A DNA stretch of 64,000 bases from NCBI GenBank assembly GCA_020536535.1, contig JAHLWZ010000291.1, positions 62,001-126,000 on the forward strand, in the 5' to 3' direction. Under the pieces are notes generated by a model that saw nothing but the letters and a program-made list of their open reading frames with translations, was not told the origin of the DNA and searched no databases. The translations under genes were made by a program, and so were the position numbers. Positions within the stretch are counted from its first letter, which is position 1; every line of letters begins with the position of its first letter. The stretch is from Pelomyxa schiedti. Its lineage: Eukaryota > Protista > Evosea. Below are positions 1 through 64,000 of the stretch, piece by piece.

Positions 1-423
1 CATGCGAAACCCCCGGGTTGTGCGGAATCCTCAGGTGCATTTGCACAGCTTCTGATTGCCTATGTCAACAGATACGGGTCACAGTTCGACTTTGTGACTA
101 CGCAGCTTTTCAAGAAGCTGGTCTGCGACGTGTACCAGAACGAGGCCCTGGCTCCCATAATATTCTTTGTGACGGACACCAGCGTCCTGGTTGAGGTGAC
201 CACGCGGCACGCCCAGGACACGACCAACGACGCGGCTCGCGCTCTTTGGCTGGAGCTTGTGGAAGGGGCCCTGAGAGACAACCTCAACCACGAGTTTATG
301 GGACCACAGATTGTGCTCGTGAGGAAAACAGCGCACCTTCTCTCAGCCTCCTCAGAGAGCCAAACCACAAGAGATCTGGCGTCGCGACTAGCCCAATGTG
401 CTGATGCTGCCATCATAGACTGA
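1..423 (+). CDS. 3' end of a hypothetical helical protein (5' partial)
   Basis: An acceptor (..tcaacag, ~71) opens a GC3-rich frame YGSQFDFVTTQLFKKLV...AAIID to TGA at 421-423, followed by an A-rich tract. No family recognised. Confidence 0.6.
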   Translation, partial: HAKPPGCAESSGAFAQLLIAYVNRYGSQFDFVTTQLFKKLVCDVYQNEALAPIIFFVTDTSVLVEVTTRHAQDTTNDAARALWLELVEGALRDNLNHEFMGPQIVLVRKTAHLLSASSESQTTRDLASRLAQCADAAIID

Positions 424-499
424 AGCTACTCAAAAAAAAAAAAAAAAGGAAATAAAAAAAAAATTGTACATCAACGTTGGTCTTGGCTAGAACGGAAAA

Positions 500-1230
500 T
501 GTTCCTTAATTTCCAAGCAAGGCAACAAGGCAATGGTCAATAAGTGTTGGTTGGACACACTGTGCGGATGCCAGATTCACTCTTGGTTAACAGGCTACTG
601 ACCAGAAGTTTGACGGGGCACAGTTCTGTGATCCTATGGGCAGTGAGAAGCAATAAGGATTAGAAAGGAATTCAATGCCGCTGTTCTGTCAGCACCTGTT
701 CTGTTGTCCATGGTTGTTAGTGGGATATTCTGGTGGGGTGCATTGTGATGTTCTCTCTTGAATTCTGGTGCTTCATAAGCACCCACTGGCACCACAAACG
801 CCTCTTTGTTGGTACCAAGTCTATAGCCGTGTGGCCTGGTGCTGTGCTCAGTCATCACCCTCTGGTGATATGAGAGTCCAGTGCGTGTCCACGTGCTGTC
901 CTGCATGTGCGTTTGTAGTTTAGTGTTGTGTTTTTTTGGGCAGCGAGTCAAGCATAATTCACTGAAGTGGCAACCTGTGTTTTGTACCTCCACACCGTTT
1001 CACCAGCCTCACACACCGCAAACACAAACCCACCCGTGCAAACAGGGCTGCAGTACGGTGAGGACAGTTGTCCCGTTGGGAGCGGCGCCAGCTCGGTGGA
1101 CTCCAGAGTCTCCACGTCGCCGAACCCGAACCTGTTGGTGTACGCCAGCCAGCTCTATCTCGAACACATACGGGCGCCTGCCGCCGTCGAACACTGGGGT
1201 ACTGGAAACCGACGATCGAGGTTAGTGGAG
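500..1230 (-). pseudogene. degenerate fragment of a beta-propeller/kelch-like repeat protein
   Basis: Coding-like pieces PVFDGGRRPYVFEIE and SWLAYTNRFGFGDVETLESTELAPLP...GGFVFAVCEAGETVWRYKTQ lie in different frames across ~1150-1160 with no intron between them. No start codon or promoter space after the syntaxin stop. Boundaries approximate. Confidence 0.4.
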
Positions 1231-1343
1231 GTCGTTGACGAGTTCTTGATCTGGAATTTCTTGATTGTTTTTAAAAGGGAAAGAACTTGGTTTTTGTACA
1301 GTGTGGGCTGGTGTTTTTACATGGGTGGTTTCCTTTGGTGTTT

Positions 1344-2524
1344 TCAACAGAAACAACAGCAGCACATTTTCTTTTTGTTGGTTAGTGTTGATTAAAAACC
1401 AAAAAAAACGGGAAGGTACTTTTCGAGCGGACTTCTGCAAGGCAAGTGCATCTCTCATTTCTTCTGTTCCTTTCTTCACATCGTGATGGGCATGCTCTAC
1501 ATGCATTTCAATTTGGTCTACTAATTCCGTCTGTTATCATATATTGTTAATGAAAAGGTAAAGGGTGCGGAATTGGTACCTGTGAGTCAACAAGAATGGC
1601 CATATCCAGGAATAGTTGATTGAGTTCGTTTATACTTTGTTGAAGGCGCAAAATATCATTGTGCTTGTTTTCGACATATTCGAGGGCGCTTGTGGCTGCC
1701 ATCAAAGAAGGATCTGTGCAACTGGAGTAAGGCAAAGCAAAAGGACAAAAGTGTAGAAAACGGGAAGCGACCAAGGGTAGCTTGTTGGAACATTCGTGTG
1801 TCGCCACTGTCAATGATCACTTGAACTTCCTCGTTTGTGATTGAAGGTTTCACTAATTTGGATGAGATTGCGGCACGTAGATGTAGCAAAGAAACCTATT
1901 TTACACTGCCTTGTGAACCTGTCTTTAAGAGTTTTCTCAAATTCTTGTTGTACAGCCTGGAACTCCTGTGCTGATTTGACAAACCTCTTAGCAGCTGCTG
2001 ACAGCATGTTGTCGTGCATCCTACCTAATATTAGGAAGAAGTTTACGTATGGGTGGTCCTACCTCTTCTCTGTGGGATTTCCGGGCTTGACTTTTTTCAA
2101 TTGATCCAGTATGTTTTTAGTTTGGCCCACAAGCATTTCAAGTTCGTCGACTATTTGTCGTGCAGCTGCCTGCTTTTCTTAAAAGACTCAAGTGAGTATC
2201 AGACCATAACCCCGAGCACAAAGGAAAATAAAAATGCCATACTTTGGAGTTGGTCCCCGATTGCCATCGTGCACTCCTTGATGGTTTGGCGAGCAGCTGC
2301 TACCTTTGCTGAGATTTGGGATGCATTGTTTTGTACAGTTTCTATGCCCTGTAATGCAACATGTATATTGAAACTTACGAATAAGTGAAAGGAAGAGAGT
2401 TACCCCTTCGAAGTTGCTGGCGTAGTCAGGAGGGGCGGCTCGCTAGTAATGCATTAACACAAAATGGTGTACCAACGACGAGATAGATCTCACTTACCGC
2501 CAGATCACCCATTCTGTCGTTCAT
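1344..2524 (-). CDS. Qa-SNARE syntaxin (plasma-membrane type) lacking a transmembrane helix, with Cys-rich C-terminus
   Basis: N-peptide MNDRMGDL, Habc helices, SNARE motif ALEYVENKHNDILRLQQSINELNQLFLDMAILVDSQ...HVEHAHHDVKKGTEEMRDALALQKSARK. The last intron (CACTAAC branch) joins to KMCCCCFC-stop. Confidence 0.92.
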
Positions 2525-2781
2525 CTTCGAATACGCGCCTCGTTACCCGCGTTGTCTTCGTTGTTGTGTGACAAAAAAACGATCGAAAACCCTTCTAGAA
2601 TATCATCGTTCCCGGACTGATCCTCAATCTAGCAGATAGAACAAGGAGACTTAGAATTCAGTGCTTCAGTGTGGGTACCGGACTGGGTGGCACCCTCTTC
2701 GGGTCTGGGCGATAGTTCTGGCAGTTGCATTCAGATATTAGATGGTAATAGCCCAACAACAAGGAGGAAAAACAAGGGAGA

Positions 2782-4222
2782 ATGAAGATCAAGCGGTTCA
2801 AGCGAGCGTCGAAAAAAGCGCTTCCTTTTTACCTGTCCACCTTCAAAATCGAGGAGCCTTTCTTCGTGCTGGGTCGGCATCCTTGCCGTTTTCTTTGTTT
2901 TTTTTTTTTTCTCACCGGAAACAAGTTGAGGGTGAATTTTTACGAGTTGCATTGTTCAAGAGAGCTAATATCAAAGTCACCATCCCGCGTTTCTTGAAAG
3001 GCAAAACTACCTTTGGTACATTACACTGTCCCTTTTTTTCCCCTGTATTTATGTGCTCACTTGTCTACCAAACATTAAAGTCATTACTGAATGCACTATC
3101 CAGCAAATGAGAAAAATGGTTCTTTGACTTTCACTTTCCAAATTCCATTCTCTCACTCACCCACTTTTATAGGGGGATGACTATGCTGGTGCTTTAATTG
3201 AGAGTAGAACTTTTGAGCGTGTGCAGTGCCACACCCCTTGTATTGATGCGTCCCAAGTAACAATACTTTTTTCCCCTTCATCTCCTTTACCTCTCCCATA
3301 AGTGTCTATATGAGATGCTTAAGTGTAACAATGCTTCGAACCACCCTGGTACTCTTTAGCCTCTTTTTTGCACCCCTTTCAACTTTAGATAGATGCTAGG
3401 AAGTACTGGTTGTGCACAGTGGTATTTGCACGACTCTCCCCCACCGCTTGTCTCAATTGAAACGCCAGACTCCCGGACTTACAGATGCTATCAAGCCGTT
3501 TCTTAGTGTACCAGTGATAACATTTTTGGATCCAAAAGTGGACACAGGAACATTCACTCTCCTTCCTCCTCCTGGTGCCGCTGTCAGATTGCGTGATAAA
3601 GTAGGCCTTGCCTTTTTTGGCATCTAATCCCTTCTAGAGACTGCCAAGCAAACTTTTGGGGATGCCAGTAACTACCACACAAGCGGGTACACATCAAATA
3701 ACTGCTGCACCTGGAGGTCTCACAAAGAAAACCACTGGAAGTTCTGCAAAGTCAACAGTTAGAGGTGGGAAGCCAACTACAGCGAACCAAGCAAGGCCCT
3801 CTTTCCGCTCCAGGGCATTCAACTCTACTGCATTTAAGCAGATTAAAGCAAAACCAATACCAAAGAAGAAAACTCCCCCAAAAAAGGGCACCAAGAAAGT
3901 TCCAACCAAGAAATCTCCACGGACACAGCCAGGAGAAGCAGCCCCCAAGCAACCCACAACCCCCACAACCCCAGAACAACAACCCGCCCCTAAAGAACCT
4001 ACTCCTGAGAAAGTTGTTCCCCACTTCTCTATCTCCATTTAATCCCCCCCACAGGAACCCGAAGCAAAACACAAGAAAACGCGGCGATCAAAGAAAAAGA
4101 AGCCAGCCCCACAGACTACCACCACAACGGCAAGCACACTTCCACCAACGCAACAAGAAGCACCACAATCCCCTCCCGCCAAAAAACCACGCACTGAACG
4201 GGCCCAGGCAGCCGATCCCTGA
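2782..4222 (+). CDS. UTP23: rRNA-processing protein UTP23 (Fcf1/PIN family)
   Basis: MKIKRFKRASKKALPFYLSTFKIEEPFFVL-VEGEF...IPRFLKG, DYAGALIESRTFERVQCH...CL and a Lys/Pro-rich tail match the UTP23 pattern. Multi-exon. Confidence 0.85.
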
Positions 4223-4291
4223 AAAAAGAAGTTTCCGCACAAGAACCACATTCCATACTTTTTTTTTATTTTTTTTTGTTTCTATCAAAAA

Positions 4292-5647
4292 TTAGAGTTT
4301 TAGTCGCTTTGGTATGGGGGAAGAGTAGTCCACAGCGTCTGCACCGCCTTGTAGCTGTTGCTGTTGTTGTGCAGCGGCAGCAACGGCGGCAGCGGCAGCC
4401 ACTTGTTGTTGCTGTAGTGCCCCCATGTTGACTCCCATCATGGGAAGTCCCACAGGCAACACGTAGGGGTTGGGGGGCTGTGGAGCCATTATAGGTATAG
4501 CAACGCCTGGTAGCACCGGCGCCAGCGGGACTGTTGGGGGTGGAGGCCCTACCATTGGAACTCCGACTGGCATTCCCATGGAGAGTGGGGGTGCATTTGG
4601 TGAGGGTGTTTGTAGAACAGGGCCTGGGATGGCAGGAGAGCTGGCAAACATCGGCGCCGGCGATTTGGCGAATCCAACTGATAGCTTGACGTTAATGCCA
4701 GGGATGTGCTTGTTGTGCAGCGCAACTATGGCAGCATTGGCAGCACTACGAGACTTGAAGTCGACAAACGCCGCGCGTGTACCGCTTTCCTCTCGTTGCT
4801 TATTGCGCAGCAGAACCACTTGATGAAGTGGGCCGTAGACACTGAAAACATAGGCCAGTTGTGCCTCTGACCAGGACGTTGGTACGAATCCAACATGAAG
4901 TCGGGCAGATTCAGTTTGAGTAGTCGTTGTTAATACTGGTTGACCGGGAGGTGGTGGAAGTAGAGGTGCTGTAGATTGAGACTGTCCACCCTCAAGCTTG
5001 ACATGCACAGGTGGCTGAGTGAAGATATAGATAGGCATATCAGTGAAAATTTTCTGTAAAATAGTCAACAGAAAGTCATTCCATTTAGAACGTCAAACTT
5101 GTAGCATTCCCTTGACCAGTTCCCATGAACTTGGGCTACTGCATCCCAGGAAAGTTGCACCAATTTTAAGCCGCTCTGGAATAGGTTTCTGAAACAACAT
5201 CATTTCCTAAACAACAACAACCATCTTGCACTAACCTGATTCCTCAGCTGTGAAATAAACCGAGATAAACCTAACCTCATTGCTTGATAGCACAACTTTC
5301 TATATTTCAGTGAGTGAAGAGCTTTGGGTCCGAATAACTGACCTCTTTGAACGAGAATTTTCGTAATGTGCATAAAGGTTTACAAAGACAACTTGGTCAC
5401 TTGTTGACACTGCTGAAAAATGACCCAATTTTTTTGGGGAAGCAGGAGTTTTGGAGTCAACTTCTAGAACTTCTGGCCATCGTGACTTCACATCTTTAGA
5501 TAAACCTAGGAATGGTGAAACTCAAGAAAGGAGAAAAGGAAAAGAAACCAGAGCCAGAGCTGAAACAACTGCAGTCCTGGATAAGGAGATTGCAATCACT
5601 GAGAGTAAAATCACCTGAACATTCAATTACACCAACACGGTCTTCAT
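4292..5647 (-). CDS. macrodomain (Poa1p/TARG1-like, degenerate) + RRM + Pro/Gln-rich tail
   Basis: Spliced GDFTLSDCNLLIQDCSCFSSGSGLSKDVKSRWP...LGHFSAV...FVNLYAHY...LCYQAMRLGL...IGATFLGCSSPSSWELVKGMLQKIFTDMPIYIF, then RNP2 LHVGFV and RNP1 RAAFVDF, ending PKRLKL. Start uncertain; may be fused to the upstream unit. Confidence 0.75.
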
Positions 5648-5656
5648 GCTGGTAGG

Positions 5657-6605
5657 TTACGGTAGCTTCCTTTTCCCTATGAAAGAAATGAGTTCCTTAG
5701 ATGACTTCAACTCGAAATCCAATACATGTTGGTTACGTATTCTGGAAGTGGAATTGATGACATAAAAGGTGCCATTTCTTCCAAAATATCTTGCTGCAAA
5801 AGGAATTGCTCTACAGTGGTCGAACTGGAGTCTTCTGAAGTTTTTTTCGGGGACTAGTCAGAACATAGTTGCATTAAAAAGGACGTACCGGATGACGCAG
5901 CCTCTGAGCTTGCAGGGTCGTGCTTGGCAAAGTCGATATCAGGGTTAGGTTCGGAATCTTCTGCGACAAAATGGCAGCACGCATCGTTGTCGGGATCGAA
6001 GAAGGCAAGATAGCTGACAGCGGCAGAGTTAGACGCGTTGTTGGCATTTGCGCTGCTGGGTGTGTTGTTGGCCGCAACGTTTGTGGAGGGTTGTGTCGAG
6101 TTGGCAATCGCGTTGTTTGCGTTCGCACAAGTTGTAGTATTGGTGGGGGGTGCAGTGTTCGCTGTTAATGGCGCTAATACGCTTGTCGTTGTGTTGGTGT
6201 TGATGTTAGCCACCATCGGCGATGACAACAGCAGAGACGGTGGCGGTTGTGGGGGCGTTGATGATGCTGCAAAGGCCGCACGCAATGAATGCACGTCGTT
6301 GCGAAGCGACGCCATTTCAGTTCGTAGCATGTCGTTCTCCTGCGCTACTCTCATCACTATAGTAGACAAGCGAGAAAATTCTTGCCTCAAGCTTGCCATT
6401 TCCGCAGAAACCTTGTTTTTTAAATATAAATGCAAATGCATTCCAAAGGGGTACATAGTCCTATATTGATACGTACTTGAGCGACGATAGGCGTTTGTTG
6501 TTGCTGCTGTTGCATGTAGTATTGCTGGTACTGTTGGTATTGTTGCTGGTACCTCTGTTGCTGCTGCTGTTGCATCAAGATCTGCTGTTGTTGTTGAGGT
6601 TCCAT
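5657..6605 (-). CDS. polyQ / coiled-coil / low-complexity protein (possibly the 5' exons of the macro-RRM gene)
   Basis: MEPQQQQQILMQQQ..., intron, coiled coil AEMASLRQEFSRLSTIVMRVAQENDMLRTEMASLRND, then a T/N/A-rich region. The 3' end is ambiguous (stop at 5854 if unspliced, 5657 if spliced). Confidence 0.6.
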
Positions 6606-6883
6606 TGTCGTGACTACGGTGTCGTGGCGTGTGTTGGTGCCGGACAAATCGTTTGATTTTTTTTTTTGTCACACAATCAATCTCCACACGATGAGGAGAT
6701 CTTCCAATGCTCCCTGCAGAAGAATTTCTGGAGGAATGTAATGGCGCATTACTACTTGCCGTTGATGGAATGGAATCTGGAGGAGTAACTGGACCAATGT
6801 CTGCCAAGTTGGATAATTCGAAGAAGGCCAAACAGCCTTGCCCGAAGAGCAAATTTTTTTTCTATTAACCTTTTTCTCCACGT

Positions 6884-8594
6884 ATGCGACGTACTCCTGT
6901 AGACGACAACAAAGGCGTAGTGGTGCGCGTTGGACCAACCAACGTAACACCGCCCAATGTAGTTCCGAACAGAAGCACAACAACACCACAAAACCAAATT
7001 TTGCCTCCACCAACAGCAATAACAACGTCGTCGACGCCGCAGCGCCACAGCGCCGCCCGCGCATCACCACCTCCTCCCATAATCCCTGGAACCAACAGCG
7101 GCAGCACAGGCAGCAGCACCGGCAGCAGAACAACAGCGTCCACGGTGGGGAACCCTACGCACCGCCGAAGGCAAAATTACAGCGACTTCCAGCCGGACTC
7201 GGTGTTCGTGGTCTGCACGCAGTGCCAGGCCGCGCCGGTCGCGTCGCCGGCCAAGATCCGCCCGCGCTGCTCGCTCTGCCACGACGCCTCCGTCGTCGTC
7301 GCGCACGACCCGCGGTGCTGGGCCGAGCTGTGCTGCCGCGGCGTCGCGGCGCGCTGCGGCTCGGCCAGGTGCGAGGGCGAGGGGCACCCCGCCGCCGTCG
7401 CCGAGTTCACCGCCCGCTGCGGCCGCGACGTCGACCCGAGCGTCGCCGCCTCGAGCCCCGCGAGGTTCAGGCAGGAGCACGGCGGCGGCAGGAGGACAGT
7501 GTGCAACGCAGCGGCCGCCGTGGTTCAGGCTTTGTTTGACAACTCCATGGCCCCCGGCTATGTGCAAAGGAGGTGTGTGACGTGCAACAGGCCCTCCGAT
7601 GTATGTACTTCCCTCGCTCACCACCACTGGAGTTGCAACGGGGTATATATATATATATATATATAGAGTATAGAGATAAGAGAAAAAGAGTGAAGAATGA
7701 GTGGGGGTACAATAGATTCGGGCACTAAAATTCATTTAGGTCATGCTGTTCTTTCCTGAGCCTTGCACGCATGCGGTATGCCCAGGTTGTTTTGTTTCTA
7801 GCTGGGGTGCGAAGATACGAAGCAAACGATTACCGTGGAACCCTGACAAAAAGATGCATGGAATAAACTGCCCTGGTATCCTTCATAGAGACCCTCCTTT
7901 CACCAACGATTTTTAGTTGGCTGCCCAGTTTTCATTCATGATGCAAGCCTATTGAAACTTTGTGGCGAGAGAGACTACCAACAGTACAGTCACATTCTTT
8001 CTAATGAGATTGCTGTAACTTGCCAAGCTATTTATAGAGACGTGGTATTAATGTCTCAATAGTGCCTTGGCAGCCACGGCATATACTGTTCTACCCTTAG
8101 GTGCTCGTCTGAACCATTCCTGCCCACAAATATTGAGTCGTACAAGGCTTTGTGTACTAAATGCGAGGTACAACAACCAACATTATAACCACAATTTCAC
8201 ACTCCGAAACAGAACCGAACCTGCGTTCGGTGCCTGCAAGAAAGCTCTGCTTGCAGTTGTGTATACACAGTCACGGAAGTATCCATAAAACTGGTACCAT
8301 TTGACAAAACCCCCGGCCTCACTGTGACTGTATGAATACCCCTCCTGGGATTGGTGGCCTCTGGCAATTTAAACGCTAACCTAGGTTAGTCGAGAGGAAA
8401 AAATAGCTGCACTCAAAGCTGTAATACAACACCACTTGGGTCATGAAGCCTCCTCCCAACAACTTTATCTCTTTGGAAAAGAATATCCACCAATACCAGA
8501 CAATGCAATCATACGATCCTTTGCGTTTGAAAACCCCGCTGTAGTACTGTATCTTGAAGTGCTCACCAACCACGCAAACCCTGCTCTGTATTAA
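6884..8594 (+). CDS. Parkin-like protein, RING0-RING1-IBR-Ubl, no RING2
   Basis: Six exons (6884-7600, 7740-7875, 7917-8014, 8063-8167, 8213-8329, 8385-8594) give an open 460-aa frame. RING0 SVFVVCTQC..PAKIRPRCSLC..PRCWAE..AEFTARCG; RING1 CVTC..CTHAVCPGCF..CPVGCP; IBR YCSTLRC..CTKC..CVRC; C-terminal ubiquitin-like domain. Confidence 0.85.
7644..7665. repeat. (TA)11 microsatellite in intron 1 of the Parkin-like gene
   Basis: Directly visible. Confidence 0.9.
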
Positions 8595-8744
8595 GCCTAT
8601 TAATATCACTCCCAATTTGATCCGCCCAACTTGAATCCGAGAGGAATCGTATTTATAGTAACGAATACGAAAATTCGCCACGGCTTGATAAGGCCCACAC
8701 CGCCGATCTTAGAGTTCACAGAAAAAAAAAAACCGAAAAAAACG

Positions 8745-11273
8745 ATGGCATTTCTGTCGCAAATTAATGGTTTTGATAAGGCGAAGCTCAAGGAGACCGA
8801 CACAGTTGTGAGGCATTTCTACGCCATTTGCGCCGACGACCCTGTTCCCAAAACAGGAGCCACTTCGTCATCTGCTACTGTTGCGCATGACGAATCGGCG
8901 GCATCATCGAGTGACAGCAATCCCCTGCCGCCTGTTTCCGATCAGCAACGACAACAAAACTTAGATGTAAATAATCAACAACCGCCGCGGTCATCTGCGG
9001 CACCTGCATCTGGATCTGAGAGCGTGGCTGAGGTGGTGGTGCCAAGGGCTAAACCGCTGGTGGCAACCAGTCCGCCCTCCCATAGTTCAAATCTGGCGAA
9101 GACACTGAAGCGCATATCATTGGAGCCGGGAACGGAAAGGATGTTGTATGGCTTGAGGTCACACGAAGTGGTTCTGGTGGAGGTTTGTAGTTTTCTTTGA
9201 ATGCAAATATTATTGTGGGTGGTTACAATGGAACTGTGGGCAGCATTTCTAAATGAAACAACAGAATTGTGTGAAGAGCAAAATTCTTCTTCGAATGAAC
9301 CAAAGGCTATCCATGATTGTATTCTTGAATTGCGTGTGAGTATCTTTGGTCTACATCCAATGAGTACATTGCCTCACAATACCAAGGAATTGTACTATAA
9401 AATTGTTGGACTCCGCAGTTTTAACATCGAGAACCTGTCGCATCATCAATTGTACAGATTGTGAATTTGCATTTGAAGGTCTTTCGAGCTAACCGCTATT
9501 GTATCGCTCACATATTACAGATATCGATGCCCGTAAAGTAGAGTGTTTTGGCACACAAGGCTGTAGATTTGTATATATTGGTGACACAGTATTGCTGGAA
9601 TCAGAGGTAGCCATTTTCAGAGAAGGTTTCCCTGCTTGTGAAAAATTTTTATCTCGTAACTCCTTTTTTTCAGGGTGCAGACGTAACACCATCGCCACTG
9701 GCGAAATTACTTCACTTGAAGCGATTGACATAGTGTACAAGGTGTGCCAAGTTTATGAGATCAGTACTGTCTAAAATATATTTGTAGACAGAAACTGTGG
9801 AGGAAATTCCTGAAGGAGAGGGACAAGTTTGGCTAAGTACTATAGATACAGCAAGAAATATTCAATTCCATAATTTGATTGATGCTGGAGTGTTCAATAA
9901 GGTAGGAAGTTCCTTCCTAATTAGTAGGTGCCTCACATCTTAAAGCGAAGTCTCTCAATTTTGCAAAAGCTAAGCCCCTTCATCAGTCCGGCCCTCCCTG
10001 GTGACGAGGCTTTCAATGTAATTTCTGCAAGTATTACAACAAGCCAGATTCTTAGCGCCTTGGACACACTGAGCAATGTACCCCAGCACACTCCTGAGGA
10101 AATTTTACAAGCCTATGACTCTGAAAGGTGTGAGTACTATGAACCAGAAGAGTCTCTCCGTAAAAAGGTTCTTTCTCATTCCCTAAAATGGGCAACCTAA
10201 CAGAAAGCAGGCAGCTGAAGTTGGCGAATTGTTGCGTAGTTCCAAGCACACTGTTGTATACACGGGTGCCGGAATCAGCACAAGTACAGGTAACACTACC
10301 TCCTTACTCCCAAATATCTGAAGCCCGTAGGAATCGGGGACTTCCGGGGTCCTCAAGGCTTATGGACTTGCCAAGACAAGGTACTTTTGTGGCGCAATCA
10401 GAATAAGCAGTAACTTCTCTTCAGGGTGTAGCAATGGTAGGAAAAGAAATTACATACAAAGAAGTGCACCCTACTTTTGCCCACTATGCCATCACTGAAC
10501 TGGCAAAGAATAGGCTGGTACAATTCTTATTGACCACCAATGTAGATGGACTCCATGCTCGCAGGTAAGGGCGCCATACCCGCAAGCCCACAATACCAAC
10601 AATTCATGCAGTGACTTTCCAAGACACATTCTCGTGGAGCTCCATGGGTCTTGCTACAAAGAAGTTTGCAGGAATTGCAAGAAGGTGTTCATCAGAGATT
10701 TTGATATCTGGAATGATACAAATGCCTTGTATAGGCAGCATGAAACCGGCCGCCTATGCGATTTTTGCCATGCCCCACTACAGGTACCGTTTTACAGCTA
10801 TATACTCCAACATCTAATAACATGCCCTCGTCAACAGGACACGGGAGTTGCTTTTGGTGAAACGTACCGGGATCCCCTTGACTCGGTGAAGGCCTCGTGG
10901 CACGCCCGCAAATCGACCCTTGGCATCATACTAGGAACCTCCATGAATGTACAGAGTGCCGCCTCCTACCCAGAAAAGGTACTCAAAAAAAAAATTAAAC
11001 AATTACAGAACACGCCACAAACAACACTCACTGAAGCTCCACATGTAGGCACTGAGAAATGGCGGCAAGCTTGTGCTCGTCAACCTCCAAGCGACGCCTT
11101 ACGACTACCTGATGTCGCAGCCCGGCAACATCCGGGTGTGGGCCCGCATCGACGAATTCCTCAAGATGGTCTTGGACTACCTCGGGATATCACCGACCTG
11201 GGCTCCTCAGAGCGGCGCTGACGGCGGCGTGTGTGCCACCCCAACGGCTGGAGCGCCAGATTCCAAGTCTTAG
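8745..11273 (+). CDS. class IV (SIRT6/7-like) sirtuin with N-terminal beta-thymosin/WH2 motif and an unknown middle region
   Basis: VVYTGAGISTS-GIGDFRGPQGLWT, PTFAHYAI, TTNVDGLH, VELHGS, CRNC..CDFC zinc knuckle, LGTSMNV, VNLQATPYD. N-terminus MAFLSQINGFDKAKLKETDT. Middle splice junctions only partly resolved. Confidence 0.85.
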
Positions 11274-11508
11274 GAGATGAGAGGACGAGTTTGGAAGGGA
11301 AAAAGAGGAACAACAAAAAAAAAAGTTGTTTTCTGTGTTGTGAGCTTGATTCCACGGGTTTTACGTAAAAGGAAGCTGTCGGTTGGCCTTTTCGGTTCTT
11401 TTTGGGCGGGTGGAACTCTTCCACGTGTGAGGGTGAACAAAAAGAAAAAAAAAGGGTTCGGCTGTGGATCGTGGATCTCAAGGCTCCTTCCTCCCTTTTG
11501 TTTCGGTT

Positions 11509-14500
11509 ATGCATCGGGAGATCTCCGTTGCCCGCTGTGCGTTGGTTGCGCTTGGCGCGGCGCTCGTGGCGTCGGCCGTTCTGCGGCTCCCCCTTTTCTC
11601 GGCGGCGAACCCAAACGACCGGCTCTACGCGTGGAACGTGACCTACGACCCTCCCAAGACCGACGAGACCGTCGCGCTCGGCACGCTCCACGGCGGCGCC
11701 TTTTCGCCGCTCGCCGACTGCTTTCCGCGAAAGTACGTCAGCGGCCACGCGTCGTGCTTCGGGGGCTGGAACCCGACGACGGCGCTGCACTCCCTGAGCG
11801 ACTTTGACGCCGCGGACCTGCACTTCTGGCTGACCTCGGTGAATGTCTCGAGGCTGGCGTGCACTGGAAACCTTAATTGCTCCGTGGACCTGAACATGTA
11901 CATTGCAGATAACGGCGCCTCGTTGGTCGCCACCGCGATAAGCTTCGTCAAGCCAGCTTCTTTGGCCGGGTGCTTTGTCTTTGATACTTTGACGGCAAAG
12001 TACTCGCTGGTGGTGCTGCTGAGGCCGTCGACCGCTGCCGACTCAACCTGCATGAACGAGGGCGCGCAGACGTTCGACTCTCGGCTCTTTGTCGGGATGG
12101 CGTCTGGCGACGACTATGCCTTCTTGTGGGCGGTTGACGCAGTTGAATCTCGCCTATACAAAGTTTGGCCCGCTACTGGGAAATTGGAGGGAATTGGGTG
12201 CAGCCTTGGCATTTCTGTACCTCACCCCAGTGTGGTGCGAGATCAGGCCCTTTTTTACAACCTTACTAGCAGGGAGCTGTTCTACTCAATTGCTACTAAT
12301 GGGACTACAACTGTATGGGAAATAGACGTTCAAACTGGAGAAGTTATTGATAATATGTGGAATATTTCAAATGCGAATCTTCAGGGAATGGCCATGACCA
12401 CCTTCGACCCACCTGTATCCCATGATGCTGGGGATCCTATGTGTCCTGGAGATGCAGGAAACGAAGCCTATGTACCCGCTGGAGTGGCAGCTCTTTTCGC
12501 GCTTTCTGGCATAGGGGAAACTATATTTCGCTTAGACGTACTCCCACCAACAGGGTTCCAACAGAATCAGTCATCTCTCTGTTCCAATACCATGATTTCC
12601 ACATTGGTGGGTGATACAGAGACTGGCAATGACCAACTTTTCTTCTCTGTTGTCAGCTCTGGGTTACTATGGACTGTTGATACATCCACATGCAGCATAT
12701 CCTACATGTCGCTTTCCGGCACATGCCCTACGTTCCTTGAAGTTGTCTTATGTTCCACATGGTCCATTTCCCTAGGAAAACTTCTGGTGATAACGTACCA
12801 AACTATGTTTGGAAACAGCCTCTATGCGATTGATGTTCATGAACTCAAATGTACGTATCTAGGGATGATTGTAGATTCCCTTGCTCGCGACATATATGTC
12901 ATGGGAATCGCTGAAATTGATAAAGTTCTGTTCATCCTAGATCCATCTTTTGGTGGAGGGGATGCCGAACTATTTGTTCTTGATCCTTGTCTTTGCATGG
13001 CTTATTCCAATGCCAGTCTTGGCACTAGTTTTGACGTTGATTCACCCATAAGTATGGACTATGACAATCGCACACATTACCTCTTTATTCATGCCAGCAA
13101 TACGTCGAAACTGAAAGCAGGATATCATGGTGAGATTTTTTCTTACAGTGTTGCTACAGAGTCACTGCGACCAGTGCTCCAGCTTAGCAATGACACTTAT
13201 TGCATTTCTACTATTAGTTGTCCAGTTTATGACCTGCCTTCTCTATCCAGTAGTCACTCCTTCAGTGACCAATCTTCATCTACTAGCCTATCTTTGTCTA
13301 GCAGTACCTCAGGCTCATTCTCTTCTTCACTTTCAACTTCCATCTCCGAGTCAATATCGAAGTCAGTTTCCCAGTCATCCTCTGTGTCAACGTCGACATC
13401 AGCATCTGAATCCAGCTCTGAGTCAATATCAACCTCTGAATCGACATCTAAATCAACTTCCAACTCACATTCTGTGTCCGTTCTCGAGTCATCCTCCCAA
13501 CAAAGTTCCTCGTCTTCTCTGTCAACACCTCCTTTATCAGTATTTGTCTCCTCTCAGTCCTCACAAGAATCTTTACCTTCTTTTTCTGCTGTACTTCTCT
13601 CAAGTGAAGATAAGAAAGATGAGAAGAGCCTAGCGCTTATCATCGGTCTTACTGTATCACTAGGAGGCGCCTTCTTTATAGGGATGGCAGTTTTCGCTTT
13701 TCTTTTTGTTCTCAGGTTTATACTTGGTAACTACCTTGTGCTCACTGCACCAGAAAGAAACGGCAACACGTATCAAGAGACTATGATCTGGACACCTTAC
13801 ATGGTTCTTCTAGCAACAGTGCTTCTCATATCTCTGCTGGCTCTGCCGCTAAAGAAGCAGTGAGACTTTCACGACTCTGCCGACATGATAGCACCATTGA
13901 CCTGGATGGATTCAGGTTATCCAGACTCCAAACTCATTACTAATTCGGCTCCAGACAAGTCCACGCTGAGGAATTTCCTCTTCAGGTTTGTCCTTGAAAT
14001 GTAATTGTCAATCAATAGTAGTGATAGGTTGAACCAGAAGCAACACTTGACTTCGGCCTTGGAGGCCACCAGGAAAGTCATAATACAGTAGCACCTTCTT
14101 TTGATTTCTTTTAGGCAGCTGTTGGGGTTGCGTTGACTCAGGATATCACAATGCAGAACAAAACCAAAAAACCTGTCTTTATGAAAGCTTGTGTTCCCAG
14201 ATCACATAAATACAACGTAGACCTATCTCTGTCAGAACTCACTGTCAAAGCGGTGCACACTTACTCTTTTCTTTCTTTTTTTCATGACATATTTTCAACA
14301 GGGGCAAACTACTACATTAACTGTTACTCTTACTATCCTTTGCACTACGAAACTCGATTCTGAGGTTCTTATACAAACATTTAAAGGTACATCGCGCAAA
14401 TACCTCCATCTAAGTCTTACGAAGGTACCGAAGGAGATCGCACCCCAGATGTAATTAGAACAATTTTACAAACTGTAAATAAAAACCGAAACTTTAGTTA

Positions 14501-16212
14501 CTGTTACCTCTAAAAATCAAAGTCGATTCGATGCTATCCAGTTCCCTTGACTATGAAGAACTTCATGTATGCACTTTCAAGCTTACATTTTACCAACCTT
14601 TAACAACTCACGCTACAGTTGTGTGAACCTGCTATTGGAGAAGGCTCCTTCGGTATAGTATACAAAGGTTGTACTTTCTAGTGCTTTATGTTCCTTAACC
14701 CCCAACAGGTGACTGGTATGAGTGATCAATCTACTTGTATTTTGTTTGTTATTGTTTGACTAGCCATTAAAAGGCGTGGACAGGAAGTGGCAGTCAAAAT
14801 GATCAAGGTTTTTCTTGCCCTGTTGAAACAAACAATTGAAACCTTTTTCCCCAGAATCAACAAGCCGCAACTGAAGAGTTTTTTTCTGAAGGTTTAATTT
14901 TCAATCTGATACTCATACTGACTTGCATAACTCAGTGCGTACACTGGAAGCCATTCGATGTCCACAGGTAGTTTAAACTTCATGACTTCTTTGTTTTTAC
15001 ACCCAATAAAGATTGTTCATTTTATAGGCTCAGTAAAAACCAACGGAAAATTCTCAATTGTTACGGTATTGTATTTTTACTGTCCCTTGACCAACTAATG
15101 GTTTGCAAAGGAATTTTTTGAGCTTGGAAGTTTACATCACTGTAAGTCCTAAACTTGACTAGGATTCTCCATTAACCCCTGATACACAGGCATGAAGAAG
15201 TATCCTTTTTCACTCCCCTTGAAAATCAAGTGCCTTCTTGATTGCAGCCGAGGTACAACGACCAAAAACCTTTCAATAACACTGATACCTCTTCTGTAGG
15301 TATGAACTTTCTTCATCAGAGGTACACAACATCCTACTATGTTCCACTCTACTCATGCTCCACAAAAAGCCAGATGCTGCATCGCGACCTCAAAACTGAG
15401 AATCTGCTTGTTTCTACTATTTGAAAAAAATTCATACAGCCTAATGTTTTAACAAAGGTTGCTACAATGGATATTGCTGCTACTGTGAATTGCAAAATTA
15501 CCGGTTTCGCTTATCATTCTTAAACAATCGCTTATAAGTAATACATTTAGACTTTGGAACTACAAGAGATATCAGTCGTCCTATGGAAACTCAGTTGTAC
15601 ACAACAGGGGTAAAACGTGTCATTTCCGTACCACTTGTTCAATTCATGTACAGATTGGAACACCATCATTCATGCCACCAGTTTCCCTTCCCCTAGTGAG
15701 TATTGCCTCATTAACACCTTTTAGGAACTTCTGGCAAATGGTAAATACAAGGAGACAGCTGATGTGTACAGGTAAAGGACTTAAATAAAACTCATGGAAT
15801 AACTTCGAATCAGCTTCAGTATTATAATGTGGCAGGTGGCTACAGAACAAGAGCCGTATACACAATTCACCAACGTTTGGAGTATGTCCATTGTTACTTC
15901 ATGTTCCCAAGTAAGAACCAATAACTCTAACAGAAATTGTGGACCATGTCACTGCCGGAAATGTAAGGCCTCCTTTGCACCTCCCATTATCTTTACCTTT
16001 CCCCTCTCCTCCCCATTAAGCGATTGCCTTTGGATGGAATACCTGAGGGATTAACAACTCTGATCACAAGGTGCTGGGCTCAGGACCAGCATGATAGACC
16101 ACGTATCAAACAACCAACAAAAAAAAACCTCAACTCATTATCTTCCACAGTCTTCCCTGAAATATGTACCTACTTAGAGGCTCAGTTTGCCAAGGCCAAG
16201 TCTCATGATTGA
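11509..16212 (+). CDS. single-pass receptor-like TKL kinase (beta-rich ectodomain, Ser-rich stalk, TM, juxtamembrane Ig/MSP-like domain, kinase)
   Basis: Signal peptide, Ser/Thr stalk, TM LALIIGLTVSLGGAFFIGMAVFAFLFVL, IGEGSFGIVYKG, VAVK, HRDLKTEN, DFGTTR, GTPSFMPPE, DVYSF, CWAQDQHDRP. Confidence 0.92.
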
Positions 16213-16472
16213 GAACCAATACGGCTAAACTAAGCTAAAGTTTTATTTAATTGTACACACAACACCCGCCAGGCGTTTTTTCACTTTTTAAGATCGCACC
16301 CAGATTTTCGTGGATCGTCGACAGAAGCCAAAAACGGGTCGTTTTCAACTTCAATGAAAAAAACGGACAGGAAACCAAAAAGGCGACACGCAACGGGGTT
16401 GTGCGGGGAAGCGACCAAAGGCGACAACGAGACGGTGGTGTCGAGAAGAAGAAGAAGAAGTAGTTGTTCAGT

Positions 16473-19400
16473 ATGCTGGGGGTTGGGACTGCAGTGTTGG
16501 TTGTGGCATTGTGGTGGCTGATGGACGCGGAGGCGGCTGTGCCCTCCGGACTGTTTGTGGAGATGGACGGATCTCCCGCCATCGAGTCGGGACAAGTCAC
16601 TGCCGAGTTCTTGAATCAATGTACCTTTCCTGCCCTTTTTTTTTTTTTTTTTTTAAATGCTGCCACAGCAGCGTCCATTTTTTTTGATGGCTCTGTGCAC
16701 GTTGGGAATGGCAGATGGGTGTGGCTAGAACCCTCTCAGGCATCTTGTCTTGTATTTCTTTCGTATAGTGTTGTTTCCAGTGAGGGAAGCATCATGACGG
16801 TAATTGCGCGCGTATCCATGGGGCTCACTAACTCCAACACCAAAGGATATAAGTGTGTCAACCTCTCTAAACCAGTCAAACGTCCTTCCATCCATTCCTG
16901 TGGATTTCAGTGTCGCGTTCAATTGTGATCTGCGTGCCATAATAAGAATTGAATTTGTTTTTATCGTGTATCATATTGGAGGCACTATATATGACCCTGT
17001 TTCCCTGCAGTTTTTGAAGGTATTTGCCCTACAGACACTTTCTCGCAATTAACGGAAGTAGAAGTGCCAACTACCTTCATGTGAGCGCACTTGCATTCAT
17101 GGCTACTGTGACCTAAATCTGGCAAGTCACATTTCAGTATTCACTTTACTAACTTCAAAAAAAATGGCCAGGCTGAATGTGTCTGCGATCCTGGGTGGCA
17201 CAATACAGACTGTTCAATATTTTTAGAAACAAATGGTACCTAGGCAGTGGTGGATTGTTCTCACAATTCCTTAGCATCTTGCCCAGGGCAGCCTCTTATT
17301 ATCTCATTTTGGCTGCCTGATAACTACATTACCTATTTGGATTGGTTCGCAATCTATCCAGACCCAATACCAAACCCCTGGTCTCTTTTGGAATGGCGGT
17401 TCGTTTAAGCCTTTCTGGTTACATCTCACCCATCACAGATACTTTTCCAGTTGGAGTGACACTGTTTTGTCCACTGATCCTATCACAGGCAACTTGACAG
17501 GAACTAATCATCTTGATCTTTATTTACCTCCTGGTAATTATTTGGTTGCCATTTTTCTTGGTGACAGGTATGCCTGCCCCATTGGGTGGTGATTTTTTTT
17601 TTTTCTTAATATGATCACCAGCAACGAGTATGTTACCTTAATTCCCTTCACTATTGATGACTGGGTCACATGCAACATTACCTCCACCTATTCAAATCCC
17701 GTATGTGTGCATGGTGCTGTTGACAATGCAACATCCAATTCTTGTGTATGTGAGCCATATTATTTTTGGTGGGATTGTAGTAGAGGATGTGCACTGGAAA
17801 CAACTGTGAATACCATGAGTGGGCTCATAGCCTCAGATGATCCTCCCTCTGCCTATGACCAAATATATCTAACAAACACAAACTGTACTTGGATTTTAAA
17901 CCCGGGGTATGCATGGCCTCCTCACAATTTTTATGTAACACCTTACAAAACAGTTCGTCACACTTCAACTTTAAATTGACACTGGAGATGGTTGACTTTT
18001 TTGATTCTGATTTTGTGATTATATACACTTTGAAAGAGGAGTCTTCCACTCCTCACCAGTTTACGTCAATTGGTTCGGATGCCATATACCCACAAACCTT
18101 CCTCGCAGAGAATGTTCACTCTTTGCGTATTTGGTTCATGTCTGATTATGTGCACACTTCCAAGGGTTTTCGTATGTCATGGACTGCAACTACAGTCAGC
18201 AACAGTAATATGATTGCCGTTAAGTGGAGCATTGGCGTGATATTATTGTGTTTTCAGATTATCCTTACAGCAGTTGTCGCTATCAGAATATACCAATGGC
18301 GAAAAAAGAGGGTTGCCATTATGCCAGAAAATATCGAACTCACGTCTTTACCCTGGAAAAATGCTGAAGAAGAAACTCAACATTTTCTGGAAAGTGGAGT
18401 CATTGGCTGTGAAGGGCTATATGCGAAACCATTAAAACTGTCCTTTGGAATCCCAGAAAGTGTTGCTTTTCCTGTGGGATCAGAAAAAACAGAGATCATC
18501 ACTTTGTTTAATCGAACTCCTTGTGAATATAAGTTCACTTTCTACATTCCTCAGGTGAGCAGATTTTACCTATTCCCCTAAAAATAATCAAGGAACCCCA
18601 CCTTTTTACTTGCCAAGCCAAGCCCGGGCAAGGGAAGTTACCTCCCTTGTCAGCGATTCAAGTACAAGTCAGTTTTCAACTGATGTACACTACGATTTTT
18701 CAACGTTATATGAAAGCCGAAATCACAAGCTCTACTGGGGAACTTATTTCAGTTTTTTTATTTGAAATTGCCTTGAAGGTTTATGAATGTCCAATTGTTT
18801 CATTTTACCATTTAATAGGGAGAAGTTTCTGATAACCTAGATCCAGCTGAATTGACAATTGAAACTGCGCCCGTGGCTTCAGGGGGCTTTGGAGTGGTGT
18901 ACCGTGGAGTTTACAGGAAGCAAATGGTGGCTATTAAGGTGAAAATGGAACTACTTCGGTTGAATAATCACTGTTATAGGTTCCAAAACGGCAGCATAAT
19001 CTTCTTGATTATGAGTTGGCCACATTTGAAAGTGAAGTGAAACTTATGAAAAGGTTCCAGCACTTAGCCACCATTTACCATGGTACTCATGTTCCCTAAT
19101 ACAGGCTACATGGAAAATATATTGTTACTTTCATAGGTTCTACTCTGCCCCTGTCTTACTAATGGAACTTTTTTAATTTTCAATAGGCGCTTCTTTGGTT
19201 CCAGGGAAGCTATGTATTGTAACAGAGGTAAAGGGCTCTTTTGTAACGTTATTTGGAGATAACTGTATCCCAGTTTCACGAGTTGGGTTCTCTATCTCAG
19301 TTCATTCATTCCCCTCAGACTCTTCCTTATGAATTTCAAGTACTGCATTAATTAAAAATCAATTCACTCCTCTTTACATCCTTTAGGTAAAAATAGGTAG

Positions 19401-20805
19401 CTATTTAAATTTGTGCTTGTGCATCCTAATTTCTCCCTAGCCACTGATATTGCTAAGGCTATGCTTTTTTTGCACTCTCACAGTGTCATGTAAAACTATG
19501 TTCACATGATAAGTAATAACCCCTTAATAGATACCGCGACCTGAAGTGCACTAGTATGTAACGCGATTGTTATGCGTGACTAACTCAGTTAAACCTTTAC
19601 TGTGTGACTCCAGATATTTTGATGGTTTCAACATCGCCATCTGCAAAGCTTCACTGTAAATTAACAGATTTTGGTATTACTGCTGTTAATATGTGTAAGT
19701 TCTAATAATGGTACAGGAAGTGCAAAGAATGTACCCACAGTATGTCTTCGAATTTTCTCTCAGCCCCTTTAACCCCTTGTAGTTAGCAGAGTTATTTTCT
19801 CACACAGGTTTCAAGATTCGTACCGTTCAAAGACTAAACTTCTTCCTTTTCACAGGTTGTATTGGTACCCCTGCATACATGTGTGTATTGAGGTAATAAT
19901 TACCAGTGTCTAACATGGTATTAGGGCACCAGAAATGTTGGATAATAAGCTATACAATCACAAGGTTTGTTTATTAAAAGTTGCCTTGAAGAATTAACAG
20001 TTAAAATCAAAAATAGGTTGATGTATATTCGTTTGCAATCATATTTTGGGAAGTTCTTACTCAAGAACACCCATGGGGAACTTCCAAACCTTGGGATATT
20101 CCCCATATGGTGCTCTCCGGATCACGTCCACAATTTCCGGGTATGTAAAAAGAACTACTTTGTTAACTCTTACACCAATTCAGAAGACTGCCAGAGTAAG
20201 GCCCGGGGAATTATTGGTCAATGCTGGCGGGTACAGTTCAATGTCGTTGATTAAACTAAAACATCCACACAGCATGACCCTGAGTCTCGTCCTGAATTCT
20301 CCAGCATCCTGGAATTTTTGAAAGCAATGAATCCCCATAGAAAAGAAAAAAGACACAGTAGTTCGTACATTCTAGTCATTATCCACTGATCATTCTTACA
20401 GAACATAATTCCTGTTTCCCGGCAACACACCAAAATTATCTTGGGGATGCTGCTGATGGATTTGCCAAGTCTCATAAACTGTTACCATTGCTAACAAACA
20501 ACCCACCCAGCATCCCGACATCTCCACACGTGTCCTTCAAAACCCAGAACACCTGTAACAGCAACTACACCGCATATGTGGGTGAGTGTATCGCTCCACA
20601 AAGTTGTGTAAGTGAGCAAACAGACATACAGACATCAACGTCTGTAAAAACCAGCACAACAGCCAGTTGTGGCAGCAGAATGACTGATGTCACAATTCAA
20701 GTGCACCTCAGGTCAGCCACTGGCAGTTTTGACGGCAACCACCACAACAACCATGTACCAGAACCAGATACCCCCACTGGCACAGTATCACCCACAGTAC
20801 TGTAG
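16473..20805 (+). CDS. single-pass receptor-like TKL kinase with EGF-like and CUB ectodomains
   Basis: Signal peptide, EGF motifs CIHGYC..CVCDPGW..DC and CVHG..CVCEPYYFWWDC, CUB (NTNCTWIL..FMSDYVHTSKGF), TM, SGGFGVVYRG, VAIK, YRDLKCTN, DFGSAK, GTPAYMAPE. Confidence 0.92.
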
Positions 20806-20895
20806 AAATATTGCTCCCAAAGTGTATTTAATCCTGTTAAAAAAAAAGAGAAAATTTTGTTTTTTTTTTTTTGTTTGGGGTAAGCCCACAAGGTA

Positions 20896-23363
20896 CTACG
20901 GATTTTGTGTGTTTTGTTTGGGTTTTGTTGTAGTTGGTGGGGTTTGGGTCTGGGTTGTGGTGTTACTTCGACTAGCAGAATTACAAGGAGGTGGTGTGTT
21001 GGTTTTATTATTAGTGTTGGTAGGGGAGTCCATGGGTGGTGTGGTGGTCTCAGTTGTGTGCTCCGCGGTGGGTTGACTGGTTCTTAGTTTTTGGTTTTCT
21101 TCCTGCAAGCGGAGTATCTCCTGGCCCATTATTTCCATGTCATGTTCTGTGTTGCGTTAAAAGGGCAAATTGATGAGTTTGCACCCACTTAGTTGAAAGG
21201 TGTTTAGGATCGATTCTTGTAGTACTGACTGCAGTTTAGAGGTTACTTCTTCCTGCAGTGAAGTCTCGGTCTGTCCTCTCTAATAACGTAGTTTAGCAAG
21301 ACTTCTTTTCGTTAAAAAAGTTTGGTACCCGTTTGGCTCTAGTAGCTCTGTCAATGTCCATAGCTGGGCTCGATCTAGCACCGGGTTTGTGCGCACTGAT
21401 ATAGGCCTGAACCACTTGACCTTTAAGAACAGAAAGCTCTTTCCGGGCCGTTAGCAGTTCTTCTTCGCGTTCCTTGCACTTTATTTATTGCTTGTTAGGG
21501 ATCAGCGGCCACAGTTTAAGAATCTGTTGGAAACAAACTTGCATTTCAAAATAGGTCTTTTCTCCTTGAATTTCACCTATCCTGATCCCGAGTTGGGTGA
21601 GTTCAGATTGAAGTATTGCCTCCTAGGGATTTGTGAATCGCAAACCCAATGATACAGCAAATACTAACATTACCGTGGGTCACTGCCGCAGGAGAACCTG
21701 TTTCAAAAGAAGAACAATTAGTGCAGGTAAGAAATGAATAATAATTTCAACTTGGGAGAAAGGGGTGGAAATAACCTCCCGATTTCTCTGGTTTTTTAGA
21801 GCCGGATGCCGGCTTTGTTGATAGATCTGGGGTCTGTGAGAGTCAAAAAATTTAGTAGGAAAAAATAGATTCGCAACTGATACTTTGGTCTTATTGGAAG
21901 ATGCTTCCAAATCTGCATATTTTTGTTTTATTCCTTCCAATTCTTCAGTTACCGATTTAAGTTTATCTTCCTATTTGTTTCTCACATTTTTGAGTGGGGG
22001 ATTTTTTTACAAACCAACTTGGATTTTCCTTCGTTTACATTGTACATCTCTTCAAGTAAAGATTGCTCTCGCTCTTCTAATTCTTTTGTTGAGACTTCTG
22101 CTAACTCTAACGATTTCTTTAGTGAAGCTATCTGTATATCAGCCTCTTTTTTGACAGATTGTTCCTGGTTATTTTGGTCAAGGGAAAAAGTAGACACAAA
22201 TAAATAAACCAAACCACGTCATGAATTTGTTGGGTTGCAGCAGAGAGTTGCTGTCTCAACTGTGTCAAGTGTTAAAAACCTTATTTGAGTTGGAATGAAC
22301 GAACTTTTTCATTCATCTGGTGAGATTGCTTCAGTTCTTGCAAAACAGTTTCAAGTTGTTTCTGAGATTTTGCATTTCCCTCTATGAAATTTACGCAAAC
22401 ATAATGCAGATGTATAGTACCTTTTTCGGTTTTCAGGGACCGTTGTAGTGGAATAAGTCGTAGTCTTAATTTACAGACTTCAGCCTCCCGCAATTGATAC
22501 AACTCAGCCTCCCGTGCTTTCCATCGCTCTCGTTCAGTTGCAAGCTCAGCTACAGCGACAGAGTGCTTGTTATGCATCTGTGCAAGTTCCTCTTGCAGAT
22601 TATGAATTTCATCAGCCTATGTGTATTGAATAAAAGTAGATGTACAGTATCCTCTACTTGTATTTTGCATGTGGCTTCCAAGGTTTGCAAGGTGTCCACA
22701 TCTTTGACTGCCTTTTTTTTTGTGTTTCTGTTAAAAAAAAAAACCACAACATATAAGTTCTCATACATTTATACTGGGTTCCAGAGAGTCTGGTTGTGCT
22801 GTAGAGATTTCCAATTTGGTTTCATCTGTTACCGGTGAAACCGGCATTGCGGTGGTGTGGGTCACAGTCTCGACCACGGGAATTATGGGAAGCTCCGCCG
22901 GTGGCTCCTCGCCAACGCCGCGCGACCCACTGTGGTCTCGCTCCAGAGCGGCGCCGCCCCCGCCGCCGCCACCATCCGCACCAGCACACGGGCCCGCCGA
23001 CCCCGCCTCTCCTCGCTCGCCGGCGCCGCCACCCGCGCCCGCGTCGCCCCCTCCCGCTCCCTCTCCCTCTGCCTTCCCCACTCCCTCGCCGCTGCAGTCG
23101 GTCCTGGACTCGAGCGCCGCGCTCAGGCCGCCTTCGTGCTCGTCGCGAGTACCGCCGCCGCCACCACCATCGCCCACTGCATCGGAATTAGCAGGCGTAG
23201 CGTCTACGCCAGGCACTTGGTCGTTATCGCCCTGCAACTTCTTGTCCTGGGGCTCAGCTGGAACGGGGACGGACAAAGTCTCTTGGTCTACATTGACCAC
23301 GGCGGCGGGGTCAGGGTTACTAGCAGGGCTTGCTTCGGAATCGTCGTGGTCCGTTGTCATCAT
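20896..23363 (-). CDS. long coiled-coil protein, CCDC186/GRIPAP1-like C-terminus
   Basis: Acidic Gly-rich N-terminus, heptad-rich exons, and a C-terminal motif EEVTSKLQSVLQESILNTFQL..DMEIMGQEILRLQEE resembling the conserved tail of GRIPAP1/CCDC186. Confidence 0.65.
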
Positions 23364-23515
23364 CAGCCAAAATCGACACTTTTATGGGTTTCCCTGAAGT
23401 CTTTGGTGGACTGGTCCGAGAGGTTTGGCAGCAAGCACACCGCAAACAGGGTGGGAAAAGCGGAACCCTGTTTGAGTGCGATCTTTGATCAAGATTCTTC
23501 GGTTTTACATCTTTG

Positions 23516-25682
23516 TCAGAAGAAAGGTGTATCACGGGTCAGTGCAATGCACTCGGCCACAATCGCCTCGTGGGAGGGGGCCACGGCCTTCCAAGACCGG
23601 ATATATGCGTTGTTATAGTTCTCAAGGACTGAGTACTCTACAGCGGGACTGTGTAGCTCAAGGCGGCCTTTTGGGCATTTGGTTCCTTCGCAGCGTCGGT
23701 AAACCTGGCCACACCCGGTGCAGAAGTTCCGTGACATCCAAACAAAACATACATGTTTCCACTCGTACTTTTTTGGGAAGGTTGGATATCGGAAAAACAA
23801 TTGAATGAGGGTACTTTGGTTTGGTCATCAGCTCCCATCTTATTTAATAAGTCACTGAAAACCATTCTCGCCGTATGGGGCCAGGCTCCACTGCTGTTCA
23901 ACAATGCTTGCTTTGTTTGGTTGTTTTTTTTTGTTTGTTTGGTTGGGTTTGTGTTGTGAGAAAAACGAGAAATACATACCTTCCAACAGGAATTGGAACG
24001 CCCTGCATGGTACCTTTATATAAAGAAGAAGATTATATTATTGATTTGAGGTGATGAGGGCCAACCAAAATCGGGAAGTCTGTTGAATCCTCCCAAGGGA
24101 TGGAATATCAAGATGCGCAAGTACTCCGGCAGTTTCTGCTTGGTACAGAGCAGCCATTGCTGTGATCGTGCCATCGATCCTGGCAGTGCAGTTATCAAGC
24201 TATTCTCAAAATCCGGGAGTTTTACTCAACAGATGCAGAAACCATATGTGGTGTTTTTGGGGTTCGATTTGGAGGCAGGTTCTCGAAATCCATGACAGGC
24301 ATGGATGCGCGGAGTATGTCTGTTGGGCCGATAATTTCAGAATATTTTGACACCGAAATGGAGCTCACAGCTCGATTTGGGAACAACTTCAAGTATCCTT
24401 GTATTTGTTAAAAAAAAGGAGGGAAAAAAAAAAAGGAAAAAACACAGACACCTTGGATGTGATCATATTCTGAACTCCCATAGTACCGCCAGAGCTCGTA
24501 ATCTTGACTTGGTAGGACTCCACCCTGTTTTGCCATTTCTGTAACCAATTCACTTTGGTCCAAGATAACACCAAGAATCGTAGGCGTGAAAATGCCTTCG
24601 TAATGATGCAGCTGACACTTGCATGGGGTATTGGGATTTGCACCAAGGGATAAAAATTTCAGGGCCAGATCTCGGTGGTTTCTCATTATCGCCATAAAAA
24701 GTGGTGTTCTTTCATTTCCCGTCTTTGAATTGATTCCTTCAGGGAAATTTGGATGCTTAACGATGATATCAAGAAGCTCTTTGTTGGTTGCACTCCATTG
24801 CGGATACATTGTGGCATACACGAAAGCATTTCCCAGGCCCTTGTGGAACACTTGACACAGATACTGCAAAACCTCTGGACGAGCTTCCTTAAAACAACAG
24901 TACATTGCAATTGGTGTTTGGTTGTCCAGAGCCTCGATTAATTCACTCCCACCCCACTTTTCATTCACCAGCAGCTGTATAGTCTCCAAGTTGTTGCTGC
25001 GTATGGCCAATTCCAGGGGAGAGTCAGGCTGAGGGGGTATTTCACCGTATAGCAACGTAACCCTAGCTGGAATATCACAAGCAGATAGAATCATGTCAAT
25101 GACATCTGGTTGCAGCCTCCTAACACACAAATACAGAGCCGTGACCTTGTTGCCATCTACCATGCACGTCAGCCGTGGATTTGCACGGAACTTTTCCAGC
25201 AAGAATCTCGCCACTTCTACGTGCCCCTCATTCACAGCACAAGCAAATGCAGTCCCCTCATCCCACTGCTGGCTCCAAGTGCAAGCAGTCCCCTGATCCC
25301 ACTGATTCCAAGAGCACTTTGAATCCACAAACAAAGAGGAAAAGGTTTTGTCCCCCCAAAAGGGCCTTTCGTGCCACGCATTGAACACTATATTTAGCTC
25401 CTCGAGGTGCCCAAGAACCGCGCAAACAAAAAGCACATTGAGTCGCACAAAATATTCGGCGCCACGGGCGGCGGACACCTGAGTCTCAATCCGGGACGCG
25501 TCTATCTCATGGCCCACCGGTGTCAGCGCCGCCAGCTTGGCCAATTTTTCGGCTTGGGCCTTGGCCGCCGCTGTGAGGAGCTCGTTGCTCTTCACGACCG
25601 AAATGAGGCTGGACTGTTTGGCGAGGTAATCAGCGGAGCGCTGCTTATGGGTGTCGGTGCTCGCCGTCTGTGTCTGTCCCAT
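23516..25682 (-). CDS. putatively N-myristoylated ankyrin-repeat protein with C-terminal F-box-like motif and small Cys/His knuckle
   Basis: MGQTQTAS start; ankyrin repeats (GTAFACAVNEGHVEVARFLL, SPLELAIRSNNLETIQLLV, RTPLFMAIMRNHRDLALKFLSLGANPN); VLAHLDIPSLGRIQQTSRFWYHAGRSNSCWK; FCTGCGQVYRRCEGTKC. Confidence 0.8.
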
Positions 25683-25915
25683 GTGTCGATTTTGGAACGA
25701 ATGAGGGGTTGATCAACAAAACAAGTGGATTCGGCCCACCAGTTGAAAGCAGATTATTCGTGCAGCAACAAAAGCACTCGCCTCGAGCACCACCGGTGCC
25801 CGCAGGGCAGGTTTTCGGTTGTTGATTTTCCCTTCAAACGGTTTGAAAGGTGTTTTCAACTCACTGTCAATTCAGGGAAGATCTGTGGCCTTCAAAAAGA
25901 AAAAACTCAAGCAAG

Positions 25916-27231
25916 ATGGCAGCAACGGCGCCGCCAGTGATTGTTACTGCGAGTACAACGACCCCGAGCAGTGGGCCTGTTTTGGGCGACATCGTCATAG
26001 GTTTAAGCAAGCCGTGAGTCTCCAGTTTAATCTCTTTCCTTTCTCTAAAGCGAAATAACCAAGGTTCTACGTTGCCGGCGAAAGAATCGACGGGACAGCG
26101 TAGGTTTTTTTGTTTTGTTGTTTCTAGCTTTTTACGGTTTTCCCTTTGTGAAGATACCTCGACCTCAAATCCACTGCACCACACGCAACACTGAAAGTGA
26201 GGTGGACCGGATATGAGCGCACATTATTCCATAACCTTTATGTGGAGGAGTCTTCTCCTATGCACAAAGTTAAGACTGACCATAAGATGTTCAAGCACGA
26301 AGATACTATTTTTCATTCGCCCACACCTGTCACACCCGGCAAGTACGGTTTTTTTCTCTTACTGTGATTCCGCTAGTTATCCGTAACAACACTTCCAAAA
26401 CAAAGGTGGTCATGGCCAATTTCTTTTCAGTTACCAGCAGACACTCCAGGCATCTTTTACGAGGAAAGACACGCCACCGGGTCCAAAGTTAAAGCTGCAA
26501 TTCTGTACAAGGTAAAGGTGTTCCTGGACGTTCCAGGAAAAGACTTGAAGAAAACGGAAAAGATTTGCGTTGCTCCTGCTCTGTGTAAGGCACCAAAGGT
26601 AATTCCGTTCCAGTAGAAACTACATGTGAACCCCTCCTAACAGCCCCTGCACGACTCAAAAAGCAAAAGTTTCTTACTGCACTCGGGAAAGCTTCATATG
26701 GATTACTGGTTGGATAAGAATGTTTTCTTGCCTGGTGAAACTATCCCAGTGCGTGTAAAGGTTGAGAACCACAGCACCAAAAAAGTGGACCACATCAAGG
26801 TGATATCGACGTTTAGTCTATTATCTGTTTACCTTCTTAGATTAAACTTATGCGAGCAATCAAACTCAAAGCTGATACACCCAAGGGGGTTATTGGACCT
26901 CCTCAACTCGAAGCTAAGTACTTGGATGAAGTTCAGAGACAAGTATATGATGGCGTTCATGCTAAGAGTGATGTGGATACCACATTCAACTTCACTCTGA
27001 AGCCCGATTTGTACCCAACGTACCGCTCGATCAACTCACCCCCCGCTTCTCACACATTCACCAACCAGGTGTGACGGGAAGTACTGCGACTGTGACTACC
27101 ACCTAGATATAGAGTGTGATATTCCGCTATGCCCGGACTTAGAACACCACGTTCCCGTGATTCTGGCCCTTATGCCAACTGCATCCTCTCCAATCGGGAT
27201 GTTTGCGGCTCACACATCGCACTCTTGGTGA
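25916..27231 (+). CDS. arrestin-domain (alpha-arrestin-like) protein
   Basis: YVAGERIDG, VRWTGYERT, WPISFQLPADTPGIF, ILYKVKV, LDKNVFLPGETIPVRVKVENHSTKKV, CDYHLDIEC. Confidence 0.9.
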
Positions 27232-27458
27232 CGAGGCAAAATACTCGGAACGGTTCGGGTTGTGAGACTGCATCTGTGATTTCAAAGTCATTACCGGAAC
27301 TTCCGTTTTGTCAAAATTATCGTGCTATATTTAGCCGGTGGTTCTCCTGAAAGAAAAATTTGTGAGACGCCAACGAACACACAAAAAACAAACAAAAAAA
27401 AAACAACGCGGTTCTAACCCACACAACCCGATCTACGCACCGCCACAATACGACGACG

Positions 27459-30400
27459 ATGGACGATGCGTTTGAAGCCGCAGATTGGGTTGTGGACGGG
27501 GCCAGAGAAGCGATCGCGACGCGTTTCGAGCCGCTGTTTATGTCGTCTATAAAATCGGCGTTGGCGCGGAAGGCGGTGAGGGATGTGAATAAGTCCGTCG
27601 ACGACGAGGAAAAGAGGAGACGGAGAGAGAAGGCGCACAAACCGACGCTTGCCAAAGCTGCGGTGTGATCTGTTCTTCTTGTATCTTCTCTTACTCACTC
27701 CAACCATTAGAAGAAAACATCAAAAGGTTGTATGTCAGTTTTAGCTTCCATCCCTAATACCAGTTGTAGAAGTTGCTCTTGTTGTGCACGACTTTGCCAT
27801 CTTGGACAAGGATATTGAACCTTATGTAGTGTACATAATAGCTTCCACCCTGGGAGATGACCTGTCGGTTACCTACAAGCGATATGACGAATTCAAAGCA
27901 CTTCACAAAATGGTATGTTTGCTTCGAAATTTCCTCTTAGGCGCACTGTAGTTCCCCGGAACGTCAGCTGAGCTTCCTCAACAATCTTCTGGGTTCTTTG
28001 GACTCCGTCCAAAGCGAACCGAGGCTGAATATGCCCAAACTAGAAAAACCAAACTGCAACAATTTTTATGGACCACAATGGCTTACCATAATGTCCGCAC
28101 CTCCCCAAATTTTCACTCTTGGCTCGGTTTTGGTAGGTTTATATGTATTTCCTTCTTGATTACAAACTGTCTTTGTTACAGGTGGATATCGCAACAAAGA
28201 GGAGGAAATTGCCTTCCGAGAAGCTTTTTCTCTTTTCACACAAGAAAAAAAAAGGATTTATTCAGAAGATCCCAGAGAAATGCTTCTCATGGTTGACCCT
28301 TTAAGTTAGCATCACTGCCAATAACATTCTTAAGGCTGTTGTGGAAGAACTTTCTGCTTCCCATGCAACAGAATTCAAAGTCAATGATAAAAAGAATAAA
28401 AGGGAGGTTGAATCGGTCAAAAAAAAATACCAAACTGTTGTTACAGTGGCCTCCAGTGAGGTTGAACAATGTTGGGAGAGTATGTTCTAAAACCAGTTGT
28501 TCTTTCAAAAGATTAACAACGATCAGGAGTGATGACCTTCTTGGGTACACTTGACAAAGCTGCTCCAACTGCAGATAGTGTTAATTCTGAAACTAGGACA
28601 CTTCTTGTACCTGTTAAGAAAGCTTTGACCTCTCGTATATTTTTCATGCGTTTTAAGTCAAGTTAATCCTTTTGCAGGGCTTGAAGATACATGCCACAAA
28701 CTCGAGTCCATTGTTGTTGCATTGACAGCTGCTATTACCCCCGTTATACTTGAAATAGCAAAAGGATTTCATGAGGAAAAAAATAAGCTGATTGAGGAAA
28801 TGGACACCCTAATAGGAAAGGAATCGGAGATTTCTGCTACTGTAACACGTGAAGTTCAACTTAATGAATGGGTGGGAAAAGTTCAGAAGTTTGCAGTGAA
28901 CATGAAGGGAAGCTTAAAGACCAAGGTATCTTAGTTCGTCTTTTCGACAAAGGTAAACTGACAAACACTAACTTCCCCAAAGGTTGAATTCGGTTCCTCG
29001 GGATATGTTTCCACCACATTGGCCAAAGTGAAGGTACATTATGCAATTTGGTTTTTTCTTTATGATCAACCCGTGTAGTCTTTCCCTGAGTATCTTGCTC
29101 CTCTTGAGTCAATCGTACATTATATACCGACACTTTTCACACACTTTTTTGATGCAATTAACATGCGTACTGTCTTCCGTGTTGTATGTTTCCAGTTATG
29201 TTTCATGTCTTACGCTTTCAACAGATTTTGGCACTGCTCCGCACCAAAGAGAATATCTTATACTGGTTTTTTGAAGCAAAACCATCCAGAACACTTGAAG
29301 AGCTGCTTCAAGAAGAAGAAGAAAAATTCTCTACAAGGTTGTGGCGATGCAAGCGCGATTTACGGTAAATATGTGTTGCAATCGGGTAATGAACTAAAAA
29401 ACAGCAAGATTCGAAGCATGGAAAATAATTTATCGTCTTCGCACACAACTAGAGTCTAAACGAGGAACAGAGGAGTTCTACCCTCAAAGTGTTGGTTAGT
29501 GTTTCCTTTCTAAGTCTTAGCTTATTGTCTCCCACAGCACTGTCGACATTTCAAGGGTTACTGGAAGACTTTGTCAAAATCATGAAGCATTCTTTTAAAA
29601 AGTGGTTCATTTTTGTAATCAATGGAGTCAAGAAGCAAAGTAACAAGATCTCCGACTTGGAACAAAATAAGAAGAGAGTAGTTATTCGTGCCTTGGTGAA
29701 AGAAGGAATGTTTATTGGGCTAAACAACTTCAAAAAACATTTCCAACAGGTTTCCTTTTCTTTCATCAGATTTCGTCACTCAACACTCTTAGTTCATTGT
29801 TACTGATGTAGGAAAACTTTTTGTTACCCCTGTTGCTCACAGGATGTCTATTCTTGTCACACCTTCCCTATCTAAAGTTCTCAATTCTCTGCACATCGCC
29901 TCACCGTTGTTGGAGAAAGACTTCATTGTTCAACTTTCTGTGGAGGAACTGCTTACTGATACTGTGAACTATCCTTTACGCCGTTGGCTTCCTGGCCTAT
30001 TGGAGGATTGGGGAAACATTTCTTACGGTACTCCCCTCCCGCCTCTACCCCTAGTGCCTTCTTATTTACTCAATTCTTTATCCAGATAAGTCAACAGCTA
30101 TTGCCAAACCACCCAAAGCGGGCAAATCTGGGAAAAAATCAAGGAGCCCCAGTAGAAGCAGCAGGACAGGAAGTTCTCGCAGCCGGAGCCGTAGTACCCG
30201 CAGTGGGAGTGGCAGCCGAAGCCGGAGCCGTTACACTGGATCTGGTCGAAGCAGATCACGCTCAAGCTACTCTGGTTCGAGGTCGCGGTCACGGTCAGGA
30301 TCCCGATCAAGGTCCAGGACTGGCTCAGGCTCCAGGACTGGCTCAGGCTCCAGGACTGGCTCGCGATCTAGATCAAGATCGAGATCACGGTCAGTAACAC

Positions 30401-31385
30401 CAAGTGGGTCAAGGTCAAGATCGAGAAGCGGCTCAAGGTCACGCACAGGTTCCGGATCTAGAACTGGTTCTGGCTCCAGATCGAGATCAAGGTCTGTATC
30501 CAGGTCACGATCGAGAACAGGCTCTGGTTCAAGGTCAAGGCCAAGGTCCAGATCAGGATCCAGGTCGCGATCAAGATCGAGGACAGGCTCAGGATCACGC
30601 TCCAGATCACGTTCACGCTCAGGTTCTGGTTCTGTCTCGGGGTCAGGCAAATCTCGTTCCCGTTCACGAACTGGTTCCGGCTCACGCTCACGCTCACGCT
30701 CACGCTCAAGGTCAAAGTCAGGCTCAAGGACAGCATCTGGGTCGAAGTCAAAGAGCGGCTCTGGCTCAAAGTCAAAGAGCGGCTCTGGCTCAAAGTCAAA
30801 GAGCGGCTCTGGCTCCAAGTCCATATCTGGTTCTGGTTCAAAGTCGAAGTCAGGTTCCGTATCTGGGTCGAAAAGATCGCGGTCGAGAAGCAGCTCCCGC
30901 TCTTCCACAAAGTAAGCACCCACGATCGAACACCACGCCTCTAACTCCTGTACAGGTCAAACCTAGCCCCAGAACAAATGCCAATTCTTGATAAAAAGGG
31001 CGCAACCAGCACACCCGCCACTGCCACTGCCGCCGTCACTACGGCAACTCCTGCCAAGGCCACCGCCACCGTAGCTGTCACTGGCACTCCTTCATCCCAA
31101 GTCAAGGCTGCTGTCGCTCCAAAATCCCCATCAAAGGCCAAGTCAGGCTCCGGTTCGAAGTCGGGCTCTGGCTCCCGCTCCGGCTCCGGTTCCAAGTCGG
31201 GCTCTGGGTCCCGCTCAAAGAGTGGTTCTGGCTCAGTCTCTGGCTCCCGCTCACGCTCAAGATCCAAGTCGGGGTCTGGGTCCCGATCAAAGAGTGGCTC
31301 TGGCTCCAAGAGTGGTTCTGGTTCTGTGTCAGGCTCACGTTCACGTTCACGGTCGAGGTCTGGGTCCTCCTCCAGGTCACATTGA
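27459..31385 (+). CDS. Niban/FAM129-like protein with a PX domain and a very long RS/GS tail
   Basis: PX: YVVYII..TYKRYDEFKALHK..LP..RKTKLQQFL..FHSWL. It is followed by AFREAFSLFTQEKK..MLLMAVVEEL (Niban post-PH helices), long helical exons and then SR/SG dipeptide repeats to the stop at 31385. Confidence 0.75.
30140..31380 (+). repeat. coding low-complexity tandem repeats (Ser-Arg, Ser-Gly, Ser-Lys; e.g. ggctcaggctccaggact and ggctctggctcaaagtcaaagagc units)
   Basis: Two blocks, ~30140-30910 and ~31130-31380, directly visible. Confidence 0.9.
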
Positions 31386-31461
31386 CCACCCACCACAAAT
31401 GTTCCACCCACTACTTGTACATGAGTCTTAAGTAAAAAAGAACAACTTTTCGTCTTTACTT

Positions 31462-33598
31462 TTAGAAGAAGCCTTCAAAAAACATGTTGGCGGCAAGCTC
31501 GGGATTCCCTCCGCATTGGTCTAAGAGAACTTGTGCTTGCTGCGGTGTAGCGCCTAAGCTGACTAGTTGCTGGATGGCTTCCGCTCCTTTGCGGGTGTCA
31601 GTTATGGAATGATTTAGTAACTGTAATATGTACCACTCGAGGTTAAAGTGGCAGTGGTTTGGACGGGTACGAGGGCCGGTGTAGGAACTGGAGCTGGTTT
31701 AACGGGTTCACTTGCTGTGGATTGATTCGGTGTAATTGTTGCTTTGGGAACAATAGTAGGGGTGCTAGTAGGCTTGGTGTTCCTCTTTTGTCAAATTAGC
31801 TTGGTCTCTTGGGACTTTGGGGAACAAACTACAGGAATATCTTTCTCAGACAAAAACGGGATCTCCTCGTCCGAGATGTGGAGAACATTCTTTTTCAAAT
31901 CAACCATGCACTTCGAGGGTGAGTACTAAAGTCCGAAACATTGTATAGAAAAGGAGTTACCTGGTGTCGTTTCAGCATGTCTAGGCCTAGAATGAACTCT
32001 CTACAACTGAATACAGAGGTGCTGGAAGAATCTCCCTGTGCAGGTGTCGGGGCACCTTCCTGTGTGCGAGAGCTCCCAACAATGGAGAAGCTACATTGAT
32101 AGAATGACTTTCCAATCTTCATGACCACTACATGCACACGACCGAGTACAGGTGCAGTACCAACACCATAGGCAATTCCAGAAAAACTTCTATCACAGAG
32201 ATGCATTATCCTGTGTCTAGTGAGGGAGGCAGGAAGCAATGAGCGCACACCCGCAGGCTTCTGCACACTAAGGGGTGGTTAAAATGTGGTCAGACCTTAC
32301 CCACTCCCATTTTAGGAGAAAAAATAATGTTTTCAAACCTCTTCCGACATGATGGAACTTTGAGCACCAGTATCTAAAAAATAATCAGTTACTTTGGACA
32401 CACTTTGAGATATACCAATGAATGCTTTCAATGGGACGTTGTTGATAGAAACGTCACAGTACAACATAACTACACGTGCAAATGCCTCTGGGTTATGCTC
32501 GAGGGCGGCTTCTCGGTTTTGCTCCACATTTTCCTGTTGAATGGATTCCGCTAGTTCCCGTTGGGCACCAGCATCGAAGGGATCGTCTTGCAGGCGTTTC
32601 TGCCAAAGATTGTGATTTCAGGAGTAAAGGAAGAAAAGGGAAAAACAATTAGACGAGCTTTCTTGAGCTGTTGATCAACTTTGGCTCTTTTCCGCTGCGC
32701 TTGTTGAGCTTTTAACAGAGAAGATAACGCCTCTAAGTCATCCCCCAAAACTGCTTCCGCAAGTACAGGATTCGCCTGGAGTTGTAAATTAAATCATAGC
32801 TTCTCACACTGCATTAGACTTCACAGCGAAAATAAGAAGCTACTGTACATGGAGGAGTTCCTGAAGCAACTCTGGTGAAGATCGAACATATTCCTGAGCA
32901 TGATAAAAATGAAGAAACGAGGATTGAGAGAACTACTTGAAAAGTTTTTGGGTCGATGTAGTCATCATCGGGTGCCTCCATTTGTACCTTGCGATTTATA
33001 AAAAGCGTTTCATAGGTAAAGGAATTTACAGTTTGAAGTGCATTTGCTAAGTGTTGCTGTAAGTCTTGGGGTTGCAGTGGTCTGCGGTGTGGTCTTTGTT
33101 GGGACTGCTGTGCCTAATTTTTGGTTTTTTTTATCACCAATGTTAAGGGAAAATCGTAAGGATTAGTACAACATATCGTAGTGCAGCAGCAATTTGCTGT
33201 TGTAAATCAACTGTACCAGTCGTGCGTCGCTGTTGCATTTGCTGCTGCAGCTGTTGTTGTATTTGTTGCAGCCATGGTAGATTATTTAGAGTTTGCATAT
33301 ACGGGGTCGGCGGTACAGAGCCAGTGTCTGGTTGGACTTCCATTCGTTGCGTTGTAAGCTTCACTGTGAAACAGACTGCAGAATCGCTCGATCTCGCGAA
33401 CGACGAGAAAGTGTTCATTGTTGCTCTGTCGTCGGATAGTACGTGCTGGCTTGGTCCCAGACAAACGGACAAGGTTTGTGACTCGATCGGGATCGCCGTA
33501 GCCGACTCAACAAGTGCCTTTACTTCCTCCACCGTATTGTCGAGATCCACCTCGAACACGAACTCTCCCTTTCCCTCTACAGACACCACTACCTTCAT
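31462..33598 (-). CDS. DDI1: DNA damage-inducible protein 1 (UBL-HDD-retroviral protease-UBA)
   Basis: UBL MKVVVSVEG..TVEEVKALV; ALEHNPEAFARVVMLY..LKAFI-DTGAQSSIMS; DRSFSGIAYGVG..LGRVH; ILGLDMLKRHQ; UBA AIQQLVSLG..GGNPELAANMFF. Confidence 0.95.
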
Positions 33599-33734
33599 CT
33601 TCCTGTTCTTGTTGTGGTGTTTTGCACCGGTGCACTGAGATGCCACAATTTGGCAGCACTTGCCTGCAGCCCAAGGTGTCTATCACCCACCGATTTTTTT
33701 TTTATCCCAATCCAGATCTTGCTCAGAGTAGTAA

Positions 33735-35315
33735 ATGTCACAGTCGCAGCCCGGAGGAGCACCTGTTGTTCCAAGTGCGACAGCGACTACACCATCTTCT
33801 CAGTCCGGTGCTATTAACACTGCTGTAGTTGTTGGCGCGCAGCGGAGTGTGTTCGACGTAGACTCTGGACAAGAGTCTGTTGTTATGGATCAAAAACCTA
33901 CCATGGGAGGCCAATCGATGGTCGCTGCACAACCTGGGTCCCCGCAGCCTGCCATATTGCACTTGAAGCAACAAACTGTACCCACGCAGTATGTGCCACA
34001 ACAATCGGCGAGAATGATGTACCAACCTGTGGGCCCAATGCAACCGCAGCCACTGAAACTCCAAACTCAGGCGCCTTACTATCAGTACGGGGCACTGCCG
34101 GCCTCACAACCCACTCCGGCGCCACCTCCACCGTCACAGCAACAACAGCCTATGATAGTCCAAGGGTATAATGGGTTGCCACACTACCCACACTATGCCT
34201 CCGTACATACTCTCATGCCTCACTCTGCAACACCAAGTCAACCAATCACAGGTCACATGCCTGGTGTAGCTGTTACAAGCTTCCCTGGAACTGTCTCCAC
34301 CTCTACCACTTCTACTACTCGGTCTTCCAAGCGTGCCGAAGATACGGACGAGGATTATAAAGATGAAGGTGTTCCAAGTTCGTCGTCTTCCTCAGAGGAT
34401 GACGATGAGGAAAGTGAAGAAGAGATAGAGGAGATTCCTGACGATGATGAAACAAGCACGAGGAAGAGGTCCAATAAACCTAAAGCAGCTTCGACAAAAA
34501 CCAAGAGGAGAAGGACATCTGCTCCAAGTGAGACGAGCGCATTCCGCTCCCAAACACTTACGTCTGTACAGGTCAATCTGTGGCACACGGCACAGAGTCA
34601 GTTGGCTACAGTTTCCCGACTTCCAGTGATACAACCACAACCACTAGAAAAGGGAGACCTCCAAAGAAAGGGAAAGATGAAGGCCGTGGAGTTGGAAGAC
34701 CACCAGGTGGCGCAAAAGCAAGCGGAGGTGACTTGCAAGCAAGCAGTGCGTTCACGTAAAAACTCTTGCTCTTTCCATCTTCTCACAACAAGATGCAGTT
34801 CCTGCCATAATGTTCGGCTTTGGGTATATTTTCGTTCCTCATAAAAAAAGATAACTGCGAATCAGAGATGTAGAATCACCCCTTCCTGAAACTGTAGATC
34901 TTATTAAATCGATTGCCAAGGAGTATATTGTTGGGATGGTGTGTTGCAACTATTTGACAGACTTTTGATTGACGTATTTTTCCAGACAGGTCTGGCACTT
35001 AGCAACACCAAGAAACCAAAGTTACGTCCGGAGGATATATTTTTTTTGATAAGACACGATAAGTATGTAACTATTCTCCCTGCAAAACTCACTCCACAAG
35101 GAAAAAGCTTGACCGAGCACGGCACCTGAACACCACACGGAAGAGTAAACGGCATGAACTTCAGCAATCAAAGGGGGATGTCCTGAGCCTCAGTCGCCAA
35201 ATGCATAAGAACCTACCTCAAGAATTCCGGCTTCTCGACGACGATGTGTGTACAACATTCATATGGAAGTATGGCCCACTGATTTTACTAGGAACTTGAG
35301 GGCAGTCTACCATAG
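33735..35315 (+). CDS. TAF13/Spt3-family histone-fold protein with long Gln/Pro-rich and acidic N-terminal extension
   Basis: IMFGFG-DVESPLPETVDLIKSIAKEYI..KLRPEDIFFLIRHDK-KLDRARHL. The 3' end is approximate. Confidence 0.85.
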
Positions 35316-35420
35316 CCACCCAATTTTGTCTCAAACCTGTAATGAAATACAGTCACTTTTGTTGTCCTTCTTTTTCGACACCAAACAAAACAAACCGCTA
35401 CACTATTTCAAGTATTGGCA

Positions 35421-37400
35421 ATGGATCCGGCAGAACACGACGATGCCCAGCCACAGCAACAACAAGACACACCGGAAGACACACAACAAGCAGACGACAA
35501 CCACGCCGTGCAGGGCACAGCCGACGATGATGTAGTCCAAGGCGTCGAAGGCGAGGCCGAGGAGGGGGGGGGCCAACAAGAGCACCAAGGCGACCACGAG
35601 ACGGAGCCGGCGCACCAAGTTGGCGTAGAGGTAGAAAGCGAGGAGGAGGTCGACGACGACGACGGCATGGGGCTGGACCCGGAGCTGTTGATGGCGCTGC
35701 TCGAGAGCACGATGTACCACGGGGACCAGTCCTCGCCCTCGGCAAAAAGTATTTGTTGTTGGTGCTTTGTAGTTTTGGTGGCGTTTGTGGTTGATTGCTT
35801 ACTGTATTGGTAGAAGGTTCTGTGACATTTGACATGTCACTCCCGGCAACTCATTCATATTTGGGCACAGTTGAGCCAAGTTAAGGAGAAAACTATTTCT
35901 TTATGTCTCCAATCCAACTTGAATTCAAGTTACTGGAGCATTCTGCCAAGAACTGTGCCATGGACTAGATGTAGTGCTTCCAATCTTCTTCTTCAATGAT
36001 GTTGTGCTGTTTCCTGGCCAGACTCTTCCTCTGCGGTTATTTGACAAAGAGAAAGTTGACCGGATGTTGAAGATTGCTACTGAAGGAGTAACAAAGATGT
36101 TCGGAGTAGTGTATCTTATAGAAACGTGCGTTACTTCTTTATTTTATGCTCTATTGACCTTTTTTGTATTAGTGACGATGGAAAGAAATCTCTATCCCGC
36201 GTGGGCACTTTGGCACAGGTACTGTCCCTGAGGTCTGAAGGTGGACAATTGGTTTTGCTGGCAGAAGTACTTCACCAACATCCAAACAACAATGTGCTTA
36301 ATGTGCTGAACAGGGAAAAAGACGCTTCCAAATTCAGAAGTATTGGGTGGACTCCTCAGACTGGTTTGCCCAGGTAGGCACGCACCTTACTGTTGTTTCC
36401 TTACATTTCGCAATGACAGAACCTCAGGGGTTCATCCTTGGAGAATGTTTTTCACAGATTCCGGCACAATGTCTGCACCCATACGCAAACATTTTAAGTA
36501 TAGCATCAGTTACCGATAATTTTCACTAATCTTCTGTAAGGAAATCCAAAAAAAAGAACTCCCACCTACACTTCTTGGCCAAGCTGGATTTACCATAAGA
36601 TCGATCCAGGTTTTCACACCCGCATTAACCAATTAGTGATTTACTTCCCTCCCTATAGTGTCTCTAATGGAACAGGCCAAAAAATGCTTAGCAACTGTAA
36701 TCCAAGTTGAGCCCCCTAAACTATGTTCTGCACTTGAGTTTTCATTTTGGTTGGCTTGGAATCTTCCTGTCTCCAACGAAACACGGCAGGTACGACAATA
36801 CGAGGCCACAAAACTTAGTAACTCTCAACTCAGGAACTTCTAGAAGCTGGATCTGTTGGGGAGAGAATCCAACTAGAATTGAATGTACTGGATACAGCCG
36901 ATACCTGGCTTTGCTGCCACAATTGCCGCCAGAAGATCGCACAGAAACAAGTACCGTCCCAGCTCGCAATTACTTTCTCTAAATAAAAAAGCACATATTT
37001 AGTATGTCTAAAACGGGTTGTATTGGAACATATGTCAATCCATATGGAGTCCTTCATGACACTGTGACATTAAGTCAAGCCCAAGGGATACTATTGTGGG
37101 GACCTTTCTCGGAACAGGAAAGCTGGTTTCCTGGGTTAGCTCCAACTTACCAAAACACACAACTGTTTCTATTTACCAATTATTATCAGGTACGCATGGA
37201 GAATTGCTTATTGCATTACTTGCCACACGCACCTTGGTTGGATATACCGAGCCGTTGCTGGTCAACACCTGTCACCAGAAATATTTTGGGGTGTTAGGCG
37301 CTCATCTGTTGTTTCACAGACTGTATTTGAGAAGAAGAAACCAAAGCACAAAGCGTTACTGCAGCCTCCCCTTCCAACATTTGATAAAAGGAAACCCTGA
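35421..37400 (+). CDS. CRBN: cereblon (Lon N-terminal + CULT domain)
   Basis: [80 protein letters not shown], FWGV. Confidence 0.95.
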
Positions 37401-37438
37401 CCATTGGCCTAAGGCTGCAAAAAAGTAGAATTCATTCG

Positions 37439-37507
37439 AAAAAAAGAAGATCCAGACTACGCCTTGGCCTGCCGAACCAAGGCCCTACTACTGCGCCACC
37501 GTCGGCA
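37439..37507 (-). ncRNA. candidate short Pol III RNA
   Basis: A-box-like TGGCGCAGTAG, 7-bp hairpin GCCTTGG/CCAAGGC, T7 run at 37439-37445. Confidence 0.3.
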
Positions 37508-37622
37508 ATACGAAGAAAAAATTCGTTTTTAAAAATAAACTACGCCCTGCTCCTGGTTCCTATTTGTGTGCCTTTTTTTTGGCTACAACAAAGTCACTGG
37601 CCCTCAGTGATCCCTTACCCTT

Positions 37623-37705
37623 GGGCGTGCCCACTTGGCCTAGCGGTAGTGTGACGGAACTTTATGCGGGCGACCTCGGTTCGAAGCCGAGAGTGGGCAT
37701 TGCTC
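37623..37705 (+). ncRNA. tRNA-like element (pseudo-tRNA or tRNA-mimic Pol III RNA)
   Basis: 71-nt core at 37629-37699: acceptor stem GCCCACT/AGTGGGC + A, A box TGGCCTAGCGG, T arm CTCGG-TTCGAAG-CCGAG. The anticodon arm does not pair in canonical register. T6 lies ~33 nt downstream. Confidence 0.65.
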
Positions 37706-37939
37706 TCCTTCCCCCTTCCCTCCCCCCCCCCATTTTTTGTTTTTTGTGCTATGTGGGGTGCTGTTGTGTGGTGGGGTAAAGAGTGTGTTTCTTCCCCACA
37801 AAAAAAAGGTCTTAGTCACTACCACCACTGACCATTTACAAATAAAAAATAAAAAACATTCATTTTGATTTTGTAAATTGTTAGTTCCACATAATAAGGA
37901 CTGCACACGCAAGAGTCCCAATTGGCCTTATTAGTCACT

Positions 37940-40100
37940 TGAAATTACATTCTTCATGTTGACTGTTCAGCTTCTCTTGGCTCTGCCTCTCGTCCCTTTG
38001 TTATTTGAACTGGAACTACTGGAACTGGCACTCACACTCACGCTCCCCTTCACATTCGCATTCACATTACTGCATGTGGAGCATGTGGAAGTTGATGATG
38101 CTTCTGTTATCTGAAAGTGTCATCAGCTGTATCTTTTGCAGAGTATACTCTCAAGTAGGACATTATCGGGAGGGGACAAGGGGATGTGATATATTTCAAG
38201 TAGATTTTGCACTGCACGGCCCCGCATGTAAACGTCTGTAGCAGCTTCTTCCGGACACGATTTCTGGAGGCATGTAGCTAGGTTTCTCCCAAGTGAAGGG
38301 CGTGCCAAAATTTGCAGAATACTCGAGGTCAATGAGTATCCACTGATTCACTTCTGTATTGAACATTATGTTTGGGGGTTCGCACATCTCTATGTGCAAC
38401 TCCAATTGAGTGCAAGAATCTCAAGGCCATCAGTACGTCATGCATCAGATGCTTTATATCTTGTTCGTCAGTGACCACTTTCCGGGAGCAAACTGGGATA
38501 AGAAAGATGTTGAGTTGGCTTCTTCTAAATAATCGGACTCTTCCTTGAATGAGGTATCTGCAAGGTGTAATACACTTGTACAATTTTTTTAGGAATTTAT
38601 CTCCTTGACAGTGAGAACTAGAGGCGTTGTTAGTTCAGTAAGTATTTTCAACATCGCTTCTGAACACGGTCTCGGAGGATAGTCACCCTACATTCATTTG
38701 TATCTTTGACCACACGTTCTATTGGGTCAGAGTGCACCACCTTTTTGAGGAAAACAGTCATTAAAGTGCCACTCACAAGGAAAAGAAACTTGCCAGGTTT
38801 AGAGATACAACAGTTGCTAAAAACCTGCAAATATTACCAAGCATGTGAATATTGTAAGCCGGTCCTGAAAAGATTTATGTAGATTGGAATAGGAGTGCTC
38901 CAGAGTTCACCAGTAGCCTCTGAACTTTCGTGTTCACTAGGTTTTTCCTCACCTTGTTATACTTTCATCAGCACAATCAAATTTCTCATTCAGACAACCA
39001 CACCTTTAAAATAAACTGTATTGTCAAGTGTCAGTTGAAAGTCAGGCCGAAAACGAGTTGTGTCTTCGAATGTTAAATTGCGTCGATACCTCAGGTCAGA
39101 GAGCCATTTGCAGTGCCTTTGGCAAAGCTTTTTTTTTTTTTTAGGAATGGTTTAACGAAGGAGAGCAGTGACTCACATAGAATACACGATCCACAAGGGA
39201 ACCGATGGTAACACTGAGAGGCTTCAGAGCCAGTAAATTCACAACTTGCACCAATCATAGCTATTACAGCCTCTGCGTCATTGCTCAGTTTATGTAGACC
39301 TGATGGCACAAACACATTCGGCAAGTCCATAGACAAATCAGAACACGTCGGTATCTTGCATCTGAGTGGACTTGTAAGAAGCTGTCTGTAGACATTTGGT
39401 GTTGGACTTGAAAGTTGTTCAAATGGTGAACCTAAGTCATCAAATACCTTGCAAGTAAAATCGAAAAGTTTTCAAATGTGCATAAAAATATTCATGCATA
39501 CCAATTGGGTTTGCGAATTTCTGAATTGTATTTTCTGTGGATCTTATTGGTAATAAAAGCAATGCCGCATCAGCAGAGGGTACAAGAGCATAAGCATCCT
39601 TAAATTTAGGAATCTCCCCTGAGAGCTTGTCTGGGGCAGCAATCGTGAGACACGGTCCTTTTCACAACTGCATATCCAGTTGATTGCATCCTCAGCACTT
39701 TCCATGGTCAGCATTGCCCTCGCGGTTCCTCTGGGTGGGGTGAAATGCCGAGCAAATTCTGAAGCCAAGGTTTTGAAAGAAGAAAGCAGTTTCATTAAGT
39801 GCAGCTTGGCTCCCTCTTCATTCTGCCATAGTAGCCAAATCCGCTTCCAAAACGTCATCAAGAACGCTTTGTTTCCCACAGGCCAACTGCAACTCGAACA
39901 GTGCGCACCAGCTCCTCAACGACAGGAACCACCTCCTCAACTGGTTGGCGCCTGTCAGTTTCTCTGCAATTTCAAGGCACAACGCATCGCGCGCCTGGCT
40001 GTCCCCGCGACGATCACGAGACTGCGCCCAAGCAACTGACGCGGAGGCAGGGGTGGATGTCGTAGCTGCGGTCGATCCTGGCACCGGGGTACGACTCGAT
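37940..40100 (-). pseudogene. Crinkler-type PD-(D/E)xK nuclease + kinase effector, frameshifted
   Basis: RRNLTFEDTTRFRPDFQLTLDNTVYFKG-EEK; kinase LMHDVLMALRFLHSIGVAHRDVR / PNIMF..WILIDLEYS..YMPPE / ATDVYM in shifting frames with no introns at the shifts. Boundaries approximate. Confidence 0.7.
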
Positions 40101-40280
40101 GTCGGGTTTTGTTTTTGGCTTGTTGGTGATGGTCGAACTGCTTGTTTTTTTATTTTTTTTTTGGTACCCCATTTGATACGGGGAGGGAATTCAAAGGGCG
40201 GGGTGAAACAAAATACTTCCTATTTAGTACGTCACTACTAGGGTTCTGTTACGGGTCAACAATGCTGCACTATCATCTTT

Positions 40281-43200
40281 TTAATGGCGTGAGCCGTGAA
40301 TAAGTTGCGCCGCTGCTACACATGTGGCTGTCAAATAATACTCTTCTTCACCACTGGAGTTGCTGAACCTGCAAAAGAGAGGTAAGGCATTTGAATAGAA
40401 ATGTCTGGTTCTGGGTTTCGTTGGTATTGGAAATGGGAACCGTACTCCTTGATAATAAACAGTTCTGTGAAAAGCGACTGCACAGCAGCACTTGCTATAA
40501 CATATTGCAAAATCATTGCAACATCATCGCCGGTAATCACAGGAGGTTTGGGTGAGAGGTCTTCAGCTTCACCAGTATTAGCGTTGCTTGAAGTGGTATT
40601 CTCGGTGGTATTTTCATTGGGTGTGGCTTCAGCAGAGTTGATAGTGGGGCTAGGCCCCTCCTCCACTTCTGGGACCCACAAGGAATAAACTTGCTGGGTT
40701 ACGGATTTAAAAACATTGAGAAGCTGCTTCGCTTTGAGGACTGGGCACTTCATCTGTGTGAAGGCATCTCTGAAGAGCTTAATTGCGCAGCTAAAGGGTC
40801 TAGACTGCGGAGAACCTTGTGCAGAGGATATTGGCCCCTGTTTTTTCATGATGAGTAAAACTTCGACTCTCAGGTAAAAATAGACACACCACATAAAATT
40901 TTTCATGCACTCCAAAGAATGCGGGATCCTTTTGAGATACGTTGGGGTATAGTTGCTCGGCGGTAGCATCAGCACCCCCACAGGTCAGGCCTTTGTCGTT
41001 CATATTGAATGCCTGGCATTAGATGATCAATATCAGATACTAAAGACGAGGCTAACCTTGCACTGTGAGACTAGTTGGTGATGAAACCTGATGATGAGCT
41101 CTGCTTCTATTTGTTCCTTTGTAGACTTCTCTGAAAACTCGGCAGGAATTGTCCTGGTGAACAGTGAATAAATACTACCTAGAACTTTTTAGAAAGGGGG
41201 AAAAAAAAAGACTGCCCTGTAAGGGACTGCAAAAAAAGTCTTAATACCTGTAACAGCTTTTAAATTTGATTTCAGAGCTTGGGCAGTTGATCCCTTCAAC
41301 ACCAGTGTACGTAACATATTTGCGACTTCCCTATTCCTTTGGGGAATAGAAGTAAGTTTTTGTGTTACAAAGAGAACTTCTCACAAAAAGAAGTCTTGCA
41401 CTAAAAGTGATTGTCGAGAACCAAAGAGGTGATGAGCAGGAAGGCTATGGTTAAAATAAATACTTCGGTAAAACAGTTATCTAGAAAGTACTTGGCTCGG
41501 TCCCGGGCAGATACTGCACAGGCATTTAGCTTCTGTGTGATATCCTCAAGTGTAAAACAGCTCAAAGAGTTCAGCACGGAAATATCTTGGTCCCTTTCTG
41601 GGAAAGATGGCAGGTGAATCTTGCCCTGGCAAAAACTATCTCTATGTAACTGGACTGAAGAAAAAAAAGAAGGTAACATACGCATATCGCTTCAGTTCAT
41701 CTAAAATGCCAAAGATTATACTGTATCTGTAGATATTGCGAGCTCCATGCATCAATTGATCCCAGAGTAGCACATGGTAGTGCTGAAGAGGGGGAATGCA
41801 CGCTCCTCCCCTTTCAGCTATCTCCATCAAGTTTGGGTATGAGTGATCAGGTGCAGCATGGCACAATTGAATAAGTTCATCAAGTTTCTAATGCTCGTCG
41901 GAATGATTATTGTTGAGTTCATGTGGATACCTGCTGCACTGAAGATTTCAGTAAATTGAAAGTGGGACTTAGAAGTAACTGAGCCACATTTGGCGCAGAG
42001 AGTGCTGTAGCCACCGCTACAGCACCCTGGAAGTTCCGTAGTTTGAGTAAGAAAAAACCAAGCTTGATACAAGCCTTAGGAAAATTAGGTGAAATAAAAT
42101 TGAGTTTATTTTGTCACCTTTACTGCTGATGTAAGTTTCGATTGCCTGACTAAGAGCTGTGAGATAACCCAATTCTTTTCTGCCTCGAATCTCTTCACAA
42201 GTTCGAGACGTTCTGGTGAGTGTGGCTATAAAATGCAATGTTAACAGCACATAGAGACGGATAAGGGGGAGTGAAGATCGAGAAGATACAGAGATAAAGT
42301 TTCGTGAAGTGCTGACGCAATTACGAAATAAGGTCCAATCTATGTATGTCCATGTTGATGCAAGGTTGAGTACCCCAGTGCTTAAGATTTCGGGATAATC
42401 TTCCCAGCTGATTGAATTAGGAGTGGAGGGAGGCGCCATCATGGTAGGAATGTCATCACCACATAAGCCTTCCACTGCCGCAGCTGCAAGGAACCCTTTT
42501 AACGCAGAAAGCATAATATCTTGTGAGAAGTCGCCTGCCAGTTAAAGTGCAGTCAGTTGCTGAAAAATAAGACAATGAACATACTGGGGATGAGAGAAAC
42601 CCACTCAGAAACGAAGTCAATAACCCACCTAGACTGAGCTTCGTTGTGAAATTCAAGCACTTTCATACAGAACGTTATGAATGTTTCTATATTTACTTCT
42701 GGATACTCGACGGGCAATGAGAGGATAAATCCAACTGCTGATTGGATGTCTTGTCGCTTGGAGCTAGTGAGATTCAGTTGAGTTCCAATTTTTGGAACAA
42801 AAAATTATTACTAAATAAAAAGGAGAGGTATTTCTTAATATTCGCATTACCTTACGAGCCAGACTTCCATGCACTCAAATATAAAGGTCTGATACTCCAA
42901 TTGTGTGCTTGGTGAAAACCGCATGTTATTTTGAGGAAGTAGAGTTGAGTCCGCGGAATCTACTATGTCCTTTAGAAACTTTTTCGAGTTGCCGGACTTA
43001 AGGAAGTCGGAGATGCACTGCTTTGCTACACTGATCAAGCTTTCACATTGTGAAAGATTATCACATAAGTCGCCAACAGACACCACAGAAGGGAAGGAGT
43101 CAATTAGAATTTCCTGACATCGCTTGAGTAACAGAGACCACAAAAGACAGATGGTCTGAAGGTGTAAGTCGAGAGATCCTCTTCCTTGGAAAAATGAACC

Positions 43201-45583
43201 CTGAAGTTGTATATTAAATACAAATAACAATAGCACTTATGAATAAATAGAAAAATAGGGTATAAAAAACGCTGTTGCAGTATTTTACACTTACAGCAAT
43301 TGGATTTCCCTCCAAAACTGAAAGTTCATTATCAACCACTACAATATCGAGTCCATATTTGCTGGAAATGCTGGGGAAGAATCGATACTTGAACAAATTG
43401 TGTGTATTGAGGTCGTTGACTGGGACCTAATTTATGATGAATTGCATGGTGACTTTCAATGGGTCTACCAACAGGCAGCCAATACCTGGACCTCCTTAAA
43501 AATATACTTCAGGGATTTCAGAAATTTGGCTTGTACACCATCCAATAGCTGAGATTTAAGTTTAATGGTGTCTGCTCCACCTTGTAATTCTCTGAGCAAA
43601 GTGCGTTCAATGAATGTTACCAACCTCAAGGACCAGGTTGGGTGATGCAGACGGCGAACTGCATGTGGTTGTGTGTTCAATTTTGAGCCAATTTCTGGCT
43701 GAGACAGGGATGGCATCCTTGAAAGAAATGATTGGACCACACATATTTGCGTTATTGTTGGCTGGTGAAGTGTGGGCCTCTGGGCAAGTGATGTCATGAA
43801 GCATTTCACAGACTCTTCATATCTTCTCAAATGTTTTAGGGCAGATCCCTTTTCAAATAAAATCTCAGGATTCCAGTGCATTTGTTGTCGGAGGATTTCA
43901 TCGTAACAGTCTACAGCTTCCTCAAAACGTTGCAAAGATTTCAGAGAAACGCTCTTTCGATACAGGGCAAGTGGATCATGAGGAACATGCTTCAAGTAGT
44001 CATTGAAACACACCACAGCATCGTCATGATGTTCAAGAAGATTAAGGTATAACCCCTTTTCGAAGAGAAAGGAAAGTTCATCTAAGGCAAGAATGCAACT
44101 ATTTTGAGTCTGTGGCATCCGTGCGGATAGTGATGGTGGACGACTTGAGGAAGATAAAGCATTAAGGCTTCCCGAAGAAAAAAGAGCAGGTGAGGAAGGT
44201 TTAGGTGATGAAGTTCTTCCTGGAGTTGGTTGGTCTATGCCAGGGGAAAAGCTCGGTGTTAGGGATGAGGGTTGAGCTGGAGCGAAAATAGCCTCACTGT
44301 ATCTGCCAACGAGGATCAATGAAGCATCCCGGAAGAAAGCCCAATGTGGAGAAGGTAGAGGGGATCGCTTTAATGCCAGCTCAAAACAGCCGAGAGCTTG
44401 CTCATGTTGGCTCAAATTTTTCAGTGTTAAGCCTCGCAGCACATTTAACATTGCCTCATCAAAACGTTTCTTTGCAAGAAGTTCTAAAACTTCCAAGGCA
44501 TCGTCATTGAATCCTAGCGATCGTAACAGTGACGCCTTTCTTGCCATTAATGTCTGACTATTCGGTGAATGTCTGAGTGCAGCTTCATAAATAGCTAGTG
44601 CTTCGGTCCTTCTTGCATTTTGTTCTAACAGTAACCCGGCTTCAAACAGCGCCATAGCATCACCACTGAATAACGTGTTACCGCGCAAAGCACTCCAGTC
44701 CAACCCTGTGCGCACACATATCAACGACATTTCGTCCGTATCCATGTCAGGACGTTCTTTGTCACACACAAATTTTATGCCACGAACCCCTAGATATCGG
44801 CCATGTGCATTCCTGATCCAAGTTAACTAACTACAAGGATACTCACACACAGGCAGACAAAAAAAAAAAAAAAAAAAAGTCGAAAATGAAAACACACGCT
44901 CACACATTCACGTGAATGATATGTTACAAACATACGCACTTGAGGAAAAAGCACTTTGGGCTAGTCGTGGCGTCCTCGACGAGATAAGTCTCGTGGTTGC
45001 TGGGGTCGTTTCTGTCCAGAATCGGGAACGCGCCCTTCTTGGGGCTCCGCATCCACATGCCGTTGTACGGCTTGATCGCGAGAGCCAGCGGCTCCTCCTG
45101 CGACGACACGCGCAGCACCAGCCACAGCTCGCACACCCGCGGCGGGGCCCCCGGCGCCGAGAGCGCCACGCCCGTGCCCGGCTCCGACGGCGCCAGCGAG
45201 TACGCGGGGGCCCCGGGCCCGGCGGTCGCCGACGAAGAGGCGGAGGTCGAGGTGCTGGTGTGGCTGGCGGCGGCGGCGGCGCCGCTGCTGGTGCTGCCGC
45301 TGCTGGCGAGGAGGCCCGAGATGTTGGGGGAGGGGGCGCGGGGGGGAGGAGACCGCGAGGAGAAGAGGGAGAGGGAGGGGGGCTCCGGGGGCAGCGTCGG
45401 GGAGGCGTGGGACGCGGAGGGCGCCGCGGCCGCGGCGGCGGGGGGCGGCTGGGCCGGAGGCGGCGCGGGGCCCCAGGACAGGAAGCAGTTTATGAGGGGC
45501 AGGTGCACGAGGTAGTGGCCGCACGTGGCCGCACGGTGCGGCGGCTGGTGCCTCTTGGCGGGTGCCGACGCCGTTGCTGACAT
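40281..45583 (-). CDS. large TPR-repeat protein with C-terminal VPS9 (Rab5-GEF) domain
   Basis: TPRs (ALYRKSVSLKSLQRFEEAVDCYDEIL, ILFEKGSALKHLRRYEESVKCF); VPS9 PVLKAKQLL..ITGDDVAMILQYVI..LFTELFII..SGEEEYYLT. Single-gene continuity across the middle exons is not fully verified. Confidence 0.75.
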
Positions 45584-45862
45584 CTCGCGTGTGTGCTGCT
45601 CTGCGTGGGTGTCACGGTGCCCGGTTGTTTTTCCTTTTCCTAAGGATTGTCTTGTTCCGCTTTGGATCACTTGTTGAAAGAACTGTTCGCTGGGTGTACA
45701 TCCCAAGTTGGGACGGAGATCTGGGGAGAGGAGTGGCAGAGAGGATGCAGGACCCTCAAGGAGTCACTGTGTGAATTCCAAGCGAGAATTCCTTGTCAAT
45801 GATGATTGCTTGGCTTTTAAAAATTGGATTCTCACACAGAGAACGCGTAATTTAGTGGGAGG

Positions 45863-47192
45863 ATGAACAAGCCAAGCGTCACGTTGATCGGCGGGGTTGT
45901 TGCCGAGAGGGTGGACTACTCCTTGGAATCTTTCTTGTTGGACTTTCCTGCTGGTTCTTCTTTCCCCTTCCCCCACACCGAAATGGCCGTACCCCGTTTT
46001 GTTTTGTTTTCCCAACTCAATTCCCACTCTCATATCACGACAAGGAGTTTACACTGTGTGTCGAACGGTACAGAGAAATAAAATCTTTGATTACGTCGAT
46101 CACCTCAATCGCTTGGGTGTGTAGTTGTACACACACAAAAAAAGTGACACTTACGGTGGAATTTCTACTAGTTGATTCAATCGGCATAAAGTTGGGCGTT
46201 CGCGTACCCGACGCCGAATCCATAATTTCACGAGGACTGAGGACTGTTGTGCCACGGGCTTTATCTGCCGCCGAATCGTCGTTTGGCTCAAAATGCTCAG
46301 AATTCAGGATGACTTTACTTGTTATTGATGCCACAACCATTGCAAATGTATGTCACATGTCCCATGCTACATGGCGCTCAACACACCTCCAAAAAATGGA
46401 ATCTCATTTTGATGCGGTAACATTTTTCGCAGCCTACTGCACCAAATGTAGACTTTGCTGTCCATGTTGAAGCATTACCTGATTTGGCTAAGCCACCTGT
46501 GGCAGTCGAGATATGGGACTCGCCTGGGCGGCAATCTCCCAACGTCAAAGATTCTGCGTGGATTCGGTAAGGATTCACCCTCCCCACTCCGAGCTTTGTG
46601 GGTTTTCTCCCTGTACCCCTCATCACTCTTTAGGCAAAGGAAAGTACTGAAGCCACGCATAACTGGCCGAGTTAATGAAGTTGTTCTCAATGCCAATGGT
46701 GATGTACTTGAAGGATTGTCTTCAAATTTCTATGCAGTTAGGGGAGGTCAAGTTTACACTGCTCCTGATGATGTAATCTTGAAAGGGACTGTCAGGTGCC
46801 TTTGTATGGACCACTACATATTCCCCAAATTTACCTGGCAACAGAACGATGATTGTGCAACTATGTAGGAAAAACGGTATACCGGTTGTGATGGAATGCC
46901 CAAAGGAAGCCGAGGCATCCACATGGGAAGCTGCCTTTATAACCAGTATGCCAACACCCAACCCACTTCTTCTAATCTCAACTCTCAAAAGGTACTTCAC
47001 GCTTGGTTCTGGACCTCGATCAAATTGAATTTTTCACAGCAAGTGGAACTTCCAAACAAGGTATTTATTTACCCCATGCACTCTCACTAACTTTACACAG
47101 TGGTGCACCCACAAGTGAATCACCCTCTTGTGATGCGGATATCTGAACTTGTGAGAAACGCCGTGGATGAAGTGAGTGTCAATGTGTGCTGA
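45863..47192 (+). CDS. class IV PLP-dependent aminotransferase-like protein (D-amino-acid aminotransferase/ADC-lyase fold)
   Basis: GVYTVCRT, DHLNRL, PNVKDSAW (PLP Lys), LEGLSSNF, ILKGTVR, AFITSTSR. Confidence 0.9.
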
Positions 47193-47255
47193 AAGCTTTT
47201 GATGTAAAAAAACACCCAAAAGAGGGAAAAAAATTCTTTTTGTGAACGTTCTCTC

Positions 47256-49418
47256 TTAGGAATTACTATTTCGGAGGCTTTCAAATTGTTTAAGTTGGTT
47301 GATAAAGCCTAGGTTGGGTTGTACTACAGGCCGCAAGGCTGCAACAAAACAGAGTGCCTCCTCCAGCCCAATATTTTTTTTGTACATTACATAGGATATA
47401 ACTATTGTGGCCGACCGAGATACACCCGCAGCACTTTGTAAGTGTGAAAAATAAAAAACTAGAAAATGCGCTGGTACCAGTGTACAAGTGCTCCTTTGGA
47501 GGCGTCTAGGGCCTCATCAATAAACTTGTGGCATACAGAAAAGTGATCCAAGAGGTTTGTCTCCTCCTGGTCATCAACAGGTAAAACCAGGTAGTTGAAA
47601 AGCTGCACTGAGTTAGTTCTGAATTGGGGAAGGTGGGGACTTAACACCTTGGGATAGGGAACGTTCTCAACAGGCAAAACCATTATCACATGTGTGACAT
47701 TTTTCCTCTGTAAGATTGAAAACGGCATCAGAGAAAGTACAGGGGAAGAAATGCACACAAGTAGGAAGTTCTTTTCGTCACTGGAAAATAATGAGCCAAG
47801 CCACAAGTTGGGCAGAATTTGGTCCGCATCCACTTCATCAACGTAAGGGGAACATCCAGGTGGGAACATCGGGGGGTTCAAAAACTGTAGTAGGAATTGA
47901 GAAATCCAGTTGCAATGTGGAGGGCGTACTCTGTTTCCGTTCATGGAACATCTGGTCAATGTAAGGGCCGCAAATTCGGGAGGAAGAACTTCAATGTCAT
48001 TATAACTGAGATTGTCAAAAAAGGAAAAAAGTACTGTTGTCCCACCTCATTTTTAATATCTGCAGGGTCGAAAGATTTGATATGCTCGAAGGTATAGAAG
48101 AAATACTGTTCTTGTTCAAGTGCAGTGCCACCAGAGAATGGGAAGACCAAATTTCAGGAAATGTGCTCAAATTATTATCACTAAAATTGTTTTTAGGCAA
48201 TTCCTTCAGAATGGGAAGTTGAAACCTCAAGTGAAGGAATGCCAAATGGGGAAGGGATGACAGTTCTGGAGGTACAGTAGAAAGCTCGTTCCCATTTAAG
48301 TCAAGTCTTAGACGAGAATTAGCATTAACAGGGCTGAAGGTAAAAAATACGTCGATAGGGAAACAAGATTGGAGAAAAGATGGTGTGGCTCTGCAAAGCG
48401 TGAAATATTATTCTCTGAAAGTTTCAATGATGTAACCGCAGACATGGTGTAGAGGCATTGAGGAAACTCTGTCAGCTTGTTGTAAGAGAGATCCAAATGA
48501 GTTAAGCCATTGAGGAGCCCTATGCATTGTGGTTTTAAATTGTGTGTCAAAACCCACGGCAGCACACAAAGTTAGAAGAGACCAAACCAAAGGATGGGGG
48601 TATTTCAGTTAGCTTATTTGAGTCACAAAAAAGTTGTTGTAGAGAAGAAAGCTGGCCTTTTTAGGTTAGTAAAAAGTAACCGTGAAGGACAATATGCCTA
48701 TATTATTTGGAAGTAACTGAAGCGCATTGTTTGATAGAATCAATTCCCTCAAACAAGGTAGAGTACCTTGAAATTGTCAGTGCTGATATTTCTATAGGTT
48801 CCAAACCTATAGCTGGGGGAAGTTGAGTGAGCCTGTTGCTAGCAACAGATAGCTGCGTTAATTTTGTAAGTTTCGAGATGTTATCGGGAAGGGTCTCGAT
48901 GCGATTTCCCGACAATTTAAGTGTCTGCAATTCGGTGATGTTCTGCAAATATATTTAAGACACCACAAAGGGCAGGTTCTTAGTACACATAGTGCATTCG
49001 GAATCGAAGTTAAGACATTGTCGGACAAATTGAGAAGTGTGAGTGACTGTAAATTCGATATTTCATCTGGGAGTACTGCAATGTTATTGCGGCACAGTGC
49101 CAAAGACCTCAACCAACTGGCCTCAAGGAGGCAGTGCGGAAATTTAATAGGTTCAGACAAGTCTCTGGTAACTAGTAACCAAACTACAAAGAGACGTTTT
49201 CCTCCCTTTTTTTTTGAAAGAGCAATACAAATAGCCAACCTGAACTGAAGCGCGATAGTGCGACTTGTGGTGCGAACTTCGTCGAGCAGATTACGCATAT
49301 GAGTGGCAGGTAGAGGCGAATAAAGTCTCTCGCACATCGCATCTAGGATGCAAGATCTCTCCGGTACACTGATCCTTATCGTCCGTGGTGTTGTGGTGCT
49401 CATGTCAGCGGCTGTCAT
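47256..49418 (-). CDS. LRR + dual-specificity phosphatase (Dictyostelium Mpl-like architecture)
   Basis: About 10 LxxLxLxxNxL repeats; DQILPNLWLGS, VDDQEETNL, spliced VHCAAGVSRSATIVISYVM, RPVVQPNLGFINQL. Confidence 0.92.
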
Positions 49419-49695
49419 TTTTTTCCAGCGATTTTCCTGGAAAGCCAATTCCCAGATCTCTCATAACCAAGGGACTCTGACATAAGTCCAGTGAAGTTTT
49501 ACCTGGGAAGCGGTACTCACACCCTTCAAGCTTCCGACGGGGCATGTCTAATTCCAACATCACCTTCTGAGGCCAACATAAGGTCAATCATCAATCTTTC
49601 GCTGGGAATGGCACACGACAGCAGTGCCCTGCCTCCTTTTTAACGATGCAAATGTGGCCTAACCTACAAAACAAAAACAAAAACAATCGATTGCC

Positions 49696-51144
49696 ATGGG
49701 AGGCTCTTTTGGACGCTTATTCGTTTTGTCTGCTATTACTGTACTTTCCACTGTAGGAGATAGCGGGGGCGTGTTTGGCATTCTTGCATCAGAGGAACCT
49801 TCAGCATCGGCTGCGTATATCAAAAGCGTGGTGCTGTGTGACGGCGAGTACACGTGCTTCCACAGAATCAGGGAGTCCACCAGGTGTGCTTTGGTTTTGT
49901 ACCTCACATTGGGTTTTATTGTCGTAACCAACCATTACGTACTTGTTTATTTGCAGGAACGAATATGTGGCTGTTGGGAGCAATGGCGATATCCTGAGGT
50001 GGAGTGCTAGTGGTGGTCAGGAGCAAAAGTGGCTGCTGGCTCCTGTAAAAGGAGATTTGATCAATATCATAACACTGCAAAATGGAGAGTACATGAGTGT
50101 TTTGTGGACTGGGGATATCTGGCGTTGGCAAAAATCTACAGAGCCTGTGGCTCCTGACCAGACTTTCCGTTTTCTCAACTACGCTGGAGGCAAATACAAC
50201 ATCCAAGAGCAGACGAAAGGCGAATATGTTGCTGTGGGCTCCAATGGAAATGTGTTGAGATGGTCGCGAACTGGGGGAGATGATCAACGCTTTGCACTGG
50301 AACCAATTGAGGTTTTTTGTAACAAATCTCTCATTAAACACCATAATTAACTGAAGACAAGGTTATACAACCCAATCTTGGCAAAAAGTCAACCTTGATT
50401 GCACTTGAGAAGGGTGGAGTACTGGCAAGTTTGCCTCCACCGGATGACAGCAATATTACGGGTATAGTCTTATTCTTGAGAAGCAGTTTACTTAAGTCGG
50501 CTACAGAGACTGAACGGCCCAAACTTCTTGGAGTGGAAACTCTTGCTTCTGTACTTGTGACTGACCCAACATTTTCTGACAAGCTAGCCCAGGTTTGCAT
50601 TGCACATTAAAAGCGAAGTTTTACCTTTGCAAAGGTGAACACAAATCCGTACTATTTCCTGACGCACCGAGCAAGTTGGAAACACGTGAAAGAAGTTATT
50701 GTGGAAGCTGGGTCTGCATGGTCTGAGCAGGTTGAATACTACTATGGTGCATCAAGATCACAAACTTCTTCTGTGCGCCGGACATTCTCTTTTCTTGTTG
50801 GTGCGTCACAGGGTGGTGATCTTGGGCTTGAACCTGGGGAATCTGGTGGACTTGCGTGCAAGGTTGCGCCTTTGTCTCCCGCAGTTATGTTCGAGCCTCA
50901 CTTTTCATGTTAGGTTACCCAGGAAATGTCATCGCAGTTTAAATTTGAGTGGGAGTGGCAAGAGTCCTCACAAACAGAAGAATCCTACTACCTGAAAATC
51001 ACAGAGACCAGGAGTGTACCAGTGTCAGACCGTACCCGGCACATGTATCTCTGGCAGCCAGTTCACGAATATACACTCTACAATTACAATCTCAAATCAA
51101 TCTCCACCTACTCGTTCCTAGAGCGTGGCCTCCATCTTTCCTAA
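49696..51144 (+). CDS. secreted ricin-type beta-trefoil + Toxin_10 (Tpp; Bin/Cry35-like) pore-forming toxin homologue
   Basis: Five exons (49696-49883, 49957-50311, 50362-50592, 50635-50862, 50914-51144) give 410 aa. Hydrophobic N-terminus, three EY(V/M)(A/S)V..G.(I/V).RW..Q.(W/F) repeats, LLGVETLASVLVTDP..AQVNTNPYYFLTHRASW, and S/T-rich amphipathic beta strands. Confidence 0.85.
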
Positions 51145-51276
51145 TACCAACCTTAACATGTTGAAACTACCTCCCCTATTTGTTTAGTTTGTACACAATT
51201 CGCAAAAAGAAACTTTTTTTTTTTATGGCATTCTGAAATAGATAGTGTTGATGCTTGGTGGTCCCAACAACAACTA

Positions 51277-53166
51277 TCACCAGTCACAGTCAGCAGGGTC
51301 CACTTTGCGTTGCAAGTCACGAGGCGGGGGACCGTAGAGCCTAGAGCCTGTAGGGGAGTATCGGCCGCCGTGGCAGGGGCAGTCCCACGTGGACTCTCTC
51401 TCGTTCCAGGTCACGATGCACCCCAGGTGCGTGCACACGGGGGACATCACGTGAAGCTGGCCCCCGGCGTCGCGGTACACAGCTAGCGGCTTGGACGTTA
51501 TGTGCTTCCGAACTATCTGTTAGGAATTAATTATGGGTGTGGGTTTGGGTGTGAGTGGTGGGAATGGGTGGGGGGTGTTTGTGCTTTGTTTGGTTGGTAT
51601 TTGTTTGTGTGGCATACTTTTCCTTCTCCGTGCTTGATTTCAGTCAGGGAGGCAACTTTCTCACCAGTGACAACGCCTTCAAGGAACTTGAGTGCAACAT
51701 CAGCATTCTCCTTGAGAAAAGTGGCACCGGATCGGCGAACGTTAAGCCGCGAGGGGCTGAAGAGTTCCGCCAGCTTATTTTCTCGCTTAAGAATCAGGTC
51801 TGTGAGTAACTGTGATGCAACTGCACTCCATATGAGACCCTTTTTTGTGGTTTGCAGATTGGAGATTGGGAGAGGAAGAAAATGTGGGGTTAGGGGTATC
51901 AACATGTCCACTGAATCCAGTTGCAGTATAGACGCCACTCATTCCAGGAACAGCACCAATATAAGGCATCCCGTCAGCGGGCTCCCACAATTCAGCACTC
52001 CATCTTCTTTCTATTTTGACTACATCAAATCTGTCCCGTACAAAATTTTCCAATGATTCCATTGCCTTTGTTGGGCAGCCATGACCTACTTTATGATCCT
52101 CTCCACCAACGAGAATAGTGTCTGGACGGTATGAGTTGGACAGTCTTTTAGTGGTAATAAGTCAGCAACCAATATTTCACAACACTTTACTACCTTGAGT
52201 AGTGATAGGGGTCTGCCATATCCCAATATAATGCATCAGGTGGAGGATTTGTAACTGTTGCTGTAAGGCAATATGACATGTACGGGAAACATCTTGTCTC
52301 AAGCGACATGGTACCAGCATAGGGGGAATGGGTGGCAAGGATAACGTGCTTTGCATAAACCGTATGAGGGCGGCCATCACTTCCCTGTTTGTAAGTAAAT
52401 CAACATGATTTTTGAGGAGAGCAAATGACCTGTACTTCCACTGTTGTACTTGATGGCCTTGCTGCTCTGGAATTCTCAAACAGGAAAACATTTCTACTCT
52501 GACCTAACACTCTAGCAAGGCCTGCCACATAACGAAGAGGATCAAATCTTGCACAATTATCCAGAGTTATTCCGGCGGCCGCCCTCAACTGTTGCTGTGC
52601 ACCATTTGGGCATCCAAACTGAGCCTTTACGCCAAGGGAAAGAGCGGTATCAAATTCCCTCCCAATACTACGAGAGTCACTAGGTTGTTCAGAATATCTA
52701 CACCCCGGAACCCTCTTGAAGTCGCAATAGATATCAAATTCCTGCACTACGTGTAAGCTAAAATAAGAAATACCCAAGAAGCAACAACCTTTGACCATCT
52801 TTCCACTTGGCTTATGCCGTCAATGTTAGACATGACTATCAAGTTGGCAACCGTTGGTCCCCAGTCATTCTGAAGCTCCTCAAAATTCTCGTCAGCAGTC
52901 ATATCCAAGTGGCCACTGCTCCCAGATGATGTTCCACTGCCAACACTGTTTGCTTCCACAATAGCAACAGAACATTTATCTCTCAAATGCATAGCCTACA
53001 ACAAAAAGTGAGCAAAAAAAAAAAAAAAAAAGAAGCCAACGGTGCTCAATCCAGTGATTCCCGCGCCAATAATAAGAACGTCCACAGTCAAATCTCTGTC
53101 GATCGAGGGAAACTTTGGAGGCCTCGCAGCGCCCATGTCCTCGAGCCAATAGGACCCAGGCGACAT
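51277..53166 (-). CDS. FAD-dependent oxidoreductase with C-terminal Rieske [2Fe-2S] domain (YhfW-like)
   Basis: SYW start motif, DVLIIGAGITGLST, GSGTSSGSSGHL, FDPLRYVAGLA, WSAELWEPADGMPYIG, YTATGFSG, CTHLGC..WDCPCHGGRY. Intron-containing. Confidence 0.92.
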
Positions 53167-53423
53167 ACTGACAACACCAACTTGATCGCACTCCATACTT
53201 CACCCTTGGACAACAAATAGGAAAAAGAAACCCAACGCGAAGGGGGTTTGTCACATCGTCGTAATACTCCCCTGGGCCTGTAACCGTCAACTTCCGAGAA
53301 AAAAAAAAGCCTGATGAGTTGAATAAAATAATCAACCGGAACGCTCTCATTTTCCTTGTCCTCGCTCAGGATCAGCGGTCTGGTGTTTTTTTTATTCAGC
53401 AGTTTAATCTCTGTACAGCAGTT

Positions 53424-54120
53424 TCATGTGGTGTGATCGTTTGGTGTGCTGGGCCCTTGGGGAATTGATGTTGGTTTGGTGACAGTGGGGGCGTTGGGTG
53501 ATGGCGGCTCAGGAACACTTGATGTAGTAGTCGTTGCGGAGGCGTTCTGGGTTGCAAGCTCGCTGCCAGGTCTCACTTGGTGCACCAACTCTCTTTGTAG
53601 ACAATGGTATTTCGGGTTTGCCAATTCCTGCAATAAACCCTGTGGGATCCCCATCGCTCTGTCCGGAAGATCCCCCTAATTTGGTGGTGAAAATAACTCA
53701 GTGCCTGAGGCAGCGCATACCCCGTCCATCGAATAAGACATAATCTTGAAATCGCTGATGAGTTCCCGAAACACCTCCCACTGGTTGCACCCAGGGCACA
53801 TTCCTTGTTAATACACTCCTTTTTCCTCGCCAGTGCCACGACGCCCCCTTCTCTGATTGTGGCTATTGCCTTCCTCAACTGTGCATGTTATCTTGTGGAC
53901 CAAAAAGGAATCTAGTGGGAGGGTATGTGCTTACTTTGTAAATGTCCCTCTGTGTGATAGTCGCGGGGATCTCACTGTCTGTGTCTTCATATGACCACAA
54001 GGCATTTCTATTCCAGAGGTGGATGATTGTCTCGTTGTCCACCTGGAAGTCTGCAGGGAACAATACTATCCACCCCGACGAGGAATGGTTACTCACAAAC
54101 GCTCTTGCTAGCTTCACCAT
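53424..54120 (-). CDS. small hypothetical multi-exon protein with Pro/Thr-rich tail
   Basis: ATG after an A-rich leader, gtaagc/gtatgc donors linking short ORFs. No family recognised. Confidence 0.5.
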
Positions 54121-54311
54121 CTCTTGTTTGTTTGCCTTATGATTTATTCAAGATCTTGTTTGAAATTTGCACCTGTCAATTTTTTTGTTTTGTTTGACAT
54201 ATTCACACAACCTCAAAAGAAAGAGGAGAGGCTGCTTCTCCCAAACAAAATCTTTTACTGAGTTCGCTAAGAGAATAACAACTAGTATTTAAATATCGTT
54301 GTCTTCTGGGG

Positions 54312-54961
54312 TTACAAGAACACGGCACTGACGGGGCGATTTGGAGTTGAGGCGACTGGGACGGCGGAGTATCCCAGGGCGACGCCGATTGAGTTGAGCT
54401 TCTCGCCTTCGGGGATGTGGAGGAGAGTACGGAGGACTGGTTCCGAGTTTATGGGATAGTTGTAGTGCAGAAGGATCGAGGCAACACCGTGCGCGGTGGC
54501 TGCAATGCACAGGTTCTCGTGAGCGAGAGCAACATCGTAGTCCTCAATTATGGGATTGACTGTGGTTGTGAAAATCAACACTGGGGCGTTGTAGGACATC
54601 TTCTTGGTTTGTGTGTTGATCTGTTTCATTGTTAACAAGGAGGGATTGCATTACAAAGAGGGAACCTGAGCAATGAGTTCTGGAGTGGAAACAACGTAGA
54701 ACTTCCAAGGACTGCAAACAGCACGTTAATAAGTTCATTGACAAACCAAATGGAAGAAACTCCAAAACAACTATTTTTGAAAGGAAAAAACACTGCAACA
54801 ACAAATAAATACAAAACGCACTTTTTGCCCATGGCAGAGGGAGCGAGGACGGCCTTGCTAAGAAGGGCCTCAAGGAGTGGGCGAGGGACTGGATCGGCTT
54901 TATAGCTCCTGCACGAGCGTCTTGCGGTCAGGGCTGACAAGTCCATTGTTGCTGTTGCCAT
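54312..54961 (-). CDS. nitroreductase family flavoprotein
   Basis: ARRSCRSY, LAPSAMG, PWKFYVV, YNAPVLI, DVALAHENLCIAATAHGVAS, VALGY. Confidence 0.93.
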
Positions 54962-55091
54962 GTTTTTTGAATAAATAATAAAGCTGCGTCGGTGGCTCTC
55001 GAGAGGTTGTTGGTTTTTTTATGCTTTGTGCGTTTTGCTTGATTTATTTATAAGTGGAAAATCAACGGAAAGAGCCGCAGCCACGGAATCA

Positions 55092-55718
55092 TTACGCTTC
55101 TTCTTTCAACCGGTCGTCCAAATTTAGGGCTGTGCCTGTTCCCTTTGAAGCGTCGTTTTCGAGGTCTTCCTTGGACAGACCCGAGCACTCAAGCACCTGT
55201 GGCTCACAGTACTTCTTTTTTTTTTCGTTAGTTGTCATTTCAACTACAGTACACACAATTTGGCACTTGATGCACTTCTCACTGAAGGAATTCCATAAAC
55301 AAGGCAATTTACAGTTTGACACAGTGCATGTAATTCCCTATGGCTCATGAGTGAACCAAACAACAATCCGCGAATACCTGGGCAAAACACTCCATGCATG
55401 GTGAAGATATGTGGTGACCAGTTGTATCTGCAATGCAATTGGAAGAGCACACTTCATCCTTCCAGCATTGCCGCGCGCACTTGTCAAGCTACAAGCACAA
55501 GTCAAAAGGGATAAAGTAGTCTCCACACTGAAAACCAACCACTTTCGCGAAGGCATCCTGAGGTAATGACTTCAAATACCCTGTTACTGTGTAAACAAAA
55601 GGGAAAAATATAAGCGAGATAGACCGTAATCTTCAGAGGATTTGCAGTTCCCCTCGCTTCCCCTTGTACTGTGCACAGTAAATAAGAACAGCACCACCCA
55701 CAGCACCATGTCTCCCAT
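55092..55718 (-). CDS. small secreted cysteine-rich protein (14 Cys in the spliced model)
   Basis: Signal peptide MGDMVLWVVLFLFTVHSTRG; KCARQCW..VCSSNCI..SSPCMECF..TCTVSNCKLPCL..EKCIKC..YC..ECSG. Confidence 0.75.
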
Positions 55719-56117
55719 TGTTATTTGTGTTGAATGGAAGTAAAACCAGTGGGATCTTGACATGGCAACCGCGCCGGGTTTTTACTTTCCACAAAACCAC
55801 ATTTAGATCCTCATGTACATGACAGACACCTGACCCCGTCCTCCCATCAGATCCAGAAAATCAGATTTCTCTTCCTGATCGCTTTGCTGTACAAGTTGAA
55901 CTTCCTTTTTTACCCTGTTCGAACAGGTGTGATGACGGTTCCACCAAGAAAATCGCCGAACACGTAGAACCGATACACCCCTCGCTTTTTCTTCTTGTCT
56001 CTTCTTCTAGACGCTCGCCCCCATATTGTCCGTTTCTCTCACCGTAAAATAAAACCCAAGCAACACCACCTTTGAGGAAAAAACCCACTTTAACAAGCAA
56101 ACCCACACAAAACAAAG

Positions 56118-57716
56118 ATGGAGATGGATCGTGCGGATTCTCGAAAAGGCAAAGGAACGGAACAGGACAAGCAATTGGCTCTGAGGAACGAGGAGCCCTG
56201 GTCCCCTGCTCCACCGTCAAGGCTGTTCCGTGCAGTATCCAGTCTAATGAACTCAGGCTACCACCACGTCGAGGACCACGCAGCCCACAGGATCACGGAG
56301 GAGGATGCTGATGCGGAAGGGCCTGGTGTGGAGATGATGAGGATGTCAAACTTGGAATCTGAAGGGGAACTGGCGAATCCTAATCCATTTAGGAGATTGC
56401 CAGATGAATTGGTGTTGCGGATTTTCTCCTATCTGAGTCTCCAGCAGATATTTCAAGTATCTCGTGTATGTGATGTTACTTTAAAAAAAAAAAAGCAAAC
56501 AACAAAAAACCTCACCCTACTGAGAACTTTCAAAGACCTGCAGACGATTCAACACGCTGACTTCTGCAACAGCCTTATGGAACGAAGTTGCTCTTGAGAG
56601 GAATTGGCCTCTCAGCAAAGAAAAAGCGTTTTACAGAGACATGTATGGCGTTCTTCCTTTCTATGAGGCATTAATTGTGGTATAGAGTGATCAAAGAAGT
56701 GGAAGAAAAGAGAACAACTGTACATTCATATTGGGGTATGATAAGATAGAAACTTTTTTTTTAGGTGAAGAAAAGGAGGGAGCAGATGGCAACTGTCATC
56801 GTGAGCTCCAGAGTCTGGGAATGGATTTTCTCAGTTTTATTTTTGTATACTTGTATAGCAACTGTGCTGAAATTTGATGACCGGATTGACTGGCCTTGGA
56901 TCAGTATCCTGTGGCCAGTATTTGTTTATATTGTGTACTTATGGGTTATCTTGGCTGTGTGTATCCTCTCATTTTTATTGTTAAAGTTTATGTAAATAGA
57001 TGTACGGGCATGTTTTTCACAAATATGGGCCTTTCGAGGAAATGAAGACAGCTCGGGGTGAATGCTATCGGCCGTTATTCAATGAATGTTGCATGTCCAG
57101 GTGTGAGTACCTTTCAAAGAGGCAGTGCGAATTCTTTCTATTTTTGGCGGCAATAACTCCATTTTTCTTCCTGCTACTGCTGAGTCTTTTCGGACTGGTT
57201 CCCTCATGGATTGTTCCAATCCCACTCCATCTCGTAACTGTGCACATACTGTTGACACCCTACTACTTGGGAGGCAAGTGTATCTCACTGCGTTCGTGGA
57301 AGCTAGGAGTGTGGTACTCGTGCATAGTGTGCGGGCCACTTTGGAGCGTATTCCTGGGACTTCTGAGTGCCAAACTGTACAGAAATGCCAGCTTCCTCTG
57401 GCTAACGGTTATATCACCATTCTTGGCCATGCAGTTCTGGGCAGTGCTTGTATCCTCATCTCTGATATATTTCCTAAGGGGCATGTTCAAGCCAGACAAC
57501 AAAGGAGACGACATGCTTGTTTTATGGCAAGGCATCATGATGTTCTCTGGAATGACTTTTGGTCCCATGGAAGTAACCCTGGCTTTGGCAGCGGACGGTC
57601 TACGAGACCTTCAAATCCTGCTTTGCTGTATCCCATTGTTCTTCTGGTTGGGTGTATTCGCCTTTACCTGCGTCTCATGCAACCTTAACGTCACAACCCA
57701 TTGTTGTGCTAGGTAG
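56118..57716 (+). CDS. F-box protein fused to a multipass membrane domain (TMEM185/TMEM203-like)
   Basis: F-box FRRLPDELVLRIFSYLSLQQIFQVSR..CRRF..LW; repeated helix pairs VLKFDDRIDWPWISILWP and SAKLYRNASFLWLTVISP; about 8 hydrophobic segments. Confidence 0.85.
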
Positions 57717-57834
57717 TAAGTAGGTGGCGCAAGCAAAACAAAAAATAAACAAATAAACAACGAGGTTATTTGGCTTCTTTCGGCAAAATTGTGTTTGGTT
57801 CTATGTGGAGGAAAAATCGAAATCACTGCCAGGG

Positions 57835-60800
57835 TTAGAGGTGGCCCACACTTGCCGCGAGTGTTCCCGTTAAGCCAACTGATGAAGCCGCCAAGTTTTG
57901 TACATCATGTCTGCGTTCACTTAGTGACACTTCGAGTTTATGAGCTTCGGAGATGGCCTGCGAGATAATGTTCATCCACTCCGCCTTGGAACTGCTGGAG
58001 GAGCACTGGCATATCAGCGCTGTGTGGTGTGAGAAGAGCGGGAAAAAGAGTGGGGGAGAACATTTTGCGTTTGTATTCAGGTGGAATGTCAGTTCGTTAT
58101 CTTCTGGTGTCTCTAGCACGGAAATTGTAAGGAGTGTGCTGGCCCACATAAATTTATACTGTTCGCCCACTAGATATGAGGTGATACTTGGACCAAATAG
58201 AAGAGAGAGGAGTGCTTTACAAGGGGATTTAGAAGCAAACAAATTTACAGATGACTTGGACATGACTTTGGTTGCCATAAGCAAGTCATTGAATAGAATT
58301 AACAACCTTGGCGCTGCTGCCTTGTCACCACTGTTTTCACCTTTGTGAACTCTCAGGGAGAAAAAAGGGGTATTAAATAATTAGCGTACCGCGAATCAGA
58401 ACATTTCCTTGGTGCACCCATCTTCTTGTAGGCTGTGTAAGACTCTGTTTAGAAGTTAAGCAGAGTGGCTTTAAAAAAGCGACGGAAACTCACCTTTTGT
58501 GCGTGTGCCGGATTTGGATCCTGATCGATTTATTTGTTTCAAATTGATGTGAATGGGAGTACACACTATAAATTTGCCTTGCAACATCTTTTCGATTTGT
58601 TGTACTTTGAAACGAGATTCTACCTCCCGTTTCTTTTGCTCTGTTATTTCTCCAATTTTTACCCCTAATATTTCTGTCTACCTTCTCATTGATTCCTGTC
58701 GCAACAGTTTTCATCCTATCTAATGCTTCTTGCAATTTCTTGAAGTCGGGTCTACTAGGATCCGAATTTTTCACAAGAACTTGTAAAAGCATAACATAAC
58801 GAGGGATTCCTAGAAATGAAGTGAACTGGGTGCAAATAGCAAGTTCTTGAATACTTTGGACGGGTAAAATTAGGAATGCAAAAATGTCCAACCCTTTCAG
58901 TTCTGGATTTTTCGTGGCATTCTGTGAAAGGAATATTAGCATTCATTTACTCTGAAGCCAGACAACCTCTAACCATAGAGCAAAGTCGGGATTCTTGGAC
59001 AATTCGATAACTTGAGCAACAGCATTTTCATAGTTTTGTACATACATGGTGTAAACCTGGTCAGATAAGTAAATGCAAGATACACTTAATCATACCTTCA
59101 AAAAGTTACTCTGCATAAAAAGAAAAAAAAAAGGAATTCGTTAATGAGAAGTAAACTTCACAACATTATTACAATTTCGAGGAAAACTGGCCCTAAGAGG
59201 GGTTGCTTTGGATCAGCTGCAACTGCTGCCGTTAATTTTTTGTAGAACAGTGTATTGTACAATTTGATAGGTTCGATTGAAGAACTTATCTACAGGAAAA
59301 ATCATAAGACATCCCTTGTACCTTGGGCATGTACTGTTTTTCTTGCTTGCATAGAAACAAGTTCTTCTGGCATTGGTTTTATAAATACATTGATGAGGGT
59401 ATCTATTCCTTTGAGGTACGAATCCTCTAATAGGGGTAAGTGTTGTTCTTTTGTGCGGGAGTGATTGCCATACCAGAGGATACAATTTCTGCTGTTACTG
59501 ATTCCACCTGTTTTGCCTTGGCCTCCAATGAATCTTCCTCTTTGATTTCTTCTTCTGGTGGAGGAGTGCTCACTTCGGGCGTAACTGATGTAGTTGTAGT
59601 ACAGGAAGCGCTAAGAGACTCAGGTGGTGGGGATGTGGATGGCATTGCTGTTTGTTGTGTGGGTTGTTGTGTGGGTTGTTCATGTTCGTCTTGAAGGGAC
59701 CTTGAAGGTTCAGGAACAGGATTACTATGAAGGGAGTGAGTTTGTAGTTTACAGTAATTAACAACATTCGGCTGTGTCGCCGGGATTCCTACATCGTTTC
59801 AGTTTTTGTAACTGGGATATTCATTAGTACCCGCGTAAGTTTTGCAGGAGTTTCCTCTGTGGCACTGGTAGAAGTAAGTCGTTCTTTTTCTTCATATACT
59901 TGAAGACGCTTTTTGAGGTCCCTTTTATAGGCATTAGGGTATACTCGATAACGAGGGGAGTAACTTGAGTTCTTTCTTCACTTTTTTGTATTGCTTTTTT
60001 TGTGATTCTAAATGCTCTGTGAGCTCTTGTGCATTCGCTTTAAGAAGTTCCTTTTCTCTAGTAAAGTTAAAACTGCTTAAACACGTTCTCTAGGCAGTAC
60101 TGTTCACTTGCGGATTGAATTTCTCCAATTTTTGATTCCATAGCGCCAACTTGTTCCACTGCAGCTCGTCTGTGGCAATTGTTATTCTTTGCAAACAATG
60201 ACAATGGCGGGAAAGAAATACCTTTTCTCTCTTTCTTCTTTCAGCTTTTTTTCAAGGCTCTTTATTTGATCCTCCTACCAGACTTTAGAATATAGGTAGT
60301 TGTCATTTCACAATACCAGTTGTTGTCTAACCTCTTCAGCCTTAGAAAGCATCTCTTGTAACTCTTTCAATTTCGTTGCGTTGTCCTCTGAACTGCTAAG
60401 GGTAAACCACAAAACGAAGAAGTGTCAGAGTTACCCAATAGAATTTTTCTGTTGTTGTATTGAGATGAGGGAATTGCTCATAAATATTGGAATACCTCTT
60501 CTTGAGACCTGTGAAGAGCAACTTCTGTATCTCGGAGCTTCTCTGTAACACTCAGTAGGTTCTCCTCACAGGTTCTCAGTTTTTGGTTTAGCTTCTCTGC
60601 TCTTTCTTTTGCCTTCGACAGTTTCTTTTCTGTTTTATTCAGCTTGGATGTGACTTCATTCATATGTTGCTGACTAGAGCTGAGCTGCTTAGATAATTCT
60701 ATGGAGCTGTCCTTCTCAGATGTCAGTGTTTTTTTCATGTTTTGGATGGTTTCTTCAAGCGAGGCAATTTGCTGCTGCCTAAAAAAAAACGGGAATCAGA

Positions 60801-61067
60801 AAATAAATGAAGTAATTTGAAGCGCACTGATCTGCAACCAAGGCCGACATTCCGGGGGTTCCAGAGACCTGTTGAAGGTCATAAGAGCAGTAGTACTGCT
60901 AAAAGAAACCTGTTCATTCACACGTTTGTTGAGCAGGTCTATCTTGGCACTGGAGATGCATTAGTTATTAGGTGAAACTATAGTCAACAACGTTTGTTCT
61001 AAAATTGTCTTATCCCTCAACTCTTTTTCACCCTTCAATTCCAAGATCTGTGACAGGAAGTAGGAAG

Positions 61068-61117
<50 letters not shown>

Positions 61118-64000
61118 AAGGAAGGAAAACCATTGAGTTTGCTGTTTGCACTTCGTCACTGAGTTTTGTTATTAGAGTTTGTGCACTCTGCAGGGAAGAA
61201 GATAAAGCAGATATTTGCTCTTGAGATTGTTCAAGTTGTGTTGTATGCAAGTTGTTTATTCTTGCATGAAGTTCGCTACTGTTTTTCTGTTCTTCAGCCA
61301 GTTTTGACTTCAAGCATTCAATTTCTTGATGTCTTTTTTCCTCTTTGTTTGGTTTTTTTTAATGGAATTCAGGAGTAGATACTGTTCTGTTAATCGTTCA
61401 GCAGAGGCCTCTGCTTCGAGTAAGGAGATCTAATTTCAAATGAGAATAAGGATAAGTTAAGAGTTGTACTTTTTTCTTGGCAAGTTCAAGATCATTGGAT
61501 AATTTATTTATGGTTTCTTGGGCATCCGAGGAGGGTTTGGGAGGAAGTGACAGGCTATATTGTATTGTTTTATTTTCCTTTTAAAAGAAAGGGGTTGCTA
61601 TGCGTGATACCTTTCTGTGGAGTTTGTTAGTAAGCTTTTCCAGTATACAAGTTCTTCAGTGAGAGCATGTTTTTCTGCTTCCAAAGTACTACATTTCTTT
61701 GTCTGCTATGCATGAAAAAAAGCTGACGTAAAAACAATTGCACACAGTAGTCTCCAATTGAAGCTCACAATCTCTCAACCTAGTAGAGTACCGCACAGCA
61801 GGGCTTACGGACTTGACCTTGTTGTTTAGTGTTGTTTATTGAAATGCCTCCCTCAAGATCTTTCAAAATAGTTTCACTATTAATGAAGGGGTTTTTGACA
61901 CACTAACTCCCCTGCAGCCTTCTCGAAGAGCTTGGCCTTTTCGCTCACGGACACTGCGGGAGACTTAAAAAAAACCAAAGGAACACGGTTTGTGGGGTTC
62001 TCATGGCACTTATGATGACATACCCTCCGACGTCCTCAGCGTTGATGCCATACTGGCTTCTCACCTCGGTTTCTTTTTGGGCCAATTTTTTTCTGAGCCC
62101 CTGATTTCGCAAACCCAAGGTGTATTTTTGGGAACGAAGCCCATTTCTCGTTACCGGTTCTGTTTTCCTTAAAAGGCGGACTCGTCTTTTTGTTGTTGTT
62201 CTGTCTTTGGTGCCGGTTCGGGTGCCGTTTCGTCCTCTACGATATCAACTTGTCCTTCTTCCTCGTCTTCCTCCTCATCGTCGTCCTCATCATCACCCTC
62301 TTCTTCTTCCTCCTCCTCCTCTTCGTCGTCCTCATCCTCTTCAGTGACATTGTCCTTGGCATTGAGATTGGTTTTGGTTTTGGTTGTGACGTCACCGACG
62401 GGCGCAGTTGCTTGTTCTTTTGGGTGCCCTGTGGGCTCCTTTTTGGCCTGTGGCTCGCGGCCTGGTGCCTCGTGATTGGTGTCATTTGTCTGGTTGTTGG
62501 TTGGTGTTGTATTCACAGGGGAACGTGACACTGCCACTTTCCCACTGGGTTGTGATGAGTGGAGTGCGGTTGAAGTGGGGTTGGGGTTATGTACGGAATT
62601 CTGATTGGCTGATGAAGCCGGCTTTGGTGTTGCTGGTTTTGTATCACATGTAATTATTGTGGTGGCAGTGGCAGTGGCAGTGGTTGTGCTTGTGCTTGTT
62701 GTGGTGGTGGTAACTGTTGCGGTTGCGGTTGCATCTCTGGGTGTGGAGGTTGGAGGCTTGTTGGGTCTATTCCTAGATGAGGAAAGTAGCTGGATTGAGG
62801 TATGAGAGGCAGATTTGGGTAGCTGAGCTGCACTGTTAATTTCTGGTTTGAATTCTAGGGGTGTGGGGGTTGTAGCTTTGTGCGAATCGGAAGATATTGA
62901 GGGTTGTTTAGCATGGGGTGTATGTGGTGTTGTGGCACTGACAGAACTCTGTTTAGGTGAAATGGGAGGGGCCATTTTAGGTGAAGGTAGAGCGGTATTT
63001 ACAGGGTTAGAGAGTGGCGCATCTATAGTAAATACAACCGCAGCAGTTTTCTGAGCTACGGGTATGGAAGTTGAAGTTTTGGGTGACTGTACATCTTGAA
63101 TGTGGGACTTGGAGTGGGATTTGGGAAGACGTATTTCCCCACACAAAGATGATGAAGATGCTGGTCTAGAGGTACCTCTTGGAGAGGGGGGTTTAGGGGA
63201 AATTTTTAGTTGCGTACCTTCTTGGGAGGATGGTGACGTATGGGCCGTACTTGTAACAGAGCCGGGTATTGGTGCTAGATGACTTTTGGGTGTTGTAGGG
63301 GTTGGGTTTTCCTGAAGGCGGGTTGCTGTGACTTTAGGTGAGCTTAAATTTGGTGTTGCTGGCTTTTTTGTGCTGGCGTCTTGCTCGACAACTTTTGGTG
63401 GTGGTGACTGGCTGGCAGCTTCACGTGTTGATGTGGAAATCTCTTCGACTTTAGAAGGTTTTGGAGTACTTGGTTTGGTATGTTTCGGGGTAGGCAAAGG
63501 AGAACTTGGTGGTTTGGGAGTACCTGGCTTGGTGTGTGGGCTCTCTGGCACTGTGATAGGGGCATCAGGATTTTTCCTGTTTTGAGGCGAGTCTTTTGTT
63601 GTGTTCTGAGACTCGGCCTTTGCATTACTTGGCTTTGGGGAGGAAAGTTCTCTCACAGACTTTGGAGTTGATGGCTTGGAGACTATAAGTGTACCCCTGG
63701 GTGAGGTGGTATTTGTATTTCCTTTGGCAGTTGGGGTATTTGGCATTGCAGATGAGCCTTTGGCATTATGAGCTTTGGTAGTAGTAACGCCTGAGATTTC
63801 CTCTCCCTTCATTGGACCACTTGGCTTGCTTGAAGCTAACAATTGGTGTAATTTCAAACACAAAGTCACCCACTCGAGAAGTATATATATGAAAGGGGAT
63901 GCCTGAAGAGCTTCCTCTGGATTTAAACCTTACAAGGTTATTTAAGGCTTATCATTTTACTGTACATTGTATCTGTTGCTCCACCCAGTTGCCATTATTT
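57835..64000 (-). CDS. DH-PH RhoGEF with long coiled coil and Pro/Ser/Thr-rich plus acidic N-terminal region (probably 5' partial)
   Basis: EDSYLKGIDTLINVFIKP, VYTMYVQNYENA, LDIFAFLILPVQRIPRYVMLL, PH LILFNDLLMATK..KAEWMNII. The reading frame stays open toward the window end. Confidence 0.88.
61070..61115. repeat. 46-nt poly(A) tract (poly-T in a RhoGEF intron)
   Basis: Directly visible. Confidence 0.9.

Follow-up and report, generated by a model that had tools for sequence, protein, structure and literature searches.

The window, by which we mean the whole 64-kb stretch of DNA that was analysed, carries at 6884-8594 on the plus strand a gene of six exons, Pelo_3794 of Pelomyxa schiedti, which NCBI lists as a 'hypothetical protein' of 460 aa. 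The exon model corrected with RNA gives a protein identical to the annotated one, and the RING0 part of exon 1, used as a HMMER query, returned the 460-aa Pelo_3794 with 100% identity. The domain order is a low-complexity N-terminus, RING0, RING1, IBR and a ubiquitin-like domain (Ubl), followed by TAA. The gene is divided as follows:

6884-7600 (+): exon 1, codons 1-239; low-complexity N-terminus at 6884-7180, RING0 at about 7205-7426, first Cys pair of RING1 from 7571
7601-7739 (+): intron 1, 139 nt, GT..AG; from sequence and annotation
7740-7875 (+): exon 2, RING1 core; zf-RING_14 match over residues 230-310; AF2 pLDDT about 90
7876-7916 (+): intron 2, 41 nt, phase 1; from sequence and annotation
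7917-8014 (+): exon 3, last zinc pair and helix of RING1, aligned to Parkin 289-320; 3' end set by an RNA joint
8015-8062 (+): intron 3, 48 nt, GT..AG; from an RNA contig of run X1
8063-8167 (+): exon 4, first half of the IBR; from RNA contigs of runs X1 and X2 and the HMMER alignment to the Parkin IBR
8168-8212 (+): intron 4, 45 nt; RNA joint in both runs
8213-8329 (+): exon 5, second half of the IBR to about 8260 and strands beta1-beta2 of the Ubl from about 8276; from RNA contigs and AF2 secondary structure
8330-8384 (+): intron 5, 55 nt; RNA joint 8329>8385 in both runs
8385-8594 (+): exon 6, coding part; remainder of the Ubl to about 8558, a 10-residue tail and TAA at 8592-8594
8595-8607 (+): start of the 3' UTR; the X1 RNA contig ends at 8607

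Three splice joints (8014>8063, 8167>8213 and 8329>8385, all GT..AG) are present in RNA contigs from two single-cell transcriptome runs. This RNA support consists of assembled contigs of one sample, at low depth, and spans positions 7978-8607, which is the 3' half of the gene; exons 1 and 2 lie outside the covered part, and their junctions are based on the annotation and on a zf-RING_14 match that is continuous across them. An 18-nt intron at 8045-8062, proposed by a naive model, is ruled out by the RNA joint that gives the 48-nt intron 3, and the joint 8329>8385 sets the reading frame of the Ubl. The X1 contig, from which three introns have been removed, passes unspliced through a GT at 8588 and the TAA and ends 13 nt past the stop; since a spliced RNA runs through it, the stop codon belongs to the processed message. 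The candidate donor at 8588 (GTATTA, overlapping the stop codon) is not used in the RNA, in which contig ends occur at 8607 and 8559. DNA contigs of two runs, which are probably the assembly's own source, are unbroken over 6300-11400. One base, at 8088 in exon 4, is absent from a single X1 RNA contig (depth 6.2) and present in the genome and in the DNA contigs. Judged from the sequence, its deletion would put exon 4 out of frame, with the protein breaking off within the IBR; either an RT or PCR error in the single-cell RNA or a frameshift allele could account for it. Intron 1 contains a (TA)n microsatellite at 7636-7679.

Upstream of Pelo_3794 lies a divergent gene on the minus strand (5854-6606), whose Gln-rich start is separated from the start codon of Pelo_3794 by about 280 nt, and the two genes probably have a common bidirectional promoter region. 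Because this divergent gene begins near 6606, there is no space for a 5' exon encoding a Ubl. The downstream gene (8746-11273, plus strand) is expressed and encodes a sirtuin, with the motif GAGISTS...DFRGP preceded by a long N-terminal extension; it starts 151 nt past the stop codon of Pelo_3794, in agreement with the distance of about 150 nt to the next gene given in a preliminary description of this DNA. RNA joints confirm at least 11 short introns (41-70 nt) of the sirtuin gene. A Cys-rich stretch at 9451-9560 within it weakly resembles the Ubl of the paralogues described below (tblastn E 0.06), which is probably due to chance. The possibility of a RING2 hidden in the downstream gene was considered and ruled out, as its RNA-supported spliced reading is that of a sirtuin with an N-terminal extension.

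The relationship of Pelo_3794 to Parkin is seen in profile searches as well as in structural databases. The Parkin-type RING0 and RING1 domains recognised in the preliminary description both score above the Pfam cut-offs: zf-RING_12 (PF17976, Parkin RING0) matches residues 108-181 with 30.4 bits (cut-off 25), and zf-RING_14 (PF17978) matches residues 230-310 with 34 bits (cut-off 26.6). Exon 1 alone still gives 29.1 bits with zf-RING_12 against the cut-off of 25, and every PDB match of this exon below E 0.01 is a Parkin chain; exons 2 and 3, which are too short as single queries, gave no Parkin match in the PDB. With the complete protein, all 16 PDB matches below E 1e-5 are Parkin (best 4.6e-10), and the only further match up to E 1 is an antibody light chain (E 0.62). 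One HMMER alignment to Parkin in the PDB spans RING0, RING1 and IBR in one stretch. By this alignment the region after RING1 corresponds to the Parkin IBR, as in the same earlier claim; Pelo_3794 has no match to the Pfam IBR profile, and the predicted model has a fair pLDDT of 61-67 in this region.

Most zinc ligands are in place. RING1 has all eight, RING0 has seven of the eight (C150, C154, C166, C169, C196, C201 and C212, with Asp replacing His215), and in the IBR seven of the eight Parkin-aligned ligands are found, with Ser at the position of His373 and a Cys two residues further, a pattern common to the full-length paralogues. The basic patch of RING0, formed in Parkin by K161, R163 and K211, was described earlier as a retained phospho-Ser pocket. 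This was confirmed by the HMMER alignment, with Lys and Arg kept and Arg at the position of K211. The phospho-ubiquitin pocket K151/H302/R305 is not conserved, the corresponding residues being Thr, Ser and Lys.

Structure prediction points in the same direction. The top 32 PDB matches of the full-length AF2 model in Foldseek are all Parkin, and the protein-language-model neighbours of Pelo_3794 are animal Parkin clusters (0.92). In this model the pLDDT is about 90 for RING1, 72-91 for the Ubl and 26-63 for RING0; residues 1-100 stay under 50, which fits the low-complexity character attributed earlier to the N-terminus. The models are based on very shallow alignments. The RING0 exon-fragment rows, which MAFFT had misplaced, were excluded from the alignment for the full-length model, as a result of which RING0 is poorly modelled and the inter-domain geometry is unreliable.

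The C-terminal Ubl is more diverged. The Pfam ubiquitin profile matches it with 16.3 bits (E 0.0085), below the cut-off of 25.4. Nevertheless, the C-terminal 95 residues (366-460) are predicted by AF2, from a six-row alignment, to fold as beta-beta-alpha-beta-alpha-beta with a pLDDT of 68 and a pTM of 0.59. In Foldseek, this model gave 253 matches with E <= 0.001, of which the best 50 are ubiquitin, SUMO, ISG15 and other Ubl-fold proteins, and it superimposes on ubiquitin and Ubl structures with an rmsd of about 1.8 A and a TM score, normalised by target, of about 0.8. The beta-grasp fold proposed earlier for the last exon is thus reproduced at the level of a predicted structure. At the Ser65-equivalent, which lies three residues before the His68-equivalent, four paralogues have T, T, T and S, whereas Pelo_3794 has Pro/Ala, and in the Ubl alignment no Ser or Thr occurs near this position of Pelo_3794; the earlier remark that a Ser is missing here was correct.

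Pelo_3794 terminates at residue 460, 10 residues past the Ubl, and the absence of a RING2 that had been noticed from the open reading frames was borne out by each search that was made. No RING2 was found on either strand of the 64-kb window by tblastn with all open segments downstream of the IBR from two paralogues, and contig C291, to which the window belongs, gave no match in a genome-wide Pfam IBR scan and none in a search with the Cys-rich tail of the family. Splicing of the IBR to a RING2 exon was not seen either, as in the RNA it is the Ubl exon that follows the IBR exons, and the sequence continues unspliced past the stop. Pelo_3794 is therefore without a complete RING1-IBR-RING2 supradomain and without the catalytic cysteine. 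In RBR ligases, the RING2 cysteine takes over ubiquitin from the E2 and hands it on to the substrate. Since this chemistry needs the RING2 cysteine, Pelo_3794 cannot be a stand-alone RBR ligase, and the gene probably encodes no enzyme, being either a regulator or a copy in decay. An annotation as active E3 ligase is inappropriate for Pelo_3794, whether the gene is functional or decaying.

The genome of P. schiedti contains several related genes. Matches to RING0 lie on contigs C291, C804 (copy C804a) and C451; tblastn adds C579 and a second copy on C804 (C804b), which is cut by the contig end, and Pelo_2487 (740 aa) is a sixth Parkin-like member. A three-frame reading of C804a and C451, combined with tblastn matches, gave the same order for at least five paralogues (C804a, C804b, C579, C451 and Pelo_2487): a low-complexity N-terminus, RING0, RING1, IBR, Ubl, linker, RING2 with a Gly-Cys-His-His motif, and a Cys-rich tail. 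In this comparison the paralogues were treated as exon pieces, and spliced proteins were used for Pelo_3794 and Pelo_2487 only. The C-terminus of Pelo_2487, the only paralogue RING2 that was tested in this way, has Parkin RING2 as its best PDB match (E 1.4e-4), with the catalytic Cys aligned. Pelo_3794 thus shares with the full-length paralogues the low-complexity N-terminus, RING0, RING1, the IBR pattern C-x2-C-x6-C-x-C and a Ubl placed directly behind the IBR. It differs from them in that the Ubl is not followed by a linker, a Parkin-like RING2 and a Cys-rich tail, in the loss of Thr/Ser at the Ser65-equivalent, in having the most diverged Ubl, and in a much shorter linker between IBR and Ubl (about five residues, against about 30 in Pelo_2487).

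These data change the interpretation of the domain order. In the preliminary description, the Ubl of Pelo_3794 was thought to have been relocated to the C-terminal end, where it replaced RING2. This is not the case: the Ubl follows the IBR in every paralogue, ahead of linker, RING2 and tail, and its position is therefore a trait of the family, of which Pelo_3794, the one RING2-less gene among the six, is a 3'-truncated member. We conclude that Pelo_3794 is a real, transcribed and secondarily truncated member of a Pelomyxa Parkin-like RBR family.

Some further features of the RBR genes of this organism were observed along the way. Pelo_2487 has an insert of about 200 residues between RING0 and RING1 (residues about 215-440) with several ZZ-like Cys/His fingers, which may be real or may be due to read-through in the annotation. 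About 3 kb upstream of the C804a gene (C804:79000-87000), on the opposite strand, there is a weak IBR match (C804:78378-78449, minus strand); together with C804a and the second copy at the contig end, this suggests that RBR genes may be loosely clustered on C804. A search with the Cys-rich tail returned six loci in the genome, four of which are Parkin-like paralogues and two ZZ-type RBR genes. The latter, at C973:2500-8600 and C423:35400-42500 (minus strand), encode ZZ-RING1-IBR-RING2 ligases that carry the Cys-rich tail of the Parkin-like family. Since the tail is also present in these ligases, it is common to a wider lineage-specific group of RBR proteins. Both were considered as stand-alone RING2 genes and ruled out as such, because they have their own RING1 and IBR. 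Outside this set little was found: a search of representative proteins with RING0 (E <= 0.001) returned only Pelo_3794 and Pelo_2487, apart from a single repeat protein that is a spurious match, no relatives emerged when metagenomes were scanned with the RING1 region, and searches for homologous proteins with Pelo_3794, Pelo_2487 and the family alignment returned the query alone, a result that carries little weight with respect to relatives in view of the word and length limits of these searches.

Sequence divergence within the family is informative about selection on the truncated gene. In RING0 and RING1, Pelo_3794 is 41-66% identical to the paralogues, equal to the level among the paralogues themselves, with exon 2 at 66% identity to C804a. 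The Ubl is 24-28% identical to those of the paralogues, compared to 30-43% among paralogues. Synonymous sites are saturated (pS 0.70-0.88). For the RING0-RING1-IBR core, pN is 0.38-0.39 between Pelo_3794 and the paralogues and 0.36 between two full-length paralogues; for the Ubl the values are 0.47-0.48 and 0.37, respectively. The saturated synonymous sites together with the pN values of core and Ubl indicate that the paralogues are old, and that in Pelo_3794 the zinc core is no less constrained than elsewhere in the family and the Ubl is looser. The frame of 460 codons in six exons is intact. The conservation of the core may predate the truncation of Pelo_3794.

The host, P. schiedti, belongs to the archamoebae, lives anaerobically and has mitochondrion-related organelles of a hydrogenosome-like kind (PMC8887013), so that the reduced mitochondria considered earlier as a possibility, without knowledge of the source of the DNA, are indeed present. 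The parkin subfamily of RBR ligases has been described as animal-specific (PMC2904391). We found no paper on Parkin-like genes in Amoebozoa, and none are mentioned in the P. schiedti genome paper (PMC8887013). What is of interest is thus a small Parkin-like family with the Ubl inside the protein, in an anaerobe with reduced mitochondria, set against a description of the subfamily as confined to animals (PMC2904391). New at Pelo_3794 is a family member that lacks both RING2 and the Ser65-equivalent; it adds a naturally RING2-less member that retains the zinc domains and a putative phospho-Ubl-binding patch.

What such a protein may do can be considered in the light of work on the human enzyme. 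In human Parkin, phospho-Ubl and RING2 compete for the basic patch of RING0, and the RING2-free R0RB fragment binds phospho-Ubl in trans; natural PRKN isoforms without Ubl or without RING2 are mentioned in the same study (PMC11368401). The explanation that we favour, and to which we give about an even chance, is that Pelo_3794, without catalytic activity, regulates its full-length relatives or serves as their decoy. Since it lacks a RING2 that could occupy RING0, the basic patch would be free to capture the phosphorylated Ubl of full-length paralogues, and RING1 may still be able to dock E2~Ub. Pelo_3794 could then be a decoy or a dominant-negative in competition with the active ligases, or a scaffold that bridges them, and it would itself not be switchable, since the phospho-acceptor in its Ubl has been lost. 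From a patch that is both free and conserved, together with an intact RING1 and a Ubl that cannot be phosphorylated, we infer competition with, or bridging of, the full-length paralogues. The adaptor or decoy role proposed in the preliminary description is likewise compatible with the data. Several observations speak against a regulator: the RING1 phospho-ubiquitin pocket is not retained (K151T, H302S, R305K), the faster Ubl and the missing phospho-acceptor also fit relaxed selection, one RNA contig has the 1-base gap at 8088, and the RNA is thin and confined to the 3' half of the gene. A more specific version, in which Pelo_3794 is a dedicated non-catalytic subunit of Parkin-type signalling, in an amoeba whose only mitochondria are hydrogenosome-like, and its RING2-free RING0 captures the phosphorylated Ubl of a full-length paralogue, must be regarded as doubtful. 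If true, Parkin-like ligases would have a natural brake or scaffold that acts in trans, a mode of regulation that so far has been shown only with engineered fragments of human Parkin.

The main rival explanation is decay. Pelo_3794 could be a partial duplicate or a 3'-deleted paralogue, without function after the loss of the catalytic domain and with a promoter that still drives transcription. It is the sole copy without RING2 among the six, its Ubl evolves faster and has no phospho-acceptor, RING0 has the His215 to Asp change and the phospho-ubiquitin pocket is degenerate; the low RNA depth and the deletion at 8088 fit the same picture. However, 460 codons in frame and five GT..AG introns have remained intact even though synonymous sites are saturated with respect to every paralogue, the zinc ligands are kept in RING1 (8/8), RING0 (7/8) and the IBR (7/8, with the one change common to full-length paralogues), non-synonymous divergence of the core is not raised, and the Ubl is still predicted to fold. 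Furthermore, the 8088 deletion occurs in a single contig of single-cell RNA and is not found in the DNA contigs. We therefore regard a functionless copy as possible but on the unlikely side. If the gene is decaying, it records turnover of the Parkin-like family.

Another possibility is that Pelo_3794 supplies RING0, RING1 and IBR, and that a RING2 from another gene completes the ligase. Such an arrangement can be envisaged because the RING2 of Parkin, packed against RING0, forms a separable unit that tolerates untethering (PMC11368401). The genome search for a stand-alone RING2 gene, the separate Rcat that had been postulated as a partner, yielded none, and not one of the six loci found with the tail is a stand-alone Rcat. 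To our knowledge, no RBR ligase works with an Rcat from another polypeptide. A complex prediction of the Pelo_3794 core with the RING2 and tail of Pelo_2487, run without controls, gave a score of 0.00 and no verdict, and it weighs neither way. Assembly of a ligase in trans thus seems distinctly improbable.

It is hardly credible that the missing RING2 is an artefact, either because RING2 exons were lost by misassembly of a single-cell (MDA) genome or because a RING2 isoform is made via the GT at 8588. In favour of an artefact are the origin of the assembly from amplified single cells (PMC8887013), the ends of the RNA contigs at 8607 and 8559 and the donor-like GTATTA that overlaps the stop codon. 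On the other side, an RNA contig that comes from another sample and has lost three introns reads past 8588 and the TAA, the DNA contigs of two runs are unbroken over 6300-11400, an expressed sirtuin gene follows after 151 nt, and neither the window nor the contig contains RING2-like coding sequence.

Three known systems are of use for comparison. The first is animal Parkin (PRKN), which is the best PDB match both by sequence and by fold and has in common with Pelo_3794 a RING0, a RING1, an IBR that can be aligned by HMMER and the basic patch of RING0, albeit with Arg for K211 in the amoebal protein. In Parkin the Ubl is N-terminal, whereas in Pelo_3794 it follows the IBR and the N-terminus is of low complexity. 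Unlike Parkin, Pelo_3794 is without REP, RING2 and catalytic Cys, has no Ser/Thr at position 65, and carries the replacements K151T, H302S, R305K and His215 to Asp. The Parkin subfamily has been described as animal-specific (PMC2904391), while the host of Pelo_3794 is an anaerobic amoebozoan.

A functional parallel is offered by the accessory subunits HOIL-1L and SHARPIN of LUBAC, which are Ubl-bearing partners that regulate an RBR ligase in trans. They belong to domain families other than that of Pelo_3794, and the comparison is by analogy, with no homology claimed. A structural parallel is found in the engineered Parkin fragment R0RB (141-382) and in the RING2-less isoforms of human PRKN, which like Pelo_3794 consist of RING0, RING1 and IBR without RING2; in R0RB the RING0 patch is free and phospho-Ubl is bound in trans in vitro. 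R0RB is a construct and the PRKN isoforms are splice forms of a full gene, whereas Pelo_3794 is a separate gene with a non-phosphorylatable Ubl of its own. If it is functional, Pelo_3794 would be a natural counterpart of the R0RB fragments and could show how ligases of the Parkin type are regulated in trans.
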